A DNA stretch of 64,000 nt, from positions 110,593 through 174,592 of the forward strand of contig CAYGEH010000001.1 of the NCBI GenBank assembly GCA_964348895.1, read 5' to 3'. The notes beneath the pieces are model-generated. The model saw only the letters and a list, made by a program, of their open reading frames with translations. It had not been told where the DNA came from and searched no databases. Position numbers and translations under genes: made by a program. How positions within the stretch are numbered: the stretch's first letter is position 1; each line of letters begins with the position of its first letter. Positions 1 to 64,000 of the stretch are shown here, piece after piece. The DNA is from an uncultured Gammaproteobacteria bacterium. GTDB taxonomy: Bacteria > Patescibacteriota > Microgenomatia > 0-14-0-10-38-17.

Positions 1-116
1 CAACTTAACTGCTTCCATTCGAGGAGAGATAGAAGGCCCTGCCTTGTTCATAGCTTCTATTGTGGCATGATTTTTGTTAAAATACAATCGTTGTCTAAAA
101 AAATAGATAATTTTTA

Positions 117-190
117 CGGGGATTAGCGCAGATGGCTAGCGCGCGCGCATGGGGTGCGTGAGGTCGCCGGTTCAAGTCCGGCATCCCCGA
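117..190 (+). tRNA. tRNA-Pro (anticodon GGG)
   Basis: A 74-nt cloverleaf was read by eye. Acceptor stem is CGGGGAT/ATCCCCG. D arm is GCGC-AGATGGCTA-GCGC. Anticodon arm is CGCGC-AT GGG GT-GCGTG. T arm is GCCGG-TTCAAGT-CCGGC. Discriminator is A and no CCA is encoded. C1-G72 is typical of bacterial tRNA-Pro. Confidence 0.75.
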
Positions 191-1736
191 CTAAATAGGA
201 ATTGACGATGTTTCAGGAGTGTCATAAATGGTTCTTTTAGTTGATATGACGCCACTTTTTCATCATCAACTATCCAGTTCGCAAAGATTTGACGGCAAAT
301 CATATCTTTACCCACAGCATCAGCAGATTGGATTGTGGTTACGGCATTTTTCGACAAGTTCGCAAGCTCCTCAAGTGTCATTGGTTCTGTTTCCGACTTC
401 TTTAGTTCCTCCTCTAACTTTACGATATCCTTAGTAAGAGCCTTACAGTCATTGTCTAACTCTCCTATGTGCTTTTCATTCTGTTGGTAGATAACGCTTT
501 TAGGATCAAGTTTGAGGATAGCTATACTGGACTCTGCTAACTCTCGTTCTTTGCGTTTGAGTATTGCCCGTTTGGTATTCAACTCGCCTCGTAAAGCGAT
601 CTTACGGTCACCTGAGAGGTGTTTCATACCATCTAAGTACTGTTGGTATTCCTTGTCCGTGAAGTTTAATCCCTCTTTGAGTAGCTCTGCCACAAAATCA
701 AGAAAAACTTTGACTCTGATTGATTTTTTCTTTCGTTCACAACCTTTACTGCTACATCTGGCATACAGGTAGCGATCCTTTTATTACTACTGGTTGCAGG
801 TGCGACTCTCATTGTCTGATTACAAGTAAGAGCACAAAATCATCAGCCTTAACGGATAATAATTATCTCTATGTGGACTTGATGGTTTGATTCTCCGATA
901 TGTCATCTATTGAATGGTTATAAAATCCTCCTCTGTTGTCGCTGGTACAAAATCATAGATGAGGCGTAAATCGGTAGTCTGTTGAGCTTGATTAAGCATT
1001 CCTTAATAAAAGCTATCTTTGAACATGTCGCTTAATTTCTGCTTGGTCATATATGTTTTACGATTGGTTGATTTAATCTCACGGTAAAACCTTGATCGTT
1101 CAGATATTTAGTAATTGTCTCGATAGGCTCACCTTTGACTCTCATACTCCATGCGTCACAAATAAGCTCATGATTACGATCGTCTGGTCTATACGGTTCG
1201 CTTTCATCACGAACATAACCATACTTTGGTGCTGGTGATTTACCTTCTGCGAGATCGCTTCGTACACCCCTTGTAACATCTTGCGATAATAACTTATCGC
1301 TGTACTGCTTGGATAACACAAACGCCATGCCTAATAACATCTTTCCGTTAGCATCTTTGGTGAAGTGATGGGTGACAAACTTGAGATCTTTGATGATGCC
1401 CTCATCAACCATATTGATGATTTCACCACCCTCAAGCATGTTCCTAGCTAATCTGTCTGGATTCCATGCAAGAATAGCGTCATATTTGCCGTTGTAGATA
1501 TCCGTGAGCATTTGACGAAAGACTGGACGCTTCCCTGGTGTCTTGGCTGATTTTGTCTCGATAATTAGTTTACCAAAAACTTGTAACTGTCCTCGTGCTG
1601 CAAAGGCTAGGCACTCATCAATCTGATCTGGAATGGACTTTACCTGTCGAAACTCGTCCTCAGATGATTTGCGTACATATAAAACATATCTCAGTTTTGT
1701 AAAATAAATTACATCCTCGTATCCGTAAAGCCCCAT
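172..1736 (-). pseudogene. Large serine recombinase (resolvase/invertase-type integrase), fragmented by frameshifts and stops
   Basis: ORF 1047..1736 encodes the N-terminal catalytic domain (YVRKSSEDE with the active Ser, DRLARN) and the recombinase domain (APKYGYVRDES). Region 694..1046 translates in pieces across three frames with several stops; one piece (~740 coding region) carries a CSSKGC zinc-ribbon-like motif. ORF 172..693 gives the coiled-coil C-terminal region. The 3' end overlaps the tRNA-Pro 3' end (172-190). Confidence 0.7.
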
Positions 1737-1790
1737 ATGACGTGTATTTTACAACAACCTCATTCATAAAGATTATGGTAAAATCACAAT

Positions 1791-2384
1791 ATGAGTGAAA
1801 GTCAACTTGATTCATTTTTAAGAAAAGAATTTTTGCCGCTGAAAGAATTACCTGATAATCCCGATTTGATTGATGTTCGTATGAATACTTGGGGGGTAAC
1901 AAGAGCTGATCATACTAATCCTATACTAAAAACAATAGGATTGGGTCCATGTGTTGCCGTAGCACTTTATGAACCAGATTTAAAAATTGCAGGTCTAGTA
2001 CATATGACAGCACCAGCAATGACTCCCAGATGGGAAGCACCCCATCAAGATATCTTAAATATGCTTACAGCCATGCAGCGAAATGGTGTTTCATGTGACG
2101 CACGAAAAAACATAAAAGCACATTTAGTAGGTGGATGGGCACATGATGATTTAGCTGCGCTTGCGAAGGAAAGACTACACCAGCTTGGTATAGATCAAAT
2201 TCTGACAGACATGCGTACCGAAGGCGTAGACCATCATTGCATTGCATTGGACTCAAGGTCAGGAGATCTTTTCAAATTGATAAAAATTATGCAAGATGGT
2301 ATGGATACACTTGATGTAATGCGCGCAATGATTAAAGTGAGAGATGGTGCAAGTGTAACTTCAGATCATAGATCACTAAGGTGA
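1791..2384 (+). CDS. CheD-like (chemoreceptor glutamine deamidase fold) family protein, orphan
   Basis: Motif IGLGPCVAVALYEPDLKIAGLVHMTAP matches the CheD signature (LGSCVAV...AHVMLP) with the Cys/His catalytic pair. Downstream VGGW and GID..LTDMRTEG segments are colinear with CheD. No other chemotaxis genes are in the window. Confidence 0.6.
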   Translation: MSESQLDSFLRKEFLPLKELPDNPDLIDVRMNTWGVTRADHTNPILKTIGLGPCVAVALYEPDLKIAGLVHMTAPAMTPRWEAPHQDILNMLTAMQRNGVSCDARKNIKAHLVGGWAHDDLAALAKERLHQLGIDQILTDMRTEGVDHHCIALDSRSGDLFKLIKIMQDGMDTLDVMRAMIKVRDGASVTSDHRSLR

Positions 2385-2451
2385 CATTTACCAAACAAAT
2401 CCATTACTGATCTGCTAAATCTCTAAACACATCGACTGCTATTGATGTAGG

Positions 2452-2916
2452 TTATAGCCCTTTGCGTAAGGATTGTACTCGTTGAAGCTCATGTAAGGCT
2501 CGATAAAATTGACGCTCACATGCTGTAATGTAACGCACGTATGTTTTATCCAACGTTTCATACTCTGAGTTTCCAACTTGAATACTGTCGGTTTCCTCTG
2601 AAGTGTAGCGAATCATAGGCATCATAAATCCTTGTGTTAAAAAAGCCTTTTCCGCTTGTATAGCTCGTTGCATACGCATATAGGCAATCACCATAGGCTC
2701 AAGGAGCAAGTCCTCAGTGACACCGTGAGGCTCATATTCAGCTAAAAGAAGTGAGAGTATAGTTTGAGCTTCATCCTTTTCCGTAGATATCAAAGTTCTT
2801 TGAAGTACACCATGACGGATAGCGTTGTACTTGGAGATCTCTTTTCCTGCTTCGGTTTTAACTCCTGCGTTTTGTGTGTTTGTCCTATTTGCTGATATTT
2901 GAGCCTGTGTTGCCAT
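2452..2916 (-). CDS. hypothetical protein (island cargo)
   Basis: 154-aa ORF of higher GC. It overlaps the upstream ORF 2790..3269 by 127 bp in another frame. No recognisable motif. Confidence 0.35.
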   Translation of the reverse strand: MATQAQISANRTNTQNAGVKTEAGKEISKYNAIRHGVLQRTLISTEKDEAQTILSLLLAEYEPHGVTEDLLLEPMVIAYMRMQRAIQAEKAFLTQGFMMPMIRYTSEETDSIQVGNSEYETLDKTYVRYITACERQFYRALHELQRVQSLRKGL

Positions 2917-3269
2917 AATTCATAGTTCGCATCACTTCTTCTTAATAGGAAGCTACTTGGATCGTCTACGCCTTTGAACGTTTGTGAGCGTGTCTCCTCA
3001 TCATTAAAGGTTATTCTGTTACCGTGATTGTCCACCATACTATCTTTATTGAGTTTCGCTTCAGGTGTATCTGTTTTAACCTTTTTCATTGACCCTACAA
3101 GCTCTGTAATAGGTTGTGGTGAGGTTTGTGGAGCGGTTGGTTGAGTGGAAAGTGCGACACCTGTCGCATCTGTGGTTTTCGTAGGTACGTTACCAGCTTG
3201 GTTAGGCTTCTTGATACTAGCTGGATTGTCTACTCCGTAAAAGATTTGCATCTTTCCATTAGTATTCAT
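2790..3269 (-). CDS. hypothetical protein, Thr/Pro/Gln-rich N-terminal region (island cargo)
   Basis: 159-aa ORF. Its 3' end overlaps ORF 2452..2916, so a frameshifted single gene or a shorter true extent is possible. Confidence 0.35.
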   Translation of the reverse strand: MNTNGKMQIFYGVDNPASIKKPNQAGNVPTKTTDATGVALSTQPTAPQTSPQPITELVGSMKKVKTDTPEAKLNKDSMVDNHGNRITFNDEETRSQTFKGVDDPSSFLLRRSDANYELWQHRLKYQQIGQTHKTQELKPKQEKRSPSTTLSVMVYFKEL

Positions 3270-3698
3270 ACCTAATCTGATTATACTTCATTTGAGCTTG
3301 GTTTTGTAGCGATAAATAGAGTATATTTTTATCATATGAGCTATAATTCCAGTAAGAGATAACTGACTCGTACACTGGTTTTAGTAGTTCGAGCTTTATC
3401 GCTTTATCTCGACTAAATTAAGAGAAAGGGTTCGTCGAGGCGGAGACTCTTCGTGTGCCACCAACTACACGAAGCCTCGCAAAGATCTTTTTTGTATTCT
3501 ACCGAGAGCTGCCGATTAGCTAAAAACAAATCGAGCCAGCTTGAACCAGCCTCCTAAACTTTGCTGATTTCTCCTGAAGTTTAAATTTGACTTTTCAGGG
3601 CTTATTTTTTTGTTTGTAATTTTTGGGGTTGACGACACTGTCAAGGCAATCATTCAAGAGATCTAAATTTGTGCTATATTTTTTTATAGAGACTCATA

Positions 3699-4499
3699 AT
3701 GGAAATGGAAAATCATATTAATATGGGCGACCAAAACGCTCAACAAGCCAAGCAAGGTCCAGTTAGTCAACCTTCTCAGCTACCAAATAAACCAAAAACA
3801 AACTGTTGGATGATTTCTACTGTTGTTTTGATAGTTCTGCTTCTGTTAATTATGGTGGCGCTTATAATAAACCTTGAAAGAATCACCAACAGCAGGCCAT
3901 CTCCAGAAAGCACACCGAGAGGAAACAACAATGAATCAATAATTTCTACTCCGCAACAAACGATTACCCCAACTCCTGCCTCTAGAGAAAATTTAATTCC
4001 AGCCCCAGAACCAGGATTCAAGCAATATTTAGATGAAAACCTAAGATATGGATTTAGCTACCAAGATTCACTTTCCCTGTCGAAATGTGCCGATATTCCG
4101 TGTGCTTCGATAGATGCAATATCGTTACGAATAAATCCGCTTGAGGCTTTTCATTTAGCAGAACCAGATCCAAAAGCAAGTCTTCTTGCTGGCGATCTAT
4201 ACTGTGATGCAGGGGGACCGATGGAAAACATAGAATGCAAAAATACAAAAGTGGAAGATTTTACAAATTTACTGGGTTTTGGGGGATTTAAAATATATCG
4301 TACAAAAACCGTAACAAGAGGCGATGAAGAAATTCCCGCAGAAGTTTTTCAAGACATTGCTTATGTTTTTCCACTAGAGAAAGTGGCGAATGGTCGGGGA
4401 TTGACCAATTTTGCGGGCATACTTTTTGCTGTAGATACGACGACAAAGTCTAACCTCTCGTCTCTTGAAGAAATAGTTAATTCTTTTTTCAGTTTCTAA
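3699..4499 (+). CDS. membrane-anchored hypothetical protein (N-terminal TM helix, Pro/Thr-rich linker, Cys-containing extracytoplasmic domain)
   Basis: 266-aa ORF. Hydrophobic segment ISTVVLIVLLLLIMVALII is followed by a low-complexity linker and a Cys-rich domain. An extended -10-like TGcTATATT lies ~20 nt upstream. Confidence 0.5.
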   Translation: MEMENHINMGDQNAQQAKQGPVSQPSQLPNKPKTNCWMISTVVLIVLLLLIMVALIINLERITNSRPSPESTPRGNNNESIISTPQQTITPTPASRENLIPAPEPGFKQYLDENLRYGFSYQDSLSLSKCADIPCASIDAISLRINPLEAFHLAEPDPKASLLAGDLYCDAGGPMENIECKNTKVEDFTNLLGFGGFKIYRTKTVTRGDEEIPAEVFQDIAYVFPLEKVANGRGLTNFAGILFAVDTTTKSNLSSLEEIVNSFFSF

Positions 4500-4801
4500 A
4501 CTTTTACGAAACAAAAAGTAAATCGCGCGCGCAAAAAATAGCGGAAGCGTGACGCCCGTATTTGTCTTGCTAGAGTTGCGAGGACGCCCTCCAGACGACT
4601 GAATTAACTTTTGCACAAATTCGGTTATAATTTTTTCGTAAATTTCGACCAAGCGAAGCTTAATGGATTTTGCGGACAGCTTGTTATTTTACTCACCACG
4701 CCACAAAAACAAGTCTAATTACCTAAGGTTTGGGACTTTTATTAGATAATTACAGGGCGAGGAAAAGAAAATAAGGTGCTAAAATCTATTAGCAATAATT
4801 T

Positions 4802-5458
4802 ATGAAAACGCTAATTTTTTCTGACACTCACCTAACCAACAAGCCCGACCCCAAACGAATGGCTTTGTTGAAAAAAATTATTAATGAGGCCGACCAGGTA
4901 ATTATCAACGGCGACTTTTGGGAGGGTATGTTTATTAGTTTTGATCAATTTTTAACTTCTTCTTGGCAAGAGCTTTTTCCTCTCTTAAAAAAGAAGAATA
5001 CTGTTTATCTTTATGGTAATCATGATAGAAAGAAGCGCTGTGATAAAAGAGTAGATTTGTTTTCTAACCATCAAGCCGAAAGCTATTTGTTGCAATTCGG
5101 TAGCAAAACTTTATTAATTACTCACGGTCACAATTTAGACCTTTCTTTTGCTAAAATCATCAAAATTTTAAAGGCTTGTCGGCCTCTCTTAAGATTTCTA
5201 TCTAATACCGATCATTTCTTAATCAAGGTTTTGGGCCGAAGATATCTTTCTTTTTCAAGAAAAAAATATAATCAAGAGATTAGGGCCGAAGCTAAAAAAA
5301 TTCTCAAAAAAAATCAAATTTTAGTTTGTGGCCACACTCATTTAGTTCAACAAAACCTCAACAAAGGCTTTATTAATCCTGGCTGCTTTGACTTTGGTTT
5401 GGGACAATACCTAGTTGTTAATGGCAATAATTTAAGTTTTCACGATGTCAATTATTGA
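4802..5458 (+). CDS. metallophosphoesterase (calcineurin-like phosphoesterase) family protein
   Basis: Motifs DTHL, GDFWEG, GNHD and GHTH in canonical order. Confidence 0.8.
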   Translation: MKTLIFSDTHLTNKPDPKRMALLKKIINEADQVIINGDFWEGMFISFDQFLTSSWQELFPLLKKKNTVYLYGNHDRKKRCDKRVDLFSNHQAESYLLQFGSKTLLITHGHNLDLSFAKIIKILKACRPLLRFLSNTDHFLIKVLGRRYLSFSRKKYNQEIRAEAKKILKKNQILVCGHTHLVQQNLNKGFINPGCFDFGLGQYLVVNGNNLSFHDVNY

Positions 5459-5515
5459 TAAAACAGAAGTCTGCCGTTTTTTTTAAATTATCAGAAGCTA
5501 GGAGTAAAGAAAAGC

Positions 5516-5537
5516 TAGAAAAGCTTAATGTTTTCTA
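5516..5537 (-). terminator. putative intrinsic terminator after the GT2 gene
   Basis: Hairpin tagaaaa-gcttaatg-ttttcta followed on the minus strand by gcttttctttac (T-rich). Confidence 0.35.
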
Positions 5538-5585
5538 AACCAAAAGAAGCCTAAATTGTTTTTTTTCGCCAGTAAAAAATAAAGA

Positions 5586-6590
5586 TTATTTCCAAAGCTC
5601 TCCTTGTGCAAATTTTCCCCTTAATAAGTTAAAAAACAGCTTTAGCTTACCGGTAAGCAAGAAATTTACTGCTATTGCCATTTTAAATACTTTTAATCGA
5701 TTCGAAGAATAATTTTTTTTAACAAAAAGTAGCATTGAAGCAAAAAACTGCTGATAGAGGGCGTTTTTATTTTTATCTAATTTATTCTTCCAACTGGCCC
5801 CGCCAAGATGAACAATCTTAGCCTCAGGAACAACAAGGAGTCGAACTTTCATTTTTCTTGCTCGCCAACTCCAATCAACATCTTCCCAAAAAAACCTAAA
5901 ATCAGGATCAAGGCTGCCTACTTTTTGCCAAACCTCTCGACTTGCCATTAGGGCGGCACCAGGAAGCTGATCAACCTCAAATGGTTCTTGTTTGGCTTCT
6001 TGACAAATCAAATTTTTTAGGGGCGTTTTCATTATTATGGGTCTTAACAAGGGGTTGTGGTAAAAAAAGATTTGCCAAAGAGTTGGAAAACGCATATAGT
6101 AATCAAGCTGGGGTTGTCCACTTTGTAATTCTAATAAAGGGGAAACAGCGGTATTTTCGTTTTTATTTAAATATTCAACCAACCTTTCTATCGCCCCAGT
6201 TGTTACAATCGTGTCTGAGTTAAGGAGCAAAATATATTGTCCAGAGGCCTGTTTAATCCCGCTATTATTCCCTCTAGAAAAACCTAAGTTCTCTTTATTT
6301 TCAATCAGCTTAATATTAAGTGGCTGATTGGTATCGGCTACTAGTTTCTTTAAATACTCTAGGCTTCCATCAGTTGAGCCATTATCAACCACAATCACTT
6401 CTCCAAAAGGAGGGAGGCTTTCTAAACATCCTTTTAATAAGTTTTTGGTATTCCAAGATAAAACAACAATGCTAACTTTGATTTCTTCAGTCTTTTTCGG
6501 CATCCTCGAGAACACTTTTTCTGGAGTAGTTCTTTTTTCTTCTGCCTTGGTCTGTTTTTTCATAAACCCTAATCTCTTGCTATTCCCCAA
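5586..6590 (-). CDS. glycosyltransferase family 2 protein
   Basis: VSIVVLSWN...VIVVDNGSTDGS...DXD-type core. The likely true start is MKKQTKAEEKRTT at 6563, because its N-terminal peptide is mirrored in the next gene. Confidence 0.8.
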   Translation of the reverse strand: MGNSKRLGFMKKQTKAEEKRTTPEKVFSRMPKKTEEIKVSIVVLSWNTKNLLKGCLESLPPFGEVIVVDNGSTDGSLEYLKKLVADTNQPLNIKLIENKENLGFSRGNNSGIKQASGQYILLLNSDTIVTTGAIERLVEYLNKNENTAVSPLLELQSGQPQLDYYMRFPTLWQIFFYHNPLLRPIIMKTPLKNLICQEAKQEPFEVDQLPGAALMASREVWQKVGSLDPDFRFFWEDVDWSWRARKMKVRLLVVPEAKIVHLGGASWKNKLDKNKNALYQQFFASMLLFVKKNYSSNRLKVFKMAIAVNFLLTGKLKLFFNLLRGKFAQGELWK

Positions 6591-8191
6591 GAATAAACCT
6601 CAACCGGCCAGTAACGAGGTTGAACAGGATAAAGACGGTCAACTTCTAGTTCTTTTTTAAGGTTGCCTGTAATATACTCCCTAACCCCACTTGGCAACTT
6701 AGTTTCCCAGCTTTCTAATAAAATTAGACCCCGAGAATTGTCAGCAACAACCCCCTTAAGCTGATCTAGGTCCCAAAGGTGTCGTGCCCCCGAAACTGGA
6801 TCGATTTCTGTTTTGTGGTTGGGCACCCTTAATAAATAATCAAGGCCGCCTTCACCTAAATACCAAATAGGGTGATCGTTCCAGTTAGAAATAAAAACTG
6901 CTTCTGGGTTCGCCTGTAGTTCTTTCTCAATGAAAGCATAAATTTTTTTATAATCAACTTCAGGAACCTCTTGCATATCTTCACTTAAAGAATAAAACCT
7001 CCTAGGACGCAGGGTAAATTTATGACCCATAGTGGCAAAAAGCAAGGCAAGCAACAGCAAAAGCACAAAGCCTCCTCGGGGGCGAATTAATCCAAGCTGA
7101 CGAGGCAATCCCTTCCAAGAAGAAAGAAAATAAGAAGCCTCAGTCAAGCCAATCGCACCAAGAAGAATTAAAAAAGGAAAAACAATATAGAAATAACGGA
7201 CAAATGGCTGAGGCAATAAAAGAGAAATCAAGGTAATTTGAAGTGCAAGAGGAAAGGCTAAAAAAGCTAGTTTTAACCATTCTTTTCTTATAAAAAGAGC
7301 TAGTCCCCCTATTAGGGCCAAGAGAACTAAGGCTGGATAATCATGCCAAAGAAAAACTCGATAATAAAAAAGATTATTAACTCTGCCTAGGCTGGAAATT
7401 ACTGCCCAAAGGTGGCCTCTAAAAGCATAGATCAGGGGAATACCAGCCAGAAAACTAAGAGGGAGCCATTTCTTTATTAAATTAAACCGAAAAACGGCCA
7501 AAAACAAAACACCAGCCAAAAGAATTACTATTCCCAAGCCATGCAAAAGCGAAACCAAAACTCCGCTTCCCAAAAATCCTAAAAAATAACGCCAATTAAG
7601 CTTCTTTTCCTTTACCAATCTCCAAACAAACCAAAAAGCGAGCAAATAAAAAAACTGCATCGCTTGATATGGTCGGGCTTGGCGAGACCAAAGAATTTCA
7701 ATATTTAAGAAGGTGATAAAAAAGGCGGCCAGCAACGGAATAAGTTCTTTTGCTGACGGTAAAGTTAAACAAGACGAAGCCTTTGTTTTTTCCGAAACAG
7801 AAAGGGGAAACAATTCTCTTCCCAACAGCCAAATCGCCCAAATTGTTAAAACGCCAAAAATAAGCGAAGGAAAGCGAAGTGCAAATTCATTCAAACCGAA
7901 AATCCTTGCCGAAACCGCCCCTAACCAATACCAAAGCCACTGATAAACTCCAGTAGAGTAGCCATGATCTAAAACTGGCTGACCCCTTTCTAATATCGCC
8001 CTAACAAAAATGGCGACATGACCCTCATCATTCCAAAAAGAATAATTATTTCTTAAGCCGTAAAACCGATAAAAAAACCCAACAAGCAACAGAAAAATTA
8101 AAGTAATTTTTGAACCCAGCTGTTTTGACCACTCCGGAAATGTTTTACTGGAAGTGGTTTTTTTGGCTTCGGCCTTGGTTTGCCTCTTCAT
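6569..8191 (-). CDS. glycosyltransferase family 39/83 (ArnT/PMT-like) polytopic membrane protein
   Basis: Multi-TM protein. N-terminal FYRFYGL...FWNDEG and a long hydrophobic core are typical of ArnT/PMT-like undecaprenyl/dolichyl-phosphate sugar transferases. Confidence 0.6.
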   Translation of the reverse strand: MKRQTKAEAKKTTSSKTFPEWSKQLGSKITLIFLLLVGFFYRFYGLRNNYSFWNDEGHVAIFVRAILERGQPVLDHGYSTGVYQWLWYWLGAVSARIFGLNEFALRFPSLIFGVLTIWAIWLLGRELFPLSVSEKTKASSCLTLPSAKELIPLLAAFFITFLNIEILWSRQARPYQAMQFFYLLAFWFVWRLVKEKKLNWRYFLGFLGSGVLVSLLHGLGIVILLAGVLFLAVFRFNLIKKWLPLSFLAGIPLIYAFRGHLWAVISSLGRVNNLFYYRVFLWHDYPALVLLALIGGLALFIRKEWLKLAFLAFPLALQITLISLLLPQPFVRYFYIVFPFLILLGAIGLTEASYFLSSWKGLPRQLGLIRPRGGFVLLLLLALLFATMGHKFTLRPRRFYSLSEDMQEVPEVDYKKIYAFIEKELQANPEAVFISNWNDHPIWYLGEGGLDYLLRVPNHKTEIDPVSGARHLWDLDQLKGVVADNSRGLILLESWETKLPSGVREYITGNLKKELEVDRLYPVQPRYWPVEVYSWGIARD

Positions 8192-8532
8192 GTTTTTTTA
8201 GTCTTTTTAGTCTCTTGTAAAAATTCAATTACCATCTGGACTATCCCCACCACTAAAAACATATAGGCCCAAATAGCAGCTTTTTCAGCAATTAAGTCTT
8301 TTTTTAAAATTAATAAAATCGGACAGGTAATTAAAAATCCCAGTGCTCCTGTCACCGAAATTCTGCCTTTAAATTTATAAAGCCAAACAGACAGAACCCA
8401 AAGGCCTGTTAATAAAAAAATAACTAAATCAAAGGTTGGATTGAAAATAAAAATATCAAACAAAATCCCCGCTCCTGTGCCAATTAATATCCAAAATTTA
8501 AATTTCTGCAAAAATTCTTTAATTTTTCTCAT
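8188..8532 (-). CDS. small membrane protein, apparently the detached C-terminal fragment of the large membrane protein gene at 8947..12456
   Basis: 114 aa with 3-4 TM helices. The reading frame upstream of its ATG runs without a stop through the 34-bp repeat copy at 8597..8630 and encodes QPQRLFYLGLFISGLTLIGSLGYLGYGLIKRKK-MRKIKEF. This continues the C-terminus of the big gene. ATGA start/stop overlap with the GT39 gene. Confidence 0.5.
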   Translation of the reverse strand: MRKIKEFLQKFKFWILIGTGAGILFDIFIFNPTFDLVIFLLTGLWVLSVWLYKFKGRISVTGALGFLITCPILLILKKDLIAEKAAIWAYMFLVVGIVQMVIEFLQETKKTKKT

Positions 8533-8596
8533 TTTTTTCTTTTAATTAAACCATAGCCCAAATACCCCAAAGACCCAATCAAGGTTAAGCCTGAAA

Positions 8597-8630
8597 TAAA
8601 TAAACCCAAATAAAATAAACGCTGGGGTTG
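8597..8630. repeat. 34-bp perfect direct repeat, copy 1 (taaataaacccaaataaaataaacgctggggttg)
   Basis: Identical 34-mer recurs at 9021..9054. The two copies flank the GIY-YIG gene. Confidence 0.85.
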
Positions 8631-9020
8631 TCCCAAGAACTTTTTTTAAAAGTTCAGGGACAATTAACCCTGAATTTATAGTTTTTATAATAGTTCTTCA
8701 ACCTGGTGTTTATGAATTTGGTTCCCCATCTGCCCTTTAAGTATTTTTCGCGATTTTTGGCGTCAACTTTGTTTAAGCAAGCTTCGTAATAAATAAGCCT
8801 AAGGGGTGTCCTATTTTTAGTTGAGATGTTTGTTCCTTTATTGTGTTCATCAATCCTTTTCTTTAAGTTTTCGGTATATCCAATATATCTTCTCTTGTCC
8901 TTTAGGCTTTCTAAAATATAAGCGTAAAACATAAAAATTATAAATTCTAGGCGTTTAATTTATTCCGAAATTTATCATATATTAAATAAATGATACATCC
9001 TATAAAAACAAAAATACTTA
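8631..9020 (-). mobile_element. putative GIY-YIG gene insertion cassette (inserted segment between the direct repeats)
   Basis: The segment between the repeats carries the GIY-YIG ORF and a 24-codon replacement 3' end plus stop (SIFVFIGCIIYLIYDKFRNKLNA*) for the interrupted host gene. Confidence 0.5.
8654..8932 (-). CDS. GIY-YIG nuclease family protein (YhbQ/UPF0213-like, 92 aa)
   Basis: FYAYILES...RRYIGYTENLKKRIDEHN matches the GIY-(10-11)-YIG motif with conserved Arg, Glu and Asn. Confidence 0.75.
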   Translation of the reverse strand: MFYAYILESLKDKRRYIGYTENLKKRIDEHNKGTNISTKNRTPLRLIYYEACLNKVDAKNREKYLKGRWGTKFINTRLKNYYKNYKFRVNCP

Positions 9021-12000
9021 TAAATAAACCCAAATAAAATAAACGCTGGGGTTGGAACTCAATTATCACTTCGTAATTTTCCCTTCCTCCGCTGTCTTCT
9101 GGAGTAATATACCAAGAGTTGGCATAACCATTAACCAGTAAATGACGCTCTTGAGGAAGCGGATCTTTGCCCCAAGTCTCAAAAGTGGCTTTTTCTAAAA
9201 AGATGTTGCGATGAACACCTTCTTTTATTTCTCCGTCAAAATAACTGGCCACAATTTCTTCTTGATTTTGCGTTGTTCCTCTTAAATTTTCTGTTTTATT
9301 AATATAAGCTCTCCAGCCCCGATGAAAGCTTTCAGAAAAAATTAAAGTGTATGGTTCTTTGGCTCCTTCTACTCTAACCCGATATTTTGTTGGGTTAATC
9401 TTGGTAAAGGTAATTCTTGGCATTGCCTGCTCCTCTTGGTTAATGTTTTCTGTTTTGGCGCGCAACATTATTTTAGGCCTGACAACTTTTCTTACCTGTA
9501 AATTTCTAAACTCCACCTCGGCAAGCTGATCTAAATCAGCTTGGGAATAAAAATAAATCTTGGCCTCCAGAGCATTTTTATCCGCAGTTAAAAATCCTTC
9601 AAACTTTTTCCACTCTTCAGTTGAGCCCTGATTCTTTAAATTCTTGGTAAATATTTTTGTTATTTTCGTTCCCTCTTCTGCCTCTTTTCTTCTTTCTTCT
9701 AATACGCCAACCCCCAGGCTTCCCTTCTCGATTTTGTACTCAAAAGTCAAATAATAAAAACTATCTGCTTGCCAATCATTAATTTCTTGAAAAACAAGAT
9801 TTTCTGCCCCAGGAAAGAACTCTTGGGGAAAAAATCCAACCCCTTCTTCTGCCTTTTCCAGCTCTTTCCTTGTCTGCCAGTCGGGGCCAACTAAATTAGC
9901 CGACTCTGGTAGGCGAAGGGTTAGTTTGTTTTTTCCTTGATTAAATTCTTCCCTGCCAATCTCTGTCCAGCCTTCATTGGCGACTAATCTTCCTTCTTCT
10001 ATTTGTATTTCTCTGCCCTCTGTTAGTATTTCTAGACCTGTCAGCTGGCTAATGTCTTGAATAAACAGCGAATAGATTCCGCTTTTAGGAACCTCAAAGC
10101 TATATTCCAGATTTTTTAAGTCGCCACTACCCAAGGGGTCAATTTTTTCGGCTAATTCTGCAAACATTTTTCTCCACTCGTCTGCTGTTGTTTCTCTCCC
10201 TTGCTTGTTAATAAATATTTTTTCTACTCTTTCTTGATGCGCCTCCCAATAGGCCCCAATTTTTATCATCATTTCTGTTCTCTTTTCTGCTTTTGGTAAT
10301 TGCTTGGCTTCCTCTAGGGCTTCTTCCATTTTTAGCCGATATGCCCTTAGGGTAATTCCTTGAACTCTTTTTTCTTCTCCCCAGCTCTCTAGTTCAGAAA
10401 TTCTCTTTCCCGCATAAAATAATTTCTTTTCAATTAATTCTTCTTGATTGTTTCTTACCCTCCATTCCTCTAACCATTCTCTGGCTAAAGCCAAGCGATA
10501 GGCAAGGCTTCCCGGCTGATGACGAACATGGGGAAAAGGAACGCCAATTTTAAAGTTATCTCTTTTTCTTGTTTTTTCAAAAAAATTATCGCCAATACTA
10601 TTTTCTAGGTTTGTTTTAATAAAGATTTTATCCGCCCGACTTCTTAGTTTGCTAGCTGTTTCTTCTTTTAGCTCACCAGTCTTAGTTAAATAAATTCCTG
10701 ATCTTATTTTGTAATCCTCAAATCCAACTACATCAACTAAGCTTTCAATTCCTCCAGTTGAGTAAATTATGTTTTGGGGAATATAAAAGTGGGGAAGAAA
10801 ATTGTTATTTTCAAAAAGTGAAACCTTGTTCCAATCCATTACTAAGCTTAGGTTTTGTAAGCTTTTTAATGTTGATGTTATTTCTTCTCCGCTTTTTTCT
10901 CCAAATAAGACATTATTCCGCACGGCAACATATTTAGCTCCAATCAGGGGCAACATTTTTTCTAGGAATTTTCCTTCTCCTCTCTTTGTTTCTTCGGCTA
11001 TTTTTAAACCAATAATAGACCCTGGATTGTCTAAATCTCGATCAGAAATCGCCCAACCTCCTCTTTTGGGAGAAAAAATAGCAAAAATATCAACAATTCC
11101 TCGATATTCACCCAAAAAATTTTTGTTGTCATTAGGTTTTAGCACTCCTCCGATGGGAAGATATAAAACCTTAACCCCCTCTTTTTGTTTTTCCAAATAA
11201 CTTTCCAAACTAAAATATTCTGAAGGAAAACTATAAGCTCTTAACCTAATATCATGTTGTTTTTTTTGCTCTTCAAACAATTCCCCACCCCAAAACGGAT
11301 AGGCATTAAGAAAAAGCAGAACCACCAAAAATCCTCCAGCGAAACGAAAGGCTTTTTTTTTCTGTTTAAAAAGAAAGTTTAAAAACAGTGTTGTTAAAAC
11401 AACAAAAGAAAAAGAGGGAAGAACCAAAAACCGCCCCATATCTCTGAAAACGTCTGAAAACGGCAATCTGCTAATAAAATGCGGACCAAAAGAAAAAAGA
11501 ATTGGTGTGACTAAGGCAATGAAAACCAAAGAAATTATTAGTTTTTTTTTAGGGAAAAAGATAATTGAAAGAAAAGATAGAACTGGTAAAAGAAAAGACA
11601 AGGGGACTAGAATTTGAGGATAACTTGTTTCATATTGATAATTAAATAAACTTCCCCATAATCTTAAAATATTTAAATAGCTTAATCTTGTCCAGGTTCC
11701 TAAGCTTGTAGGCGAAAGACCAAATCTTGTTGTAAACAATCCACTTCCACCGCTAAAAAGAGGGGGTGCCCACCAAAAAGCGCTTATTCCTAAAAAAACA
11801 AAAAATATAATGAAAATAGATTTTAAATAAACAGCGAAGCTTTTTTTGTTATTAATAAGAAAAAAAGCAAAAGAAAAAAAGGTTAACGGATACCAAAAAA
11901 CAGCTTGCGACTGAAATGCTGCCAAAAAATAAAGGAAACCAACCAAAACTGAATAAAAGAATCTTTCTTCTTGAACTGACTTAATAAAAAGGATTAAGGC

Positions 12001-12456
12001 AAAAGGTAAAATCCCCATTGAAAGAAGAACAAACTGCCAGCCCATTGACGCATAATTAAAAAAGAAGGGAAGGGTAATATAAAGCAATCCACCCAAAAAA
12101 GAAGTTTTTCGAGAACAACCCAAAAACTTACAAAACAGATACATGAAAAACCCTGAAAGAAAAAAAATTAAAAACAAAAACATGCTAGGAATAATTCCTC
12201 CAGAAAGCCCTATTATCCCCAATAAATAGACTATTAGCCTAAAAAATAAATCACTTAAAAAAAACTGAGGAGCCCCCAAAAGATCATTTTCTGCCCAAGT
12301 AAATAAATTTCTCAAGAAATAAGCTTGGGTTTGACCAAACCCCATGGGAAACAACCAGTCTCCCCCAGAAATTATCCCCGAGAAAAAAAATAACTCTTTA
12401 AATAAAAAAGAAATAAAAAAGAAATAAAAAAAAGTAACCAGTAAGTTTATTTTCAT
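8947..12456 (-). CDS. large polytopic membrane protein (~14 N-terminal TM helices plus a large extracytoplasmic domain), possible glycosyltransferase or glycan-polymerase-type protein; truncated by the GIY-YIG insertion
   Basis: 1169 aa. Very hydrophobic N-terminal 400 aa, then a soluble domain and a C-terminal TM helix. The 3' end carries direct-repeat copy 2. Confidence 0.55.
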   Translation of the reverse strand: MKINLLVTFFYFFFISFLFKELFFFSGIISGGDWLFPMGFGQTQAYFLRNLFTWAENDLLGAPQFFLSDLFFRLIVYLLGIIGLSGGIIPSMFLFLIFFLSGFFMYLFCKFLGCSRKTSFLGGLLYITLPFFFNYASMGWQFVLLSMGILPFALILFIKSVQEERFFYSVLVGFLYFLAAFQSQAVFWYPLTFFSFAFFLINNKKSFAVYLKSIFIIFFVFLGISAFWWAPPLFSGGSGLFTTRFGLSPTSLGTWTRLSYLNILRLWGSLFNYQYETSYPQILVPLSFLLPVLSFLSIIFFPKKKLIISLVFIALVTPILFSFGPHFISRLPFSDVFRDMGRFLVLPSFSFVVLTTLFLNFLFKQKKKAFRFAGGFLVVLLFLNAYPFWGGELFEEQKKQHDIRLRAYSFPSEYFSLESYLEKQKEGVKVLYLPIGGVLKPNDNKNFLGEYRGIVDIFAIFSPKRGGWAISDRDLDNPGSIIGLKIAEETKRGEGKFLEKMLPLIGAKYVAVRNNVLFGEKSGEEITSTLKSLQNLSLVMDWNKVSLFENNNFLPHFYIPQNIIYSTGGIESLVDVVGFEDYKIRSGIYLTKTGELKEETASKLRSRADKIFIKTNLENSIGDNFFEKTRKRDNFKIGVPFPHVRHQPGSLAYRLALAREWLEEWRVRNNQEELIEKKLFYAGKRISELESWGEEKRVQGITLRAYRLKMEEALEEAKQLPKAEKRTEMMIKIGAYWEAHQERVEKIFINKQGRETTADEWRKMFAELAEKIDPLGSGDLKNLEYSFEVPKSGIYSLFIQDISQLTGLEILTEGREIQIEEGRLVANEGWTEIGREEFNQGKNKLTLRLPESANLVGPDWQTRKELEKAEEGVGFFPQEFFPGAENLVFQEINDWQADSFYYLTFEYKIEKGSLGVGVLEERRKEAEEGTKITKIFTKNLKNQGSTEEWKKFEGFLTADKNALEAKIYFYSQADLDQLAEVEFRNLQVRKVVRPKIMLRAKTENINQEEQAMPRITFTKINPTKYRVRVEGAKEPYTLIFSESFHRGWRAYINKTENLRGTTQNQEEIVASYFDGEIKEGVHRNIFLEKATFETWGKDPLPQERHLLVNGYANSWYITPEDSGGRENYEVIIEFQPQRLFYLGLFISIFVFIGCIIYLIYDKFRNKLNA
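9021..9054. repeat. 34-bp perfect direct repeat, copy 2 (inside the 3' coding end of 8947..12456)
   Basis: Identical to 8597..8630. It encodes QPQRLFYLGLF in the large membrane protein. Confidence 0.85.
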
Positions 12457-13187
12457 TTTGTTATTTTTACCATTAAATCTCGATAAAAAATTTTGCCTAT
12501 TCGAGGAAGCTTTCCAAACAGGGCGGGAATTGTCACTAGGGGATTTTGGCTAAGATTTAAAACCTTAGCTTCTCCATTTAATTTAAGCTTTTTGATCAAA
12601 TTATTCATATATTCTTCGGACCATTTGTACATATGTTCATTATGAAATATTCTTCCTGCACCAATTAATCTCATAAAAACTTCTCCAATCCAGTCAGAGT
12701 TATCGGTAATAATGACTACCCTCTCTCGTGCTATTCTAAGACAATTCAAAATAAAATCGCTGGGGTTTAACAAGTGTTCAATAACATAGCTGTTTCTCAC
12801 CACATCAACAGAGTTATCTGCAAAAGGCAAAAGCTCGGCGCTTCCAACTATAAAATTAGCGGGTATTTTTTGAGGAATATAAACATCTAGCCCTATAGTA
12901 CCTTCATTACTTTCACCACATCCAATATCTAAAATTATTTTATTGGGCAAGGTTTTTGCTTGTTTCTTCTTATAAACAAATAATTTACTCCAAGAACCAG
13001 CTCTCTTTATTCTTTTTTTTTCTTTTTCTTGAAATAAGCGAAATTTATCTGGAACAATAAAAGGTATATCGTTCTTAATCTTAAAGCTTCTTTTACATCT
13101 ACAACAAAACAGGGAGTCAAGAGATTGTTGAAAAGAAAGTCTGCAATAAGGACAAACCAACAAATTATAAAAATCTTTTCTCAACAT
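12453..13187 (-). CDS. class I SAM-dependent methyltransferase with N-terminal Trm112-like zinc ribbon
   Basis: CPYC...CCRC zinc-ribbon motif, then LDIGCGE (SAM motif I) and a DVV..SYVIEH motif II/III-like region. Confidence 0.7.
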   Translation of the reverse strand: MLRKDFYNLLVCPYCRLSFQQSLDSLFCCRCKRSFKIKNDIPFIVPDKFRLFQEKEKKRIKRAGSWSKLFVYKKKQAKTLPNKIILDIGCGESNEGTIGLDVYIPQKIPANFIVGSAELLPFADNSVDVVRNSYVIEHLLNPSDFILNCLRIARERVVIITDNSDWIGEVFMRLIGAGRIFHNEHMYKWSEEYMNNLIKKLKLNGEAKVLNLSQNPLVTIPALFGKLPRIGKIFYRDLMVKITK

Positions 13188-13190
13188 TTT

Positions 13191-14315
13191 TTAAAAAATT
13201 TTATTTTCTGTTAATAATCTCAACTGTTTCTTAGCAACATTATCCCAATTAAACCGACTGGCATTTTCAACAGCTAGTCTTGATAATTGATCATAAAAAT
13301 CTTTGTCTTGAAATAGCCTTATCGTCTTATTGGCAAATTCTTTAAAGTTTCCTTTTTTTACTTTAATCATTCCTTTGGGAAAAACTTCAGCAAAAACAGG
13401 AAGACTCCAGGCAACAGCTGGTACTCCCAGCGCTTGGGCCTCAAGTGGAGCTATTCCAAATCCTTCTTCGTGACTAGGAAAAACAAAAACCTGACTCGCC
13501 TTAATTAAACCAAAAGCTTCGTCATCTTCTAGGAATCCTAATAAATCAATATTTTTTTCTAGACCAGAAAGTTTAATTTTTGACCTAAGCTTATTTATCA
13601 CCCTTTCATCTCCCCTTCCTATTACTCCTAGTCTTGCTTCTGGCTTTTTTTGACAAACCAGCTTCCAAATTCTTATCAAGTCAAAAATTCCTTTTGATGG
13701 ATGCAGTCGAGCCATAAAAATCCCATTATAGCCCTCTCTGTCTTTTTTTACTGATTTAAGATATTTAAGATTAGCCCCAGGATAATTAACGAAAATTTTT
13801 TGTATTTTAAAACCCATTTTAATCAAATCATTTTTAAGCAGCTTATTATCAACGATAATTGTGTCAGCTAATATTTTTATTAAAAGAAAGCTAAGTCTTT
13901 GAGCACAAAAAGGGATTTTCCTAGAAGAGGGAATCAAATGAAAAATATGCTGGATCCATTTATTTTTTCTATTCTTCACTTTCAGCCAAAAAATTGGCAA
14001 GACATCAGGTAAAAAATCGGAAGTGCCAAGAAAAATGTCTTCTTTTTCAATTTTAAAAATCAGAAGAAACGACTTAATTGTTCTTTTAAAATAGGTTAGA
14101 ATTATATTCTTGAATTCTTGTTCTGTGGTGGTAATTAAAAATTTTCCCCTTAGGCCACTTTTTTGACACAATTTTTTTCCCAATAAAGAGGTTATAACGA
14201 TCTTGTCGAACTCTTTAATTCTTTTGGCTACCTCAATAAAAACCATGTCTCCCCCACTCTTCCCTTGAGAGAAGGCGTTCATAAAAGCAATAATTTTGGG
14301 TTTTACTGTGTTCAT
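13191..14315 (-). CDS. glycosyltransferase family 4 (GT-B, group 1) protein
   Basis: C-terminal EGFGIAPLEAQALGVPAVAW (EX7E motif) and a GT-B architecture. Confidence 0.8.
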   Translation of the reverse strand: MNTVKPKIIAFMNAFSQGKSGGDMVFIEVAKRIKEFDKIVITSLLGKKLCQKSGLRGKFLITTTEQEFKNIILTYFKRTIKSFLLIFKIEKEDIFLGTSDFLPDVLPIFWLKVKNRKNKWIQHIFHLIPSSRKIPFCAQRLSFLLIKILADTIIVDNKLLKNDLIKMGFKIQKIFVNYPGANLKYLKSVKKDREGYNGIFMARLHPSKGIFDLIRIWKLVCQKKPEARLGVIGRGDERVINKLRSKIKLSGLEKNIDLLGFLEDDEAFGLIKASQVFVFPSHEEGFGIAPLEAQALGVPAVAWSLPVFAEVFPKGMIKVKKGNFKEFANKTIRLFQDKDFYDQLSRLAVENASRFNWDNVAKKQLRLLTENKIF

Positions 14316-14591
14316 TTTATTGGGCTTATTGCCCCATTCTTTTCGATTTAATTCTTGAAAACTAAAAACTCTCTAAACTCTTCCTGTGACAGAACCCCTA
14401 AAACAAATCAACAAGCTAAAAGGTGAAAAGACCAAGTAAAGTCTGCTCTTTGAACAACCTTTGACATTTTGATAAAGCAATGAAATTGTGGCAATACAAG
14501 TTGGGGTAAATTTTAACAGACCTATTTTTTGTTTTTGCTCGACTGTCATATTTGACAAGCATTTCTTTTTTTGCTACAGTTAGTTTAACCT

Positions 14592-14628
14592 GCTCCGCAT
14601 ACATGTATGCGGAGCCTTTTTTTTATTT
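14592..14628 (+). terminator. perfect-palindrome hairpin plus T-tract (intrinsic terminator geometry on the + strand)
   Basis: gctccgcatacATGtatgcggagc is an 11-bp perfect stem, followed by ctttttttttattt. A TTGACA-17-TACAGT promoter-like element lies ~40 nt upstream on the same strand. Confidence 0.5.
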
Positions 14629-15213
14629 AACTTGGGTTACTAGGTTATTTTGGCTAATTTTTAAGACTTTCGGTCGCCTTTTTATGCTTCTTAGTTTCAA
14701 CTTTCTCCCAGTAAAATTAAGCAGAAAAACGGGAAAACCAATCAGCGATCTAAACATAAATTTGTTTTCCAAACAAAGTACAGAAACTTTCTTCTTCAAT
14801 CTTTTTGCCGCTTCTAGAGCCTGAATAAAATCAGCGTCACCAGAAAATAAATAAAGATTCTCATACCTGCCCAGGTGGGCAAGGTCCACAATATCTACTG
14901 CCATTTTAACATCAACTTCTTTTTCTTTCCCGCTACTTTGAGATCGATAGCCTTTAAAAAAAATCGTTTTAGCTGTTTTTTTAACCCCTCGATAAAATAG
15001 GGCTTCGTTTTTCAAATAAAGCTTTTCTTTCTTGGTTAACTTCTTTTCTTTCGGCGAATATGAAGCATAGAAATAAATCTGGTCAAATTTTACCCCTACC
15101 CTTTCTTCAGTTTCGTTTATAAATTTTGAAAAATCTAAATATTTGTCTGGCCCAAAAAGTTCATATTGAGCAGCGTATAAATTAGTCCCATCAACAAAGA
15201 GGTAGGTTTTCAT
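14623..15213 (-). CDS. NYN domain (LabA-like PIN-fold) protein
   Basis: N-terminal YLFVDGTNLY and FSGDADF match NYN/LabA conserved acidic motifs. Confidence 0.7.
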   Translation of the reverse strand: MKTYLFVDGTNLYAAQYELFGPDKYLDFSKFINETEERVGVKFDQIYFYASYSPKEKKLTKKEKLYLKNEALFYRGVKKTAKTIFFKGYRSQSSGKEKEVDVKMAVDIVDLAHLGRYENLYLFSGDADFIQALEAAKRLKKKVSVLCLENKFMFRSLIGFPVFLLNFTGRKLKLRSIKRRPKVLKISQNNLVTQVK

Positions 15214-16703
15214 TTTTTAAAATCAGCTAAATGTCCCAGCACCGCCCTGCCTGCTCGCCAGAAAAACCTAAGATCAGCAAAACTCCGAATAGAGGAAATT
15301 TTTCGGATAATGAACTTTGGGGTCATAAACGACTTATAAATTCCCTGTGTCAGGGCCAAAACCTCCTCATCTTTTAGGGGTGTTTTCATTACTGGTCGGC
15401 TCATATCATAATCGTCCCAGTTTCTTGTTTTTAACCAGTTTTCTTTTTCACACTCGCTAAAAAGAGCCGTCCCTGGATAGGGAATAACGATCGTTGCCTG
15501 AAGGGTGTCAATTAAGCCTTTTTCAAATAGGCTTTTGGTTAGCCGAACTGTTTCTTTGGCCTGACTGCCTGTTTCCCATGGATAACCAACCATACAGGTC
15601 ACATGGGGCTCAAGGTGACCCCCAACTTCCTCATTAACCTCCTTAACAATTTCTAGCTCTTTTTCAATTTCGGCAATTTTTATTCCCTTGTTTAACCGAT
15701 CGACTGTTTCTTGACTGGCTGACTCAAGTCCATAAAGTAAAAAGCGAAAACCAGCCTTAGCAATTAAACGATAATCCTCTTTGGTTAAAGCACCGAAGCG
15801 AAGATTACAATCAAAATAAATTTTTTTATTAAACCCTCGCTTAATCATTCCCCGACAAAACTCCCGCAACCACTCGCCAGCTGGAAAAGTCCCAGTGTCG
15901 TCCATAATTTCACAAACGGGCTGATGTTTAAGAATTTCTTCAATTTCAGTTAAAACATTTTCTGGCGACCTTGTTCTATAAGCAGGATAAAGAACTGTCC
16001 AGGCACAGAACTTACAGCCATTATCTTTCCGCCACCAGCAATCTCTCCCCGCCATAATATAGGTTCCAGGAGTTTTCTTGTAGTTGCCATTCTCATAGGC
16101 GTAAAGCTTCCACTTCGTCAGCTCTCGATCAATGAAGGGTAATTTATTTAAGTCGTGATTTAAAATAAATTTTCCTGTGTTTTCGATCTTTTTAGCTTCA
16201 GATTCTGTTTTTGTTTCTTTTTGAAACCAAATTCCTGGTTCTAACTTTTCTTCCTTTGCTAAATGGTTTGCTAGATTCAATAAAAGAAAATCATAGTCGC
16301 CACCGGTTAGAACATAGTCAACCTTGGAATTTTCAAGCGACTCTTCCGGCAAGGCGGTGACATGATCACCAACCAAAACGGTTTTGAGGTTTGGCATTTG
16401 CTCTTTAAGGCTTGATATTATTTTCCAATGTTTCTTAACCACTGGTGTTTTTGTTTCTATCATTATCAGGTCTGGTGCTTCTTTTTTGACTTTTTCCAGC
16501 CATTCTTGATAGCTCCACTTTTCCGCTATGCCATCAAGCCAGGAAACCTCATAACCAGCATTTTTTAGTCCTGTCGCTGCATAGGCCGGCACAATGGGGT
16601 AAATATAGGTTGGGTTATGAAAAACCTGATATTGCCGATTTTGAGACAAAAGGGGCGTTCCCTCTACCTCTTCAAGCGGAGGAAAACCAATAATAACCTT
16701 CAT
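15210..16703 (-). CDS. B12-binding domain-containing radical SAM protein (predicted)
   Basis: N-terminal Rossmann-like B12-binding-type region, then a central GRDCWWRKDNGCKFCAW Cys cluster (Cx7Cx2C rather than canonical Cx3Cx2C) and a TIM-barrel-like remainder. Start overlaps the NYN gene stop. Confidence 0.55.
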   Translation of the reverse strand: MKVIIGFPPLEEVEGTPLLSQNRQYQVFHNPTYIYPIVPAYAATGLKNAGYEVSWLDGIAEKWSYQEWLEKVKKEAPDLIMIETKTPVVKKHWKIISSLKEQMPNLKTVLVGDHVTALPEESLENSKVDYVLTGGDYDFLLLNLANHLAKEEKLEPGIWFQKETKTESEAKKIENTGKFILNHDLNKLPFIDRELTKWKLYAYENGNYKKTPGTYIMAGRDCWWRKDNGCKFCAWTVLYPAYRTRSPENVLTEIEEILKHQPVCEIMDDTGTFPAGEWLREFCRGMIKRGFNKKIYFDCNLRFGALTKEDYRLIAKAGFRFLLYGLESASQETVDRLNKGIKIAEIEKELEIVKEVNEEVGGHLEPHVTCMVGYPWETGSQAKETVRLTKSLFEKGLIDTLQATIVIPYPGTALFSECEKENWLKTRNWDDYDMSRPVMKTPLKDEEVLALTQGIYKSFMTPKFIIRKISSIRSFADLRFFWRAGRAVLGHLADFKK

Positions 16704-16807
16704 TTTATTCCTTAATACTTTATCATATAAAAAAACATTTAGAGGCTCGCTCCTCCTTGTTCTTGGGTCCAGGAAGTGTTTTTGAATCGAAAAAAAGAAG
16801 AAACCGC

Positions 16808-17857
16808 CTAGAGCTTATCTTGGCCAAATTTACTTTGAAAATCTTGCTTGCCTAAACCGTAAAGAAACATTACCCCATAAAAAAGATGACTAACAAAAAT
16901 TGTTGGAAAAAACAAAAGGGCGGAGAGGGGGTTTTTACTTTGTTTTAAAACCCAAAAACTACTAGCTAAAAGCAAAGCCCCATATATTCCTAAAATAAAA
17001 AGATAAATCGTTAACAAAACTCTTGCCAAAACCAGAAAACCCATTATTTGTAGAAGAATTATTAAAATTGGAGATAAAATCACTCCAAAAGCAAAAAGCA
17101 TTGGCATAAAGTAGCCTAGTCTTTGCGAGGTTTTAGGTAAAATTTTGACAAAATGGCCTCGATGCTTGCCATAGCGACCAATTTGTTTTAAATGGGGAAG
17201 GAAGATGTTGCGGCGGTGGTGATAGACCAAAACTTGAGGATCATAAATAATTTTTTTTCCTTGCCTGTGGACCAAGTCGTGACAAAACTTAGTGTCCTCT
17301 CCTGGCCAAAATCGAGCATCAAAACCGCCTGTTTTTAAAAAATCTTTTTTCTTTACCAAAAGATTAAAAGTGGGGTAATCGTCAACCTCACGCCTTGGTC
17401 TGGGCCAGCAGCGATATTGACCTGCTCCGCCAGAGCCAAGAAACGAAGCCCACATCCAACCAGAAACTTGAGCCAAAAGCGGATCGCTTGGTGGTGTTAC
17501 CCCTGGTCCACAAACAGCAGAAAGGGTTTGAAGTTCAAATATAGACAAAGCTTTTTCTAGCCAATTTTTTTCAGGATAAGCATCATCATCAAGAAAGGCC
17601 AAAATTTCTCCTTTTGCTTGATCAACGCCAAGGTTTCTTTTGTCTGCTGGCCCCACTTTTGGCCAAGTGGGAATAATTTTCGTTTTGGCAAACTTTTCTT
17701 TAGAATCGTGGTCAGGTAAGATAATTATTTCAAAGTTTTGATAAGTTTGTTTTAAGATTGCTGGAATTGTTTCTTTGCGAAGATAATTGTTAATTTCCTT
17801 AACTGGAATAATAATAGAAAAGAAAATTTTTGCCATATTTTTCTTGCTATCCCTCAT
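16808..17857 (-). CDS. glycosyltransferase family 2 protein with C-terminal membrane domain
   Basis: SIIIPVKE...DDD core followed by 4 TM helices. Overlaps the next gene by 11 bp. Confidence 0.7.
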   Translation of the reverse strand: MRDSKKNMAKIFFSIIIPVKEINNYLRKETIPAILKQTYQNFEIIILPDHDSKEKFAKTKIIPTWPKVGPADKRNLGVDQAKGEILAFLDDDAYPEKNWLEKALSIFELQTLSAVCGPGVTPPSDPLLAQVSGWMWASFLGSGGAGQYRCWPRPRREVDDYPTFNLLVKKKDFLKTGGFDARFWPGEDTKFCHDLVHRQGKKIIYDPQVLVYHHRRNIFLPHLKQIGRYGKHRGHFVKILPKTSQRLGYFMPMLFAFGVILSPILIILLQIMGFLVLARVLLTIYLFILGIYGALLLASSFWVLKQSKNPLSALLFFPTIFVSHLFYGVMFLYGLGKQDFQSKFGQDKL

Positions 17858-18638
17858 TAACCCTAAAGTTTAGCTCCTTGTCAAAATGCCATTTTCTTTT
17901 ATTTTTATCACTATAATAGCCTAAAATTTTAAGGCGATAAAAAATTGCCAAGGTGTCTAGGGCCATTTCAAAAACATTCTTAAACCTTATCGTGCTGCTA
18001 AATTTAAACTTTTGTGGATCAATTCTTATTGGAGCTTCATAAATTCGACTAAAACCAAGGTGATGAGCAACGGCAAGCAATTCAACATCAAAGGCAAATC
18101 TTTTCACTAGTAATCTTGGTAAGACTTTTTCCAGGACTTTTCTTTTAAATATTTTTAAACCCCCTTGAGTGTCTTTTAGTTTTAAACCAAGCAAAACACG
18201 AACCAGAAAACGATAACCCAAACTGTAAACTTTTCTTAAAAAAGGATATTCTACTTGAGAGGCGGGGTGTCTTTTGGAACCAACAATAATGTCGGCTTCA
18301 TACCACTCCATATGTTCCAAAACCATTGAAATTCCGTTAGGGTCAATATCCATACCTGCGTCAATGAAGGCAATAAAACTACCCCTAGTTCTGACCATTC
18401 CATATCTGACGGCATAGCCCTTGCCCTTATTAGTTTTATAGCCAAAAACTTTTATTTTTGGCGATTTAACTTTCTTGGCTTCTTGGAGGGTTCTGTCGCT
18501 TCCGCCATCAACAACACAAATAATTTCATAATCATAGCGGATTTTTGCCAAAACACCGCTAATTCTTTTAAGGTCTTTGGTAATTGTTTTTTCCTGTTTA
18601 TAAGCAGGAACAATCACCGAAAGAAAATTAGGGTTCAT
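17847..18638 (-). CDS. polyprenol-phosphate glycosyltransferase (Dpm1/GtrB-like GT2)
   Basis: LSVIVPAYKQE...VVDGGSDRT...GKGYAVRYG, with a C-terminal amphipathic segment. Confidence 0.75.
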   Translation of the reverse strand: MNPNFLSVIVPAYKQEKTITKDLKRISGVLAKIRYDYEIICVVDGGSDRTLQEAKKVKSPKIKVFGYKTNKGKGYAVRYGMVRTRGSFIAFIDAGMDIDPNGISMVLEHMEWYEADIIVGSKRHPASQVEYPFLRKVYSLGYRFLVRVLLGLKLKDTQGGLKIFKRKVLEKVLPRLLVKRFAFDVELLAVAHHLGFSRIYEAPIRIDPQKFKFSSTIRFKNVFEMALDTLAIFYRLKILGYYSDKNKRKWHFDKELNFRVNEG

Positions 18639-19906
18639 AGTTGGCTTAGTTTAAATCTAATGTTTTTCAGATAAAAAAGCAAAAGGCCAATTAGCAATAA
18701 AGAAAGAGTTAAGATGTTTGCTTTAACGATTTCTTCAACGCTACCGCGATTAAAATAAATTAAAACTACTTGGACGATAGCAAATAAAACTGATAAAAAA
18801 ATCGCCTTGGTTTGAAAAATTGATAGATAAAAGTTTAAGAATAACGAGCAAATGGCGTAAAGGGTTAGAAAAATAGCAAAGAGCCACAAGCTTGAGGCCG
18901 CCCCCAAATAAGCTGGACCAAAAAGAAGATTAACCATTAATTCGGGCAAATAAAAATAAATAACGCCTATGCCTAAAGAAATCAGCAGTATCAGCAAAAA
19001 GCTTAACCAAAAAATTTTTTGACAACTTTCTCCTTTTTGATGCTTTTGGGAAACTAAGGGAAACATCACTGAAATAATCGGACTGGAAGCAAAAAAAATA
19101 ATTTTCCCCAAAACCGAGAGGGCCGCATAATATCCTGCCTGAACAGGGGGCAGAAAATGTCTGGCTAAAATTATATCCACCGTAAAAAACGAAATTAAAG
19201 AAAGATTAGTAAAAAGAACCGCTATTGAATATTTTCCCATATTGCCAAAATAATTTTTGGGGACAGCTACCCCTTGCTTAAATATTGCTATGTATTTCTT
19301 TATCCTGCCTAACCCAAAGGCCCCGACCAATAAAGACGACAAAACCAAACCCATCACCGCTCCCCCCACCCTAAAGCCAAGATAAACTAGCAAAACCGAA
19401 ATAAAAAGTTTTAACCAAGAAGAAAAAATATTAAAAACAGCCAATTCCTTGAATTTCATTATTCCCTGAAGGGAGGAAGAAAAAAGAGCTACAAAAACGC
19501 CCAGATAAGCCGATAAACCTAAACCAAAAAAAAGCCAAAAGGATTCGATTCTTAAAAAATTTCTAAAAAGAGGAAAAAGGAGAAGAAAAAAGATGAACGC
19601 GAGCAAACCCCAGTAAAAAGCTTTGTTAAAAAACTTGGTTACAAACTGGCCAATCTTTTCTGAACTTCTTTCTCCAGAAATATATTTAACTATTACCACG
19701 TTAAAAACCATCATTGGAAGACCAAGATAATAAAGAATTGAAATGAGGCTTTGAAGAATACTATAGTCGGCTGGTCCAAGCAGTCTGCCCAGGGCCAAGT
19801 GGTAAAGATAGGCGCCTAAATTGGCCACCACAGATCCGCTAAGAACTATCAGGCTTCCGTTAAAAAATAAGTTATTTAAAAAAAGAGCTTGAAGTTTTGT
19901 TTTCAT
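18635..19906 (-). CDS. polysaccharide/oligosaccharide flippase (MOP/Wzx-like) membrane protein
   Basis: 423 aa with ~12 predicted TM helices. It lies at the head of the glycosylation operon. Confidence 0.55.
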   Translation of the reverse strand: MKTKLQALFLNNLFFNGSLIVLSGSVVANLGAYLYHLALGRLLGPADYSILQSLISILYYLGLPMMVFNVVIVKYISGERSSEKIGQFVTKFFNKAFYWGLLAFIFFLLLFPLFRNFLRIESFWLFFGLGLSAYLGVFVALFSSSLQGIMKFKELAVFNIFSSWLKLFISVLLVYLGFRVGGAVMGLVLSSLLVGAFGLGRIKKYIAIFKQGVAVPKNYFGNMGKYSIAVLFTNLSLISFFTVDIILARHFLPPVQAGYYAALSVLGKIIFFASSPIISVMFPLVSQKHQKGESCQKIFWLSFLLILLISLGIGVIYFYLPELMVNLLFGPAYLGAASSLWLFAIFLTLYAICSLFLNFYLSIFQTKAIFLSVLFAIVQVVLIYFNRGSVEEIVKANILTLSLLLIGLLLFYLKNIRFKLSQL

Positions 19907-20134
19907 TATCTTTTAAAATAATGGCACTAAAGCCTATTTCCTTCTGTTTTCACACACATTATACAATGTATGGTCTTTTATTAACATCACCTTCTTTAAG
20001 CCAGAAAATTAGCAATAAAATAATAAAAAAAATTTAGGACGAGCAAAAAGGCTCTTTCTTTAAAAAGAAGTGGCCAGAGCTGTTTCGACAAAGATTAGAG
20101 GCCATTCCCTTAAGCTAAAATCTAGCCAGCCTTC

Positions 20135-20163
20135 TTGCTTGAAAATAGTAAAACTGATACAAT
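20135..20163 (+). promoter_or_regulatory. putative sigma70-like promoter TTGCTT-17-TACAAT
   Basis: Consensus-like hexamers with 17-bp spacing, ending ~10 nt before ATG 20174 (near-leaderless arrangement). Confidence 0.3.
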
Positions 20164-20173
20164 TTAAAATCGT

Positions 20174-20458
20174 ATGAGCCGAACAAACAAAAACTTAAAG
20201 GTTCTAAAAATTGCATCCTCAAAACAAAGCAACCACCCTGATTCTTGGGAAAAAATTCAAGCCTTAATCGAAAAAGAAGAAGCCAAAGAAGACTTAATTG
20301 ACATTCAAGAAGAAATAGAAAACGCCTTTCTTGAGACCATTAATTTTAATTGGCGACAAATGAGTTTCACCGAAAAAAAGCTGGCGATTCAGTTGGGCTG
20401 CCTGGTTAAAAATCTAAAAAAAGGCCTTGAAGAAGCTTTTGAAAAAAGCCTACATTAA
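20174..20458 (+). CDS. hypothetical small acidic protein
   Basis: 94-aa ORF with no motif. First gene of a + strand unit with the HIT and VirD4-like genes. Confidence 0.4.
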   Translation: MSRTNKNLKVLKIASSKQSNHPDSWEKIQALIEKEEAKEDLIDIQEEIENAFLETINFNWRQMSFTEKKLAIQLGCLVKNLKKGLEEAFEKSLH

Positions 20459-20471
20459 CCCCCATTAAAAA

Positions 20472-20873
20472 ATGGAAAAAAAGTGTGTTTTCTGTCAAAT
20501 TGCCAAAGGTAAAATACCCGCCCAGGTTATTTATGAAAATAAACAACTCCTTGCTTTCTTGGATAACCAACCCGAAGCCTCTGGTCATATTTTAATTATT
20601 CCTAAAGAACACTTTGCTACTCTTTTAGATGTCCCCGCAGATATTCTCACCAACCTTGTTCGAGTTTTACAAAAAATTGCCCAAAACATTGCTAATCAAT
20701 TACATCCCGACGGCTTTAATGTTTACCAAAACAGCGGCTCTTTCGCTGGACAAACCATCAATCATCTTCATTTTCATCTCATCCCTCGCTATCGCCAAGA
20801 TCCCTCAATCGACAAAAAAAATTTTCCTTTAATCGTTAAAACATTAAGAAAAGAAATAATAAGCTATGACTAA
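20472..20873 (+). CDS. HIT family (histidine triad) nucleotide hydrolase
   Basis: CVFC at the N-terminus and the canonical HLHFHLIPR histidine triad. Confidence 0.85.
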   Translation: MEKKCVFCQIAKGKIPAQVIYENKQLLAFLDNQPEASGHILIIPKEHFATLLDVPADILTNLVRVLQKIAQNIANQLHPDGFNVYQNSGSFAGQTINHLHFHLIPRYRQDPSIDKKNFPLIVKTLRKEIISYD

Positions 20874-22995
20874 ACAAGAACTTTCGTTTCTAGAAATTAA
20901 GATCCCCAAAAACAATCTTTACACCACGGAGCAAACAGAGGCTTTATTGGTCAATTTAACTAAATCGAAAAATGGTGGACTATTTTCCTCTCCTCAAACC
21001 GCTCTAAGTTTAAACATTATTTCCCAAGAACAAAGAGTTCACTTCTTTTTCGGTCTTCCCCAAGAAAAAACCAACTTCATTCAAAGTCAAATTTTGGCCC
21101 AATATCCCGACTCGCTAATAACTGTTGGCAAAAACCCTCTTCTCTCTTTACCTGAACTAAGAAAAGCTTGTTTTTGTCAATTAGTTTTGGCTAACGCTTA
21201 TTACTATCCCCTAAAAACCGCCGCTGATTTTACTGACACTAACCCCCTATCTTCAATTTTGGCTACCCTCTCCAAAATTAAACAACCCAAATCTTGGGCT
21301 GTTTATCAGTTAATTATTACTGGCAAAACAACAAGCGCTGCCAAAAAGATTAATAATAAAATTTTGGTTGGGGTTAAAAATGAAGACGGCAACTATCGCT
21401 CTCACCCCGATCAGTCTTTGTTTGAGAAAAAAATTAGCAAAGATTTACTTGTGACAACCATTAATCTTCTTGCTTCTGATAAAACTATTCTTGGCGAGCT
21501 TGCCGGCAGCTTTGGCTCTTTTACAAGCCCCGGTAGCAACAATTTAACCATTAAAAATCCGACCTTTTTAAATAAAAATAAAATCTATCAATCAATTATT
21601 AATCATCAGTCAAGCCAAAAAACCATTCTTAATCTTGCCGAAGCGGCTACCCTTTGGCATTTGCCAAACGAAAAGGTCACTTTGCCCAATATCGCTTGGG
21701 GAAGAACAATCACCACTGAATCTCCTAGTGATCTCCCTGTTGTCCAAAATCTTAGCGAAGAAGAGAAAAAAGATGTTTGTTTTTTTGCTCGAACTGAATA
21801 TAAAAATCAAATGGTTAATTTTGGCATTAAAAAAGCCGATCGCCGACTTCACTTTTATGCTATCGGTAAAACTGGCACCGGCAAATCAACCTTAATCGCC
21901 AATATGGCCATTTCTGATATTAGACGAGGACAGGGGGTTGCCGTAATTGATCCCCACGGAGACCTAATTGAAACTCTTCTAAACTATATTCCTTCAAATA
22001 GAATTAATGATGTTTGCTACTTTAATCCAGCCGATAAGGAATACACTTATCCTTTAAACCCCCTAGAAGTAACCAATAAAGAACAAAAAGAACTAGTTGC
22101 CTCTTCTATTTTAGCTATTTTCTTTAAACTCTATAGCTATTCTTGGGGTCCAAGACTGGAACACATTTTTCGCAACGCCCTTCTTACTCTGGTTGAAGTT
22201 CCCGATGTAACCCTGGTTAATGTCATTGACATTTTAACTAAAGAGGGCTACCGAAATAGCATCATCAAAACCCTAAACAATCCCTCTTTGGTTTCTTTCT
22301 GGCAAAATGAATACGGAAAAATGCCTGATCGGCTTCAACAAGAAGCCATTTCGCCAATTCTTAACAAAGTTGGTCAATTTATTTCCTCTCCTTCAATTAG
22401 AGAAATTATTGGCTGGCCTCGTTCTCGGGTTAATTTAGAAGAAATTATGAACGAAGGAAAAATTTTGTTGGCCGATCTCTCTGCGGGAAAACTTGGCGAA
22501 GATAACTCCGCTCTTTTAGGAGCAATGTTGATCACTCAAATTCAATTAGCGGCTATGAATAGGGTTAATGTCCCTGAAGAATCCCGCCGAGATTTTTATT
22601 TATTTGTTGATGAGTTTCAAAATTTTGCCACCACTTCTTTTATTAAAATTCTTTCCGAAGCGAGAAAGTATCGCCTTGCCTTAACTTTATCTAATCAATA
22701 TATGGCTCAACTTGATGAAAAAATTCAAAGTGCTATTTTTGGCAACATTGGCTCCCTGACTTCGTTTATTGTTGGCAATCAAGACGCTCAAGTTTTGGCC
22801 CGAGAAGTCGCCGACGACTATAATGAAAAAGATTTAATTTCCCTCGACCGTTTTCAAATTTTAACCAAGTTGGCAATTAACGGTCGAACCTCAAAGCCCT
22901 TTCTGGCCTACACTCTTCCTTTGCCTAATTGCATAAACCAAGGCAAAAATAAAGTTATTAACGCTTCTCGTCAACGCTTCGGTAAAAAAAGATAG
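20866..22995 (+). CDS. VirD4/TraD-like type IV secretion DNA-binding domain ATPase (coupling-protein family)
   Basis: Walker A YAIGKTGTGKST, Walker B LFVDEFQNF, ~700 aa. 8-bp overlap with the HIT gene. Confidence 0.6.
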   Translation: MTKQELSFLEIKIPKNNLYTTEQTEALLVNLTKSKNGGLFSSPQTALSLNIISQEQRVHFFFGLPQEKTNFIQSQILAQYPDSLITVGKNPLLSLPELRKACFCQLVLANAYYYPLKTAADFTDTNPLSSILATLSKIKQPKSWAVYQLIITGKTTSAAKKINNKILVGVKNEDGNYRSHPDQSLFEKKISKDLLVTTINLLASDKTILGELAGSFGSFTSPGSNNLTIKNPTFLNKNKIYQSIINHQSSQKTILNLAEAATLWHLPNEKVTLPNIAWGRTITTESPSDLPVVQNLSEEEKKDVCFFARTEYKNQMVNFGIKKADRRLHFYAIGKTGTGKSTLIANMAISDIRRGQGVAVIDPHGDLIETLLNYIPSNRINDVCYFNPADKEYTYPLNPLEVTNKEQKELVASSILAIFFKLYSYSWGPRLEHIFRNALLTLVEVPDVTLVNVIDILTKEGYRNSIIKTLNNPSLVSFWQNEYGKMPDRLQQEAISPILNKVGQFISSPSIREIIGWPRSRVNLEEIMNEGKILLADLSAGKLGEDNSALLGAMLITQIQLAAMNRVNVPEESRRDFYLFVDEFQNFATTSFIKILSEARKYRLALTLSNQYMAQLDEKIQSAIFGNIGSLTSFIVGNQDAQVLAREVADDYNEKDLISLDRFQILTKLAINGRTSKPFLAYTLPLPNCINQGKNKVINASRQRFGKKR

Positions 22996-23048
22996 AAATC
23001 TTACTTCAATATAGTATAATATCATCATAGTTATCACTATCGGTTTTT

Positions 23049-24584
23049 ATGTTATTTCTTAAAAAACAACTTTTTCCAATTAGTTTAAATTTAAACTTAA
23101 AGCTTCGCCCTGGCTGGAAGAAAGCTGGCTTGTTAATCCTATATTTCTTTCCATTAATCATGCTCGCTTTTTTGTTAATCAGACCTAATCTTCCCAAAAT
23201 GAATTGGCAGATGGCCTTTGAAAGATCAGCCAATTACTCTCCTCAAAATTATCAGCAAAACAAGGAGAGCCAGTTGCCTTGGCTCTCAACTTCGGGGCGA
23301 TTTATTGTTGACGAAGAAGGAAGACCTGTTATTTTGCGAGGAGTTAATGTTGCCAGCATTTCTTGGGGATATAAGGATTGGTTTCCAAAAGCCGTTGAGG
23401 TCGCAGCCAAAGACTGGGGGGTTAACGTCATTCGAGCCAGGGTTTATCAGGATAAATATTTCGAAAACCCAGAAGAGTTCTTTCAAATAATGGAAGAAAC
23501 TATTATTGGTCCAGCCAGAAAGCTTAATCTTTACATCATTCTTAATCCTTGGATTGGTGAAAATGAACCTCTGCCTAATGAACAAACCTTTATCTTCTGG
23601 CAAGAAATTGCTCGTCGCTATCAAAACGACCCGGCCATCATTTATGATGTTCTGGCTGAACCATATGATGTTAGTCGCGTCCAGGTTTGGGAGGCTAATA
23701 AAAAATTAATTGAAGCTATTCGTCAAGTTCATCCTAAAAGTTTGATTATGGTCACTGGGGTTGGTTGGGGAAGAGAAATTAACTCTTATCTTAATAACCC
23801 CCTACCTTATAAAAATATTGTTTATCGAACTAACCCCTACAATAAGACTGGTGAATTTGAAGCCATTTTTGGTCGAATTGCTCGCTTTTATCCAGTCTTT
23901 ATTGGCGAATTTGGAGCTGATGGTTTCCCTCCGATGACCCGAGAGTCGGTTGAAGAATTACTGTTGTTGGCCAACAAGCTTTCTTTGGGCTGGACAGCCT
24001 GGAACTTTCACTCTGTGGGTTGTCCCTGCTTGTTAACAGATCGTCAGTCTTATCAGCCTTCGGCTTATGGTCAGATTGTTAAAAACGCCCTGGGAGTGCC
24101 CTTAGCAGTCAATCAAAACAACCTAGAAATAAACTATAGTGCCGACAAAAAATTAATTATTTACTCCGACCACCTAGAAAATAATTTTCGCGATCTTTCC
24201 TGGGATGCTACAATCGATTTAGTCAATCAAGAACAAGCTTTTTCTGGTCAAAAATCAATTAAAACAGAAATTAATAAGGGTTGGGGGGCGCTTTATCTTT
24301 CTTCCTATCTTCCAATTGAAACGGAAAACCTTTCTTGGTTTAAATTTAAAATTAAAACTAATCAATTAAATCTTTATCGGACTAATTTAATAACAAACAA
24401 CAACAGCAGTTCTAATGAAGTAGCTCTTCTTCCTTGGTCTAAACATATTTCTGAAAATTGGTATCAAGTTGCAATTCCTCTTACCAACCTTATTAATAAA
24501 AACGAAAAAATTATCGGCCTTAACATAAAAGATTCTTCTGGTTCTCCTTCGCTTTTTTGGGTTGATGATATTTATCTAGAATAA
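23049..24584 (+). CDS. glycoside hydrolase family 5 protein with N-terminal membrane anchor and C-terminal accessory domain
   Basis: N-terminal TM helix, then a GH5-like (beta/alpha)8 region: RGVNV...NVIRARV, YDVLAEPYD (NEP-type acid/base) and FIGEFGADG (nucleophile Glu). Confidence 0.7.
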   Translation: MLFLKKQLFPISLNLNLKLRPGWKKAGLLILYFFPLIMLAFLLIRPNLPKMNWQMAFERSANYSPQNYQQNKESQLPWLSTSGRFIVDEEGRPVILRGVNVASISWGYKDWFPKAVEVAAKDWGVNVIRARVYQDKYFENPEEFFQIMEETIIGPARKLNLYIILNPWIGENEPLPNEQTFIFWQEIARRYQNDPAIIYDVLAEPYDVSRVQVWEANKKLIEAIRQVHPKSLIMVTGVGWGREINSYLNNPLPYKNIVYRTNPYNKTGEFEAIFGRIARFYPVFIGEFGADGFPPMTRESVEELLLLANKLSLGWTAWNFHSVGCPCLLTDRQSYQPSAYGQIVKNALGVPLAVNQNNLEINYSADKKLIIYSDHLENNFRDLSWDATIDLVNQEQAFSGQKSIKTEINKGWGALYLSSYLPIETENLSWFKFKIKTNQLNLYRTNLITNNNSSSNEVALLPWSKHISENWYQVAIPLTNLINKNEKIIGLNIKDSSGSPSLFWVDDIYLE

Positions 24585-24782
24585 GTCTTGTTCAGTCTAT
24601 TAAACTGTTATCCCATAGTCTTGATAGTTTGTGCCTTTTTTGCTACAATAGACTTAGATTGAGAGACGCTCCTATTTTGCTTAGGATGACTTTTCTCTCA
24701 ATCGCACCTTGACAGGACCGAAAGAAAAAAATTCTTTTTAATATTCTTTCGTCCCGAAAAGGGGTGAAATTTTTTTCACTCT

Positions 24783-24800
24783 TTTTGGGGCCGAAAGAAG
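24783..24800. repeat. left inverted repeat (ttttggggccgaaagaag) of the GC-rich cassette
   Basis: Reverse complement recurs at 25529..25545 with 15/16 identity over the core TTTTGGG(G)CCGAAAGA. CCGAAAG-type motifs also occur at ~24716 and ~24754. Confidence 0.5.
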
Positions 24801-24824
24801 AAAAAAGAAGAAAAAGGAGAGACA

Positions 24825-25511
24825 ATGAGAAAGAGAGAGAAAGAGAACAGCGGGTTCGATCCGGCTCCATTGCCGTGGTACTGGAAAAGGGTGTTGTTGG
24901 TGTTCCTCCTCGTTCTTGCGGCCGCCGCAACGGTACTAGGACTTGTTCTGGTACGCCCGTGGACACAAGGAGGGAGAAACAAAGCAGGGCTCATTGCCAC
25001 CACGACAACTGTCCATCCCGAGGCGGTCGTCGCGCAAACGACTCCAACGGTTGTTGTCTTGATGAAGACAGCGACTCCCGAGGCGGCCGTCGCCGTGCCG
25101 CAGACAGTAGTCTGCAGTGTACAGGTTCGACTCGACGAGGAGGACCCGTACTGGAGTAACGCTTCGGCGCTACTCCTTGTTGAAGGCTGGTGTGCTCTTG
25201 TAGAACGAGACCAGGCTTGGCAACAGGTCAGGGACGAAGAAGCTCTTCGAAAAACCTGGAAAGAAGGGGCCACAGAAGATTATCTTCTTTTGTGCAACCC
25301 TGGACCAGGGTCGAGGCTGTTCAACTTACAGGACTCCTTTGGAGGCCGGCCACCAGACTGGTGGAATGACCAGGCAAAGGCTGTTTTGCTCTTCCGCCTC
25401 CCTGGTGTGACTACCAGCGATGATCTAGTCATCGCCGTGTTGTACGAACACGACGATGACCAACTCGAAGAAGGATGGGAATTCCCCATTCTTCTCCCTC
25501 ACCAGAACTAG
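24825..25511 (+). CDS. hypothetical membrane-anchored Ala/Val/Thr-rich protein encoded in a GC-rich (~58% GC) segment
   Basis: 228-aa ORF with N-terminal TM helix WKRVLLVFLLVLAAAATVLGLVLV and very high GC3. An AGGAGA RBS sits 6 nt upstream. All other ORFs overlapping it are GC-driven artefacts. Confidence 0.5.
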   Translation: MRKREKENSGFDPAPLPWYWKRVLLVFLLVLAAAATVLGLVLVRPWTQGGRNKAGLIATTTTVHPEAVVAQTTPTVVVLMKTATPEAAVAVPQTVVCSVQVRLDEEDPYWSNASALLLVEGWCALVERDQAWQQVRDEEALRKTWKEGATEDYLLLCNPGPGSRLFNLQDSFGGRPPDWWNDQAKAVLLFRLPGVTTSDDLVIAVLYEHDDDQLEEGWEFPILLPHQN

Positions 25512-25528
25512 CACGCGTCAGCATCGCA

Positions 25529-25545
25529 TCTTTCGGCCCAAAAGG
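25529..25545. repeat. right inverted repeat (tctttcggcccaaaagg) of the GC-rich cassette
   Basis: Pairs with 24783..24800. Confidence 0.5.
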
Positions 25546-25665
25546 AAGGGGGATTAAGCGGGAAGCAATGAGCTTTCTGACAAAAGATTCATCACTTATG
25601 TGATGTTCTTTTTCAGAAGCTTATGCTTCTCGCTCCCCCGTCCGCCCTTAATTTTTAAACAAAAA

Positions 25666-26991
25666 ATGAAAAAGTTTATTGTGGTTATCTTAATTAGTTT
25701 TGTTCTGATTATTTCTTTTTTGCTGGTTAATTTTTATGGCTTTCTTTCTGGGTTCCTGTTCTTGGTGACCATTTTCCTGCTTTGTCAGGGCTCCTTTGCC
25801 ACTTACTCTATACTTTCCTCTTGGTTAAATCCAGAAAGTTTAAAAAAAATTTCTCCGCCAAAAGATTTCTCCCAAAATCGGCTATTCTTCTCCTTGATTA
25901 TTCCGGTTAGAAACGAGGAAAAAGTCATTGCCCAAACCTTGGCGGCAATGAAAAAAATTAACTACCCTCGCGATAAATATGAAATTATAATTACCGCTCG
26001 CGACGATGACACTAAAACTGTGGGAAAAATTTTGGAATCACTAAGCCACCTTCCTCCCACCTTTAATTTATTAGTTTGGGAAAACTTTCCCAATTCTAAG
26101 CCTCAAGGCTTAAACGCCGCCCTAAAATATACTCAAGGAGAAATTGTTGGCATCTTTGATGCTGAAGATGAACCTCATCCAGACATTTTAAACGCCGTTA
26201 ACACCACTTTTATAAACAAGAAGGTCGACATTGTTCAATCGGGAGTTCAGTTGGTTAATGTTGACTCTTATTGGTATTCTCCTCATAATTGTCTAGAATA
26301 CTATTTTTGGTTTAAATCGGTCTTGCCCTTTTTCTCCTCTTGGGGCGCTAACCCACTTGGGGGGAATACTGTTTTTTTTAAAAAAGCTATTGTTGGGGCT
26401 GCTGCTGGTTGGGATGAAGACTGTTTAACAGAGGACGCTGAGATTGGTGTTCGATTGTCGTCTTTGGGTAAAAAAACTGCCGTTATTTATGATGAAGAAA
26501 TAGCCACTAAAGAAGAAACTCCTCCTAGCTTGGGCGGCTTCATTCGCCAGCGAACTCGCTGGCATCAGGGGTTTTTTCAGGTTCTTTTAAAGGGAAACTG
26601 GAAAGATTTGAAAAATAATCGCCAAAAGGGAATTATTCTTTATCAAATGACTTATCCTTTTATGCAAATTTTTAATTCTTGCTGGCTTTTGATCACCCCC
26701 TTCTTGGCTTTTTTTACTAAAATTCCCCTAGGAATAGCTCTTTTTTCTTATCTCCCTGCTTATTTTTTCTTGATTCAATTGGGGGTTTCCTTAATCGGTC
26801 TTTATGAATTAAACAAAAACTATCAACTTAAGTTTTCACCTCTAGTTTATTTTAAGTTTTTGGTTTTCTTTTTTCCATATCAATTCGTTATTTCTTTGGC
26901 CACCCTAAGAGCAATCAAGAGGCAGTTGGCGGGATTAAATTTTTGGGAAAAAACTGAACACATTAACGCTCACCGAAAAGCTTTTTCTTAA
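25666..26991 (+). CDS. processive family-2 glycosyltransferase (cellulose/chitin-synthase-like, QxxRW class), integral membrane
   Basis: SLIIPVRNEE...DDD, DAED (DXD) and QRTRWHQG (QxxRW), with N- and C-terminal TM helices. MKKFIVV at 25666 is taken as the start; the ORF opens at 25600. Confidence 0.7.
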   Translation: MKKFIVVILISFVLIISFLLVNFYGFLSGFLFLVTIFLLCQGSFATYSILSSWLNPESLKKISPPKDFSQNRLFFSLIIPVRNEEKVIAQTLAAMKKINYPRDKYEIIITARDDDTKTVGKILESLSHLPPTFNLLVWENFPNSKPQGLNAALKYTQGEIVGIFDAEDEPHPDILNAVNTTFINKKVDIVQSGVQLVNVDSYWYSPHNCLEYYFWFKSVLPFFSSWGANPLGGNTVFFKKAIVGAAAGWDEDCLTEDAEIGVRLSSLGKKTAVIYDEEIATKEETPPSLGGFIRQRTRWHQGFFQVLLKGNWKDLKNNRQKGIILYQMTYPFMQIFNSCWLLITPFLAFFTKIPLGIALFSYLPAYFFLIQLGVSLIGLYELNKNYQLKFSPLVYFKFLVFFFPYQFVISLATLRAIKRQLAGLNFWEKTEHINAHRKAFS

Positions 26992-26998
26992 AAAGAAT

Positions 26999-29422
26999 AT
27001 GAAACTTTTCACTTTAGTTAAAAATTTACTTAAAAAGAAAAATTTTCTCCCCGTGCTTCTGGGGTTAGTTTCTGTCTTGTCTCGCTTAATTAATCTTTTT
27101 GGCTATCCAGAGTTTTTGGGCGACGAAGGAATTTATGCCTCTCAAGGCTGGTGGTTAATTAACTTTGGTCAAATTTCCCCCTATACTTACTGGTATGATC
27201 ATTCGCCTTTCGGTTGGCTTCAAATCGGTCTTTGGCAAAAGTTAACTGGAGGGCCGTTTACTTTTGGCTTTTCTGTTAATTCGGGCAGGATTTTTATGGC
27301 AATACTCGCTGGGGTTTCAGTTTTCTTGTTTTTTAAAATCGTTTTAAAAATTACTAAAAGTAAGCCAATCTCTCTTTTCTCTAGTCTAGTTTTTATTTTT
27401 TCCCCCTTAGCGGTTGCTTATCAAAGATTGCTTCTTTTAGACAATTTAGCTGTTTTTTATTTTTTAATCAGCCTCTATTTTATTTTGATCGCAAAGAAAA
27501 GACTGCTCTTTTTTTTACTTTCTGGCCTGGCCGCTGGACTAGCCTTTTTATCAAAAGAAACTAGCCTTTTGCTTGTTCCTGGTCTTTTTATTTTAGTTTT
27601 TAAAAAATCGCTTGGCCCAACTCAACCCTTTTTGATTTTAATCTGGCTTGTCTCTTTAGGTTTTACTGCTCTTTTTTTTCCGCTTTTAGCTTTTCTAAAA
27701 TTAGAGCTTTTGCCTGCATCTTGGCTGCCTGGGCAAAGACAGCATGTTTCTCTTATAGAGGGAATCTTGTTCCAAGCTGGCCGAACGGGAGGCAATCTTT
27801 TCAGTCCAGAAAGCGACATTAGGCGGGCAATTGTTGGCTGGCTAGAAATTGACAGAGTTTTACCTGCTCTGGGTTTATGGTCAATGCTTATTTTAGTAAT
27901 CAACTTAAAAAATAGTCTTTCTATTTCCTTTTTAATTATGAACCTATTCTTCGCCTGGTATCTTTTGCGAGGCGGAGTAGTTTTGGGATTTTATCTTATT
28001 CCCCAAATTGCTCTTTGGTGTTTAAGCTTGGCCTTGGCAATCAAGTTGATTAACAATAAACTCCAATACCGACTTTCAGCAAAAAAAATCACATTTGTTA
28101 TTGGAATAGCCGTTTTGCTTTTAATTGCCCAAAGCCCACAAGTTTATTTAATCAATAAGAATCAAGCTCATCTTAATAGTCTTAACTTTCTAAGAAATAA
28201 TATTAATCCTGAAGCCGTTCTGGTTACTGACCCACTCTTTTACCTTGATCTAAAAATTAACTCTAAATATCCTACCTTTAGTCGAGTTGAGTGGTTCTCT
28301 AAGGTAGAAATGGACCCACAAATAAGAGAAGGAAAGCTTGAAAATCGATGGCAAAAGATAGATTACTTGTTAACCACGCCAGGAATGATGGGGGAAATAG
28401 AAAAAAACGACTATCAGTTTATTAGCCAAGCAATAAGCCGAGGCTTAATCTTAAGGAGTTTTGGTGAAAACGACTTTGAGACCAACATTCTTTATCAGAT
28501 TCCGGAATCAGAAAAACTTTCTGGCTTTGGAAGAATAGTTTATGAACAAAATCAAAATAAAAATTATTTAGAAAAAATAAAGAAATTAATTATTTCTCTT
28601 GGAACAGATTTTGGTGGACAATTGATTTTGAACCCTAATCAGATTAGCCCTGCCAGTAAAATAACCACTTTTGTTGACCAAGAAGGAGGGTTAGTTAATC
28701 GTTTTCGAGAGTCACCCAACATTGCCCAAAGTCAAATTAAAGACAGAAATGAGGCTTTTCGTTTGGCTAAGGTCCGAGGAATTATGTTAAAAAGAAACGG
28801 TATTGATGTTAATTTGGCGCCTGTTTTAGATATTGGCCATTTACAAAACAGTTATATTGTCAGAGAAAGAAGATCCTTTTCTAGTAACCCTGAGCAAGTC
28901 ATTAGCTTTGGCGAGGCAATGATTAATGGCTATCGCCAGGTCGGAATTAAAACAATTATTAAGCATTTTCCCGGCGGCCTAGGCCGCACTAGCCTTGATC
29001 CTCATTATCAGCTTCCTCAAATTAATCTCAGCCAAAGCGACCTAGAAGAAGACATTGTTCCTTTTAAAAAGCTAATTGGTTTGGCTGATGGAGTTATGGT
29101 CACCCACCTTGACTATCCTCAAATCGACCCCAATTTGCCTTCCAGTTTGTCCCCAATTTTTATAAACGCCCTGCTAAGGCAAAAACTAAACTATCAGGGA
29201 CCGATAATTATTGATGACTTAAATATGAAAGCTATTAGTCAAGAATATTCTCAAGCTCAGGCGATTGCCTTGGGGTTAAGAGCTGGGGCCGATCTCTTTA
29301 TTATTACCCAACCAGAAAAAAATCTTCTTGAAGACCTGATGATATTAATCGAGTCTGGGGAAATTAGTCCTGGTCTAATTGATCAAGCCCTAGAAAGAAG
29401 CAAGGAGCTGTTAAACCATTAA
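26999..29422 (+). CDS. fusion protein: N-terminal GT39/ArnT-like polytopic membrane domain plus C-terminal glycoside hydrolase family 3 (NagZ-like) domain
   Basis: ~480 aa of TM helices with ArnT-like N-terminal features. The C-terminus has KHFPGGLGRTSLDPHYQ (GH3 KHFPGHG..D.H motif) and IIIDDLNMKAIS (GH3 nucleophile-Asp region). Confidence 0.6.
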   Translation: MKLFTLVKNLLKKKNFLPVLLGLVSVLSRLINLFGYPEFLGDEGIYASQGWWLINFGQISPYTYWYDHSPFGWLQIGLWQKLTGGPFTFGFSVNSGRIFMAILAGVSVFLFFKIVLKITKSKPISLFSSLVFIFSPLAVAYQRLLLLDNLAVFYFLISLYFILIAKKRLLFFLLSGLAAGLAFLSKETSLLLVPGLFILVFKKSLGPTQPFLILIWLVSLGFTALFFPLLAFLKLELLPASWLPGQRQHVSLIEGILFQAGRTGGNLFSPESDIRRAIVGWLEIDRVLPALGLWSMLILVINLKNSLSISFLIMNLFFAWYLLRGGVVLGFYLIPQIALWCLSLALAIKLINNKLQYRLSAKKITFVIGIAVLLLIAQSPQVYLINKNQAHLNSLNFLRNNINPEAVLVTDPLFYLDLKINSKYPTFSRVEWFSKVEMDPQIREGKLENRWQKIDYLLTTPGMMGEIEKNDYQFISQAISRGLILRSFGENDFETNILYQIPESEKLSGFGRIVYEQNQNKNYLEKIKKLIISLGTDFGGQLILNPNQISPASKITTFVDQEGGLVNRFRESPNIAQSQIKDRNEAFRLAKVRGIMLKRNGIDVNLAPVLDIGHLQNSYIVRERRSFSSNPEQVISFGEAMINGYRQVGIKTIIKHFPGGLGRTSLDPHYQLPQINLSQSDLEEDIVPFKKLIGLADGVMVTHLDYPQIDPNLPSSLSPIFINALLRQKLNYQGPIIIDDLNMKAISQEYSQAQAIALGLRAGADLFIITQPEKNLLEDLMILIESGEISPGLIDQALERSKELLNH

Positions 29423-29553
29423 AAACTAACTTGAAAATAAACCGATTCTTTGATACGATTCTTTATCAGCAATCATAAAAACAGGTCAATAAAAGCATTG
29501 ACTATTTTTTTTATTTTTAGCTGTTCTTTGATAAAAAAAAGGAGCGTCTTTTC

Positions 29554-30015
29554 TTGTTAACTCAATGGCGTGTTGATAGTCGAATCATTGTGGTTCGACT
29601 TCATCATATAGCTCAAAGGAGGGCTATAATGCAAGGAAGAGGTCCAAGGTCGAGTTGTGGTAGAAAGGGTCGTGGTTTTTGTGTACAAAAGGAGAGAATA
29701 CAGGCAGGCTTGGAAGAGATGTTTGGGTTGATCATCCTTGATGCAACGGTAGAACCTAAAACTAGACAGGATCTTTCCAATCTCCTAAACGAGATCTTGG
29801 GAAGAATAAAACCTGGCAACAGGGGGATGTCGACAAGCGCCCAAGCTGTTGACAAAAAAGGGTCAGAAAACAAAAGCCCTGTTGTTCTGAAGTTGGCCCA
29901 GGAGATCCAAGAAAGGGTCGATGACCCCAAAAACGGCCTCTCCTCCGTTGACAAGGGTGCCATCAAAGACGTGCTAGGAAAAGTACGCAGAGCCTACGGC
30001 AAAGAAGCCGCGTAG
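29554..30015 (+). CDS. hypothetical basic/charged protein, GC-elevated (~48%) gene
   Basis: 153-aa ORF from TTG 29554 (RBS AAGGAG 8 nt upstream). An alternative ATG at 29629 has RBS AAGGAGGG 6 nt upstream. No known motif. Confidence 0.45.
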   Translation: MLTQWRVDSRIIVVRLHHIAQRRAIMQGRGPRSSCGRKGRGFCVQKERIQAGLEEMFGLIILDATVEPKTRQDLSNLLNEILGRIKPGNRGMSTSAQAVDKKGSENKSPVVLKLAQEIQERVDDPKNGLSSVDKGAIKDVLGKVRRAYGKEAA

Positions 30016-30030
30016 CGCTCCTTTTCTCTA

Positions 30031-30104
30031 GAGAGGGAAAACAAGCTTTTAATCGCCAATTCTTGGTGATTAAGGCTCGTTTTCCCTCTCCGTCCGTTTT
30101 TTTC
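30031..30104 (+). terminator. nested-hairpin intrinsic terminator
   Basis: gagagggaaaac...gttttccctctc is a 12-bp stem enclosing an inner ttaatcgccaa/ttggtgattaa stem, followed by cgtccgtttttttc. Confidence 0.55.
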
Positions 30105-30133
30105 TTTAAAAAATTTTCAACAGAAGTTATTTG

Positions 30134-30541
30134 TTAAAAAGCGTCTTCTTTGACTCGAAAAGCCTGAAGAAGAAAAGAAAAAAAGGTCGAAGTAGTATTT
30201 TTTTCTTCCTCACTGGCCCCATTAAAGTCTGACAATGTTTCTTTAGAAACCAATAAAAAGCCTAGCAGTTCTTCTTGAAAATGTCTTTCGTTAACCTCAG
30301 GTTCAAAAGAACTATCACCATTGTTTGGCTTACTTGGGTGGCCTGGTAAAACAATGTTGCTTTCTTTGATTTTTTCTAGAACAAAAGCATAGAGAGGGGG
30401 TTTTTCTGGTAAACCAGAAAAACAAAGCTCGTGTTCGGTAAGAATAAAGTTAACTACGGACAAACATGCAACTCTTGCCTGACTACTAACTTCAAGTTTT
30501 GGAACAAATTCTTTTAAAAAAGCGGGCAAGCAAGAAAACAT
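30134..30541 (-). CDS. hypothetical protein
   Basis: 135-aa ORF with no motif. Confidence 0.4.
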   Translation of the reverse strand: MFSCLPAFLKEFVPKLEVSSQARVACLSVVNFILTEHELCFSGLPEKPPLYAFVLEKIKESNIVLPGHPSKPNNGDSSFEPEVNERHFQEELLGFLLVSKETLSDFNGASEEEKNTTSTFFSFLLQAFRVKEDAF

Positions 30542-30711
30542 TCTTTCCCGAGCCAGTCTATTTGTTCTTATCTGCGGTCTTCTTAAAACTTCTATATCTC
30601 AAAACAATTGAAATAATAATATTGACGGGTGACTCTTTTTATTTTTTTTCAAAAAGTCTAAAGAGAAACTGCTAAAAAAATTAGCAAAAAACACTTTGTT
30701 TGTAACTTTTG

Positions 30712-30793
30712 TCCAGGGGATAGGATTCGAACCTATGAAGGGAAACCCGCCAGTTTTACAGACTGGTGCGATTGGCCACTCCGCCACCCCTGG
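30712..30793 (-). tRNA. tRNA-Tyr (anticodon GTA), long variable arm
   Basis: Reverse complement folds as acceptor CCAGGGG/CCCCTGG, D arm GCGG-AGTGGCCAA-TCGC, anticodon arm CCAGT-CT GTA AA-ACTGG, 13-nt variable arm and T arm ATAGG-TTCGAAT-CCTAT. Discriminator is A. Confidence 0.75.
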
Positions 30794-30886
30794 TGATAAC
30801 AATATCAAAATATTATAACATCACCCCCTCCTAAAGACCAAGTTGACAACAAGTTTTATTAGCGGTATCTTAAAAGAAGAAAAGTC

Positions 30887-31795
30887 ATGAAAGTTGTCAA
30901 TTGGATTAAAAACAATAAATTGTCTTCTGTTCTATTGTTGGGAATAGTAATTCTTTATTTAACCGCCCAGGTGGGTTTTTTTGCCCCTCGCTATCAATAT
31001 GGTGATTATAGTGCTTCTGGGGAAGATTTTGGCTTTTCTGTTGGTTCTGTGAAGCCAGAGATGGGCCGTTCTCTTCCTAGTATTCTGCCTATTCCAGACC
31101 AAGGAATTCCCCCTTCGGACAGCCCTCTTCGAATGGTAGTTGCCCAAACAGATTTATCTTTGGTGGTTAACGATGTTAGACAGGCGGCAGATGCTATTGC
31201 CCAAAAAACAGAAACAATTGGTGGTTTTATGGTTTCTCGCTCTCTTAGTCAGCCCGAAGAGGCTCCATATGGCTACATCAGTCTTAGGGTGCCAGCCGAG
31301 AAAGCTGAAGAGGCTATAGGTCATTTCAGGGGGTTGGCAATCAAGGTGGTTTCTGAAAATGTTAGTGCTGATGACGTTACTGATCAATATGAAGATATTG
31401 ACAAAAAATTAACCACTCTAGAGCAAACTAAACTAAGACTAGAAGAAATTATGGATCAAGCAACTGAGATTAACGATATTTTGTCGGCCCAAAGAGAAAT
31501 TATTAATCTTCAAAATCAAATTGACAGCCTAATTGGAAGACAGGAGTATTTAGAAAAAACCGCTCAATTCTCTCTAATAACCATTCATCTTTCTACCGAC
31601 GAATTAGCCCTACCCTATCAACCAACAGAAACCTTTAGACCCTTAGTAATTTTCAGACAAGCGTTAAGATCAATGATCTTAACTATGAGGGATTTTGCTG
31701 GGGCTTTAATTTGGCTGGGTGTCTATGGAGCAATCTGGATACCGGTGATTTTGGCATTTATCATTTTCAAATATTTTTACAAAAAGAAAAAGTAA
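30887..31795 (+). CDS. DUF4349-like membrane-anchored coiled-coil protein
   Basis: N-terminal TM, an ISLRVPAEKAEEA segment, a coiled-coil region (DKKLTTLEQTKLRLEEIMDQATEINDILSAQREIINLQNQIDSL), LITIHLSTDE and a C-terminal TM plus KKKK tail. This matches the DUF4349 architecture. Confidence 0.55.
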   Translation: MKVVNWIKNNKLSSVLLLGIVILYLTAQVGFFAPRYQYGDYSASGEDFGFSVGSVKPEMGRSLPSILPIPDQGIPPSDSPLRMVVAQTDLSLVVNDVRQAADAIAQKTETIGGFMVSRSLSQPEEAPYGYISLRVPAEKAEEAIGHFRGLAIKVVSENVSADDVTDQYEDIDKKLTTLEQTKLRLEEIMDQATEINDILSAQREIINLQNQIDSLIGRQEYLEKTAQFSLITIHLSTDELALPYQPTETFRPLVIFRQALRSMILTMRDFAGALIWLGVYGAIWIPVILAFIIFKYFYKKKK

Positions 31796-31896
31796 ACCCC
31801 CTCTTCTTCTTTATTTTGCTGATTTAGGCTTATTGCCTCCTAAGAAAAATTATTTTTTTTCCTCAAGCAAAAACAAGAAGTTTTTTGATGGGGATC

Positions 31897-32298
31897 TTAT
31901 CTTTTTGGAGATTGACGCTTAGCTCGGGCACTACGAGCAGTTCCCGGCTTTCTTCTTTCTTTCTCTCTTGAGTCGCGAGAGAGAAATCCTGCTGTTTTTA
32001 GGAGGGTGTGAAATTTTTCTCTATTAGCTTCATCTAGGGCTCGAGCCAAACCATGAACAACTGCCTCTAGTTGACTGTTTTTTCCTCCTCCGACTACTTT
32101 AATAGTGGCATAAAACTTTCCCAGGGTGTTAGTTGTCACAAAGGGTTGCTCTAATTGTCTTTGGACCACCAAAGAGGAAAAATAAATACCCAAGGGTTGA
32201 TCGTTAATGGTGATTTCGCCCTTACCTTTATAAAGCCACACTCTTGCTGTCGCCCGTTTTCTTGAGCCAACAACTTTAACAATTGGTTTTTTAGTCAT
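31897..32298 (-). CDS. rpsI: 30S ribosomal protein S9
   Basis: GGGKNSQLEAVVHGLARAL...AGFLSRDSREKERRK... C-terminal basic tail. Confidence 0.85.
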   Translation of the reverse strand: MTKKPIVKVVGSRKRATARVWLYKGKGEITINDQPLGIYFSSLVVQRQLEQPFVTTNTLGKFYATIKVVGGGKNSQLEAVVHGLARALDEANREKFHTLLKTAGFLSRDSREKERRKPGTARSARAKRQSPKR

Positions 32299-32335
32299 AA
32301 TAATTTTTATTTGTTTTTAAGTTTTTAGTCTGAGT

Positions 32336-32794
32336 TTATGCTGTTTCTTGTTTTAGGGGTACTTGTTTGTTGTTTGTAAATTTTTCACTAAACTTATGAT
32401 CTTTTCCAGCAAAAACATGAAGCCTAACAATCATTTTATCTTGAAGTTTATTTTTAGGTAACATTCCCACCACGGCATTGCGAATAATTTTCTCTGGCTG
32501 TTCAGTTAGCATTTTAGCAAAAGCCACTTCCTTTCTTCCTCCCGAATAACCAGAATAGTGTTGATAGGTTTTTCTCTCAACTTTCTTGCCAGTTAGACGA
32601 ATTTGCTTAGCATTAATCACCACAACATAATCACCGCAATCGGCTCGACGATCAAAATAGGCTTTGTTTTTGCCCATTAAAAGCGGAGAAATTCGACTAG
32701 CCAACCTTCCCAACACCTGATCTTTGGCATCAACTAGGTGCCATTTTCTAACAACATCATTTTTTTTAGTAATAAAGGTTTTGTCTGTGATCAT
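32336..32794 (-). CDS. rplM: 50S ribosomal protein L13
   Basis: KWHLVDAKDQVLGRLAS...MLPKNKL. Confidence 0.9.
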   Translation of the reverse strand: MITDKTFITKKNDVVRKWHLVDAKDQVLGRLASRISPLLMGKNKAYFDRRADCGDYVVVINAKQIRLTGKKVERKTYQHYSGYSGGRKEVAFAKMLTEQPEKIIRNAVVGMLPKNKLQDKMIVRLHVFAGKDHKFSEKFTNNKQVPLKQETA

Positions 32795-32800
32795 TTCTTT

Positions 32801-33277
32801 TTATTTGCTTGACGTTTTATTTTTAACAGACGGCTTTTTTGAAACTAAAACACTTTTCTCTTTACTTTTCTTTTTTGGTTCTAAAACCTTCTCTTTAGGG
32901 GTGGTTTCCTTAATTTCTTCTGGGGAAGAAACCAGCTCTATTTTGGCCATCAAAGCCTGATCTCCCCGACGAGAACCCAACTTTAAAACTCGAGAATAAC
33001 CACCGTTTCTTTTAATAAATCGAGGAGCAATTTCGTTGATTAACTTACTGGCGGCTAGGGGCTTACTTAAATAAGCATAAATAAATCGCTGGTTAACCAA
33101 ACTAGGATTTTTAGCCTTAGTGATCAAGCGATCAATTTTACCTTTAATGGCTTTCGCCTTCACCTCTGTGGTAATTAAAGACCCTAATAAAAAAAAATCT
33201 GTCAAGAGGTTTTTGAAGAGGGCCTTGCGAGTTTTGGTGTTTCTATTTAATTTTTTACCTGCCCTTCGGTGCCTCAC
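32801..33277 (-). CDS. rplQ: 50S ribosomal protein L17
   Basis: MRHRRAGKKLNRNTKTRKALFKNL, with a C-terminal Lys-rich extension. Confidence 0.85.
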   Translation of the reverse strand: MRHRRAGKKLNRNTKTRKALFKNLLTDFFLLGSLITTEVKAKAIKGKIDRLITKAKNPSLVNQRFIYAYLSKPLAASKLINEIAPRFIKRNGGYSRVLKLGSRRGDQALMAKIELVSSPEEIKETTPKEKVLEPKKKSKEKSVLVSKKPSVKNKTSSK

Positions 33278-34191
33278 GACCAGCCAACCCCCTTCTTTTT
33301 CAATACTTTCTCCACCAAACTAACTGATTTTTTGCCTAAATTCTTCACCTCCATTAAATCTTTTGGTTCGGCCTTAACTAAGTCGCCAATGGTTTTGTAG
33401 CCAGCCTTTTCCAGAGCATTAATTGTTCTGGTCGGCAATTTCATTTCGGCTACGCTTTCTTTCATAATGGCCGGCTCTTTATCTCCAGCCTTCTCTTCAG
33501 ATTGATGGTTATTATTTGGTTGATAAACCTGTTGAAAATAGGTAGTTAAAATACGAGCCGCCTCAAACAAAGCGGTTTTGGCGGTAATGGTTCCGTCTGT
33601 CCAAATATCTAAAACTAACTTATCATAATTAGTTTCTCGTCCAACCCTAACGTCCTCGACTGAAACATTAACCTTTTTCACTGGACTAAAAAGAGCATCC
33701 ATAACAATAAGACCCAGAGCATCAGACGGTCTATCTTCAGCAGGAGAATAACCCACCCCACAGGAAACAGTCATTTGGGCTTTGATTCGGCTTTTTTTGT
33801 CGGCCAAATGAGCAATTACCAAGTCTTTGTTGGCCACTTCAATTTGAGCTGGAACCTCTAGGTCGCCAGCCTTGACAACACCTGGGCCAGCCTTATCTAG
33901 AGAAATTTTAATCACTTCAGATTCTTCTCCCTTAACAATAAACCGAATTTTTTTAAGATTTAAAATTACTTCAACCAAATCTTCTTTAACGCCAGGTAGG
34001 GTTGTAAATTGATGATTGGCATTATTAAAAACAACATCAGTAATGGCTGCTCCAGAAAGCGCCAACAGCAATACTCTTCTTAAAGAAGTTCCCAGGGTGT
34101 GACCAAAGCCAGCTTCCAGTGGGCCAATTTCAAGCTGGCTATAACCAGAATCGATTTCTTTTTCTTTGACTAAAAAAAATAGATCTTTCAT
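33274..34191 (-). CDS. rpoA: DNA-directed RNA polymerase subunit alpha
   Basis: N-terminal dimerisation-domain motifs (PLEAGFGHTLGTSLRRVLL) and a C-terminal CTD (TINALEKAGYKTIGDL). Confidence 0.9.
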   Translation of the reverse strand: MKDLFFLVKEKEIDSGYSQLEIGPLEAGFGHTLGTSLRRVLLLALSGAAITDVVFNNANHQFTTLPGVKEDLVEVILNLKKIRFIVKGEESEVIKISLDKAGPGVVKAGDLEVPAQIEVANKDLVIAHLADKKSRIKAQMTVSCGVGYSPAEDRPSDALGLIVMDALFSPVKKVNVSVEDVRVGRETNYDKLVLDIWTDGTITAKTALFEAARILTTYFQQVYQPNNNHQSEEKAGDKEPAIMKESVAEMKLPTRTINALEKAGYKTIGDLVKAEPKDLMEVKNLGKKSVSLVEKVLKKKGVGWS

Positions 34192-34353
34192 TTTTTTTAA
34201 AAATTAACTAAGTTGTCTGCTCTCCTCTCTTGCCTGATTTATTTTAACAAAAAATCGGCTAAATTCAACCACTAAATTTAATTACAGCAATTAAAGATTA
34301 TTAAAACTCTTTTTTATCTTAAAATATTATTCTTAAACGAACACACATTCGGC

Positions 34354-34971
34354 TTAACGAGAGTAAAACTCAATAACTGCGGAAACATTAGCGTCAATCT
34401 TAATTTCCTCTTTTTGTGGTTTTGCCTTAACTGTCCCAACTAAAGCTTTTTTTGCTAACCAAGCAGGCAGAGCCGTTTCTTCTTCTAGGGCCTGCTTTAC
34501 TTGGGGAATTTTTTCAGCTCCTGAGACCAGAGAAACTATTTGGCCTAAACTAACTCGATAAGAAGGAATCGTAACTTTTTTACCATCAACCAAGACTTTA
34601 CCATGAACAACTAGCTGGCGAGCAGTTCTACGACTAGAAGAAAAACCAAGGCGATATAAAACATTATCTAATCGTAATTCTAGAATTTGCGACAAAACTT
34701 CGTCTGTTGGTTCGCCCTTGGCTTCTCGTGCTTGGGCAAAACAGGCTTTTAGTTGTGATTCTGTTAAGCCATAAATTGCTCTAAGGCGTTGTTTTTCTTT
34801 TAATTGCTCAGAATAAAAGGTTGGACGAGAGAATTTATGACCATGGGCTCCAGGTGGAATAGCTCCAGCTCGATCAATGGGACATTTATCGTAACAGCGT
34901 CGGCCCTTAAGAAACAATTTTAGGCCCAACCTTCGACAAACCCGACACCTTTCATTTTGTAGTTTTCTCAT
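34354..34971 (-). CDS. rpsD: 30S ribosomal protein S4
   Basis: MRKLQNERCRVCRRLGLKLFLKGRRC zinc motif and an S4 domain. Start set at the internal Met at 34971, since the track ORF runs back into rpsK. Confidence 0.85.
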   Translation of the reverse strand: MRKLQNERCRVCRRLGLKLFLKGRRCYDKCPIDRAGAIPPGAHGHKFSRPTFYSEQLKEKQRLRAIYGLTESQLKACFAQAREAKGEPTDEVLSQILELRLDNVLYRLGFSSSRRTARQLVVHGKVLVDGKKVTIPSYRVSLGQIVSLVSGAEKIPQVKQALEEETALPAWLAKKALVGTVKAKPQKEEIKIDANVSAVIEFYSR

Positions 34972-34987
34972 TTTTTTTAAAAAAATT

Positions 34988-35413
34988 TTAAGCTCCTCGG
35001 CGCTTTTTTTTAGGACGAGGCCCATTGTGAGGCATTGGAGTAATGTCAGCAATTAAATTCATTTTTAGATCTGAGGCCTTGATCGCTCTTAGAGCTGCCT
35101 CTCGACCGGGACCAGGCCCCTTAACATAAATTTCAACCTCTCTAACCCCTCTTTCTTTGGCTTCCGAAATGGCCTTTTCAGTCGTAACTGTGGCTGCAAA
35201 AGGAGTCTGTTTTCTGGTCCCCTTAAAGCCAGCATTTCCCGCTGAAGACCAGTTAATAGTGTTCCCATCCATGTCGGTAATAGTCACAATGGTGTTATTG
35301 AAGGTCGTTAATACATAAACCTTGGCTTGATTAATCTTTCTAGACCGAGAAAGACTTTTTTTCTTAACCAGCTTTTTGTCTTTAACCGTTTTTTGTTGTT
35401 TTTCTTTGGCCAT
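34988..35413 (-). CDS. rpsK: 30S ribosomal protein S11
   Basis: [32 protein letters not shown]...[12 protein letters not shown]. Confidence 0.9.
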
Positions 35414-35466
35414 AGTGATTTTTCTTTTTGTTGTTTAGTTTTAAAAAAATAAAATCTTTATTGATA

Positions 35467-35880
35467 TCACTTCTTTTCTTCTTGCTTGGTTTGTTCTTCT
35501 ATTTTAGTTAATACTTCTTTCTTTAGGGCTCCAACCGTTTGTCGTGACCCACGCTTAGTTCTGGCATTAGTTCTGGTTCGCTGTCCTCTAGTTGGCAGGT
35601 TTGCACTGTGGCGACGGCCTCGATATGTTCCAATCTGTTTTAATCTTTCAATGTTTCCCCTTGTTTCTTCTCTTAAGTCTCCCTCTACTTTCATTTCACC
35701 AAGAACTTGATTTAAAGAAGCAATTTCTTCTTCGGTTAAGTCTTTTGCTCTTTTATTGACTTCCACCTTAGATTTTTTTAAAATCTCTTTTGCTCTAAGA
35801 TGTCCTACACCATAAATTCTAGTTAAGGCTAAATCAACCTTTTCTCCGTCTGGTAAATTGACTCCAACGATTCTTGGCAT
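35467..35880 (-). CDS. rpsM: 30S ribosomal protein S13
   Basis: MPRIVGVNLPDGEKVDLALTRIYGVG. Confidence 0.9.
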   Translation of the reverse strand: MPRIVGVNLPDGEKVDLALTRIYGVGHLRAKEILKKSKVEVNKRAKDLTEEEIASLNQVLGEMKVEGDLREETRGNIERLKQIGTYRGRRHSANLPTRGQRTRTNARTKRGSRQTVGALKKEVLTKIEEQTKQEEKK

Positions 35881-35952
35881 ATTAATTATTTTTTAGTTTA
35901 AAAGTTTTTTACTGAAACAAACCCCTTGGGAAAACAACTAAATGTTTGATTT

Positions 35953-36066
35953 TTACCCCTGTCTTTGTTTGTGTTTTGGGTTTTTACAAGCAATACAAAT
36001 TCGACCTCGCCGTTTAACAATTTTACAATCCCGACACCTTGTTTTTACTGACGACTGAACTTTCAT
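35953..36066 (-). CDS. rpmJ: 50S ribosomal protein L36
   Basis: Translated by hand from the minus strand: [37 protein letters not shown]. Not in the ORF track because it is under 60 aa. Confidence 0.85.
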
Positions 36067-36108
36067 TGAATTAATCGTTAAAATGTTAATTAAAAAGTCT
36101 TAACTTGT

Positions 36109-36324
36109 TTAGTAACGGTAAGTGATTCTACCCCGCTTGTCGTCATAGGGAGTTATTTCAACTTTTACCTGGTCTCCGGGAATAACCTTAATTCGGTAAA
36201 GTCTCATTTTCCCAGCCAATTGGGTTAAAACCTTTCGACCGTCATCTAACTCAACCCGAAACATTGCATTGGGCAGAGCCTCTGTCACTTGACCGTTTAT
36301 TTCCTGATTTTTACCCTTAATCAT
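36109..36324 (-). CDS. infA: translation initiation factor IF-1
   Basis: [31 protein letters not shown]...[17 protein letters not shown]. Confidence 0.9.
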
Positions 36325-36444
36325 TAACTAATTGTCCTTATAAAAAAACTGGTAGCAAACGAACTTTATTTTAACATCAACCGGGCCTGCTGTCTAGGCA
36401 CTAGTTCTTCTCCCAAAACCAGCGTCCTTAAAATAAAAGAGTCA

Positions 36445-36472
36445 GCTTAATTATGTTTTTCTTAAATTAAGC
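36445..36472. terminator. hairpin (gcttaatt-12 nt-aattaagc) with T-rich flanks on both strands between adk and infA
   Basis: 8-bp stem. The plus side is followed by tttctttatttt and the minus side by tgactcttttatttt. Possibly a bidirectional terminator or attenuator. Confidence 0.3.
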
Positions 36473-36505
36473 TTTCTTTATTTTTCTCCAGAAAATGTCT
36501 TATTT

Positions 36506-37165
36506 TTATTTTAACTTTAACCCTAAACTAATCAACTTTTTCTTTATAATCTGATAAATTGCTTCAATTGGCTGATCGCCATCAATATCAAAAACTAGAT
36601 TTTTGTTTTCGAAAAACTTGATCACTGGCTCGGTTTGGTTCTTAAAAACCACTAGTCTTTTTTCAACTGCTTCGGGTTTTTCGTCGTCTCTTTGATAAAG
36701 ACCTCCTCCACAAAGATCACAGCTGTTTTCTTTTTTAGGGGGATTGGTAATTAAATTGAAAACAGTTTCACATTTTCGGCAAATAATTCGAGAAGAAAGT
36801 CTTTTTATTAATATCTCTCGAGAAAGTCGAATATTAATAACCAAGCCGACTCCGCTTCGATCAATTAAAGCTTTTTCTAAAAAAACTGCCTGATCAATTC
36901 CCCTGGGATAGCCGTCAAAAACAATAGATCTATCAGGATTTTTAGTTAAAAAATCTATTACAATTTTAACCATTAATTGGTCAGAAACTAACCTTCCTTG
37001 TTGCATAATTTCGCCTACCTCAAGACCAAGGGAAGATTTTTCTCTGGATAAAGCTCTTAAAATATTTCCCGCAGAAAAATAAGCTAAAGAGCTAAAATCG
37101 GTTAAAATTTTTTGGGCTTGAGTTCCTTTGCCTGAACCTGGTGGACCAATTAAAACAATGTTCAT
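36506..37165 (-). CDS. adk: adenylate kinase
   Basis: MNIVLIGPPGSGKGTQ P-loop and a Cys4 LID (CRKC...CDLC). Confidence 0.9.
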   Translation of the reverse strand: MNIVLIGPPGSGKGTQAQKILTDFSSLAYFSAGNILRALSREKSSLGLEVGEIMQQGRLVSDQLMVKIVIDFLTKNPDRSIVFDGYPRGIDQAVFLEKALIDRSGVGLVINIRLSREILIKRLSSRIICRKCETVFNLITNPPKKENSCDLCGGGLYQRDDEKPEAVEKRLVVFKNQTEPVIKFFENKNLVFDIDGDQPIEAIYQIIKKKLISLGLKLK

Positions 37166-37195
37166 ATTTTTTTTCTTTGATTAGAAGTTTTTTAT

Positions 37196-38485
37196 TTAAT
37201 ATTTTTCTAAAAATCTCTCATAGCCTCTCATTTGAATCAAGTTTTTTACTAAACGAACAGTTTCTAAAACTACCGAAACCACAATTAACACTCCAGTGCC
37301 GCCAATGGCTAGGCTCCCAATATTTGTCAATCCCTGGGCAATGGTTGGTAAAACCGCCACCAAACCCAAAAATAAAGCTCCGGGCAGAGTTACTTTTAAT
37401 GAAATTTGCTGTAAATAATCTGCCGTAGAACGACCAGGCCTAATCCCTGGAATAAAGCCACCGGACTTTTTAAGCTCTTCTGCAATCTTTTCTGGATTAA
37501 AAACAATCATTGTGTAAAAAAAAGTAAACAAAATTACCATTAAAAAATAAGTTAAGTTATAAACAACACCATTGGGAGCAAAGGCATTGGCCAGTTGAAC
37601 CGCTAAAGAACTGATAGTTTGGTTTCCTGATCCAGCCAGAAACTGTCCCAGCATTGACGGTAATAAAACCAAAGAAACGGCAAAAATAATCGGAATTACC
37701 CCAGCCTGATTTAATTTAAAAGGAAGATAGGTTGAGCCACCACCAGACATCTTCTGACCACTAGTTCGCTTAGCATACTGGATTGGAATTCTTCTTGCCG
37801 CTTCGGCAACCGAAACCACTGCCATTATCACTAATAAACTTAGGGCTAAAAATAAAATCAAGTTAAAAGCTCCTTGACCAATTGCCAAAACTTGAGCAAA
37901 TCCTTGGGGCATTTGACTAATGATGCCAGCAAAAATTAACAAAGAAATGCCATTGCCAACCCCATAGTCTGAAACTAAACTTCCTAGCCAAACTAATAAA
38001 AAAGCCCCTCCTGTAAGAACAACTATAAAAGAAACTAATTCCAAAATGCCCAAACCAATAATAATATTTTGATTTCTTAATAAAGCATAAATCCCTAACC
38101 CTTGAAAAATGGCTAGGGGAAATGTGGCTATTTTAGTATAAAACTCTATTTTTTCTCTTCCAGATTCTCCTTCTTTGGATAAATTTTCAAAATAGGGAAA
38201 AACAAAGGCTAAAAGCTGAAAAATAATTGAAGCATTAATATAGGGGCCTAACCCCAAAGCAATAACAGAAAAATTAGACAAACTTCCGCCAGAAAAAATA
38301 TCTAATAATCCCAAAAACTGATTGCCTAAGAATATTTGTTCCAAAACACTAATGTTGACACCAGGAACAGGAATATGGGCAAGAAGTCGCAAAATAGCTA
38401 AAATAAAAAGAGTAAAAAGAATTTTGCTACGAACCTGCTTAACTTGCCAGAGAGGCTTTATTTTTTCAATGAGTTTCTTCAGCAC
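37196..38485 (-). CDS. secY: preprotein translocase subunit SecY
   Basis: 10-TM protein in the conserved position after rplO, with SecY-like loops (GIRPGRSTADYL). Confidence 0.9.
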   Translation of the reverse strand: MLKKLIEKIKPLWQVKQVRSKILFTLFILAILRLLAHIPVPGVNISVLEQIFLGNQFLGLLDIFSGGSLSNFSVIALGLGPYINASIIFQLLAFVFPYFENLSKEGESGREKIEFYTKIATFPLAIFQGLGIYALLRNQNIIIGLGILELVSFIVVLTGGAFLLVWLGSLVSDYGVGNGISLLIFAGIISQMPQGFAQVLAIGQGAFNLILFLALSLLVIMAVVSVAEAARRIPIQYAKRTSGQKMSGGGSTYLPFKLNQAGVIPIIFAVSLVLLPSMLGQFLAGSGNQTISSLAVQLANAFAPNGVVYNLTYFLMVILFTFFYTMIVFNPEKIAEELKKSGGFIPGIRPGRSTADYLQQISLKVTLPGALFLGLVAVLPTIAQGLTNIGSLAIGGTGVLIVVSVVLETVRLVKNLIQMRGYERFLEKY

Positions 38486-38780
38486 TGCTTAAATAGTTTT
38501 CAATAAAAAAACCGATCACAACCTCGGTGTTATCTTTTTGGCAATTGCCCTTCTTGAAGCGTTTTTGGTCGCTATCCTTCTATAAAATAAAAACAACTAA
38601 GTCCGAAGGATTATTTTTTTTCTCCAATCAGAATAAAAGCCTTATTTTTTAATAAAAGAGTTCACAAATTAGTTTCTTTTTTTATAGTATCACTTCAGAT
38701 AAACAAAAAACAAGACAGGGAACACAAAACAGCCCCTGTTGTCGTTTAACCTGTCTAAATCTTAATGACCGTTTAAGAAA

Positions 38781-39272
38781 CTAGGAGACAGGGGTTTTAA
38801 CAATAACCTCTCCCCCTGCTTCTTCAATCATTTTCTTTGCTCCTTTGGATACCGGGAGGGCAATTTTAAGAGCCCTGCTTAGTTTTCCTTTAGCCAAAAT
38901 TTTAATCGCTTTTTCTTGGGCAGTTTTTTGATCAATTAAACCTTCCTTAACTAGTTTATCTTGATCAACTGTCGATCCTGCTTGAAAGACATTAAGCTTT
39001 TCTAAGCCGATTAGGGTTGGTTTATTTTGCCAAGATTTCAGCTTTCCTTTTCCTCTCAAAAGAGGGGTTCGCCGTAGCAGCGACTTTTGCACTTTTCTAC
39101 CTTCAAATAAAATATGTCTTTTGCTTCTGGCTCTTAAACCCTTGGCTCCTCTGCCAACAGTATGCCCCCCCTTGCCCGAACCATAGCCTCGACCAATTCG
39201 CTTCTTGGTCCGACTAGTTGTTTTAGGAAAATCGCTCAACAATGAAGAATTACTATCTTTACTAGTTGTCAT
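38781..39272 (-). CDS. rplO: 50S ribosomal protein L15
   Basis: RIGRGYGSGKGGHTVGRGAKG. Confidence 0.9.
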   Translation of the reverse strand: MTTSKDSNSSLLSDFPKTTSRTKKRIGRGYGSGKGGHTVGRGAKGLRARSKRHILFEGRKVQKSLLRRTPLLRGKGKLKSWQNKPTLIGLEKLNVFQAGSTVDQDKLVKEGLIDQKTAQEKAIKILAKGKLSRALKIALPVSKGAKKMIEEAGGEVIVKTPVS

Positions 39273-39738
39273 AAGCTTTTAGTTTTTTAAGTGCCTCAAT
39301 CACGGCATTAACGTTTGTTGTTTTGTTGTTAGCTCCTAATATTTTTACCGATAAATCCTGATATCCAGCCGCCTCCATTACCAGTTTGATTGATTGGCTA
39401 GCAATAATGCCACTACCGGGGGGAGCGGGCTTTAATAATACTCGGGCAGCTCCATATTTAACCTGAATATCATGTGGAATGGTTTTTCCCCTCATTGGAA
39501 CCAAAAAAGTATTTTTCTGGGCTCTTGCCTTGGCTTTATTAATTGCTGATAAAACATCGAGCCCTCTGCCTAAGGCAACCCCAACCTCGTTCTCACGATT
39601 ACCAACGACGATTAAAGCAGTAAAAGAAATGGTGTTGCCCCCCTTAGTTTTCTTAGATACCCTCTTAATTTCAATAATTCGATTGTAAACTTCGTCTTCT
39701 CTTTCTCTTGGATTAAACTTTTTTTTATTGTCAATCAT
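39262..39738 (-). CDS. rpsE: 30S ribosomal protein S5
   Basis: IKRVSKKTKGGNTISFTALIVVGN...GRGLD. Its stop overlaps the rplO start, so there is no room for rpmD. Confidence 0.9.
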   Translation of the reverse strand: MIDNKKKFNPREREDEVYNRIIEIKRVSKKTKGGNTISFTALIVVGNRENEVGVALGRGLDVLSAINKAKARAQKNTFLVPMRGKTIPHDIQVKYGAARVLLKPAPPGSGIIASQSIKLVMEAAGYQDLSVKILGANNKTTNVNAVIEALKKLKAYDN

Positions 39739-39748
39739 AATTTTTTTA

Positions 39749-40099
39749 TTAAAAACTTAAACCGCCATCCCTTGCTCCTTGAGCTAAGGCCTTAACTCGA
39801 CCATGGAATCGATACGAACCTCGATCAAAAACAACTTTATTAATTTTTTTGGTTTTTGCTTCTTGAGCTAATTTCTCACCTAAAAGCCTTGCCCTTTCCA
39901 TTGGTAAAACCGAACCCTCAAGTAAAAGAGATTTCTCGCTTAAACCAACCAGCGTTTTTCTTTTAGAGTCATCAATTATTTGAACGCTAATATAGCGGTT
40001 AGACCGATATACTGAGAGCCTAGGCCGATCGCTTGTTCCAAAAATTTTTCCCCTAACTCGAATCCGTCTTTTTTGTTGCTTGCTTATTTTATCATTCAT
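39749..40099 (-). CDS. rplR: 50S ribosomal protein L18
   Basis: RLSVYRSNRYISVQIIDD...VFDRGSYRFHGRVKALA. Confidence 0.9.
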   Translation of the reverse strand: MNDKISKQQKRRIRVRGKIFGTSDRPRLSVYRSNRYISVQIIDDSKRKTLVGLSEKSLLLEGSVLPMERARLLGEKLAQEAKTKKINKVVFDRGSYRFHGRVKALAQGARDGGLSF

Positions 40100-40149
40100 A
40101 AAAATATTCTAAACATATTAAAAATAATTAACCCAACCAAGTTTCCTCT

Positions 40150-40704
40150 TTATTTTGCTCCCCCTTCGCCAACCTTGGCTGCCTTACCCGCCTTAAGCTT
40201 GATTTCTTCGCCAAAATAACGAATCCCCTTTCCTTTGTAGGCGTCAGGGGGGCGCAAAGAGCGAATTTGACGAGCAATTCGACCAACCGCTTGCCGATCA
40301 GCCCCAATGACCGTCAAAACATCTCCTTCAACTTCAAAATGAATTCCCTCGGGAGCAGGAAAATCAACTTGATGAGATAAGCCCAAGGACAAGCTTAATC
40401 CTCCGTCTTTCGGTTGAACTAAATAGCCAGTCCCCAGCACTTGTAATTTTTTAGTCCATTCTTCGGCAACTCCCCGAACCATATTAGCCAGTAATTGACG
40501 AGTAACACCATATATTGCCCCCCCCTCACTGCTTTGTTCTTTTCTTTCTACTAATAGTATTTCTTCTCGTTGAGATATCTTCAACCCCAAAGGAATAGTC
40601 AAAGACAGGGTTCCTTTTGGTCCTTCAACAATCACTCTGCTTCCTTCAATTGTCACTTTAACGTTCTCCGATAATGGAATTGGTTTTTTGCCTATTCTAG
40701 ACAT
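40150..40704 (-). CDS. rplF: 50S ribosomal protein L6
   Basis: MSRIGKKPIPL...two L6 repeats. Confidence 0.9.
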   Translation of the reverse strand: MSRIGKKPIPLSENVKVTIEGSRVIVEGPKGTLSLTIPLGLKISQREEILLVERKEQSSEGGAIYGVTRQLLANMVRGVAEEWTKKLQVLGTGYLVQPKDGGLSLSLGLSHQVDFPAPEGIHFEVEGDVLTVIGADRQAVGRIARQIRSLRPPDAYKGKGIRYFGEEIKLKAGKAAKVGEGGAK

Positions 40705-40760
40705 TTTTTTTAGGTTAATCTCTAGTTGTTTTAATCAATTTAATAGCTTAAGGTCTTCTT

Positions 40761-41159
40761 TTACCACACTCGACAAATAAGCTCTCCACCCAAACCATTT
40801 TTGATCGCTTCCTTAGTAGTCATTAGCCCCTTAGAGGTAGAAACAATCACTATTCCTAGTCGTCGATTGTGGTAAGCCAAATCTTCAACTGAAGAATACT
40901 GTCGAGTCCCCAGCTTAGATAATCGACAAACATTGTTAATCATTTTACTTTTTTCCTTAGTTCGATTAAGCTTAATCACCAATTCCTCCACACCCTTTCT
41001 AACAGAAACTCTGTCAACCCCAGATAAATATCCTGCTTTAACTAAGATTCCAGATAAATTTAGGTTAAATTGAGAAAAAGGAGCCTTAATTTCATTCTTT
41101 CTTAATGCGTAGGCATTTCTCAAGCTAGATAATAAATCAGCAATTGTATCTTGACTCAT
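40761..41159 (-). CDS. rpsH: 30S ribosomal protein S8
   Basis: MSQDTIADLLSSLRNA...GGELICRVW. Confidence 0.9.
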   Translation of the reverse strand: MSQDTIADLLSSLRNAYALRKNEIKAPFSQFNLNLSGILVKAGYLSGVDRVSVRKGVEELVIKLNRTKEKSKMINNVCRLSKLGTRQYSSVEDLAYHNRRLGIVIVSTSKGLMTTKEAIKNGLGGELICRVW

Positions 41160-41204
41160 TTTTGTTTTATTTTTTTAACTTTTAATTTTGTTTTTCAACT
41201 CTAT

Positions 41205-41387
41205 TTACCACGAGGCTTTCTTCACTCCTGGGACCTCGCCTTTGTCGGCTAATCGTCTAAAACAAAGCCGACACAGGCCAAATTGACGCAAATAACCTCG
41301 GGGTCGGCCACAAAGCTGACAGCGATTTCGATAACGAATTTTAAGCAAAACTTTTTTTTCTCTAATTATTTTTGATTTTTTAGCCAT
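41205..41387 (-). CDS. rpsZ: 30S ribosomal protein S14, zinc-binding type Z
   Basis: 61-aa form with CQLCGR...CRLCFR Cys4. Start taken at MAKKSKI. Confidence 0.85.
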
Positions 41388-41388
41388 T

Positions 41389-41934
41389 TTATTGCTTTTT
41401 TTCAAATGGTGCCCCTATCGCCTCTAAAAGCTTTCTGGCCTCTTCGTCACTTCTGCTATTAGTAACAATGGTTATTTCTAGGCTTCGAGGCCGATCTATT
41501 TTATCATAATCAAGTTCAGGAAAAAGAGTGTTCTCTCTTAGTCCAAGAGTATAATTGCCCTGTCCGTCAAAACTATTTAAAGACAGTCCTCTAAAATCTT
41601 TCACTTGAGGTAAAACTAATTTGAACAATTTATCCAAAAAGTCACCTAATCGTTTCTTTCTTAGGGTAACACTTAGTCCAATGGGGGCTCCTTTTCTCAG
41701 AGAAAATCCAGAAATTGATTTCTTGGCTAAATTAACTCGTGGCTTCTGTCCTGTAATTAAGGCTAGACTTTCTTTGGCTTTTTCAAGAGCTTCTTTGTTT
41801 TCGTTGTCAGCCGCTATTCCCATGTTAACAACCACCTTAACTACCTTAAGAACTGCCATCTTATTCTCCAAGCCTAACTCTTTGGCCAAAACTGGCACTA
41901 TTTGTTTTTGATATCTTTGCCAAAAATTATCCAT
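41389..41934 (-). CDS. rplE: 50S ribosomal protein L5
   Basis: [17 protein letters not shown]...KVVVNMGI. Start taken at MDNFW, abutting the rplX stop. Confidence 0.85.
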
Positions 41935-41936
41935 AA

Positions 41937-42257
41937 TTAAATCGCCTCGCGGCATTTTTTACAAATTCTTATTTTTTCTTGATCTTTAGTATTTTGTCCA
42001 GAAATCTGATAACCAACTCTGGTTGGCTGATGGCATTTGGGACAAAGCAGCATTACCTTGGCAACAGCCAATGGTCTGGCTACATCAACAATACCACCCT
42101 TATCTTGTTCTTTTTTGGGTCGAATTGCTTTTTTATAAATATTTAGACCAGGAATAACCACTGCTTTTTCTTTAGGCAAAACCTGATCAACCACCCCTTC
42201 TCGGCCCCTGTCTTTTCCAGCTATAATTTTAATTTTATCGCCCTTTTTTATTTTCAT
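41937..42257 (-). CDS. rplX: 50S ribosomal protein L24 (KOW), with a C-terminal CxxC...CxxC pair
   Basis: MKIKKGDKIKIIAGKDRGREGVV KOW motif. The C-terminus is CPKCHQPTRVGY...RICKKC. Confidence 0.85.
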   Translation of the reverse strand: MKIKKGDKIKIIAGKDRGREGVVDQVLPKEKAVVIPGLNIYKKAIRPKKEQDKGGIVDVARPLAVAKVMLLCPKCHQPTRVGYQISGQNTKDQEKIRICKKCREAI

Positions 42258-42275
42258 AGACTATATTTATTTTTT

Positions 42276-42644
42276 TTAAACTACCTCTTTTGCCAACGAA
42301 GCAATTTTGTTGTAACCAGCTTCTTTAATTTCTCGAGCAATCGGTCCAAAAATTCGCGAACCCAAGGGCAACCCAGCAGAGGAGATTACAACTCCAGCAT
42401 TATCTCCAAAACGAATGTAGCTTCCATCGCTTCTTCTGGTTTCTTTTTTGGTTCTAACAATTAAAACATCAACCTTGTCACCTTTTTTAACCTGACCAGT
42501 TGGAATTGCTTCTGTTACGGTTGCCTTTACTACCCCACCAAGATTAGCCACATGTTTTCTAGAAAAACCAGGAAGCTGAACTACTCGCAATTCTTTTGCC
42601 CCACTATTATCAGCTACCGCTAAAATTGTTCTTATTTGAATCAT
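42276..42644 (-). CDS. rplN: 50S ribosomal protein L14
   Basis: MIQIRTILAVADNSGAKELRVV. Confidence 0.9.
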   Translation of the reverse strand: MIQIRTILAVADNSGAKELRVVQLPGFSRKHVANLGGVVKATVTEAIPTGQVKKGDKVDVLIVRTKKETRRSDGSYIRFGDNAGVVISSAGLPLGSRIFGPIAREIKEAGYNKIASLAKEVV

Positions 42645-42883
42645 TTGATAACCTCCTTGACCACAAAGCTTTTTTGCTTGCTAATTGGTCGACTAGAAAC
42701 AATAATAACCTTATCATCGACCTTGCTTATCTCTCTCTCATCATGAACCAAATGTTTTTTTCTTCTAATAAAAATTTTCCCGTGTTTTGGATAAGAGGCG
42801 GCCGTTTCCACTAGCACTTTTACCGTTTTTAGGGACGGCTTGCTAATTACCACCCCAACTAAAGTTTTAGCTTTTTTAATCAT
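42641..42883 (-). CDS. rpsQ: 30S ribosomal protein S17
   Basis: LVGVVISKPSLKTVKVLVE...HDEREISKVDDKVII. Confidence 0.85.
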   Translation of the reverse strand: MIKKAKTLVGVVISKPSLKTVKVLVETAASYPKHGKIFIRRKKHLVHDEREISKVDDKVIIVSSRPISKQKSFVVKEVIK

Positions 42884-43091
42884 TGTTTGTTTTTGAAAAT
42901 TTTTTCTGGCTTATTCTGGTTTTAAGAAAAGCAATTTTATGTTTTAATTCGCGAACCTGACAAGTATTCTTTAGCTTAGCTAAGCTTTTGTCAATCATTA
43001 GTTTGGCTAGGTCTTGGGTTTCTTTAATCAGTTCTTTTTCTAATTCTAGTAAAGACGCCTGATTGATTTTTTCTTTTTGATCTTTTTTCAT
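42876..43091 (-). CDS. rpmC: 50S ribosomal protein L29
   Basis: Small helical protein at the conserved L16-L29-S17 position: LLELEKELIKETQDLAKL. Confidence 0.75.
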   Translation of the reverse strand: MKKDQKEKINQASLLELEKELIKETQDLAKLMIDKSLAKLKNTCQVRELKHKIAFLKTRISQKKFSKTNND

Positions 43092-43106
43092 AATTTGTTT
43101 TCTTAA

Positions 43107-43517
43107 TTAAAACTCTTTACTAACAATTTTAGTTTTAAAAGGCAACTTGTGACCGGCTAATCTTAACGCTCCTTTGGCTAAATCATCGCTTATTCCCCCT
43201 AGCTCAAAGATAATTCGACCTGGGCGAATAACCGCAACATGAGCCTGAATGTCTCCCTTACCGCCACCCATCGTGGCCCCTGCAGTTTTAGTAGTAATTG
43301 GCTTGTCGTTAACCACTCTAATCCAAACTCTTCCCTCTCTCTTGGTGGCATGAACAATTGCCTGACGAGCCGCTTCTAGTTGGCGCTCAGTTAACCATCC
43401 ACAGCCAAGAGCTTTCAGTCCGTGTTCTCCAAAAGCAACCTGATGTCCTCGACTAGACTGTCCCTTCATTGACCCTCTAAATTGTTTACGATACTTAACT
43501 CTTTTGGGAATAACCAT
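43107..43517 (-). CDS. rplP: 50S ribosomal protein L16
   Basis: MVIPKRVKYRKQFRGSMKG. Confidence 0.9.
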   Translation of the reverse strand: MVIPKRVKYRKQFRGSMKGQSSRGHQVAFGEHGLKALGCGWLTERQLEAARQAIVHATKREGRVWIRVVNDKPITTKTAGATMGGGKGDIQAHVAVIRPGRIIFELGGISDDLAKGALRLAGHKLPFKTKIVSKEF

Positions 43518-43539
43518 AATTCTTTATGTTTTTTAATTA

Positions 43540-44175
43540 TTAACCTTTATAAATCCACACTTTTACTCCAATATAGCCCTTTCTAGTCAGAGCTGGTCGC
43601 TCAGCATAATCAATGTTAGCCCTAATCGTACTGGTAGGAACCTTGCCTTGAGAATACTTTTCAACTCGGGCAATCTTGGCACCATCAACACGACCAGCAA
43701 GTCGCACCTTAATTCCTTCTGCTCCAGCGTTAATTACTTGTTCCAACTCTCGTCTCATAACCCTTCGGTGAGGCATTCGATTTTCTAATTGTTCCGCAAT
43801 TCTTTGGGCAACAAAAACAGCTGATAAGTTCGGCTCTTTAACCTCTTCTATTCTGATTTCTAGGTTTTTTTGCGGTTGATCTAAAGAAACGAGCTGGCAA
43901 AGTTCATTCTTTAAAGCTTCTAGGTTCTTCCCTCCTCTACCAATAACTACACCCGGCCTAGTGGCTAAAAGAACAATTTTCATTCGATTGAATGAGCGCT
44001 CAATATTAATCGCCACTAATCCTGCCGTTTGGAGCTTGTTGCGCAAGAAGATTCTAATCTTGACATCTTCCAATAAACGACTTCGATATAGTTTTTCATC
44101 ACTAATCGCCCAAGACGAACTCCAGCTCCCTCCAGCAGCCAGTCTATAAGCGAATGGATTAACTTTTTGACCCAT
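43540..44175 (-). CDS. rpsC: 30S ribosomal protein S3
   Basis: MGQKVNPFAYRL..KH domain...GRVDGAKIARVE. Confidence 0.9.
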   Translation of the reverse strand: MGQKVNPFAYRLAAGGSWSSSWAISDEKLYRSRLLEDVKIRIFLRNKLQTAGLVAINIERSFNRMKIVLLATRPGVVIGRGGKNLEALKNELCQLVSLDQPQKNLEIRIEEVKEPNLSAVFVAQRIAEQLENRMPHRRVMRRELEQVINAGAEGIKVRLAGRVDGAKIARVEKYSQGKVPTSTIRANIDYAERPALTRKGYIGVKVWIYKG

Positions 44176-44214
44176 AAAGATTTTTTTAAATAAAAAAATG
44201 AATGAAAGTTTTTT

Positions 44215-44685
44215 TTAAACCTTGGTCTTTGTTTTTAATTTTAGATTTTTAGATTTTAATTTTGGGCTTTTTTTATCATCTTTGTCGATAGCCTTTGGGG
44301 TTTTGCTCTCCATTTTTTTATCTTTATCGTTCTTTGTTTTTTCTTCTTTTTCTTCTAGGATCACTCTTAAGCGAGACAATCTTCTTTTAATCATTCCGCC
44401 ATTAAAGCGGGCTCCATGAGAATAGTCTAGTCTTTTATGACGTATCCCCTCATCAACTATTACTTGACTAATAAACAGGTTCTTTTTGTCTAATTTAAAA
44501 TTATTAACTGCATTGGCTGATGCCGAGCTAACTACTTTTTGTAAAATCTTGGCCCCTTTTTGGGGAAGATGATTTAGCCAAACTAAGGCCTCCGAAAGCT
44601 CTTTGCCTCGAACCATTTTGGCTATCAATCTTAGTTTTCTTGGTGATATTGGTAGGTTTTTTCCTTCTGCTCTAACTTGAATCAT
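44215..44685 (-). CDS. rplV: 50S ribosomal protein L22 with Lys-rich C-terminal extension
   Basis: ISPRKLRLIAKMVRGK core, plus a ~45-aa K/D/E-rich tail. Confidence 0.85.
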   Translation of the reverse strand: MIQVRAEGKNLPISPRKLRLIAKMVRGKELSEALVWLNHLPQKGAKILQKVVSSASANAVNNFKLDKKNLFISQVIVDEGIRHKRLDYSHGARFNGGMIKRRLSRLRVILEEKEEKTKNDKDKKMESKTPKAIDKDDKKSPKLKSKNLKLKTKTKV

Positions 44686-44738
44686 AATTCTTTAAATTAA
44701 AAATAATTTTTATTCTCTTAATTTTCGATCTCTTGTTT

Positions 44739-45011
44739 TTATGTTTTTTCTGTTGTTCGCTTAACCATTCGTCCATGACCCCTAAAAGTCCTGGCGGGAG
44801 CAAACTCTCCTAGACGATGGCCAACCATATCTTCAGAAATAAACATTTCAATAAAAATACGACCATTATGAACCGCAAATCGATGGCCAACAAATTGAGG
44901 TGGAATTTGAGAATTCCTCGCCCAAGTTTTGATCGGTTCTTTTTGACCCTTAGCTAGCTTTATTAAAAGCTTTTCGTCAATGTATGGACCTTTTTTTAAT
45001 GATCGGGACAT
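44739..45011 (-). CDS. rpsS: 30S ribosomal protein S19
   Basis: [16 protein letters not shown]...[11 protein letters not shown]. Confidence 0.9.
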
Positions 45012-45135
45012 AAATAAAATTAAATTTTTAGTTTTTTACTGCTTAATAATTGAAACTTATTTAAATTTAAATCTGCTCTATTATAACAAACAATTGTCTT
45101 TCTGTTTAACTTTAAGTTAAGTTATGTTTTTTTAT

Positions 45136-45921
45136 TTATTTTTGTTTGTTTTTCTTCTGAGCCCTAGTTCTTCTTCTCATTAAAATATTTCTATCGCTAT
45201 ATTTAGTTTTTTTTCTAGTTTTTTTACCTAAAGCTTTCTTTCCCCAAGGAGTTTTGGGTGAAGACATACCAATCCCCGATCTCCCTTCGCCACCACCATG
45301 GGGATGAGACCCTGGATGCTGAGCCACTCCTCGAACAGTTGGCCTAATTCCTTTATGTCTTTTTTGACCAGCCTTAGTCATCTTTTTCAAAGAATGAGCT
45401 TCGTTCCCCACTTGACCAATAGTAGCCTGACAGTTAAGAGAAATTTTTCTTAATTCACCAGAGGGAAGACGAACATGGGCCATTCCCCCCTCTTTAGCCG
45501 TAATTGTTGCCATAGTTCCAGCCCCTCTAACCAGCTGTCCTCCTCTGGCTGGCTTTAATTCAATAGAATGAATTGGTGTTCCTACTGGAACTTTATCTAA
45601 AGCAATCGCAGTACCTTCTTTTATTGGGGCCTGATCTCCACTCATAATCGAAAAACCTGGCTTCATGTTTTTAGTAGCCAAAATATAGCGTCGCTCTCCA
45701 TCAGCATACAAAATTAAAGCTAAATCAGCACTACGAAAAGGGTCATATTCAATTGCCTCTACTTTTCCAGGAATATTGAACTTATCTCTTTTCCAATCAA
45801 TTTTTCTAATTCGCCGCTTTTCCCCACCACCACGATGGCGAACTGTCACTCGACCATTTGATCTTCCGGCCTGACTTTTTGTCGCTTTGGTTAATCCTTT
45901 TCTAATATTTTTCATAAACAA
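45136..45921 (-). CDS. rplB: 50S ribosomal protein L2
   Basis: [15 protein letters not shown]..., ...HPHGGGEGR. Confidence 0.9.
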
Positions 45922-45991
45922 AAATTGTAAATTATTTATTTTTAGTTTAAATAATTAAAAATTATTAAAATCTTCAGCTTAAGATTTAGTG

Positions 45992-46276
45992 TTAATTCTC
46001 GTAAATCTTTAATTTTTCTCCCTCTTTGAGTTTTATGGTTGCTTTTTTTATCGGTGCTGATAAAACTCTTCGTCGATTAGATAGTCTTCTTGTTTTTTGC
46101 TTGATAATTACGGTCTTTACCCCAATAACCTTAACTCCAAAAACAGTTTCTACTGCTTGCTTAATTTGGTCTTTAGAAGCTTCTCTGTCAACAATAAAAG
46201 TATAGCAATTACTCTCCGCCATCTTCATCGATTTTTCACTTACTAATGGTTTCTTAATAACATCAGTTAATCTCAT
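45992..46276 (-). CDS. rplW: 50S ribosomal protein L23
   Basis: VIKKPLVSEKSMKMAESNCYTFIVDREASKDQIKQAVE. Confidence 0.85.
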   Translation of the reverse strand: MRLTDVIKKPLVSEKSMKMAESNCYTFIVDREASKDQIKQAVETVFGVKVIGVKTVIIKQKTRRLSNRRRVLSAPIKKATIKLKEGEKLKIYEN

Positions 46277-46896
46277 AGTCTCTTTTTTAAAACATCAATT
46301 GCTTCTTTGGTTAGAATTATTTTCCCTGACGATAAGGCTTGATAAACATTAAGTTTGTTAGCTAAATCAACATTAACTCTGGATAGGTTTCTAAACGCTC
46401 GAAGAACATTCTCGTCTTTTTTGGCTAAATAAAGAGTGGCTTTTTTATTGCCAATTCCTAAATTGTTAATAAATTTGGCTGCCTGTTTAGTTTTGGGGGT
46501 AATTTTTTCCAAGTCATCAACAACAAAGATCGACTCTTCTTTAGCCCTAGCCGATAAAACAGACCTTAGGGCTGCTTGCTTCATTTTTTTAGATATCATT
46601 AATCTTTGCTTTGTCCCCACCGGACCATGGGCCTTGCCTCCGCCAACAAAAATTGGGGCTTTATTGTCTCCGTGTCTAGCCCTGCCAGTACCCTTTTGTC
46701 GCCAAATTTTCCTAGTTGACCCAATTACCTCCCCTCTATTTTTGGTCTTAGGAGATGCTTTGCGTTGGTTTGCCAAAAAAACTCTCACGGCTTGGGCTAT
46801 TAGGGGCAGATTAATCTTTGCCTCAAAAATTTCCTTGGGCAAAAGCATTGACTTTTCCGTCTTCTGACCGTCTTTGTCGTAAATTATAACTTTCAT
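46273..46896 (-). CDS. rplD: 50S ribosomal protein L4
   Basis: QRKASPKTKNRGEVIGSTRKIWRQKGTGRARHGD. Confidence 0.9.
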   Translation of the reverse strand: MKVIIYDKDGQKTEKSMLLPKEIFEAKINLPLIAQAVRVFLANQRKASPKTKNRGEVIGSTRKIWRQKGTGRARHGDNKAPIFVGGGKAHGPVGTKQRLMISKKMKQAALRSVLSARAKEESIFVVDDLEKITPKTKQAAKFINNLGIGNKKATLYLAKKDENVLRAFRNLSRVNVDLANKLNVYQALSSGKIILTKEAIDVLKKRL

Positions 46897-46978
46897 TGCT
46901 ATTAAAAATGTAAATTAAACTTTTTTTTGTGTTTTTATTAAATTCATTTGATTAGTTGCTTTTGGTTTTGTTTTTAAA

Positions 46979-47608
46979 TTATATTTTTCTAACCACTAAG
47001 TATCCCCCTCTTGGCCCTGGCACTGCTCCAGATAAATAAAGCTGATTCTTTTCTTTATTAATTTTAAAAACCACTAAATTTTTGAGCGTTACTTTGTCAA
47101 CACCAAAGTGTCCAGGCATTTTCTTGCCTTTATGAACTCTTCCTGGATTGGTGCCTTGGCTAATTGAGCCAGGGGCTCGAAGTCGATCTGACTGTCCGTG
47201 GGTCTGAGGTCCACCATGAAATCCCCATCTTTTTATCACTCCAGCAAAACCTCTTCCTTTAGAGGTCCCCGAAACCATCACTTTGTCTCCCTGAGCAAAA
47301 ACCTGATCTAGGGTTATTTCTTGCCCAAGCTTAAGATCATCACTAAAGTCACCTCTAATTTCAATAATTTTCTCTGGGGCAAAATTAAGCTTAGCCTTTT
47401 GGGCCTCACCAAGAGTTGGTTTCTTCTTGTATTTCCCTTTTCCTTGACCAAAAGCTATTTTTATTGCTGTGTACCCGTCAGTTTCCTCTTTTTTGAGTTG
47501 AATTATCCAGCAGGGACCAAGTTCAATAAGCGTTAGGGGGATAACTTTCCCATCTTCGGCAAAGTCTTGCTCCATTTGAATTTTTTTACCAATTAAGCCA
47601 GAAATCAT
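46979..47608 (-). CDS. rplC: 50S ribosomal protein L3
   Basis: GLIGKKIQMEQDF...GTSKGRGFAGVIKRWGFHGGP. Confidence 0.9.
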   Translation of the reverse strand: MISGLIGKKIQMEQDFAEDGKVIPLTLIELGPCWIIQLKKEETDGYTAIKIAFGQGKGKYKKKPTLGEAQKAKLNFAPEKIIEIRGDFSDDLKLGQEITLDQVFAQGDKVMVSGTSKGRGFAGVIKRWGFHGGPQTHGQSDRLRAPGSISQGTNPGRVHKGKKMPGHFGVDKVTLKNLVVFKINKEKNQLYLSGAVPGPRGGYLVVRKI

Positions 47609-47746
47609 AAAACTATCGTAACTTTATTAATAATTTATTTTTTTATCTTTCTAAAACCTTTAAAAACATTATCCATTCACCCTAAAAATAACCTCTTTAA
47701 AATTAAAGTGTTTTTTTTGTTTTGAAAATAAACCTAATAATAAAAA

Positions 47747-47769
47747 AAGAGCCCACTGATGAGGCTCTT
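47747..47769 (-). terminator. putative intrinsic terminator-like hairpin between rpsJ and rplC
   Basis: aagagcc-cactgatga-ggctctt is followed on the minus strand by ttttttttatt. Confidence 0.35.
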
Positions 47770-48087
47770 CTAATACTTAAAACTGTGGGTAACTTTCCCT
47801 TAACCCATTATTTTCGGCCTTCGAAAAAAATTGACAAGCCAAACAGTCATTAAAATTGCCTCCAATTAAAAAAACACATCCTTTATTATTTAGGACAAGC
47901 TTAATTCTATCATAAGGACAAAATCTAATCAATTAGAAGAGAGCCTTGCTTTCCTTCTGAAATATTGTTTATAGAGGGAAAATTTTTCAGGCTACTCAAG
48001 AAAAATAATCTTTAATTAAAGAAATTATCAATTAAAAAAATCAAGTTTAAAACAACTGAAACTAGGATATTATTGTTTTAACAGAAG

Positions 48088-48396
48088 TTACATTTTGATC
48101 TCAATATCAACTCCAGCGGGGAGATCAAGGTGTTGCAAAGAGTCAATGGTTTTATTGGTTGGCTCGAGAATATCAACTAAGCGTTTGTGAAGAATCATTT
48201 CATAGTGGGTCTGGGCGTTCTTGTCAATATTGGGAGCTTTTAAAACGGAAAATAATTTTCTTTGCGTGGGCAGAGGAATTGGCCCCGCTACTTTAGCTCC
48301 CGTTAAAAGGGCGGTTTCAACAATTTTTGCTGCCGCCTCATCAATAACCCGATGATCATAAGCTTTTAAACGAATCCTAACTCGCAAATCAGCCAT
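48088..48396 (-). CDS. rpsJ: 30S ribosomal protein S10
   Basis: [19 protein letters not shown]...[10 protein letters not shown]. Confidence 0.9.
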
Positions 48397-48536
48397 ATAA
48401 AAGAGCTAAAAAAAAATAATTTTTTTAATTTTTCAATTAAACCAATAAACCTCAATCAAAAAATCTGTTGTTCTTGGCTTCTTTAGAAGTTGGGGCCCAG
48501 GGAGAATTCCTTTAAGTAGTTAAATTATCAAGAAGA

Positions 48537-49736
48537 TTATTTAATTACTTTAGTTACTACTCCGGCACCAACAGTTTTGCCACCCTCACGAATAGCAAAT
48601 CGCAAACCTTCTTCAATGGCGATCGGAGTAATCAACTTTACCTTAACATTAACATTGTCTCCTGGCATTACCATTTCTGTTCCTTCAGCTAAGGTTGCCT
48701 CACCAGTAACATCAGTGGTGCCAAGATAAAACTGAGGTCGATATCCGGTGAAAAATGGAGTATGGCGACCCCCTTCTTCTTTGGTAAGAATATAAATCTC
48801 TGCTTCAAACTCGGTGTGAGGAGTAATCGACTTGGCCTTACAAAGCACTTGTCCCCGTTCAACATCTTCTTTTTCCACTCCTCGTAGCAAAATCCCAACA
48901 TTATCTCCTGCTCTGGCTTCGTCTAAGCTCTTTCTAAACATTTCAATGCCCGTAACAACAGTCTTCTTGGTATCGCGAAGCCCAACAATCTCAATTTCTT
49001 CGTTAACCTTGAGAACACCACGCTCAACTCGACCAGTAACCACTGTTCCGCGACCTTTAATAGAAAAAACATCTTCTACCGACATCAAGAAAGGCTTATC
49101 AACTTCTCTCTTTGGTTCAGTAATATTTTCATCAACAGCTTTCATTAAATCTAAAATTGGCTTAGCCCATTTCTCATCTTTCCCTGCGGTTTCTAGAGCT
49201 TTTAGGGCTGATCCTCGAATGATTGGAGTATTGTCCCCATCAAACTTATACTTGTTTAACAGTTCGCGAACCTCAACTTCAACTAAATCAATTAGTTCTT
49301 CGTCATCAACTAGATCAACTTTATTCAAGAAAACAACCACCGAGGGAACATTAACTTGGCGAGCCAATAAAATGTGCTCTCTTGTCTGTGGCATCGGACC
49401 ATCAGCGGCAGAAACAACCAAAATAGCCCCATCCATTTGGGCTGCCCCAGTAATCATATTTTTAACAAAGTCAGCGTGACCTGGACAATCTATATGAGCA
49501 TAGTGTCTTTTTTCAGTTTCATACTCAATGTGAGAAATATCAATTGTGATCCCTCTTTCTTGCTCTTCTGGGGCTTTATCAATTTGATTAAAGTCAAAAG
49601 ATTGAGTGGGATTACCAGGTTGAGCAGATAAAACCTTAGTAATCGCTGCGGTTAGCGTAGTTTTACCATGATCAACGTGACCAATGGTACCAATATTTAA
49701 ATGGGGTTTTGTTCGTTCAAATTTCTGTTCGGCCAT
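48537..49736 (-). CDS. tuf: elongation factor Tu
   Basis: [21 protein letters not shown] and a full EF-Tu length of 399 aa. Confidence 0.95.
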
Positions 49737-49881
49737 ATGTTTATTTTAATCCTTATTTAGCAAATTAAAAATCTTACTTTTTAAGCTGTTTTTTAATATA
49801 TCAGACTCTTTTTCTTTTTGCAAGAGGAAAATACACTTTAATTTTTTCTGGCAAAATCTTGCTTACTAGCCAAAAATTGGC

Positions 49882-51996
49882 TTAATTTTCTTTTTCTTCT
49901 CCTCTTATTTTAGCGACCAAATCTTCTTGAACATTTCTTGGTAACTCCTGATAATGAGAAGGTTCCATATAAAAAGAGGATCTGCCTCCAGTAATGTTAC
50001 GAACGGCGGTAGCATATCCTGACAACTGGGCCAAGGGAACTTCGGCATCAATTACCCTAGTGTTGCCCCTTGCTCTGCTACCACCAACCTGCCCTCGTCG
50101 AGAAGAAATGTCGCCAATGACTTGGCCCATAAACTCTTCTGGGCAAGTAACTTCTAGTTTCATTATTGGTTCTAAAACTTTGGGTTCGGCTTTCTTGGTG
50201 GCTGCTTGTAATGCAATTGATCCGGCAATTTTAAATGCCATTTCTGAAGAGTCAACATCATGAAAAGAACCATCATAAACCACTACCTTCATATCAACCA
50301 AGGGATAGCCAGCAACAACTCCCTTTTCCATTGCTTCAACAACCCCTTTTTGAATAGCTGGAATAAATTCCGCTGGAATTCGCCCTCCCTTGATTTCAGA
50401 AACAAACTCAAACCCTTCGCCTCGCCCCTTGGGTTCAATTCTCAACAGACAGTGTCCATATTGCCCCCTTCCTCCTGACTGGCGAACATATTTTCCTTCG
50501 GCGATTTCGATAGCAGAAATTGTTTCTCGGTAAGCAATTTGTGGGCTACCAGTTCTAACTTTTAAACCAAATTCTCGGCGTAATCGCTCTACTAGAATTT
50601 CCAAATGTAATTCTCCCATACCAGAAATTAGAGTTTGACCTGTTTCTTGATTGGTTTTCACTCTAAAGGTAGGATCTTCATCAGACAATCTTCCGAGAGC
50701 TTGAGCCAATTTTTCTTGATCAGCTCTGGCTTCAGGTTCAATCGCCAAAGAAATTACTGGCTCAGGAAAAGAAATTGCCTCTAATAAAATTGGCTTATCT
50801 TTAGAACAAAGGGTGTTTCCCGTTTTGACATTATCTAGTCCAATCACCGCCACAATCTCTCCCGTAAAGGCCTCGTTAATTTCCTCTCTCTTATTGGCGT
50901 GCATTAATAATAACCGACCAATTCTTTCGCTATTTCTGGTATTGGCGTTAAAAACAGCCGATCCAGCCGAAAGAACTCCAGAATAAATCCGCAAATAAGT
51001 TAACTTACCAACATGGGGATCTGTTTGAATTTTAAAAGCAAGAGCACAGAGTGACTCTTTGTTGTCTGGCTGCTTGATGATCTCTTCTCCAGAAACAGGA
51101 TGGTGACCAATTATTGGAGGAACATCCAGAGGTGAAGGAAGAAAATCGACCACTCCATCAATAACAGGTTGAACCGCCTTGTTTCGTAATGAACTGCCAC
51201 AATACAATGGCACTACCTTGTTGGCAATGGTTGCTCGACGAATTCCCGCCATTAAATCCTGGGTGGTAATTTTTTCATCAGCTAAAAATTTTTCCATTAA
51301 AATCTCGTCTTCACCAGCAATTAATTCAGTTAACTTGGTTCGGGCCTGAGCTAGTTTTTTGACTAAATCGTCTGGAACAGGAATTTCTTTGATCTTTGCC
51401 CCCAGCTTGTCTTCTTCCCAAACATAGGCCTTTTCCTCTAAAACATGAACAATGCCCTTAAAAGACTGTTCTTTGCCAATTGGAAGAGCAATAATGGCTA
51501 GTTTTGTTGCTAACCTTTCTTCGATCATTGCCACCGAACCTTCAAAATCTGCTCCCAGTTTATCCATTTTGTTTAAAAAACAAATTCGAGGAACTTGATA
51601 GCGATCAGCCTGTCGCCAAACCGTTTCTGATTGAGCCTGGACCCCCTCTTCGGCATCAAAAACCATTACCGCTCCATCTAAAACCCTTAGAGATCGCTCT
51701 ACTTCCGCTGTAAAATCAACATGACCAGGAGTGTCAATAACATTAATGCGGTGGTTCTTCCAAAAGGTGGTTGTTGCCGCTGATTGAATAGTAATTCCCC
51801 GTTCTTTTTCCTGATCCATCCAGTCCATTTGGGTGTCTCCCTCATCAATATCGCCAATTTTATAGGTTTTACCAGTGTAGTAAAGAATTCGTTCAGTGGT
51901 GGTCGTTTTTCCGGCATCAATGTGAGCAATAATACCAATATTTCTAATCTGGCCCAAAGAAGTCTCGCGATCATCTATTTTCGTGGTTTGATTCAT
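49882..51996 (-). CDS. fusA: elongation factor G
   Basis: AHIDAGKTTTTE, DTPGHVDF, NKMD; 704 aa. Confidence 0.95.
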   Translation of the reverse strand: MNQTTKIDDRETSLGQIRNIGIIAHIDAGKTTTTERILYYTGKTYKIGDIDEGDTQMDWMDQEKERGITIQSAATTTFWKNHRINVIDTPGHVDFTAEVERSLRVLDGAVMVFDAEEGVQAQSETVWRQADRYQVPRICFLNKMDKLGADFEGSVAMIEERLATKLAIIALPIGKEQSFKGIVHVLEEKAYVWEEDKLGAKIKEIPVPDDLVKKLAQARTKLTELIAGEDEILMEKFLADEKITTQDLMAGIRRATIANKVVPLYCGSSLRNKAVQPVIDGVVDFLPSPLDVPPIIGHHPVSGEEIIKQPDNKESLCALAFKIQTDPHVGKLTYLRIYSGVLSAGSAVFNANTRNSERIGRLLLMHANKREEINEAFTGEIVAVIGLDNVKTGNTLCSKDKPILLEAISFPEPVISLAIEPEARADQEKLAQALGRLSDEDPTFRVKTNQETGQTLISGMGELHLEILVERLRREFGLKVRTGSPQIAYRETISAIEIAEGKYVRQSGGRGQYGHCLLRIEPKGRGEGFEFVSEIKGGRIPAEFIPAIQKGVVEAMEKGVVAGYPLVDMKVVVYDGSFHDVDSSEMAFKIAGSIALQAATKKAEPKVLEPIMKLEVTCPEEFMGQVIGDISSRRGQVGGSRARGNTRVIDAEVPLAQLSGYATAVRNITGGRSSFYMEPSHYQELPRNVQEDLVAKIRGEEKEN

Positions 51997-52129
51997 TTTT
52001 TTTAGTTAAAAATATTAATAAAGTCTAAAAACGCTAGCTATAACATCAACTTGAAGAACTTTTTAAAGTTTTTAAAGTTTTTGTGAGTTTATTTAAAACT
52101 TATGGGTTTTTAGAATCCTAAATGGTTTT

Positions 52130-52606
52130 TTACCACTTAAAGTGGCTGAAAGCCTTGTTGGCTTCGGCCATTTTACGAGTATCTTCTTTTTTCTTAATTG
52201 CCAAGCCTTCATTTCTAATAGCATCAACTAGTTCTGCCGCCAACTTTTCAGCAAAAGTGTGATATTCTTTGTTGGGTCGAGTCCTGGCTGCATCAATCAA
52301 CCAGCGAATTGCTAAAGAAATTTGTCGACGAACCGAGACTGGCACTGGAATTTGATAGGCTGCTCCACCAATTCTGCGTGGGCGGACTTCCATTTGAGGT
52401 TTAATATTATCAATTGCTGCCTCTAGAGTTGCTAAGGGTTCTTTTTCAACCTTCTTGCCGGCCTCTTCAAGCGCCCAATAAACATGTTTCTGGGCTATAG
52501 TTTTTTTGCCCGAAAGCATTGCTTGATTGATCACCTTGGCAACTAAAAGACTGTCAAATTTTGGATCAGCCTTGATGGTTCTTATTTTTGCTTTTTTTCC
52601 TCGCAT
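52130..52606 (-). CDS. rpsG: 30S ribosomal protein S7
   Basis: DPKFDSLLVAKVIN...MVDAIRNE-type S7 motifs. Confidence 0.9.
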   Translation of the reverse strand: MRGKKAKIRTIKADPKFDSLLVAKVINQAMLSGKKTIAQKHVYWALEEAGKKVEKEPLATLEAAIDNIKPQMEVRPRRIGGAAYQIPVPVSVRRQISLAIRWLIDAARTRPNKEYHTFAEKLAAELVDAIRNEGLAIKKKEDTRKMAEANKAFSHFKW

Positions 52607-52630
52607 TTTAGTAAGTTAAAAATTAATTAA

Positions 52631-53047
52631 TTATTTTTCTTGTGGCATTTTTGCCCCATATTTGCTTCGAGAAGTTTTCCGATCAACTACACCCTCAACA
52701 TCATATTTGCCCCGAACAATATGATATTTTATTCCTGGGAGGTCTTTGACTCGACCACCTCGAATTAAAATTCGGGCATGCTCAACAATATTGTGTCCTT
52801 CACCAGGAATATAGGCAGTAATTTCCTGCCCATTAGACAGTCTGACTCGGGCCACCTTTCTTAAAGCCGAGTTTGGTCTCCTTGGGGTGATTGTTTTTGT
52901 TTGTAAAACCACGCCTCGTTTTTGAGGATTAATTGTTTTTGCCATTCGTCTTTTGGCAGCATTAAAAGAACCACGCAAAGCCGTAGTTTTAATCGTTTTC
53001 TTTTTTTGCCGCCGGTTTTTTTTAACTAATTGTGAAATAGTAGGCAT
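52631..53047 (-). CDS. rpsL: 30S ribosomal protein S12
   Basis: [14 protein letters not shown]...[16 protein letters not shown]...PGEGHN. Confidence 0.95.
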
Positions 53048-53175
53048 ATTAAAAAATCAAAAAAATATTAATAAAAATAATTTCAATTTAATAAATTATT
53101 TAAAATGTGTCTTTGTTTAAAGAATTAAGCGCAAAAAAATTAATCTTGATCGTCAATTATTATATCACCCCAAGC

Positions 53176-56100
53176 TTAAAAGTCTAACCAATCCTCGTTA
53201 ATTTTGGCTCTTTCTGCAGTAACAGGAATTAAACGACCAATAATGACATTTTCCTTAAGGCCGATTAGAGGATCAATCTTGCCCTTAAGAGAAGAGTCGG
53301 TTAAAACATTGGTTGTTGTTTGAAAAGAAGCAGCCGACAACCAAGAGTTAGTTGTTAGGGCAGTCCTGCTAATACCCAAAAGGGTTCTTTTTCCTCTGGC
53401 TATTCTCCCGCCATTGTTCCGAGCCTTTCTGTTTTCAGCTCGAAAAACTTCCCAATCAACCCCGCTGTCAATAATCATATCGGTATCGCCAGCGGAAAGA
53501 ACCTGAACTTTACTGGACATTTTCCGAATAATAACCTCAAAGTGGCGATCGTTAATTCCAATCCCTTGAGATTCATAAACAGCCTGAATTTCAGCCAAAA
53601 GATAATTCTGGGCCGCTTCTCGACCCTTAACCCTCAAAACATCCTCAATGTCAAGGGCGCCACTGGCCAATTGTGTTCCCACCAAAACGTCTTCTCCCTT
53701 TTTAACTCTTAATTCTAATATCGCTGGAACATAGTATTCGCGACTTTCGCTATCATTTGTTATTACCACCAAATAACCACCCTCTCGATCTTTAATTGTT
53801 ACCTTGCCATTAATTTCTGCAATCGGCGACATAGATTTGGGCATTCTTATCTCAAAAAGCTCTTCTACTCGTGGTAGCCCTTGGGTAACATCAATTCCAA
53901 TTACACCCCCTGAGTGCTTGGTTCTCATTGTTAATTGAGTTCCTGGCTCGCCAATAGATTGGGCCGCCAAAATTCCAACTGGAGTTCCAAGAGTGGCTAG
54001 GCGACGACTAGAAAAATCCCAACCATAGCAATTAATACAAACACCATATGGTGTTTGACAGGTTAGGGCTGAGCGAACCACAACTTGATCAATGTTTTCT
54101 TTATTAAAAAGAGACACCTTTTCTTCGTTAATCGTTTCGCCTCGTTTTAATAAAACTTTATTACCCCTTTTGACTGCTTCGGCCAAAACTCGGCCCAAGA
54201 TTCTCGAGTCAAACTTCTCGCCCCTAGTTCCTTGACGACTAACAACAATACCTTTCTTTGTTCCACAGTCTTCTTCCCGAACCAACATGTCGTGAGTGGC
54301 GTCAACCAACCTTCTCGTTAAATAACCAGCGTCTGCCGTTTTAAGAGCCGTATCTGTTAATCCTTTTCTAGACCCTCGAGCCGAGGTAATATATTCAAAA
54401 CCAGACAAACCTTCTCGAAAATTAGACTTAGTCGGCATTGGCACAATGTTTCCCGTTGGATCAACCAAGAGTCCTCGCATTGCCGAAAGCTGCTTTACTT
54501 GATCTCGAGAGGCCCGAGAAACCTTAGCATCGATAATTAATCTCACTGAAGAGGTTTCATCGAATAATTCCCAAGTTTTGTCAGCCAATTCTTCTGTAGT
54601 TTCAATCCAAATTTGCTGAATAAGTCTTTCCTTTTCTTTTTTGGTAATTAATCCTTGCTCGAAGCTTTGGTCTACTCCCAAAACTCTTTTTTCTGCTTGA
54701 GCGATAACTTCTTTTTTATTTGGATAAAGCAAAATATCGTTCACCCCTACCGATAAACCAGAAACTGTTCCCGCCCAAAAGCCCAAATCTTTTACTCGAT
54801 CAATTGTTTCGACCACCGTATTTGTGTCTTTTTCACCAAGAAGACGATCGAAAATGTTCTTTAAAACACCAGAATCAATGTTTTCATTAACAAAACCAAT
54901 GCTCTCAGGCAAGATCTGATTAAAAATAATTCTGCCAATGCTGGTGGTGATTCTTTGGCCTTCTTGCCAAATAATTACTGGTTGACGTAAACCTAACAAA
55001 CCTCGCTGATAAACCAGAAGTGCTTCTTCTGTATCTAAAACACTCTCATAAGCCTTGGCCTGAGGATCAATTGTAGTAAGATAATAAATTCCCAAGGCCA
55101 TTTCTTTCCTGCTAGGAATAGAAATTGGAGAGCCATCAGCTGGTTTCAATAAATTACTAGCTGGCGTCATTTTTTGAGCAGCTTCTTTTTGAGCATCTTC
55201 TGATAATGGCAAATGGGCCGCCATTTGGTCTCCATCAAAATCAGCATTAAAGCCAGAGCAAACACAGGGGTGGAGCTGAATTGCTAAACCATCAACTAAA
55301 ACTGGATAAAAAGCCTGGATTGAGAGCTTATGAAGAGTAGGGGCTCTGTTTAATAAAATTACTTTATTTTCTACTACCTTAGCTAAAGCGTCATAAACCT
55401 CTGAAGAACGCTGGTCTAGAACAACTTTAGCGGAACGAATGTTGGGCGCCAAACCCTGAATAATCATTTCATGTAAAACATAGGGCTTAAACATTTCCAA
55501 GGCAATTTCCTTAGGAAGTCCACATTGGTCAAGCTTTAGTTTTGGCCCAACAATAATAACCGAGCGTCCCGAATAATCAACTCTTTTCCCCAATAAGTTT
55601 TGTCGAAAACGACCCTTCTTTCCTTTTAACATCTCTGACAAGGATCTTAGTTCTCGGTAAGAGGAGGCTTGGCGACGACGAACCTGAGAAGAATCAATCA
55701 AATTGTCAACTGCTTCTTGAAGCATCCTCTTTTCGTTACGTAAAATAATTTCTGGGGCCCCAATATCCATTAAATTGCTAAGCCTGTTGTTTCGATTAAT
55801 AACCCGACGATAAAGGTCGTTAAGGTCTGAAGTGGCAAATTTACCACCAATTAATTGAACCATTGGTCTTAAATCAGGGGGCAAAACAGGCAAAATATTT
55901 AATATCATCCAGACTGGATCAATATTTGCCTCAACGAGATCACTAATTAGCGCAATGCGCTGATAAAGTTTCTTCAGTTTAGTTTTACTACGAGTTTGTT
56001 CGGCTTCTTTTCTAAGGTCTTTTAGGGTTTCTTTTAAGTTTAATTTTTTTATTGCTTCCACCAGAGCCTCAGAACCCATTCGGGCGGTAAAGAAGTCGCC

Positions 56101-56889
56101 AGCCTGATGATCGTTTAGGGTAAAATGCTCGTCTTCGGAAAGAAAGTCTAAAAAGGACATTGTTTTAACCTTTTTTTCTAGAAATTGATACAACTGATTA
56201 ACGGTTTTTTCTTGTTTTTCCTGTTCTAACTGAACTTGTTGAATTTGTCTTTTCGTTCTTAACTCTAACTCTGCTAGAGCTAGTTCTTGGGCCTCTTTAT
56301 CTTTGAGGCGTTTTTTGATCTCTATTTCTTCTTTTTGGGAAGCAATTTTTATTTCTTTGCCTTTCTGTTTTTGAGATAGTTGAGTTTTCTCAATTTCGCT
56401 TTTATAATCCCGCCCTAGGTTAGCTAAAACCGTTTTCCTTTTTTGTTCGTTAATTTCAATAATCAAATAATTAGTAAAATAAATTACTCTTTGCAAATAT
56501 TTATTAGAAACACCAAATAAAATAGAAAGAGGCGAAACGGAGCCCTTAAAATACCAAACATGGGCACTGGGGGCGGCCAAACCAATATGACCCATTCGTT
56601 CTCGTCGAACCCGAGATCTAGTTACCTCAACTCCACACTTGTCACAAATCACTCCATCATAGCGGCGGTGTTTATATTTTCCACAATAACACTCCCAGTC
56701 GCGAGTCGGTCCAAAAATTCTCTCACAAAACAAGCCGTCTTTTTCTGGCTTTAGGGTGCGATAGTTAATAGTTTCTGATTTAGTTATTTCACCGTGAGAC
56801 CAGGAACGAATTTCTTCTGGTGAAGCTAGCTTTACCTTTAAGGCCTCAAAGTCAGTGACTTGATTATGAAAATCGCGTTTGTCAGTCAT
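53176..56889 (-). CDS. rpoC: DNA-directed RNA polymerase subunit beta'
   Basis: Zn finger CYCGKYKHRRYDGVICDKCGVEV, NADFDGDQMA catalytic motif; 1237 aa. Confidence 0.95.
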   Translation of the reverse strand: MTDKRDFHNQVTDFEALKVKLASPEEIRSWSHGEITKSETINYRTLKPEKDGLFCERIFGPTRDWECYCGKYKHRRYDGVICDKCGVEVTRSRVRRERMGHIGLAAPSAHVWYFKGSVSPLSILFGVSNKYLQRVIYFTNYLIIEINEQKRKTVLANLGRDYKSEIEKTQLSQKQKGKEIKIASQKEEIEIKKRLKDKEAQELALAELELRTKRQIQQVQLEQEKQEKTVNQLYQFLEKKVKTMSFLDFLSEDEHFTLNDHQAGDFFTARMGSEALVEAIKKLNLKETLKDLRKEAEQTRSKTKLKKLYQRIALISDLVEANIDPVWMILNILPVLPPDLRPMVQLIGGKFATSDLNDLYRRVINRNNRLSNLMDIGAPEIILRNEKRMLQEAVDNLIDSSQVRRRQASSYRELRSLSEMLKGKKGRFRQNLLGKRVDYSGRSVIIVGPKLKLDQCGLPKEIALEMFKPYVLHEMIIQGLAPNIRSAKVVLDQRSSEVYDALAKVVENKVILLNRAPTLHKLSIQAFYPVLVDGLAIQLHPCVCSGFNADFDGDQMAAHLPLSEDAQKEAAQKMTPASNLLKPADGSPISIPSRKEMALGIYYLTTIDPQAKAYESVLDTEEALLVYQRGLLGLRQPVIIWQEGQRITTSIGRIIFNQILPESIGFVNENIDSGVLKNIFDRLLGEKDTNTVVETIDRVKDLGFWAGTVSGLSVGVNDILLYPNKKEVIAQAEKRVLGVDQSFEQGLITKKEKERLIQQIWIETTEELADKTWELFDETSSVRLIIDAKVSRASRDQVKQLSAMRGLLVDPTGNIVPMPTKSNFREGLSGFEYITSARGSRKGLTDTALKTADAGYLTRRLVDATHDMLVREEDCGTKKGIVVSRQGTRGEKFDSRILGRVLAEAVKRGNKVLLKRGETINEEKVSLFNKENIDQVVVRSALTCQTPYGVCINCYGWDFSSRRLATLGTPVGILAAQSIGEPGTQLTMRTKHSGGVIGIDVTQGLPRVEELFEIRMPKSMSPIAEINGKVTIKDREGGYLVVITNDSESREYYVPAILELRVKKGEDVLVGTQLASGALDIEDVLRVKGREAAQNYLLAEIQAVYESQGIGINDRHFEVIIRKMSSKVQVLSAGDTDMIIDSGVDWEVFRAENRKARNNGGRIARGKRTLLGISRTALTTNSWLSAASFQTTTNVLTDSSLKGKIDPLIGLKENVIIGRLIPVTAERAKINEDWLDF

Positions 56890-57023
56890 AAATTTTTATT
56901 TTTTCAAAAATTTTAAGTTTTAAAGTTAAAAACCAGAGCTTAATTTTAAATTAAAACTCTTAGCAGTGCAAGCTATTGTTTTTTTATCATTCATGTTTGT
57001 TTTTTTAAATTAAGATAAAAAGG

Positions 57024-60000
57024 CTATTCTGTTTCTGGATGGCTTGCTTTCTCTTCTTCTTTTTCTTGTGCTTGAGTTTTTGGGAAAACAACCTCTTCTG
57101 TTTCTTGGGTTTTTTCTTCTGTTTCCAACCCTTCTTTAATTGTTCCCTCTGGAGTCACCGCTAGTCCTAAGCTTTTCAACTCAGAAACCAAAACTTTAAA
57201 TGACTCTGGAATTTGCGACTGGGGAATTTGAGTTCCCTTAACAATCGCCTCAAAAGCCTTAGCTCGACCAACAACGTCATCGCTTTTAATAGTCAAAACC
57301 TCCTGAAGAGTATGGGCGGCTTGATGAGCTTCCAATCCCCAAACCTCCATCTCTCCAAATCGCTGCCCCCCCATTTGTGCTTTTCCGCCCAGAGGCTGTT
57401 GAGTTACCAAAGAATAAGGGCCAATCGATCGAGAATGAATTTTATCTTCAACCATATGAACTAGCTTTAAAATATAAGCATTACCAACCACCGCTTTTTC
57501 TCCATAAGGATCTCCTGTCCGTCCATCATAAAGAACTAGCTTATAATCGCTTGGAAGACCAGCTTTCTTAAATTCTTGAGCCATAAAATTTTCATCAAAT
57601 TTTTCAAATACTGGTATCGCCACTCGATAACCCAGTCTATGGGCCGCTAGTCCTAAATGAGCTTCTAAAAGCTGTCCCAAATTCATTCTTGATAAAACCG
57701 ACAAAGGAGAAATGATTAGATCTACTGGTGTACCATCATCCAAGAAGGGCATATCCGCTTCGGAAACAATTTTAGAAATAATTCCCTTATTGCCGTGGCG
57801 ACCAGATAATTTGTCGCCAACTTTAATTTTTCTCATTTGAGCCACTCTGACTACAACCTTTTTGCTAATACCAGAGGACAATTCTTCGTCCTTTTCTCGA
57901 TCTAAAACTTGAACATCAATTACCACTCCTTCAACTCCATGGGGCAACCTCAAGGAGGTATCTCTAACTTCTCGGGCTTTTTCTCCAAAAATGGCCCTAA
58001 GCAATCTTTCCTCGGCTGTTAATTCGGTTTCTCCCTTGGGGGCAATTTTTCCAACCAAAATATCATTAGCTCTAACACGAGAACCAACTACCACTACACC
58101 GTCTTCGCCTAATTTAGCCAACTCCTCTTCGGCAACATTGGGGATGTCGGCAGTTAGCTCTTCTGGTCCCAGTTTGGTATCAGCCACTTCAGCAATATAT
58201 TCATTAACAGTAATTGAAGTTAAAAGATCCTCTTTTACTATTCTGTCTGAAATAACAATACCGTCCTCATAGCCCAAACCTTCAAAAGAACAGTAAGCAA
58301 TTGTTAGGTTTTTTCCTAAGGCTAGTTCTCCGCCATCACAGGAGGGACCATCAACAATCAAGTCTCCCTCTTTAACTTTGTCGCCAACATTAACTGCTGG
58401 TTTTTGAGAATAGCAAGTCCCATAGGGAGATGTTCTAATAAACTTATTAACAAAATAGGTTTCTTTCCCTTGAGCAATTTCAACATTATCATCAAACAAG
58501 TCTTCTTTTTCGATTTGCTTGGGGTTATCAATTTTGACCACTACTTGAGTAGCGTCAACATAAATTACTTGACCGCTATGGCGAGCCCTTATTGTTCGAC
58601 CTAGGGCTTGGGGGATAACTGCTTCCATTCCCGTTCCCACTAGAGGAGCATCTGGTTTTACTAAGGGAACCGCCTGACACTCCATGTGAGAACCCATTAA
58701 GGCCCTAGACGGTTCATCGTGGTCTAGAAAGGGAATCAAAGAAGCCGAAGCGCCGACAATCTGTCTAGGGCAAATATCAATTAACTGAACTTGATCAACT
58801 GCCACATCCAAAAATTCACCTCGATAACGAGCTGGGACTAATTGATCGACAATATAACCCTTATCGTCAAGGTTAACGTCATTGGCAGTAATATAGTGCT
58901 CTTCTTCGTCGTCAGCTGGCAAATAAACAATTTCATCGGTTACTTTCATTCTAGTTTTCTCACCACGAATCTCTTTGGCAACTTTCTTATATGGTGTTTC
59001 TAAAAAGCCATATTCGTTAACCCGAGCATAAAGAGCCAAATAAGTGACTAAACCAATGTTTTGCCCTTCTGGGCTTCGAACCGGACAAACTCTTCCATAT
59101 TGAGAAGCAGAGACATCACGGATAGAAAAAGGGGCTCTTTCTCTTGTTAGTCCTCCTGGACCCATTACAGATAGCCGACGTAAATTGTCTAACTCCGACA
59201 AAGGGTTTGTTTGGTCAAGAATAGTAGAAAGCCTATTGGTGCGAAAAAATTCATTAATAGCGGCAATAATTGGTTGACTATTAATTAACGCCGACAGATT
59301 AACATCTTGGTCTCGAGAAAGCAAAACCATTCGATCTCTAATCATTCTTTCAAAACGAGACAGACCCACTCTAAAGGGTACTTGAGAAATTAATTCTCCA
59401 ACACAGCGCAAATGTCGATTTGATAAGTGATCAATGTCGTCAATTTTTCCTTCTCCTCCCATCAAGCCAATCAGGTAGGCTAGGGTGGCAACAAAATCTC
59501 CTTTCTTTAAAACCAGCCCGGTGGAGTCATTTTTAACTTTCAGTCCCAATCTTTTGTTAATTTTATAACGACCAACCGCACTTAGATTATAGCGACGAGG
59601 ATTGAAAAAGGCGTCTTGAAAAAACTCTTCAGCGTTTTCAATAACAGCAGGTTCTCCAGGACGCATTTTCTGATAAATTTCAATTAGGGCTTCTTGGCGT
59701 GTTTCTGCGATATCAGCTTCAAGAGTGGGCATAATCATCTTTCCAAACCGATCAGCAATTTCCTTACTAGTCATCCCCAGGGCCTTAAAAAGAATTGTGA
59801 CATTAAATTTGCGTCGTCGATCAACTCGAGCAAAAATGATGTTGTTATTGCTCACCACAAACTCTAACCAAGAACCATAAAGCGGTCTTATTTCTGCTTC
59901 ATAAAGTGTTTTTCCTGTTCGTTTGTCAAGATTTTCGGTGAAATAAACTCCCGGAGCTCTAGTTACCTGAGAAACAATGCAGCGCTCAACACCATTAATA

Positions 60001-60365
60001 ATGAAGGTTCCTCGCTGGGTCATTTGGGGTAAATCAAAAAGAAAAACTCGCTTCTGCCAAGTTTTTCCAGTTTGAAGACTGGTTAGACTAATATCACATT
60101 CAACTGAAACGGCATAAGAAACTCCTCGTCTAATTGCTTCTTGAGAAGTGATATTGGAGGGTAAAAGATGATGATCGCCTAAAATTAACTGCCAGCGTTC
60201 CCCCGTTTGATCTTTAATTGGAGAAATTCCCCCCAATCCCTCGCTAATGCCTTTATCTAAAAACCTCTGCCAGGACTCCTTTTGGACCGCTAAAAGATCC
60301 AATGGGGGTAATTTAGAATATTTCTTGCCTAAAATAATTAGATCTTTTTCTTTACCAGGCTCCAT
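57024..60365 (-). CDS. rpoB: DNA-directed RNA polymerase subunit beta
   Basis: Conserved rifampicin-cluster and catalytic regions (GRHGNKG, MEVWGLEA); 1113 aa. Confidence 0.95.
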   Translation of the reverse strand: MEPGKEKDLIILGKKYSKLPPLDLLAVQKESWQRFLDKGISEGLGGISPIKDQTGERWQLILGDHHLLPSNITSQEAIRRGVSYAVSVECDISLTSLQTGKTWQKRVFLFDLPQMTQRGTFIINGVERCIVSQVTRAPGVYFTENLDKRTGKTLYEAEIRPLYGSWLEFVVSNNNIIFARVDRRRKFNVTILFKALGMTSKEIADRFGKMIMPTLEADIAETRQEALIEIYQKMRPGEPAVIENAEEFFQDAFFNPRRYNLSAVGRYKINKRLGLKVKNDSTGLVLKKGDFVATLAYLIGLMGGEGKIDDIDHLSNRHLRCVGELISQVPFRVGLSRFERMIRDRMVLLSRDQDVNLSALINSQPIIAAINEFFRTNRLSTILDQTNPLSELDNLRRLSVMGPGGLTRERAPFSIRDVSASQYGRVCPVRSPEGQNIGLVTYLALYARVNEYGFLETPYKKVAKEIRGEKTRMKVTDEIVYLPADDEEEHYITANDVNLDDKGYIVDQLVPARYRGEFLDVAVDQVQLIDICPRQIVGASASLIPFLDHDEPSRALMGSHMECQAVPLVKPDAPLVGTGMEAVIPQALGRTIRARHSGQVIYVDATQVVVKIDNPKQIEKEDLFDDNVEIAQGKETYFVNKFIRTSPYGTCYSQKPAVNVGDKVKEGDLIVDGPSCDGGELALGKNLTIAYCSFEGLGYEDGIVISDRIVKEDLLTSITVNEYIAEVADTKLGPEELTADIPNVAEEELAKLGEDGVVVVGSRVRANDILVGKIAPKGETELTAEERLLRAIFGEKAREVRDTSLRLPHGVEGVVIDVQVLDREKDEELSSGISKKVVVRVAQMRKIKVGDKLSGRHGNKGIISKIVSEADMPFLDDGTPVDLIISPLSVLSRMNLGQLLEAHLGLAAHRLGYRVAIPVFEKFDENFMAQEFKKAGLPSDYKLVLYDGRTGDPYGEKAVVGNAYILKLVHMVEDKIHSRSIGPYSLVTQQPLGGKAQMGGQRFGEMEVWGLEAHQAAHTLQEVLTIKSDDVVGRAKAFEAIVKGTQIPQSQIPESFKVLVSELKSLGLAVTPEGTIKEGLETEEKTQETEEVVFPKTQAQEKEEEKASHPETE

Positions 60366-60431
60366 AAAATTAAAATTCCAGACTGCTTTTCTGTCGTTAA
60401 AAAATCACTATCGCCCCTAAAAAAGGCCATT

Positions 60432-60462
60432 AAAAAACCCCCCTTGGCTAGGTGGGGATTTT
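60432..60462 (-). terminator. putative intrinsic terminator downstream of mltG, ~70 nt upstream of rpoB
   Basis: GC stem cccccc/ggtgggg with loop ttggcta. On the minus strand it is followed by tttttt. Confidence 0.4.
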
Positions 60463-60677
60463 AGTCAACTAAAAACTAAAACTAACCCTGACAATCAGAC
60501 TGTTTGAAACCAATAGAGTTTGAATTAATTATTTCTAAAAAGAAGCAATGGCAATAATATAACATAGGCTAAAAAAAAACGCAAGAAAGAGATAAGCACA
60601 TTTTGTTTTTTTGGCTACTTATTGATCAAAACAATTAAGAATTGTAGTAGAAAAACCTCTCTTTGAAATAATTTAAT

Positions 60678-61697
60678 TTATCTTAAATATTGTTCGATGT
60701 TTTGTTCGTGTTCGGCTAGAGTTTTGGCTGGATGCAGTTTACCAGAAAAATCAGAAATATAATACCAGTAAGGGGAGGTTAGAGAAGCGGTAGCTACCGC
60801 TTCAATTGTCTTGGGAGAGGGATTAGAAATTGGTCCTGGGGGAAAAGAATTGTGTTGATAGGTGTTGTAGGGAGATGAAACCGCTCTAATATCTTGGCCG
60901 GTTACCTTGGGCCACCAAATACATTCAGTCGGATAATCGGTTGAACAGCGCTGATTAGCTAAAGCATATTGAACACTAGCGTCTATTTGGAGCGGCCAGC
61001 CATCTCTGAGCCTATTTAATAAAATTCCAGTAACTATCTGCTGATCGGCAAAAGTTTTAACTTCTCTTTCTACTAAAGAAGCCAAGATAATCAGTTGTTC
61101 CTCGTTGAGGTTTCGTTCTTGGGCTTGAGTTAAAATTTCTTCAGAAACTTTTCGTCGATAGTTTCTTTCAATAATTTGCCAAAAAACCTCCCAAGTAGCA
61201 TTTTTGGGTATCAAATAAGAGTCTGGCATCAAATATCCTTCTTTCTCTTGTAAATTTTTAAACCAATCAAGGTTAAAATTGATTAGATTTTCCTTAACAA
61301 CTAAAGCAACCTCTTCTGCTCTAGTTCCAGGAATAATTGTTACCCAAACATCTAGTGGTACTCCTGAGGTTAGGCCTCGAGCCACTTCCCTGGCTTCCAT
61401 TGAGGCCGAAAAACGAAAATCACCAGCTTGGATTTTTTGACTTAAGTCTTGTTGGTAAACCAAAAACATAAACACCCACATATTTCTAATTAAACCCGCC
61501 TGCTCTAATCGATCGGCAATTGACTTTAGGTTTTCTCCAGGGAAAACAACAAAGACTTTTTCCTCTGCCTTAAGTTGACTAGGAGCTCTTAAGTTAAGAA
61601 AATAAAAAAACACCCCTAAAACAGCGGTTGTGATTAGAAATAAAGTTGCTCCTCCCCAAAAAACGAAGCCAAAAAAAGCTCTTTTCTTCTTTACCAT
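60678..61697 (-). CDS. mltG: endolytic murein transglycosylase MltG (YceG-like)
   Basis: N-terminal TM anchor, YceG-like region (VVFPGENLKSIADRLEQAGLI) and a catalytic-Glu segment LASLVEREV. Confidence 0.75.
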   Translation of the reverse strand: MVKKKRAFFGFVFWGGATLFLITTAVLGVFFYFLNLRAPSQLKAEEKVFVVFPGENLKSIADRLEQAGLIRNMWVFMFLVYQQDLSQKIQAGDFRFSASMEAREVARGLTSGVPLDVWVTIIPGTRAEEVALVVKENLINFNLDWFKNLQEKEGYLMPDSYLIPKNATWEVFWQIIERNYRRKVSEEILTQAQERNLNEEQLIILASLVEREVKTFADQQIVTGILLNRLRDGWPLQIDASVQYALANQRCSTDYPTECIWWPKVTGQDIRAVSSPYNTYQHNSFPPGPISNPSPKTIEAVATASLTSPYWYYISDFSGKLHPAKTLAEHEQNIEQYLR

Positions 61698-61708
61698 AAC
61701 AAATTAAT

Positions 61709-61909
61709 CTAAACCTCCTTAAAAAGAGCTCGGCGATATTTCTTGCTTTTAGGGTCGTAAATGAAAATTCTGCCACAGCGACAAGTAATCTTTTCTGTTT
61801 GATTTTCTTTTTCTTCTCGTCCGCCTTTTTCCAAGGGCAGCCCACAGCCGACACACCTGCCTTGAGACAGTAACCAAGCCTGAACTGGAGCGATAACGTT
61901 TTTAAACAT
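61709..61909 (-). CDS. small zinc-ribbon protein (CxxC...CxC), hypothetical
   Basis: 66-aa ORF with CVGCG...CRCG. The overlapping ORF 61594..61854 is judged spurious. Confidence 0.4.
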   Translation of the reverse strand: MFKNVIAPVQAWLLSQGRCVGCGLPLEKGGREEKENQTEKITCRCGRIFIYDPKSKKYRRALFKEV

Positions 61910-61934
61910 GGGTCACCTCCTTATTCAACTAAAA

Positions 61935-62327
61935 CTAATTTCCAACTTCTTTTTTATCACTATCAAAGTAAGCAGCTAAAATTTGAGCGGCAGCCACAGC
62001 ATCAACCTTCTCTCGTCGACTCTTTCTTCTAGCCAAGCTTACGAGCATTGTATCAGCCGCCTCTCTGGTTGTCAAAGACTCGTCTTGAAGAATTATTGGT
62101 ATTTCTAGTCGCTTAGTCAGTTGTTTTTTGAAATTTTTAATTTCTTGCTCTAAGTCTTGACTAAACCCTAAAATGATTTTATCAATCTTTTCTTCAAGGC
62201 AAATTTTTTCGATTTTTGAGAAAATATTTTTATCTTTAAAATAAACCAGTAAAGGAGAGGTTAGTCCTTGTTCTCCTAGGGCCAAACCAATTCTTTTTTT
62301 GCCATAATCAATACCAAGATAGCGCAT
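61935..62327 (-). CDS. ruvX: YqgF/RuvX-like putative pre-16S rRNA nuclease (Holliday-junction-resolvase-like)
   Basis: MRYLGIDYGKKRIGLALGE start and an RNase H-like fold pattern. Confidence 0.85.
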   Translation of the reverse strand: MRYLGIDYGKKRIGLALGEQGLTSPLLVYFKDKNIFSKIEKICLEEKIDKIILGFSQDLEQEIKNFKKQLTKRLEIPIILQDESLTTREAADTMLVSLARRKSRREKVDAVAAAQILAAYFDSDKKEVGN

Positions 62328-62453
62328 TTTTAAAGTTTTTAATTAATTGAAGATAATTCCAGTTTTAGTAAAAAAATTATAAACAAAACTCGGCGAGTAA
62401 CGTCAGGGTGTTTTTTGGTCTAACTCTAGCTTGTTCGTAGTTAGAATTTTAGG

Positions 62454-63188
62454 TCATTGACTTCTTACTAGCCTTGCCCTAACCACCAGTCGACGAAGGT
62501 AAGTTCCAGGAGGAACACAGGTTACTAAAGAAATATAAGAATCATCAAATCTTTGCTCTAAAATAGACAAATCTTCCGGTAAGACTTCCACCATTTCCCC
62601 AACTTGATACCGGTAGCGAACTCCATCAAAGTCAATTAAAATTTCATCACCATATGTTAATGTCGGAAGCAAGGAGAAAATGGTCATATAATCTTCGGGG
62701 TTAAAAAATTGAGGCAAAACCGAGTGTCCAAAAATAACCGCATTGCCAAAATCGCCTGGATAGGCAGTGCCACCATAATGAATTAAGTGTCGGGACAAGT
62801 CTTCGCCCCCAACTCGAACAACGGCATTAAAAATGTTTAAAGAGGGGATTGTTAATCCATAATAATCAACCCGACCCCCAACTCCTCTGTTTGATCCAGC
62901 TGGCAACCAGTTTTTGACTTGAACTAGGCTTTCTTCAGCCCCAGAAACAGAGAAAAGTGACCTTTCTTGGTTTGCTAGGCTATCTCCTAAAACAAGTGAA
63001 TAATATGGCCTAATCAGATTGTTTGCTTGAAACCTTCGCCAAGATTGAAGTTGATATGAGGCAATTGGCCAACCAGCGTAAGACAAAACCAAAAAGCCCA
63101 TTACAAAGATTAAGGCTGGCACCAACCTTAACAGTCGCCAAACGACTCTATTTCTAGATGGTTGTTTTTTAAGATAAAGATAAGACAT
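62454..63188 (-). CDS. sortase family transpeptidase
   Basis: N-terminal TM anchor, catalytic His region (NAVIFGHSV), TLVTC Cys motif and downstream Arg (LRRLVVRARL). Confidence 0.75.
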   Translation of the reverse strand: MSYLYLKKQPSRNRVVWRLLRLVPALIFVMGFLVLSYAGWPIASYQLQSWRRFQANNLIRPYYSLVLGDSLANQERSLFSVSGAEESLVQVKNWLPAGSNRGVGGRVDYYGLTIPSLNIFNAVVRVGGEDLSRHLIHYGGTAYPGDFGNAVIFGHSVLPQFFNPEDYMTIFSLLPTLTYGDEILIDFDGVRYRYQVGEMVEVLPEDLSILEQRFDDSYISLVTCVPPGTYLRRLVVRARLVRSQ

Positions 63189-63307
63189 TTTTTTTATTTG
63201 TCTTTACAAGTTAAACACTTTATAAAAATATTTAAAAAAATTGAAAAATAAAATTTTTGTTAGACCGAAATTTCATTTAGATCTATAGTCCCCAGCCTCC
63301 AAAGTGA

Positions 63308-63928
63308 TTAATTTTCTGTTTTAATTTTAATCGTTATATTTTCGGTTCGACGAGGAAGGGTTAACAAAAAATCAGGCATTGGCGGAGACAGGGTAACTCT
63401 GAAGTCATTAACATTAGGCAGTAAAGAAAGATAGTCCTTAATCGTGTTAATTCTTCTGCCAGCAATTTTTCTCTTCACCTCAGCCTCATCAATATCAGGA
63501 TATAAATTGGTTTCAAAATTCAAATTAAAAAGAATTCCATCCCGCTGTTTTTCAACAAAATCAAAGCTTGCCTGTCTTTCTTCACTTAAAACAAAACCAT
63601 CAGGAACTTGCTGTTTTAACAATTCTCCGATTAAGTTGTTTAAATCTTCCTCTCGATAAGCCAATCCTGACAGGCTTGCTTTTAACGCCAAGGACAAACT
63701 ATCTGTTTCTTCGTTGACTTCATGACTAAACTCTTCTTGAGTTATTTCTACAACAAGGCTTTCTTTAATTAATTTTTCTCCTGAAGCGAACTGTTCAACC
63801 AGCTCTTCTTCTCCTCTGATTTTAGTTTTTGATAACAGGGCTTCTTTTAAATCCTCCCTGTCTTCTTCGGTTACCACTCTCACCTTCCGACTGCTTCCCC
63901 CAGAAAGGTCGTTCTCGTTTCTGGCCAC
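63308..63928 (-). CDS. hypothetical acidic protein
   Basis: 206-aa ORF with no motif, signal peptide or LPXTG. Confidence 0.4.
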   Translation of the reverse strand: MARNENDLSGGSSRKVRVVTEEDREDLKEALLSKTKIRGEEELVEQFASGEKLIKESLVVEITQEEFSHEVNEETDSLSLALKASLSGLAYREEDLNNLIGELLKQQVPDGFVLSEERQASFDFVEKQRDGILFNLNFETNLYPDIDEAEVKRKIAGRRINTIKDYLSLLPNVNDFRVTLSPPMPDFLLTLPRRTENITIKIKTEN

Positions 63929-64000
63929 AAAGTTTTCTTTAATAAAAGAGGCAAGTTCAAATTCTTGACCAGCCGAGAGGTTATAGTCTGGTCCAATTTT

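Follow-up and report, generated by a model that had tools for sequence, protein, structure and literature searches.

Genes and junctions beside the tRNA-Pro gene

The window, that is, the whole 64,000-nucleotide stretch of DNA that was analysed, carries near its left end an intact tRNA-Pro(GGG) gene, a broken large serine recombinase (LSR) gene that runs toward it, a 197-aa reading frame, the two companion genes F2 and F1, and a conserved 51-codon fragment referred to here as the tail (Table 1). The tRNA gene lies where the original prediction had put it (117-190), and the overlap of its 3' end with the C-terminal end of the recombinase, also predicted, was found: the recombinase frame terminates at a TGA at 172-174, which gives a 20-nt convergent overlap.

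The distal boundary was located by the comparison of homologous elements. Both junctions carry the 9-mer CGACTAAAT, which occurs only twice in the 64 kb, at 188 and 3410, and the shared core consists of the last tRNA-Pro bases, CGAC (188-191). A second copy of the tRNA 3' end was not found as an island boundary at 3 or fewer mismatches, and a generic repeat finder returned low-complexity families only. The whole element (188-3413) measures about 3.2 kb with the 1.56-kb recombinase gene included. The original guess of 3500 for the distal island end was therefore close, within about 90 nt of the mapped end at 3410-3413, while the proposed cargo region of about 3 kb after the integrase was not borne out; the gene at 3699-4499 lies outside the element.

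Table 1. Positions of the features described, numbered from the first base of the window
Feature	Position	Strand	Remarks
tRNA-Pro(GGG), integration target	117-191	+	Intact; ARAGORN; Rfam RF00005 (56 bits) gives 117-190; adjoins recA in relatives too
attL junction	188-196	+	Left copy of 9-bp direct repeat CGACTAAAT; tRNA end CGAC plus first element bases
LSR pseudogene	172-1736	-	Three frameshifts, two nonsense codons
LSR C-terminal piece	172-693	-	173 aa
LSR lesion, 1-nt deletion	about 775-778		tblastn and sequence reading
LSR lesion, 1-nt insertion	824/825		tblastn and sequence reading
LSR lesion, CAG>TAG	907-909		tblastn and sequence reading
LSR lesion, TAY>TAA	1003-1005		tblastn and sequence reading
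LSR lesion, 1-nt deletion in T run	1086-1089		tblastn and sequence reading
LSR N-terminal piece	1047-1736	-	229 aa
Cargo ORF	1791-2384	+	197 aa, intact; homologue in just one other, also decayed, element
F2 (o154)	2404-2916	-	Homologues in four other elements
F1 (o159-like), small gene	2932-3269	-	In 15 of 15 elements compared
Tail fragment SRDKAIKLELL...YNQIRYEY	3262-3414	-	51 codons, conserved
attR junction, distal element boundary	3410-3418	+	Right copy of CGACTAAAT; host DNA from there rightward

Decay of the recombinase and of its companion genes

The lesions divide the recombinase gene into four frame segments and six open pieces, in agreement with the "at least four frame-shifted pieces" that had been predicted. 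The frame-corrected protein of 520 aa aligned end to end with intact homologues of 511-535 aa (best identity, 76%), an alignment to intact large serine recombinases of the kind proposed at the outset. All the parts named in the original prediction can be recognised in the pseudogene: the Ser catalytic domain, the recombinase domain, the zinc-ribbon piece with RCSSKGC and the coiled-coil tail. The catalytic domain matches PF00239 (Resolvase) with an E value of 7.8e-20 over residues 18-166 of the frame-corrected protein, and its motif YVRKSSEDE aligns with the invariant R22-K23-S24 of the family. The Recombinase domain PF07508 scores 21.6 bits on the same protein (cut-off 21.1) and is precomputed for many of the homologues. 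The zinc ribbon (Zn_ribbon_recom) scores 24.9 bits on the repaired protein against a cut-off of 25.3, with two of the four cysteines in a shifted frame in the window; the family alignment shows C302, C305, C328 and C333 as invariant, and many homologues have a precomputed PF13408 assignment. When the C-terminal 245 residues were modelled with AlphaFold from the single sequence, model residues 61-120 formed a long helical hairpin (pLDDT 81-95) and the remainder was poor. With three frameshifts and two nonsense codons, the window copy is predicted to be unable to catalyse attP x attB recombination.

The decay is wider than the integrase, as both conserved companion genes are broken too. F2 is truncated by an AAA>TAA change at 2452-2454, 16 codons ahead of the ancestral stop at 2404-2406, and tblastn reads through it. 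F1 has lost its stop codon by a 1-nt deletion between 2955 and 2954, and the reading frame now continues to 2790 across F2. Because the recombinase has five inactivating lesions, F1 a frameshift and F2 a nonsense codon, the window element is considered to be fixed in place and eroding. The 197-aa reading frame is variable cargo; it shows weak, sub-threshold similarity to CheD / XopAK deamidases, and its AlphaFold model, computed without an alignment, has a pLDDT of 35, too low to be of use. For F1, F2 and the 266-aa neighbour, nothing was found in PHROG, PADLOC, Pfam or NCBIfam.

Origin of the element and its recombinase family

The orthologous tRNA-Pro/recA site was found to be empty, with no recombinase, in three relatives whose RecA is 86-90% identical, so that the comparison suggested in the original prediction did yield an empty site. 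Base composition was less informative. A GC content of about 44% against about 34% had been claimed, and the measured values were 39.7% for 192-3421 and 39.5% for 1737-4736 compared to 37.6% elsewhere in the window (sd 1.9 points in equal-size windows). This is no meaningful contrast, as 13% of the host windows are equally or more GC-rich, and the GC plot that was proposed for locating the distal boundary gave no usable signal in either GC or GC3.

The recombinase belongs to a large family that is found across the Patescibacteria. A total of 989 were found at E<=1e-10, with at least 599 loci among species-representative genomes, and the elements at the loci examined range from 2 to 6.5 kb, the recombinase being the only recognisable enzyme of the element family. 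In the first four distinct intact homologue contexts, the gene ends inside a convergent tRNA-Pro gene in every case. Among 53 loci with full-length matches, the frame enters a convergent tRNA gene by 8-126 nt in 47, the tRNA being Pro, Leu, Lys, Met, Ser, Gln, His, Val, Asp, Ile or Ala, and none of these 47 has a recombinase stop codon of its own ahead of the tRNA. Most of the homologues listed end in SRG or GRG followed by a few variable residues, which at the loci examined correspond to antisense-tRNA readings. By this comparison, overlap between the recombinase end and the tRNA is conserved across the family and not accidental. The recombinase is broken or deleted in 7 of 21 tail-bearing elements, and this share of about one third suggests frequent capture and erosion at tRNA loci. 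No description of a family with the proposed attP-in-gene arrangement was found in the literature searched.

The original reading of the region as a genomic island or prophage remnant with a pseudogene integrase holds for the integrative element and for the pseudogene, and not for the prophage, since there are no phage genes. Searches of PHROG, PADLOC and Pfam gave no phage or defence matches for the element. A prophage or prophage remnant was rejected because the element reading frames have no PHROG match and the total size is 3.2 kb. Inoviruses have been reported for the CPR (PMC6813254), and an inovirus identity was rejected as well, given that no element reading frame matches a PHROG or Pfam phage family and the element is just 3.2 kb. 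GenBank phages contain no relatives of the recombinase family; a phage origin is unsupported because IMG/VR has only distant, partial relatives. A tRNA island of the tyrosine-integrase type was likewise rejected, as the recombinase is of the serine type, there is no second tRNA 3' end (3 or fewer mismatches), and only the 9-bp repeat is present.

If the frameshifts and stop codons were sequencing or assembly errors in a truly intact gene, as the length change in the T homopolymer at 1086-1089 might suggest, then all public assemblies would have to share one systematic error, and we give this reading next to no credence. The source is a short-read MEGAHIT assembly, and the window is 100% identical to a short-read MEGAHIT contig. 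Identity is equally complete with contigs assembled from other samples or runs, one of which (window 632-2830) spans all five recombinase lesions. All 10 contigs with an identical RecA have the same neighbourhood with the same split genes. Since the independent assemblies agree, the lesions are not sequencing errors, which answers the question of an intact recombinase raised in the original prediction; moreover, two of the lesions are substitutions giving rise to TAA and TAG, and F1 and F2 carry lesions as well. An alternative genetic code behind the stop codons was ruled out by the presence of both TAA and TAG stops together with three frameshifts. Also very improbable is a larger prophage or island of which the remnant would be one part, running past 3500 and taking in, for instance, the genes for the 266-aa membrane protein and the glycosyltransferases. 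The reading frames from 3699-4499 onward do have no family assignment or are of accessory type, and the relatives examined lack synteny with the right flank, but the junction repeat and the conserved tail, which ends every related element, lie at 3410-3414. Homologous elements terminate at the tail, no gene to the right of 3421 recurs in related elements, and there is neither a PHROG match nor a GC contrast. Less probable still is a domesticated host enzyme linked to tRNA loci rather than a part of a mobile element. Such an enzyme would fit the constant location of the recombinase next to a tRNA gene and its wide occurrence in reduced genomes, but the tRNA-Pro/recA locus shows presence and absence among close relatives, the host genes that flank the recombinase vary between loci, about a third of the copies are pseudogenes, and the cargo is variable.

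Our preferred reading, to which we assign a probability of about 0.8, takes 188-3413 as the defunct copy of a miniature integrative element that had entered a Candidatus Shapirobacteria genome at the very 3' end of the tRNA-Pro(GGG) gene, and places attP within the recombinase frame in active relatives.

The distal tail, the proposed attP site and comparable systems

The tail is located at the distal end of about 20 elements. In the window no start codon occurs ahead of its codon 14, and a TAA interrupts the frame two codons upstream of the fragment. Read across the core, the tail continues the frame of the recombinase end (..LFSR), and its stop codon at 3259-3261 overlaps the F1 start at 3267-3269. 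A canonical start codon ahead of the conserved part is absent in 7 of 9 loci, which have in-frame stops just upstream. The tail diverges in the manner of a coding sequence: differences by codon position are 395:204:603, and for codons 3-13, which precede any start codon, they are 50:54:129. In every locus checked, the core codon phase is the same at the recombinase end and at the start of the tail. Two relatives that target tRNA-Leu have a differing core (AGTGCRGA and TTGGTGG) that matches the tRNA end, and frame continuity is kept in both. Not every branch of the family has the long tail: in the saccharibacterial clade at tRNA-Lys, the frame continues for only about 12 codons. In an AlphaFold model of the C-terminal recombinase fragment plus the tail, computed without an alignment, the mean pLDDT was 55, with the tail as two helices below 50, too low for interpretation. 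Where a start codon is provided by host flanking DNA, as in some genomes, the tail could be made as a small independent peptide.

The comparison of the elements suggests that attP lies within the recombinase gene in the intact relatives. On the excised circle, attP would be located inside the 3' end of the recombinase's own reading frame, and attB would consist of the last bases of the tRNA gene and its trailer. Crossover would occur within GTCG (recombinase direction), with the circle junction reading ..CCTATTTAGTCG|AGATGGAGCGAT.. in the reconstruction. Integration would leave the tRNA body intact and cut the recombinase frame after ..LFSR, whereupon 3-18 arbitrary antisense-tRNA codons would complete it; the remaining 49 codons, the tail, would end up at the opposite end of the element, along with F1, which overlaps them translationally. 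We infer the exact crossover, the existence of the circle, the translation of the isoform with the tail, and any role of the swap.

Direct traces of the excised form were sought. No fusion protein of recombinase and tail was found in a word-indexed search of 5.8 billion proteins or among 1.84 billion cluster representatives, in which all 14 tail matches are ORFs of 45-135 aa. Among the matches listed, 120 of 120 homologues end at about the same point past the conserved C-terminal motif, and none has the tail. The attP junction was not found in viral or JGI metagenome contigs with a pattern that covered 2 of the 5 variants (L005/L008-type only), a scan anchored on the tail protein returned integrated forms at 4 of 4 JGI loci, and the phage and plasmid collections gave no matches. 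The lack of a circle or junction is weak evidence because a rare junction is unlikely to be kept in an assembly. No clear dyad symmetry was seen in the reconstructed attP, where the fraction of symmetric positions was at most 0.37 against about 0.25 expected.

A separate small gene, or a DNA-level att or promoter sequence, could instead account for the distal block, with attP just downstream of a complete recombinase gene. Gene callers do report ORFs of 45-135 aa that end in the tail in some genomes, three loci receive an ATG from the host flank, a fused protein was never observed, and the last eight codons of the tail coincide with a TATAAT-like motif and the start of F1, so that part of the conservation could be regulatory. 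This alternative is nevertheless unlikely, as third-position-biased divergence begins directly after the core, in codons that have no upstream start in 7 of 9 loci; in 47 loci the recombinase frame has no stop of its own before the tRNA; and the core phase is identical on both sides at every locus checked, including the tRNA-Leu variants with their different core. Within the attP-in-gene reading, we tentatively propose that two recombinase isoforms may be set by physical state, the circle encoding the recombinase with its conserved 49-residue tail, translationally coupled to the small protein F1, and the integrated element encoding a tail-less recombinase with an antisense-tRNA codon end, and that the swap might serve as an inherent switch that sets recombination direction, activity or stability. 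We regard this proposal as doubtful at present. Frame continuity could partly be a frozen accident held by spacing constraints on the att arms.

Serine integrases are important tools for genome engineering, and their directionality normally requires a separate factor. The window copy is a fossil, but it led to a recombinase family that is apparently undescribed in the literature searched and is distinct in having conserved tRNA-gene 3' ends as targets, elements down to about 2 kb, and an apparent rewriting of the C-terminus on integration. If true, the family would offer a self-contained mechanism of directionality or state sensing, as well as natural integrases whose targets are defined by tRNA genes. 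It would likewise be a class of mobile DNA, very common and so far overlooked, in the tiny genomes of Patescibacteria, in which the routes of gene exchange are poorly understood.

The family shares the resolvase catalytic and recombinase domains, a probable zinc ribbon and the coiled-coil insert with the large serine integrases (phiC31, Bxb1, TP901-1, A118, SPbeta; also CcrB and XisF), and like them the window element has a short shared core and not long direct repeats. Sequence similarity to solved or named members is very weak, for example to TP901-1 (catalytic domain, E 2.7e-5) and to XisF (57 bits against a 375-bit cut-off). Those integrases target protein-coding genes, whereas the present family targets tRNA-gene 3' ends in elements of 2-6.5 kb, with attP probably inside the recombinase frame. 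In the SSV1-type archaeal integrases, which are tyrosine recombinases of archaeal viruses, attP lies within the int gene and the split yields large N and C parts. Integration would similarly partition the integrase gene of the present elements, but only the 49-residue C-terminal tail would be exchanged and the integrated gene would be otherwise complete.

With the tyrosine-integrase tRNA islands (Islander-type, P4-like; PMC4383910), the element has in common integration on the tRNA 3' side, an integrase that abuts the tRNA, and preserved tRNA function. It differs in its serine recombinase and in the lack of a displaced tRNA fragment of at least 15 bp, as the shared tRNA sequence amounts to only 4 bases (9 bp in the window copy). 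[quoted passage not shown] The parts of that report consulted describe neither a relation to the present family nor a split recombinase gene. The proposed isoform switch, if real, would be a natural counterpart of the engineered integrase-RDF fusions (PMC5737554) and of integration-dependent immunity. In mycobacteriophages such as BPs, which use a tyrosine integrase, attP lies in a coding region and integration alters the C-terminus and the properties of the repressor (PMC4557955). Both systems would change a C-terminus by integration at an attP inside a coding region, but the affected gene in BPs is the repressor, whereas here the functional consequence, which is purely putative, would fall on the serine recombinase itself.

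The recombinase pseudogene and the extent of its element

A three-frame translation of positions 1-1800 on the minus strand showed that the parts of the large serine recombinase (LSR) are scattered over two frames. The joined pieces give a 520-aa protein that matches Pfam Resolvase (E 7.8e-20), Recombinase (21.6 bits, cut-off 21.1) and, just below the cut-off, Zn_ribbon_recom (24.9 bits, cut-off 25.3), and that aligns over its full length with proteins of 511-535 aa, the best at 76% identity. It is matched by 989 proteins (E<=1e-10), and those that are named come nearly all from Patescibacteria. Five lesions were placed by tblastn against the best homologue, which is intact, and by direct reading of the sequence, so the gene is broken into frame-shifted pieces as the original prediction had stated. 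The predicted overlap of the coding end with the tRNA-Pro 3′ end was likewise found, as the C-terminal ORF stops at a TGA (172-174) located 20 nt inside the tRNA.

The lesions are real. Sequencing error as their source is excluded for practical purposes by identical independent contigs and by the fact that two of the five lesions are substitutions. A 106.7-kb MEGAHIT contig (ENA ERZ27247803) matches the window at 100% identity, as do contigs of three further samples or runs over their length. One independent identical contig covers 632-2830, which includes all five lesions, and the split gene calls are the same in all 10 contigs with identical RecA.

Features of the element and of the recombinase pseudogene (window positions)
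Feature	Position	Strand	Basis or remark
tRNA-Pro(GGG)	117-191	+	ARAGORN; Rfam tRNA at 117-190, 56 bits
LSR C-terminal ORF, 173 aa	172-693	-	ORF call
LSR lesion, 1-nt deletion	~775-778	-	
LSR lesion, 1-nt insertion	824/825	-	within first CxxC
LSR lesion, CAG>TAG	907-909	-	
LSR lesion, TAY>TAA	1003-1005	-	DSFY-stop-GML versus DSFYYGML in homologue
LSR lesion, 1-nt deletion in T run	1086-1089	-	between QGF and YREIK
LSR N-terminal ORF, 229 aa	1047-1736	-	ORF call
Cargo ORF, 197 aa, intact	1791-2384	+	
o154 (F2)	2452-2916	-	recurs upstream of LSR in related elements
o159 (F1-like)	2790-3269	-	recurs upstream of LSR in related elements
Conserved distal block (tail), ~150 nt	3262-3414	-	comparison of related elements

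The companion gene F1 was found in all 15 elements compared, and in each of them a conserved block of ~150 nt lies directly upstream of this gene. The opening bases of this distal block repeat those of the LSR/tRNA junction, the distal site reading TTTAGTCG-AGAT.. and the LSR end TTTAGTCG-GGGA.., and the plus-strand 9-mer CGACTAAAT has only two copies in the 64-kb window, at 188 and 3410. The repeat and the conserved block therefore delimit an element of ~3.2 kb (188-3413), within the 2.1-6.5 kb of related elements, and the gene at 3699-4499 and all beyond lie outside it. In F1, loss of 1 nt between 2955 and 2954 abolishes the ..IKKK-stop ending and extends the gene by 42 codons over F2, and F2 carries AAA>TAA at 2452-2454, 16 codons ahead of its ancestral stop (2404-2406); the tail fragment is still open. 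A motif directly after the F2 stop, TGGATTTGTTTGGTAAA (window 2395-2425), shows DNA-level conservation across all five elements that have F2 (window, L005, L113-L115). The 197-aa ORF is variable cargo with a counterpart in only one other decayed element, an unusually low GC3 (0.24), and weak, sub-threshold similarity to CheD chemoreceptor deamidases and the XopAK effector family.

Composition and the insertion site

The predicted GC contrast of 44% versus 34% is absent. Positions 192-3421 have 39.7% GC and 1737-4736 have 39.5%, against 37.6% in the rest of the window (sd 1.9 points in 3.2-kb windows); an equal or higher GC occurs in 13% of host windows. The highest-GC 1-kb bin is 25001-26000 (47.2%, mean 37.7%). 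Elsewhere in the window, a perfect 35-nt direct repeat (8596-8630 and 9020-9054) lies on both sides of a 92-aa GIY-YIG endonuclease ORF (~8654-8932, minus strand), with the right copy within the 3′ end of the adjoining 1169-aa gene. The arrangement resembles a homing-endonuclease insertion with a duplicated gene end.

To the left of the window the source contig runs into recA, recX, rny and HU, and RecA relatives identify the host as Candidatus Shapirobacteria. The empty site that was looked for in relatives is present in L117-L119 (RecA 86-90% identical), where the same tRNA-Pro(GGG) adjoins recA and no recombinase follows; the L117/L118 sequence is ..GGGCTTGTCTTG-GTCG-GGGATGCCGGACTCGAACC... 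Presence of the element at this locus is therefore polymorphic. The more distant complete genome L002 (CP055307.1) has an intact LSR, 65% identical, at the syntenic site. In the Shapirobacteria relatives L120-L122, the recA/tRNA-Pro intergenic region (~9400-10000) holds a GIY-YIG ORF, repeats of the GCGCACCCCGCTGGGCAGAGC type and an additional partial tRNA-Pro half; a second, degenerate tRNA-Pro 3′ piece lies in L119 (~9780-9940), and the post-tRNA flank of L120 (CTACTTTTA-GTCG) is similar to the element's own arm. This locus is apparently a hot spot for insertions.

Recombinase ends, the start-less tail and a model of integration

The four intact homologues examined first have differing host contexts, and each ends inside a convergent tRNA-Pro and overlaps it by 20 or 56 nt. 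When one genome per species was scanned, LSR relatives turned up at no fewer than 599 loci, the best 80 of which include 53 full-length matches; in 47 of these 53 the LSR frame enters a convergent tRNA gene by 8-126 nt. The target is mostly tRNA-Pro in the closest clade, tRNA-Leu in two relatives at 53-54% identity, and Leu, Lys, Met, Ser, Gln, His, Val, Asp, Ile or Ala in clades at 29-40% identity. These comparisons show that the overlap is a family trait. All 120 homologues listed stop at approximately the same point past a conserved C-terminal motif, usually with ..SRG/GRG and a few variable residues, and none of the 120 carries the tail. At the loci examined, the variable residues agree with antisense-tRNA readings.

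The tail comprises 51 codons, S/C/G-R-D/E/Q-G-A-I-K-L-E-L-L-K-P-V-Y...L-Q-N-Q-A-Q-x-K-Y-N-Q-I-R-Y-E-Y-stop, and its stop and the F1 start overlap throughout (TATGAATACTAA). Differences by codon position among nine elements (395:204:603; 50:54:129 for codons 3-13 alone) bear the mark of selection on a protein. Seven of nine loci lack an ATG, GTG or TTG in the stretch from the closest in-frame stop upstream, often just 2-10 codons away, to the conserved tail start. The core, the short sequence common to both element ends, has the same codon phase at both places at every locus examined (xGT CGN in the tail, xGT CGG at the LSR end). In the two tRNA-Leu-targeting relatives the core differs (AGT GCR GA; ATT GGT GG) and again equals the target tRNA end, and the LSR-to-tail frame is kept. 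The tail is thus best read as a start-less coding fragment that lies in frame with the LSR and would be translated as its continuation; an alignment-free AlphaFold model gave no usable information on the tail. A profile search brought the tail-bearing elements to ~20. Elements of the saccharibacterial tRNA-Lys clade measure only ~2.1 kb and have a continuation of ~12 codons; the long tail is therefore a feature of the Pro/Leu clade specifically.

Read most simply, these data place attP within the LSR gene. In the excised circle, the LSR frame would run past ..LFSR into a 49-residue tail and then F1; the crossover would swap the tail for antisense-tRNA codons up to the first stop. It would occur at the extreme end of the tRNA gene and leave the tRNA body unharmed; the tRNA-Pro genes here lack an encoded CCA, since CGAC is followed by TAAAT. 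Such an arrangement would explain the variable, tRNA-dependent C-termini (3-18 residues) of the integrated proteins, the consistent lack of an LSR stop ahead of the tRNA, and the conserved start-less, protein-like fragment at the opposite end.

An LSR-plus-tail protein was found neither in a word-indexed search of 5.8 billion proteins nor among 1.84 billion representatives, in which the 14 tail matches were ORFs of 45-135 aa; in some genomes the flank therefore supplies a start codon. An attP-junction DNA pattern covering two of five variants had no match in viral and JGI metagenome contigs, a JGI metagenome rescan anchored on the tail protein gave four elements, all integrated, and no circle, and phage and plasmid collections gave no match. 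The missing junction is weak evidence because assemblers normally drop rare junctions. With no direct trace of the circle in the collections searched, the split-gene model stays inferential, and dyad symmetry was not clear in the reconstructed attP.

Related elements and known systems

The LSR is broken or largely deleted in 7 of 21 tail-bearing elements, and in-place erosion is a common fate. L115 (10001-12156) is a decayed 2.1-kb remnant with only the last ~69 LSR codons, and the decayed L116 (960-5054) has its LSR in several frames, much like the window copy. Six Saccharibacteria tRNA-Lys elements of ~2.1 kb (L035, L036, L037, L038, L040, L044), ~92% identical in differing host flanks, consist of the LSR and ~0.5 kb with a 51-aa ORF and a hairpin-rich leader, and may be among the smallest LSR-borne mobile units. 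An intact tRNA-Pro element, L008, carries a 610-aa AAA_15/OLD-like TOPRIM ATPase as cargo (7352-9184; the TOPRIM part is a faint Pfam match), which suggests that some elements carry defence-type genes.

The single locus is an ordinary pseudogenised integrative element. The wider interest lies in the family, with its LSRs specific for tRNA 3′ ends, miniature elements, putatively split recombinase gene and wide spread across Patescibacteria. Full-text searches of incomplete coverage returned no account of these features, and a full-text search counted zero occurrences of the term 'tRNA' in a large LSR survey (PMC10083194). The family is provisionally regarded as undescribed.

In archaeal SSV1-type integrases attP lies within int, and the attP proposed here would similarly lie inside the element's own integrase gene. 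Engineered integrase-RDF fusions show that the direction of a serine integrase can be reversed by an appendage at its C-terminus (PMC5737554), the end at which the natural tail would also lie. In mycobacteriophage integration-dependent immunity, attP inside the repressor gene alters the repressor C-terminus (PMC4557955), and a C-terminus would be altered here in a like manner. Unlike the SSV1-type and mycobacteriophage cases, the present one involves another enzyme class, and the affected gene would be the recombinase itself.

Follow-up and report, generated by a model that had tools for sequence, protein, structure and literature searches.

A putative mobile cassette combining a minimal GIY-YIG nuclease gene and a replacement gene end in a Patescibacteria membrane-protein gene

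Organization of the locus

The window analyzed in this study, i.e., the whole stretch of 64,000 nt, belongs to an uncultured bacterium (GCA_964348895.1, contig CAYGEH010000001.1, positions 110,593-174,592, forward strand). It comprises a glycosyltransferase/methyltransferase operon (GT4, methyltransferase, PMT_2, and GT2 neighbours) in which a long gene encoding a membrane protein, hereafter the host gene, is followed by a small GIY-YIG gene lying between two copies of a direct repeat, and then by a gene for a 114-aa membrane protein (Table 1). All 33 homologs found for the host protein end in the block EFxPQ(R/K)LFYxGLxIS followed by a TM helix and a basic tail, although no Pfam family matched it even at E<=10, and no NCBIfam identity was obtained either.

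Table 1. Features of the locus, in window coordinates.
Feature	Coordinates	Strand	Remarks
Hybrid host gene, 1169 aa	8947..12456	-	Multi-pass membrane protein of a Patescibacteria family; last 23 codons correspond to tail A, foreign by sequence comparison
Repeat copy R1, 35 nt, perfect	9020..9054	-	Codes for QPQRLFYLGLFI, the C-terminal block best conserved in the host family
Tail A, replacement C-terminus SIFVFIGCIIYLIYDKFRNKLNA plus TAG stop	8947..9019	-	Foreign by sequence comparison; appears to travel with the element
Left inverted-repeat arm of the core unit, TAGAATTTATAATTTTT	8931..8947	-	Shares nucleotides with the tail A stop and with the spacer preceding the ATG
GIY-YIG nuclease gene, 92 aa	8654..8932	-	UPF0213-type, catalytic domain only; PF01541 match
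Right inverted-repeat arm of the core unit	8672..8688	-	Within the last codons of the GIY-YIG ORF
Two overlapping hairpins, 3' end of the element	8630..8674	-	Fold -16.9 kcal/mol, z=-3.7
Repeat copy R2, 35 nt, perfect	8596..8630	-	Start of the displaced native 3' end
Tail B, displaced native C-terminus SGLTLIGSLGYLGYGLIKRKK plus TGA stop	8529..8595	-	No longer joined to the host gene
Small membrane-protein gene, 114 aa	8188..8532	-	Conserved separate operon partner downstream; not part of the split gene

The GIY-YIG gene recognized in an earlier note on this DNA is real, as its product matches PF01541 over residues 1-68 of 92 (E=1.3e-14; 54.7 bits versus a cutoff of 22.6), and its catalytic residues Y5, Y16, G18, R26, H30, and E62 show no variation among 25 aligned relatives. 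When a family profile was compared with known structures, the best matches were the UPF0213/YhbQ proteins 1zg2 (BH0048; 1e-9) and 1ywl (EF2693; 1e-7), with the nuclease domain of SLX1 next, all of them similar to the window protein in size and in their single domain. SLX1 works together with a partner, as a structure-specific nuclease. At least 845 homologs of the 92-aa protein were retrieved in one homology search, and its relatives are likewise stand-alone domains of 80-103 aa matching only PF01541 and related models. In its detectable domain, its conserved catalytic residues, and its stand-alone size (~85-105 aa in this group), the protein conforms to the UPF0213 type. No second domain or DNA-binding module was detected in it with Pfam or NCBIfam, the catalytic domain filling the protein. 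Comparison of its end with those in L006 and L004 indicates that a 7-codon C-terminal extension is present because the ancestral stop was lost. Stand-alone UPF0213 GIY-YIG proteins have long carried annotations as proteins without a known function or, mistakenly, as "excinuclease ABC subunit C".

The inverted-repeat arms are 17 nt long and reverse-complementary with a single mismatch. Downstream of the right arm lie two overlapping hairpins, the first being TTCAGGG-8nt-CCCTGAA followed by CTTTT, which was recovered as terminator-like in a scan for such structures, and the second GTCCCTGAACTTTT-AAA-AAAAGTTCTTGGGAC. Compensatory changes in the hairpins were found between loci (GAACTTTT/AAAAGTTC, GAATTTTT/AAAAATTC, and GAATTTTG/CAAAATTC), and the segment ends in ...GTTCTTGGGA (reading "KFLG"), which is the conserved right end of the cassette. 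Neither further GIY-YIG copies nor other targets of the host family were found within the window.

The direct repeat and the displaced gene end

The 34-mer TAAATAAACCCAAATAAAATAAACGCTGGGGTTG occurs in two exact copies in the window (8597-8630 and 9021-9054), for which zero copies are expected by chance, the latter within the 3' coding end of the 1169-aa ORF and the former downstream of the GIY-YIG gene, just as described earlier. The identity extends to 35 nt (8596-8630 and 9020-9054), and the copies are spaced by 424 nt. Outside the window, the 34-mer was found only in contigs of the same organism, which rules out a dispersed genomic repeat; a common repeat of this kind had been named in the earlier note as evidence that would speak against an insertion. 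The 34-mer had also been taken for the constant terminal repeat of an element, a reading that has to be abandoned, together with that of a target-site duplication, because the perfect run between the two tails varies among sister loci (103, 33, 23, 11, 5, 5, or 1 nt). The repeat is better read as the footprint of recombination or gene conversion in the most conserved coding block, EFxPQRLFYLGL.

Direct translation of the frame through the downstream copy gave ...KKFLGQPQRLFYLGLFISGLTLIGSLGYLGYGLIKRKK*, terminating at the TGA at 8531..8529, and the displaced piece is thus a 33-codon stub (8529..8630). This TGA overlaps the ATG of the 114-aa ORF (8532..8530) as ATGA, the two frames being different, and the same overlap between the tail B stop and the next gene is present at empty sites, i.e., at orthologous loci lacking the GIY-YIG gene. 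The frame had been proposed to run stop-free into MRKIKEF, the start of the 114-aa ORF, which is incorrect since the TGA intervenes and the ORF lies in another frame. The 114-aa ORF is not an orphaned C-terminal domain of the host protein either, but a conserved separate gene, whose homologs follow or overlap the stop of the uninterrupted large gene in L015, L016, L017, and L021 and come after the tail B stub in L006. Given the TGA at 8529 and the conservation of the 114-aa ORF as a separate gene, the ancestral gene therefore spanned about 8529..12456, and not 8188..12456. Thus, the repeat and the GIY-YIG gene between its copies stand as originally observed, whereas the read-through does not; similarly, the inserted unit with a substitute C-terminus (SIFVFIGCIIYLIYDKFRNKLNA*, read exactly as described) and its homing-type behaviour hold at the level of interpretation, whereas the ancestral extent and the orphaned domain do not.

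Empty sites, recurrent insertion, and origin of the two tails

The search for uninterrupted orthologous loci, proposed in the earlier note, revealed that the GIY-YIG gene is present in only 1 of 80 species-representative host loci, the closest orthologs of the window, as well as the P0004, P0007, and P0009 loci, being all empty. Empty sites, whose nonexistence would have spoken against an insertion, are therefore abundant, and their tails are intact and coupled to the downstream gene. Two ortholog tails, ..KLRN and ..AARN (P0004 and P0009), looked element-like, but the loci are empty. The reconstructed 1167-aa empty-allele protein of this species was not found in the protein collection.

The 3' end of this host family is also the location of all eight closest GIY-YIG relatives whose loci were read, plus that of metagenome locus L100. 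The right junction, consisting of ...GGGN followed immediately by (TGG/CAA/GAG)CCNCAR, is common to the window and 7-8 relative loci, each with a second, displaced tail and with a duplication period of 397-433 nt across the set, and hosts sharing this same insertion and junction are only 29-65% identical in their upstream regions. The GIY-YIG proteins associated with this host are each other's nearest neighbours and form a target-specific clade, with amino-acid identities exceeding those of the hosts (73% vs 43% between the window and L178, and 76% vs 42% between L006 and L178). All eight tail B stubs are open and full length. Different states of a putative life cycle were found among the loci, including a donor-like one (L176), one with a decayed and an intact copy (L179), and an ORF-deleted copy (L184), and the same architecture was found in an unrelated LamG-like gene (L131). 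The fact that two assemblies of the same organism break at the edges of the cassette (L002 and L003) is only a hint of insertion polymorphism within one population.

With regard to the origin of the tails, tail B of the window scored 42 against the tails of the six nearest empty-site orthologs and tail A only 21, and similar values were obtained for L100 with its nearest empty-site orthologs (44 and 24, respectively). The best matches of tail A in the window are element-linked tails (L176, ..CIAYLIYDKFYKRK; L100, ..CVIFIVCDFRNKKVARNL), and the window sequence GCC TAG AAT TTA TAA is homologous to GCA AGA AAT TTA TAA (ARNL*) in L100. By these comparisons, a foreign tail A and a native tail B are demonstrated for the window and L100 only. 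Both tails are equally host-like in L004, L006, and L178, against a general foreign origin of tail A, and those of L182 and L184 are nearly identical, which also fits in-situ duplication or strong gene conversion. Moreover, about 70 of 75 metagenome relatives, contrary to the architecture described here, exhibit no tail duplication. L117 is ambiguous in this respect. L150, initially scored as a flank duplication, actually has a GIY-YIG gene between two tandem ORF6N-like paralogs and differs in architecture.

It could be argued that the GIY-YIG gene is an ordinary, vertically inherited operon partner, the second tail being a local tandem duplication and the absence of the gene elsewhere the result of repeated loss. 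Indeed, the gene is always co-oriented with the host gene and starts 6-14 nt after its stop, its precise loss could occur via the direct repeats, and the nearly identical tails of L182 and L184 would be expected. However, conserved synteny is ruled out by the 79 empty loci out of 80, the window's closest orthologs are all empty, and this explanation fails the tests of patchiness and tail discordance: tail A is foreign in the window and L100, GIY-YIG identity is higher than host identity, and insertions of sister lineages of this protein family are found within unrelated genes. It is consequently considered highly improbable. By contrast, it was originally proposed that the 3' end of the host gene had received a ~424-bp unit containing the GIY-YIG gene together with a substitute C-terminus, and this insertion is well established at the sequence level by the empty sites, the recurrence at one site, and the origin of the tail.

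Mobility of the wider GIY-YIG family

Of 82 loci examined in the wider family, 69 have the ORF enclosed by inverted repeats, which covary. Some family copies interrupt integrase and Bro-N genes at fixed sites, and others sit exactly at the start codons of housekeeping genes. Once the unit is taken out, the integrase (342-431 aa) and Bro-N ORFs become intact again, and in the integrase class the nucleotide identity of the element (93-96%) can be compared with an amino-acid identity of 75-82% in the host flanks. These integrase and Bro-N insertions are precise, with no target-site duplication seen; no transposase or recombinase is present in the unit, in which the GIY-YIG nuclease is the sole ORF, and carriage by phages was indicated by only two weak relatives among viral contigs. 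Judging from these comparisons, the wider UPF0213-type GIY-YIG family is mobile.

Mobility could also be that of a transposon-like core unit, whose terminal inverted repeats would be recognized at the DNA level during cut-and-paste or copy-and-paste transposition, the tail duplication being a secondary rearrangement. In the 69 loci, the repeats (14-25 nt) extend fully to both ends of the unit, insertion sites are many and unrelated, including three different positions within integrase genes, and the ORF-deleted footprint in L184 is readable as an excision scar. Nevertheless, we regard this possibility as unlikely. Of the hallmarks of transposons, only terminal inverted repeats were found, transposase or recombinase genes and target-site duplications being absent even from the precise integrase and Bro-N insertions, and the use of one fixed site per sub-lineage in diverged homologs is typical of homing. 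In addition, the arms of the window's clade are themselves palindromic (AAATTTATAAATTT), and the L184 deletion is therefore explained by short direct identity. As far as we know, GIY-YIG enzymes act on DNA by hydrolysis, and none of them has been described as capable of strand transfer.

Removal of the unit at the RNA level, with the repeat stem joining the exon ends for cleavage and ligation and tail B remaining usable, appears very remote, despite several compatible observations: in several diverged hosts, the interrupted integrase and Bro-N genes retain two intact halves that remain in register, the inverted repeats would close the unit with a 15-25 bp stem, all 8 tail B stubs are open, and GIY-YIG-encoding insertion sequences other than introns have been reported in rRNA genes of the CPR (PMC11270868). 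However, a self-splicing group I or II intron is ruled out, since no Rfam family matched the window region beyond noise (E<=10) and none was detected in 20 related loci, and the unit is too small for a ribozyme core. Furthermore, replacement tails and precise placement at start codons argue for protection of the host at the DNA level, which would be needless if the unit were spliced, and intact halves are also expected from recent insertion, given the 93-96% nucleotide identity among copies.

Proposed origin and comparison with known systems

The most probable explanation, in which we have considerable confidence, is that a Patescibacteria membrane-protein gene received a 424-bp composite mobile cassette, one codon upstream of its PQRLFY block. 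This cassette would comprise (i) a homologous gene tail of foreign origin (tail A) that includes a stop, (ii) a compact core unit of ~0.28 kb formed by an 85-92-aa UPF0213-type GIY-YIG ORF between short inverted repeats, and (iii) a short hairpin-forming 3' segment ending at a fixed junction. The host protein would remain complete because the host gene now reads into tail A, and tail B would persist as an untranslated stub, its end still overlapping the beginning of the next gene. Against this reading, R1 and its upstream flank still resemble the intact target over at least 35 nt after insertion, a point that bears on the immunity of occupied alleles.

Regarding the mechanism, the core GIY-YIG unit may initially have established itself at the extreme 3' end of a single family member, as would still be seen in L176. 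An element-free homolog would then have undergone a break in its conserved EFxPQRLFY region, with an occupied copy serving as template for the repair; we infer both that the 92-aa nuclease makes this initiating break and the position of the cut. Since copies of the conserved block (R1 and R2) flank both sides, the cassette would carry its own homology arms, which would allow it to be copied into remote members of the family, the left crossover varying and the right junction staying fixed. The perfect 34/35-nt repeat would be either a footprint of this recombination or a later gene-conversion tract between both tails. Sequence-specific cutting by the 92-aa protein alone is doubtful, because the protein consists of the catalytic domain only, without a recognisable DNA-binding domain. 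Such a domain is present in all characterised GIY-YIG homing endonucleases that we know of.

The behaviour of the cassette fits that of a homing-type mobile element, as first suggested, with 79 of 80 orthologous loci empty, insertion recurrent at one junction, an in-frame foreign tail, and an element more similar than its hosts; the sequence-specific DNA-binding module for a long target that characterizes homing endonucleases was the feature not found. The T-even phage Seg proteins and the intron-encoded I-TevI are GIY-YIG homing endonucleases of ~200-250 aa with separate DNA-binding domains and no replacement gene end. The window element shares with them the GIY-YIG catalytic motif, the selfish spread into element-free homologous loci, and a patchy distribution among close relatives, but it differs in the lack of a DNA-binding domain, in carrying a replacement gene end, and in the near absence of its family from viral contigs (2 matches).

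The closest analog, by architecture, is the group of mobile ORFs (mORFs) with a replacement C-terminus described in fungal mitochondria, namely in Allomyces macrogynus atp6, Glomus sp. atp6/atp9/cox2/nad3, Rhizopus atp9, and Mortierella cox2 (PMC3630166). In both systems, a conserved gene carries an endonuclease ORF (in fungi LAGLIDADG, or GIY-YIG in atp9) close to its 3' end and is joined in frame to a homologous C-terminus of foreign origin, the native one being left downstream, the foreign tail is phylogenetically discordant, and the insertion is absent from close relatives (PMC3630166). In contrast with mORFs, the cassette is found in an operon of a bacterial (Patescibacteria) chromosome instead of a mitochondrial genome, it encodes an 85-92-aa catalytic-domain-only UPF0213 protein rather than a LAGLIDADG or multi-domain enzyme, its ORF is bracketed by inverted repeats, and its right junction is identical across distant hosts, so that the cassette carries both homology arms. 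The insertions in CPR rRNA genes come from the same bacterial radiation and also contain small GIY-YIG ORFs while matching no intron model (PMC11270868), whereas in our case the targets are protein-coding and site-specific recurrence is strongly evidenced.

In the literature searched, no description was found of UPF0213/YhbQ stand-alone GIY-YIG proteins as mobile or homing-associated, nor of replacement-gene-end insertions in bacteria or with UPF0213-type minimal nucleases. The novelty claimed in the earlier note for these proteins is thus not contradicted, although fungal mitochondria offer a clear precedent for the architecture as such (PMC3630166).

Implications for UPF0213 GIY-YIG proteins

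On a wider scale, we tentatively suggest, with slightly less than even confidence, that stand-alone UPF0213 GIY-YIG proteins may largely be the engines of unrecognised, ultra-compact (0.28-0.43 kb), inverted-repeat-bracketed, site-specific mobile elements in the CPR and other uncultivated bacteria. Sub-lineages would spare their hosts in different ways, either by supplying a replacement 3' gene end, as in the window, by inserting exactly at start codons of essential genes (groES, rplJ, and nusG), or by parasitising integrases and Bro-N genes of other mobile elements, and the catalytic-domain-only nuclease would gain site specificity in a new way, for instance through oligomerisation, by recognising DNA structure, or with the help of its own inverted repeats. 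If true, this would provide a function for a large orphan protein family with at least 845 relatives, and the spare-gene-end mechanism of homing elements would extend from fungal mitochondria to bacterial chromosomes. We know of no smaller autonomous nuclease-based mobile unit, and its existence would pose the question of how a catalytic domain of ~85 aa finds a specific site. The cassette would also explain how some of the mosaic gene tails, pseudo-duplications, and broken assemblies of Patescibacteria genomes arise, and small ORF stubs following such cassettes should be annotated with caution, as they would represent displaced gene ends.

The cassette and its host gene

Two copies of a 34-mer enclosing a GIY-YIG gene had been described in the earlier note, and both components were recovered. 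Exactly two copies of the 34-mer are present in the 64-kb window, where none would be expected by chance, and the ORF lying between the copies encodes a 92-aa protein that matches PF01541 (E=1.3e-14). Perfect identity extends over 35 nt, and the spacing between copies is 424 nt. The protein comprises the GIY-YIG domain alone, with no DNA-binding domain or other part. A profile built from it and 24 relatives matched the UPF0213 structures 1zg2 and 1ywl, followed by SLX1, and the catalytic Tyr, Tyr/Gly, Arg, His and Glu positions were invariant in the alignment of the window protein with its relatives. The window ORF exceeds those of the relatives by seven codons (..YKNY extended by KFRVNCP and a stop; 8654-8674); having lost its ancestral stop (TGA in ..TTATGAATTT..), it terminates instead at a TGA within the 3' hairpin.

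An assembly artefact as the source of this structure was ruled out by independent assemblies of the same organism, since the repeat/GIY-YIG arrangement is present in L001, and the 544-nt contig L003 corresponds to window 8594..9137 and covers both repeat copies. Contig L003 terminates 2-3 nt beyond repeat copy 2 and L002, also from the same organism, begins at window 8999, so both assemblies break at the cassette edges. With assembly at k=141, these breaks hint that the samples are heterogeneous in sequence near the cassette, which falls short of proving an empty allele.

All 33 homologs of the 1169-aa host protein come from Patescibacteria-type metagenome bins, and no Pfam or NCBIfam model was found for the family (window 8947-12456, homologs P0002-P0034). 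In almost all of them, the C-terminus consists of EFxPQ(R/K)LFYxGLxIS, a single transmembrane helix and then a basic tail. Conservation in the family is strongest at QPQRLFYLGLFI, the block encoded by the 34-mer, and because both repeat copies sit on this C-terminal block, the foreign ending (tail A) and the displaced one (tail B) are both plausible family C-termini. Strongly conserved C-terminal motifs include INPTKY.., FSESFH.GW, VNGYANSWYI and EFWPQRLFY. PF11847 is present in one distant homolog, P0030, and the operon context of the host gene is cell-envelope glycosylation (GT2, GT4, PMT_2, methyltransferase).

Features of the window cassette and of related loci
Feature	Position or loci	Sequence or site	Remark
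34-mer, upstream copy	9021-9054
34-mer, downstream copy	8597-8630
GIY-YIG ORF	8654..8932 (-)
Inverted-repeat bracket	8931-8947 / 8672-8688
Tail A		SIFVFIGCIIYLIYDKFRNKLNA	in frame with host gene
Tail B		SGLTLIGSLGYLGYGLIKRKK	downstream of GIY-YIG gene
114-aa ORF	8188..8532 (-)
Tandem repeat ending P0004	L173/L174:~6060-6110	GAAATTAAGAAATT..
PF05635 genes	L006:5762-6142; L185:855-1235
Truncated and intact GIY-YIG genes	L179:~1-460
Three tail-block copies	L184:~2380-3200
LamG-like host	L131:~650-1060
Tyrosine-recombinase genes	L105, L106, L108, L119, L128	after ..QELLGH
Tyrosine-recombinase genes	L159, L141, L127	nearby positions
Bro-N gene	L097, L139, L147, L110	between ..GYPxDWI and ..MRGIAIREELTDEW	four diverged hosts
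Host start codons	L162 groES; L168 rplJ; L152 nusG; L154 M50 peptidase; L093 patatin-like	immediately 5' of start codon

Empty sites and the native 3' end of the host gene

A pattern search using one genome per species yielded 80 host-family loci, and the uninterrupted sites anticipated by the earlier note were found among them, a GIY-YIG gene lying within 3 kb at only one locus (L014, from a Shapirobacteria genome). The close orthologs P0004, P0007 and P0009 likewise occupy empty loci. A short tandem repeat, read as KLRNWEIKKLRN, stop, EIKKF, forms the end of P0004; the likeness of this end to an element-derived ..ARN(S/L)-stop end is superficial, and the two are unrelated.

At the empty loci L015, L016, L017 and L021, a homolog of the 114-aa ORF follows the big gene, its start overlapping or directly adjoining the big gene's stop; tail B and the 114-aa ORF are arranged in exactly this way in the window. 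Thus, the 114-aa ORF represents a separate, conserved partner of the host gene, whose native 3' end is tail B. A stop-free read-through into the 114-aa ORF had been proposed; the frame of the downstream copy reads KKFLGQPQRLFYLGLFISGLTLIGSLGYLGYGLIKRKK and ends at TGA 8531..8529, forming an ATGA overlap with the start codon of the 114-aa ORF, which lies in a different frame. The ancestral gene, previously placed at 8188..12456, therefore ended at 8529, as judged from the arrangement at empty loci. No empty allele of the window species was found in the protein collection searched; the reconstructed allele reads ..GAGTTC + 34-mer + TTTCAGGCTTAACC..

Recurrence of the insertion at one site

The closest GIY-YIG relatives share 64-73% identity with the window copy. 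In all eight relative loci inspected (those of P0036, P0038, P0039, P0041, P0043, P0044, P0047 and P0048), as well as in metagenome locus L100, the GIY-YIG gene comes directly after a gene of this host family. The complete order of tail A, stop, GIY-YIG gene and tail B is present in the window and seven of those loci, where unit length is 397-433 nt and the right junction falls at one same point, the element ending in ...GGGN and being followed by a host W/Q/E codon and CCNCAR. Among 86 proteins compared, the host-family-associated GIY-YIGs are mutual nearest neighbours. Identity between GIY-YIG proteins exceeds that between the conserved C-terminal regions of their hosts (for example, 73% vs 43% and 76% vs 42%).

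Three loci differ in architecture and represent other stages. L176/L177, where the GIY-YIG gene follows a host gene with a window-tail-A-like ending (..CIAYLIYDKFYKRK) and no tail B is present, represents a donor-like state. At L179, a GIY-YIG gene of which 16 codons remain is followed by a tail and then by an intact second GIY-YIG gene. The order at L184 is tail A, GIY-YIG gene, an identical tail A with fused repeat arms (..KVAKNL, stop, ISGAG..) and tail B, the extra cassette copy having its ORF deleted between the repeat arms. These two loci look like stages of decay and re-invasion.

Two occupied loci have a gene of the 23S_rRNA_IVP family (PF05635) a short distance downstream of the cassette. 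Genes of this family are usually located inside rRNA intervening sequences.

Origin of the tails and nature of the 34-mer

Empty-site orthologs were ranked on the part of the protein that precedes the block, and the tails were then compared. Against the six nearest orthologs, the window gave 42 for tail B and 21 for tail A, and L100 gave 44 and 24, respectively. Window tail A is matched best by the tails linked to elements in L176 and L100, and its end, GCC TAG AAT TTA TAA, is homologous to ..ARNL-stop of L100. At L004, L006 and L178, tails A and B are equally host-like, and at L182 and L184 both are nearly identical, suggesting either that the left crossover is variable or that gene conversion homogenises the tails. 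Counted from the junction codon, perfect identity continues for 35 nt in the window and for 103, 33, 23, 11, 5, 5 and 1 nt in sister loci. This variation (1-103 nt) rules out the 34-mer as a fixed terminal repeat and favours reading it as a footprint of recombination or conversion.

A compact unit with other targets

An inverted-repeat bracket with arms of 14-25 nt surrounds the GIY-YIG ORF in 69 of 82 loci, a signal above all shuffled controls. The 5' arm, located 5-45 nt upstream of the ATG, is the reverse complement of the last codons of the ORF (..YLTG) plus the stop. The arms covary (GTGAGATA pairs with TATCTCAC, and GTTAGATA with TATCTAAC), the 3' change in a covarying example being a synonymous Leu codon. 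The bracketed ORF defines a compact unit of ~0.28 kb, and the flank duplication is absent in ~70 of 75 metagenome relatives. No Rfam family, introns included, matched the window region or related loci.

Elsewhere in the family, sub-lineages of this unit occupy fixed sites of their own (table). The interrupted recombinases contain Phage_integrase and N-terminal SAM-like domains, with the unit inside the conserved catalytic region, and its removal (~277-283 nt) gives back intact integrase ORFs of 342-431 aa. Elements of this class are 93-96% identical in nucleotides, whereas the most conserved flanks of their hosts are 75-82% identical in protein. Both halves of the Bro-N genes are intact at the four loci. 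In the sub-lineage located at start codons of housekeeping genes, with which L096 was also grouped, the 5' arm begins ATGCCC(A/G/C)GT.. and the 3' arm (..AC(T/C/G)GGGT) directly precedes the host ATG, so that the host ORF is untouched. Replacement-tail architecture recurs in an unrelated LamG-like gene at L131, laid out as ..RIY joined to NRALTADEILQLYQLGSRKLEVKK and a stop, the GIY-YIG gene, and NRALSASEIEELYKMGTRKVEMKKY with a stop, the second copy beginning at the GIY-YIG stop codon.

Mechanism and relation to known systems

These comparisons demonstrate insertion, site recurrence, empty sites, a foreign tail and horizontal spread. The finding of the earlier note is real, and its interpretation is strengthened and generalised, one anatomical error being corrected. 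As to mechanism, a break would be made in an empty homolog, within the conserved block, and repaired with an occupied copy as template; with a copy of the block at either end, the cassette would supply homology on both sides.

No link of UPF0213/YhbQ proteins to mobility was found in the literature searched, whose coverage left out most subscription journals. GIY-YIG ORFs are contained in CPR rRNA insertions, for which spread by homing was judged by the authors not to be the case (PMC11270868). Among known systems, the fungal mitochondrial mORF comes closest, combining a foreign C-terminus with a displaced native C*-terminus (PMC3630166). Unlike mORF, the window cassette has a bacterial host, a minimal UPF0213 nuclease, an inverted-repeat bracket and a fixed right junction.

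Follow-up and report, generated by a model that had tools for sequence, protein, structure and literature searches.

The GC-rich gene that lies between the GH5 glycoside hydrolase gene and the processive family-2 glycosyltransferase (GT2) gene of the window, the whole 64-kb stretch of DNA that was analysed, is on balance best read as a structurally insulated mRNA module that would set the stability or translation of a predicted membrane-anchored beta-sandwich protein. We call this gene X. Jointly with this reading, and with the same slight confidence in its favour, we regard the operon as a surface-glycan operon of Shapirobacteria-like Patescibacteria in which X is ancient and vertically inherited. 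Comparisons across related loci indicate that X has been kept at high GC, with synonymous sites accounting for half of this. The proposed module consists of its own promoter, a hairpin (P1), an anchor, three short elements (A, B and C), an exposed Shine-Dalgarno (SD) sequence, the GC-rich ORF, a further element (D) and a hairpin of ~100 nt (Table 1). Each of the four elements is a copy of a single ~11-nt motif or of its complement.

Table 1. Features of the X locus, with positions counted from the first letter of the window.
Feature	Position	Strand	Description
GH5 glycoside hydrolase gene	23049..24584	+	Pfam PF00150, E 5e-29
Sigma-70-like promoter, TTGATA-17-TACAAT with extended -10 TG	24621..24649	+	10/12 consensus matches plus TG
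P1, two-tier hairpin	24659..24703	+	outer stem ATTGAGAGA/TCTCTCAAT, inner stem TCCTA/TAGGA; folded
Anchor GCACCTTGACA, consensus GCWCYTTRAYA	24704..24714	+	sole invariant columns across 17 leaders
Element A GGACCGAAAGAA	24715..24726	+	5' arm of closing helix with D; alternative partner B
Element B TTCTTTCGTCCC	24744..24755	+	complementary to A and C; conserved C.U mismatch
B:C hairpin interior GAAAAGGGGTGAAA/TTTCACTCTTTTT	24756..24786	+	includes small hairpin GTGAAA..TTTCAC
Element C GGGGCCGAAAGAA	24787..24799	+	left repeat of the original prediction; MFE partner B; alternative closed fold with D
Shine-Dalgarno AAGGAG	24814..24819	+	5 nt 5' of ATG; unpaired purine-rich tract in fold
Gene X, 228-aa protein	24825..25511	+	homologues, pN < pS, structure model, MFE vs synonymous shuffles
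Element D TCTTTCGGCCC	25529..25539	+	right repeat of the original prediction; 17 nt past stop; 3' arm of closing helix
Trailer hairpin, ~100 nt	25544..25643	+	5' base SD-like GGAAGGGGG, 3' base CUCCCCC; directly 5' of GT2 start
Processive family-2 glycosyltransferase (GT2) gene	25666..26991	+	Pfam PF13641/PF13632/PF00535

Base composition set X apart from the rest of the window. The whole window has 37.7% GC, a higher background than the ~34% first estimated, and the block from 24783 to 25545 has 54.7%, with 55.5% in the X ORF. Since the remaining 687-bp windows have 37.5 ± 3.0% GC (maximum 44.4%), the ORF is ~6 SD out and is the sole such peak across the 64 kb. The abrupt rise described in the original prediction is thus borne out by windowed GC, which has sharp edges on both sides: from 34% at 24800 to 52% at 24825 on the left, and from 54% at 25525 to 40% at 25550 on the right. 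GC at the three codon positions of X is 65%, 43% and 58%, compared with third-position values of 31.4 ± 3.4% in the 31 other window ORFs of at least 200 aa. None of these 31 ORFs exceeds 38% at that position, on which ground codon optimisation for high expression was rejected as the cause. An overlapping or antisense gene was also rejected, because the longest alternative-frame ORF shifts frame between orthologues, among which no conserved alternative frame was found. Recoded with host codon usage, the X protein would be encoded at 46.6% GC, so that about half of the GC excess is synonymous. Host-rare codons are abundant in X, including CTC (9 of 30 Leu codons, host 4%) and GTC (8 of 25 Val codons, host 9%), and GCG and CCG are enriched.

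The same arrangement was found across relatives. Gene order GH5 - X - processive GT2 - PMT/GH3 is common to all ~20 related Patescibacteria loci examined, with the GH5 gene directly 5' and the GT2 gene, which has no recognisable SD of its own, directly 3' of the module in every locus. X occupies the GH5-GT2 junction in all loci whose GT2 is at least 65% identical, as well as in deeper relatives, and the only lineages without it are two distant ones (L033 and L036). In every related locus examined, X exceeds its flanks by 8–20 GC points (X/flanks, 55.5/37.4% in the window and 54.5/42.0, 56.0/38.9, 52.9/41.5, 47.5/39.4, 51.6/31.7, 57.6/40.6 and 51.8/34.5% elsewhere). It is GC-rich across hosts of 32–48% GC, and the GC step tracks the ORF boundaries in every lineage.

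The product of X is predicted to be a membrane-anchored, extracytoplasmic protein, in line with the surface or secreted protein first proposed. The structure model contains a transmembrane (TM) helix at residues 18–42, a disordered linker and a beta-sandwich at residues 98–223 with Cys and Trp conservation. Protein-level constraint is present (pN < pS, in-frame indels and a conserved fold-like domain), and this purifying selection counts against a non-coding structured RNA. At the same time, X evolves fast, with the highest pN of the locus (0.31–0.46). Pfam and NCBIfam searches gave no match to X. Homologues formed 26 clusters in a set of 5.8 billion proteins and gave 17 matches among 1.84 billion representatives, and every match with examinable contig context sits in the same locus type. 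As an orphan, fast-evolving surface protein found always beside a widespread Patescibacteria glycan synthase, X is a candidate for a role in cell-surface or host-attachment biology.

The leader of X contains conserved signals and helices. Transcription is predicted to start at ~24656, and a promoter pattern of the form TTGAnn...TGnTAnAAT is kept in the aligned orthologous leaders, as is the sequence AAAGGAG at the SD. P1, which corresponds to the hairpin originally noticed upstream of the block and is real, begins a few nucleotides from the predicted 5' end. It was found in 17 of 17 leaders with differing sequences, double-sided changes being counted. Within the anchor that follows, the bases CUUUG are able to form pairs with a CAAGG located immediately 3' of element D. 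Across the leader helices, 85% of alignment cells pair and 13 pairs have changed on both sides; the covariation score of 0.334 compares with 0.192 in shuffles and was reached by 0 of 500. Conserved G.U pairs in these helices imply that it is the + strand that pairs, as RNA. Groups were out of register in MAFFT alignments; P1 and the trailer were folded locus by locus, and a covariance model was built from P1, the anchor and A in the well-aligned groups only. This model gave one strong match per X locus and also matched, at the right place, the unrelated-looking leader of lineage L032. Two other candidate signals were rejected: a terminator or attenuator (24747–24769 plus T-run), as the T-run is not conserved, and a second promoter at the anchor (TTGACA), as a -10 box is absent. 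For an upstream ORF ending at the TGA/TAA of the anchor, a conserved start codon was not found.

The "inverted repeats" that flank X most likely pair as RNA, closing the whole message into a loop. They lie at 24784–24798 and 25529–25543 and are complementary at 14 of 15 positions, and the recurrence of their motif further upstream also held, with copies at 24716–24725 (+) and 24745–24754 (-). Allowing up to one mismatch, GGCCGAAAGA occurs 12 times in the window, compared with 4.9 ± 2.1 expected, and four of the 12 copies, including both perfect ones, are at the X locus. Two alternative folds were predicted, one with A:D and B:C and the other with C:D and A:B. Both enclose the ORF in a loop of ~0.8 kb and leave the SD unpaired. 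A:D pairing appeared in the minimum free energy (MFE) fold of the full transcript in six of seven orthologues, although MFE folds of RNAs of ~1 kb are unreliable. Duplex energies were -18 to -33 kcal/mol for A:D, and every locus has A:D and C:D duplexes, with energies of -18 to -42 kcal/mol. The core helix spans 9–14 bp, and the extended C:D duplex spans 22–30 bp including G.U pairs.

Closure is kept while its sequence changes. The closing helix starts at the same place past the invariant anchor and comes in five sequence types with full covariation (GGACCGAAAGA/TCTTTCGGCCC, GCCGAAAAAC/GTTTTTCGGC, GACGAGAGGTT/AACCTCTCGTC, AGACGAGAGAGTAT/ATACTCTCTCGTCT and GGAGAAACCAGAC/GTCTGGTTTCTCC), a covariation that rests on a few deep lineages because the core sequences of A, C and D do not vary within close groups. 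Against shuffled trailers, the closing helix had a combined p of 1.5e-6, with single leader-trailer duplexes only modestly better than shuffles (p 0.002–0.24). Because the orthologues share a phylogeny, the tests made across them lack full independence. The protein enclosed in L032 shows no detectable homology to X, but this locus retains the GC excess along with P1, anchor and closing helix.

Downstream of the ORF, the sequence TTTCGGCCC is invariant in 13 trailers. Deeper lineages have D 3' of the trailer hairpin, with complementarity kept and sequence not. The 157-nt region that holds the trailer hairpin folds at -64 kcal/mol (z -7.7), and a hairpin of -37 to -60 kcal/mol occurs at the same place in 14 of 14 loci, its sequence being different in group 2. 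An AT hairpin and T-run, described earlier at 25590–25613, are present and form the tip of this longer hairpin.

Predicted structure extends into the coding sequence. Compared with synonymous-codon shuffles, the 14 X ORFs had MFE z-scores of -2.3 to -9.4 (mean -4.4) and 14 neighbour segments had a mean of -0.9 (Mann-Whitney p 7e-6), although synonymous shuffling gives mildly negative values in controls too, down to -3.1. The consensus fold of the X codon alignment reached z -8.2, and 13 control segments ranged from +0.55 to -5.2, two of them at -4.7 and -5.2. Little covariation occurs within the ORF, and most of it tracks the conservation of amino acids. Two tRNAs were the only passing matches over the window to Rfam 15, which includes riboswitches, ROOL, GOLLD and OLE, and at permissive thresholds nothing relevant was found at 24500–25750 (best score 35.8 bits against a cut-off of 64). 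We note that the leader and trailer are structured yet not GC-rich (36–44% GC), so structure alone leaves the rise of GC exactly over the ORF unexplained.

We infer from these patterns that the RNA is the target of selection. As a closed, AU-poor and heavily paired molecule, the message would be protected from decay of three kinds, 5'-end-dependent, endonucleolytic and 3' exonucleolytic. Such shielding would allow the stability and translation of X to be set independently of the flanking cistrons, so that X and the synthase genes would be expressed at different levels. An RNase III-type processing site between X and GT2 may additionally be provided by the trailer hairpin or by the extended C:D duplex. 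The effect on X output may be either more or less, since ORF-wide structure in E. coli goes with low translation efficiency (PMC5318159). If selection at the RNA level is true, a whole bacterial gene can have its codon usage, and even its choice of amino acids, reshaped by selection on mRNA architecture, and methods for detecting genomic islands need a caveat. X would also offer a natural system in which to study how mRNA stability and cistron stoichiometry depend on ORF-wide structure and 5'-3' closure, in CPR bacteria for which almost nothing is known about RNA decay.

A broader possibility, which we offer tentatively and consider unlikely, is that the locus represents an undescribed class of ~1-kb "closed" Patescibacteria RNA, in which conservation acts primarily on an RNA chassis and not on the protein. 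This chassis would comprise P1, the anchor, the closing helix and a heavily paired body, the body being kept at a set-point of ~50–58% GC whatever the GC of the host. The chassis would be a functional RNA element of the glycan-synthase operon, for example a sensor, scaffold or processing module, that hosts a rapidly replaceable surface-protein ORF.

A related and unlikely reading is that the ~1-kb closed transcript is itself regulatory, scaffolding or sensing for the glycan machinery and also encodes, or has captured, a protein. GC-rich islands in AT-rich genomes are a classic signature of structured RNA (PMC8723152), and both the excess structure over shuffles in all orthologues and the alignment-level fold fit such an RNA, as does an architecture that outlasts recognisable protein homology in L032. 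The constraint on the protein argues against this reading, as do the scarcity of covariation within the ORF and the lack of an Rfam match.

Translation kinetics might instead explain the codon content of X, although we regard this as distinctly unlikely. Rare GC-ending codons (CTC, GTC, GCG and CCG) would slow or throttle translation, and the flanking helices would be ordinary regulatory or terminator elements. The proposed gain would be in co-translational membrane insertion, disulfide formation or synthase assembly, or in keeping X scarce, and it suits a membrane-anchored protein with a secreted domain and conserved cysteines. The E. coli correlation cited above is also consistent with throttling. 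Slow codons, however, predict neither extra folding stability relative to same-codon shuffles nor a covarying helix around the ORF, and a gene designed for low output would not be expected to have a strong promoter and an exposed strong SD.

Horizontal transfer is the routine interpretation of a local GC excess, and the original prediction proposed recent acquisition from a high-GC donor. This is not supported: X is syntenic and GC-rich everywhere examined, with saturated synonymous sites and a composition at equilibrium, and no close relative has an empty site. No homologue outside the clade, and no donor lineage, was found among 1.84 billion protein representatives. Synonymous divergence of the window from all orthologues (pS 0.69–0.79) is the same in X as in its neighbours. 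When third-position changes in X were polarised, 37 were W>S and 35 were S>W, where the neighbours' regime would give ~50 S>W of 72 (p 1.2e-4), which indicates that the base composition of X is at equilibrium and not decaying. We see X as a clean counter-example to the transfer reading.

Older events could leave a similar appearance. X might be a compositional relic of an ancient GC-richer donor or a recombination hot spot under GC-biased gene conversion, and the abrupt GC step and atypical codon usage would suit either. Lineages L004 and L011 differ by a pS of only 0.32 in X and of 0.66–0.76 in neighbouring genes, and identity profiles along the locus are mosaic, indicating that related lineages have exchanged alleles of the X segment. 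This exchange is the only trace of "mobility" that the comparisons reveal. Both mechanisms are nevertheless improbable. X has stayed GC-rich in all lineages despite synonymous saturation, W>S and S>W changes are balanced, and the search for a donor found none. The C-terminal region of GH5 recombines equally, yet is AT-rich (its last ~400 nt are hypervariable among close relatives, with 29–35% GC). Additionally, the GC step coincides with the ORF boundaries in all lineages, and neither mechanism explains the structure beyond composition.

We consider it very improbable that the repeats are recombination or protein-binding sites in DNA, with X as an invertible segment or flanked by operators of the glycan operon. 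A 14/15 inverted repeat around a surface-protein gene in a polysaccharide locus does recall known invertons, and the motif core is invariant in its four copies, which suggests sequence-specific recognition. Against this, X points the same way as GH5 and GT2 in more than 20 assembled contigs from at least 10 lineages, and no transposase, integrase or recombinase gene occurs within ±10 kb. The helices hold G.U pairs that are conserved, and wobble pairing lengthens them when they are folded as RNA, and the displaced D of deeper lineages keeps complementarity and not sequence. The suggestion of a selfish or mobilised cassette is unsupported on similar grounds: the motif is not dispersed, with perfect copies confined to the locus and element C present exactly once in each orthologous locus, and no direct repeat (target-site duplication) was found outside the inverted repeats. 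Finally, assembly chimera or contamination, for which only the abrupt composition change speaks, is excluded for practical purposes, since identical protein and junctions were recovered with the same gene order on at least 12 independently assembled contigs from three sources (ENA, Logan and NCBI; up to 691 kb) and orthologous junctions are present in many other genomes.

Long-range pairing between untranslated regions has precedents in mRNAs such as hbs of B. subtilis, in which a 14-bp interaction of the 5' UTR with the 3' UTR modulates RNase Y cleavage and thereby mRNA stability (Braun, Durand & Condon 2017, PMC5737220). The computationally predicted pairing in X resembles this interaction. 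The hbs ORF, however, is short and has no compositional anomaly, whereas X-type ORFs span 0.6–1.1 kb and lie 8–20 GC points above the genome. X also differs in having four copies of its motif, two alternative closed folds and a hairpin of ~100 nt after them. In S. aureus icaR, the 3' UTR pairs with the SD region, which generates a substrate for RNase III (Ruiz de los Mozos et al. 2013, PMC3868564). Both systems join 5'-3' UTR pairing within one mRNA to an exopolysaccharide (GT2-dependent) pathway and a possible RNase III substrate. Where the icaR 3' UTR masks the SD, the SD of X is unpaired in the predicted folds and the paired leader element lies 25–100 nt upstream.

Processing stems bracket rRNAs, and RNase III hairpins separate the early genes of phage T7. 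Like the rRNAs, X is a GC-rich structured RNA of an AT-rich genome, and its 5' and 3' flanks pair so as to enclose it. Its long intercistronic hairpin could be cut, as in the T7 early genes, leaving stabilising stem ends. Unlike these RNAs, the enclosed RNA of X is translated, and the core helix of 9–14 bp is below the canonical length of an RNase III substrate; the length would suffice only in the trailer hairpin or in the extended C:D duplex.

Cistrons within operons carry their own, ORF-bounded level of secondary structure (Burkhardt et al. 2017, PMC5318159), and structured intercistronic elements lead to unequal expression, with cistrons of one operon decaying differentially (Dar & Sorek 2018, PMC5927463). 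X differs from such ORF-centric structure in magnitude, as its whole ORF is shifted by ~18 GC points and the shift has been kept through synonymous saturation. To our knowledge, a whole-ORF GC shift of such size, kept across lineages, is undescribed for any bacterial gene.

The gene neighbourhood also has a counterpart. Clostridia have a ccsZ (GH5)-ccsA (GT2)-ccsB cluster, in which CcsB, like BcsB, is a membrane-anchored extracytoplasmic partner of the synthase (Scott et al. 2020, PMC7710045). Tests for homology of X to CcsB (CBM11-like) or BcsB found none in sequence or fold. X resembles these proteins in its GH5 and processive GT2 neighbours and, according to the structure model, in having a TM anchor and an extracellular beta-sandwich or jelly-roll-like domain. 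By analogy of position and topology, the most likely role of X is that of an accessory partner to the GT2 synthase, comparable to CcsB or BcsB.

X, the ORF at 24825-25511 encoding a 228-aa predicted membrane-anchored protein, forms the sole GC peak of its height across the 64 kb. Its GC content is 55.5% and that of the block around it (24783-25545) 54.7%, compared with 37.7% for the window and 37.5 ± 3.0% (maximum 44.4%) for other 687-bp windows, bearing out the abrupt GC-rich block of the original prediction. GC1/2/3 of X are 65/43/58%, and GC3 of the 31 other window ORFs (at least 200 aa) is 31.4 ± 3.4% (maximum 38%). Recoding the protein with host codon usage gives 46.6% GC; amino acid composition therefore accounts for about half of the excess, and synonymous codon choice for the other half. 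Ala, Val, Thr, Pro and Trp are abundant in X, and Ile, Lys and Phe are scarce. The GC step coincides with the ORF ends to within ~25 nt, and no alternative reading frame in X is conserved.

Homologues of X fell into about 25 clusters among 5.8 billion proteins, and 17 matches came from 1.84 billion representatives searched exhaustively with HMMER. Named hosts are Shapirobacteria or other Patescibacteria, the one exception being L010, a MAG that bears the label Gammaproteobacteria. Common to the family are a TM helix at the N-terminus, a variable Pro/Thr/Ala/Val/Glu linker and a domain of ~125 aa with invariant Trp, Cys and Asn residues, in-frame indels and conserved motifs (APEGVWSNAS..EGWC..LLLCNPGPGSR..DWWNDQAK..VLYEHD..GW); some members have a second C-terminal domain. 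Linker length and sequence are different in every orthologue, and the window linker contains a direct repeat encoding a duplicated ~20-aa unit (..PEAVVAQTTPTVVV.. / ..PEAAVAVPQTVV..).

In every locus with enough flank, including that of the distant homologue P0035 (match E 4e-10), X is flanked by genes for a GH5 hydrolase upstream and a processive GT2 downstream. Downstream of GT2 is a PMT_2/GH3 protein, usually fused; L028 and L034 encode the two parts separately, and in L036 GH8 takes the place of GH3. Upstream of GH5 there is usually a TrwB-like ATPase, an odd companion for a glycan-synthesis cluster. The topology of X and its gene neighbours recall the accessory subunits of cellulose-type synthases, such as CcsB in ccsZ(GH5)-ccsA(GT2)-ccsB (PMC7710045); we found no homology to CcsB-type subunits, and the likeness is one of analogy only.

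A GC excess characterises the X family in all loci carrying X, with X near 50-58% GC irrespective of host GC. Across loci, GC3 was 44-67% in X versus 30-46% in neighbouring genes. Deeper loci were reached through GT2 homologues at only 47-48% identity. Among these, the L032 protein could not be recognised as homologous to X (hhalign probability 2%), save for a PRDEWGNDSLK motif resembling RPxDWWNDQAK. In Roizmanbacteria, one locus has its genes in another order and an ordinary upstream gene (GC3 26%), and one deeper lineage has no X-like gene at all.

GC content of X or of the protein in its position, compared with flanking sequence
Locus	X GC	Flank GC	Remarks
Window	55.5%	37.4%
L004	54.5%	42.0%
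L011	56.0%	38.9%
L010	54.0%	40.5%
L012	54.7%	43.1%
L006	52.9%	41.5%
L016	50.8%	37.8%
L008	47.5%	39.4%
L028	51.6%	31.7%
L034	57.6%	40.6%	X homologue (hhalign probability 96%); GC3 66%
L032	51.8%	34.5%	3926-4801, 291-aa TM protein in X position
L035	61%	48%	383-aa analogue

The X gene is conserved, and its GC excess is maintained. Changes polarised in three close pairs were balanced (AT to GC 19, 26 and 20; GC to AT 22, 25 and 21), as were third-position totals (37 versus 35), where the substitution regime of the neighbours would give ~50 of 72 changes towards AT (p 1.2e-4). X is therefore in compositional equilibrium, and its GC must be kept up by something. Synonymous differences between the window and every orthologue are saturated in X (pS 0.69-0.79) and in GH5, GT2 and PMT (0.67-0.77). 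X is the fastest-evolving of these genes (pN 0.31-0.46 versus 0.08-0.34), and nucleotide identity profiles show it to be less conserved than its flanks.

GC-biased conversion is an unlikely cause of this excess, because the more divergent, recombining C-terminal region of GH5 is AT-rich and GC rises and falls at the ORF ends. Recent acquisition from a high-GC donor, as originally proposed, is not supported by a gene that is syntenic and GC-rich across related loci, with saturated pS and balanced changes. The alternative proposal of a selfish cassette is not supported either: X keeps a fixed GH5-GT2 position, and its repeats belong to a conserved RNA architecture. Saturated synonymous sites and balanced third-position changes also lead us to reject a decaying relic. 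Chimeric assembly is excluded, since ENA, Logan and NCBI data yield 12 contigs with the identical protein and gene order.

Between L004 and L011, pS in X drops to 0.32, compared with 0.66-0.76 for neighbouring genes. High identity extends over about -100 to +670, counted from the X start (3' leader through trailer). This pattern suggests that homologous recombination recently exchanged alleles of the whole module between the two lineages. Adjoining X, the CBM-like end of GH5 forms a sharp hypervariable or recombination tract, AT-rich unlike X, with 41-57% identity in L010/L017 and L004/L011 and flank identities of 90-99% and 70-85%, respectively. Rapid divergence of X, the hypervariable GH5 C-terminus and the allele exchange fit a surface-exposed X under diversifying pressure. 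The surface protein originally expected is supported.

The intergenic design on both sides of X is conserved across all loci. The inverted repeats thought to bracket X are indeed present (24784-24798 / 25529-25543, 14/15 complementary, at elements C and D), as are the further upstream motif copies, at 24716 (+) and 24745 (-), and the upstream hairpin (P1). The proposed downstream AT hairpin and T-run exist, but only as the tip of a ~100-nt hairpin. Motif over-representation in the window is due to the X locus only.

Predicted features of the X locus and its neighbours in the window
Feature	Position	Strand	Remarks
TrwB/type-IV-coupling-protein-like ATPase (DUF8128)	20866-22995		709 aa; directly upstream of GH5 in most loci
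GH5 hypervariable tract	~24150-24584		last ~400 nt of GH5
Promoter, predicted	24621-24649	+	near-consensus TTGATA-17-TGcTACAAT
P1	24659-24703	+	two-tier hairpin, few nt past predicted start
Anchor GCWCYTTRAYA	24704-24714	+	sole invariant columns in 17 leaders
Element A	24715-24726	+	GGACCGAAAGAA, after anchor
Element B	24744-24755		complement of A, with conserved C.U mismatch
Terminator-like hairpin + T7 run	24747-24776		window genome only
Small hairpin			between B and C
Element C	24787-24799		GGGGCCGAAAGAA, left repeat
AAGGAG (SD)			exposed, before X ORF
Linker direct repeat	25016-25033 / 25076-25093		18 nt, 17/18 identical, 60 nt apart
Element D	25529-25539		TCTTTCGGCCC, right repeat, 5-18 nt past X stop codon
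Trailer hairpin	25544-25643		80-100 nt, -37 to -60 kcal/mol across loci
PMT_2-type membrane glycosyltransferase + GH3 glycoside hydrolase domain	26999-29422		807-aa fusion

Whichever purine stands at the variable anchor position, one frame reads TGA or TAA, and we found no conserved start codon in the leaders for an upstream ORF ending there. Anchor conservation may come from pairing of CUUUG with CAAGG after D, which would not cover the unpaired anchor positions, invariant as well. The leader terminator was rejected as a conserved element, its T-run being absent in orthologues. The GT2 ATG (25666), 22 nt past the trailer hairpin, has no recognisable Shine-Dalgarno, and the 5' arm of that hairpin is SD-like (GGAAGGGGG in the window; AAGGAGGGGGG in relatives) and sequestered by CUCCCCC. 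Hairpin and start may form a ribosome-loading or coupling device. One allele (P0027, L031 139-852 and downstream) has a frame-shifted or truncated C-terminus and is without D or a trailer hairpin; either a copy in decay or a faulty assembly could account for this.

Conserved, covarying helices are predicted in the flanks of X, one of them long-range and enclosing the ORF. This closing helix has a constant start point after the anchor and occurs as five different sequences. In L028, L032 and L034, D follows the trailer hairpin rather than preceding it; therefore complementarity alone is kept, not layout. Against dinucleotide-shuffled trailers, individual p values were 0.002-0.24 (combined 1.5e-6). 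Although its protein is unrecognisable, L032 retains P1, the anchor and the GC excess, and its closing helix pairs perfectly over 14 bp.

Arms of the closing helix
Type	Leader arm	Trailer arm
Window	GGACCGAAAGA	TCTTTCGGCCC
L008	GCCGAAAAAC	GTTTTTCGGC
L028	GACGAGAGGTT	AACCTCTCGTC
L032	AGACGAGAGAGTAT	ATACTCTCTCGTCT
L034	GGAGAAACCAGAC	GTCTGGTTTCTCC

Whole-transcript minimum-energy folds paired D with A and B with C in six of seven orthologues, and forcing C:D (with A:B forming instead) cost only 7-15 of 350-620 kcal/mol. In both predicted folds the ORF is enclosed and the SD is free of pairing, and the C:D duplex can be extended with G.U pairs to 22-30 bp (-29 to -42 kcal/mol). When P1 and the B:C hairpin were aligned simply by sequence, pairing held in 85% of cells, and both sides had changed in 13 of 32 pairs. 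Their covariation score of 0.334 compares with 0.192 for shuffles (0/500 reach 0.334) and no more than 0.239 for slid partners. Several G.U pairs persist in every sequence, which favours + strand RNA over a DNA palindrome. Built on P1, anchor and A, a covariance model gave one strong match per X locus (in the window only 24646-24729) and recovered at the right place the L032 and L023 leaders, both outside the model.

The ORF itself carries an excess of predicted pairing. Relative to shuffles of synonymous codons within the gene, which keep protein, codon usage and GC, X ORFs from 14 loci were more stable (z -2.3 to -9.4, mean -4.4) than 14 neighbouring-gene segments (+0.5 to -3.1, mean -0.9; Mann-Whitney p 7e-6), and the Roizmanbacteria analogue, which is not GC-rich, had z -1.9. 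The consensus fold of the X-domain codon alignment reached z -8.2 against codon-column shuffles, and 13 control segments were all less extreme (+0.55 to -5.2). Evidence for conserved intra-ORF structure is suggestive only, because the helices mostly follow protein-fixed nucleotides and show few clear compensatory pairs.

We infer that selection acts on the RNA of X. A promoter-proximal 5' hairpin, exposed strong SD, AU-poor paired body, end closure and long 3' hairpin would shield the message from 5'-end-dependent, endonucleolytic and 3' exonucleolytic decay, setting its fate separately from GH5 upstream and GT2-PMT/GH3 downstream. RNase III-type processing may take place at the trailer hairpin or in the extended C:D duplex. 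Such a design could raise or lower X output; in E. coli, ORF-wide structure accompanies low translation efficiency (PMC5318159). Structure does not fully explain why GC rises over the ORF alone, as the flanks are structured at only 36-44% GC. Possibly coding constraint bars designed helices, making higher GC a route to dense pairing that would also remove AU-rich single-stranded cleavage sites.

The X locus is best described as a conserved, GC-rich, self-closing mRNA module, its mechanism being read from sequence. We found no Rfam family and no paper describing it. The closest experimental precedents are two 5'/3'-UTR pairings: the 14-bp interaction in hbs mRNA that modulates RNase Y cleavage (PMC5737220) and the icaR duplex cut by RNase III (PMC3868564). 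The module would be a variation on known 5'/3'-UTR and operon-structure mechanisms, unusual in its scale and compositional footprint.
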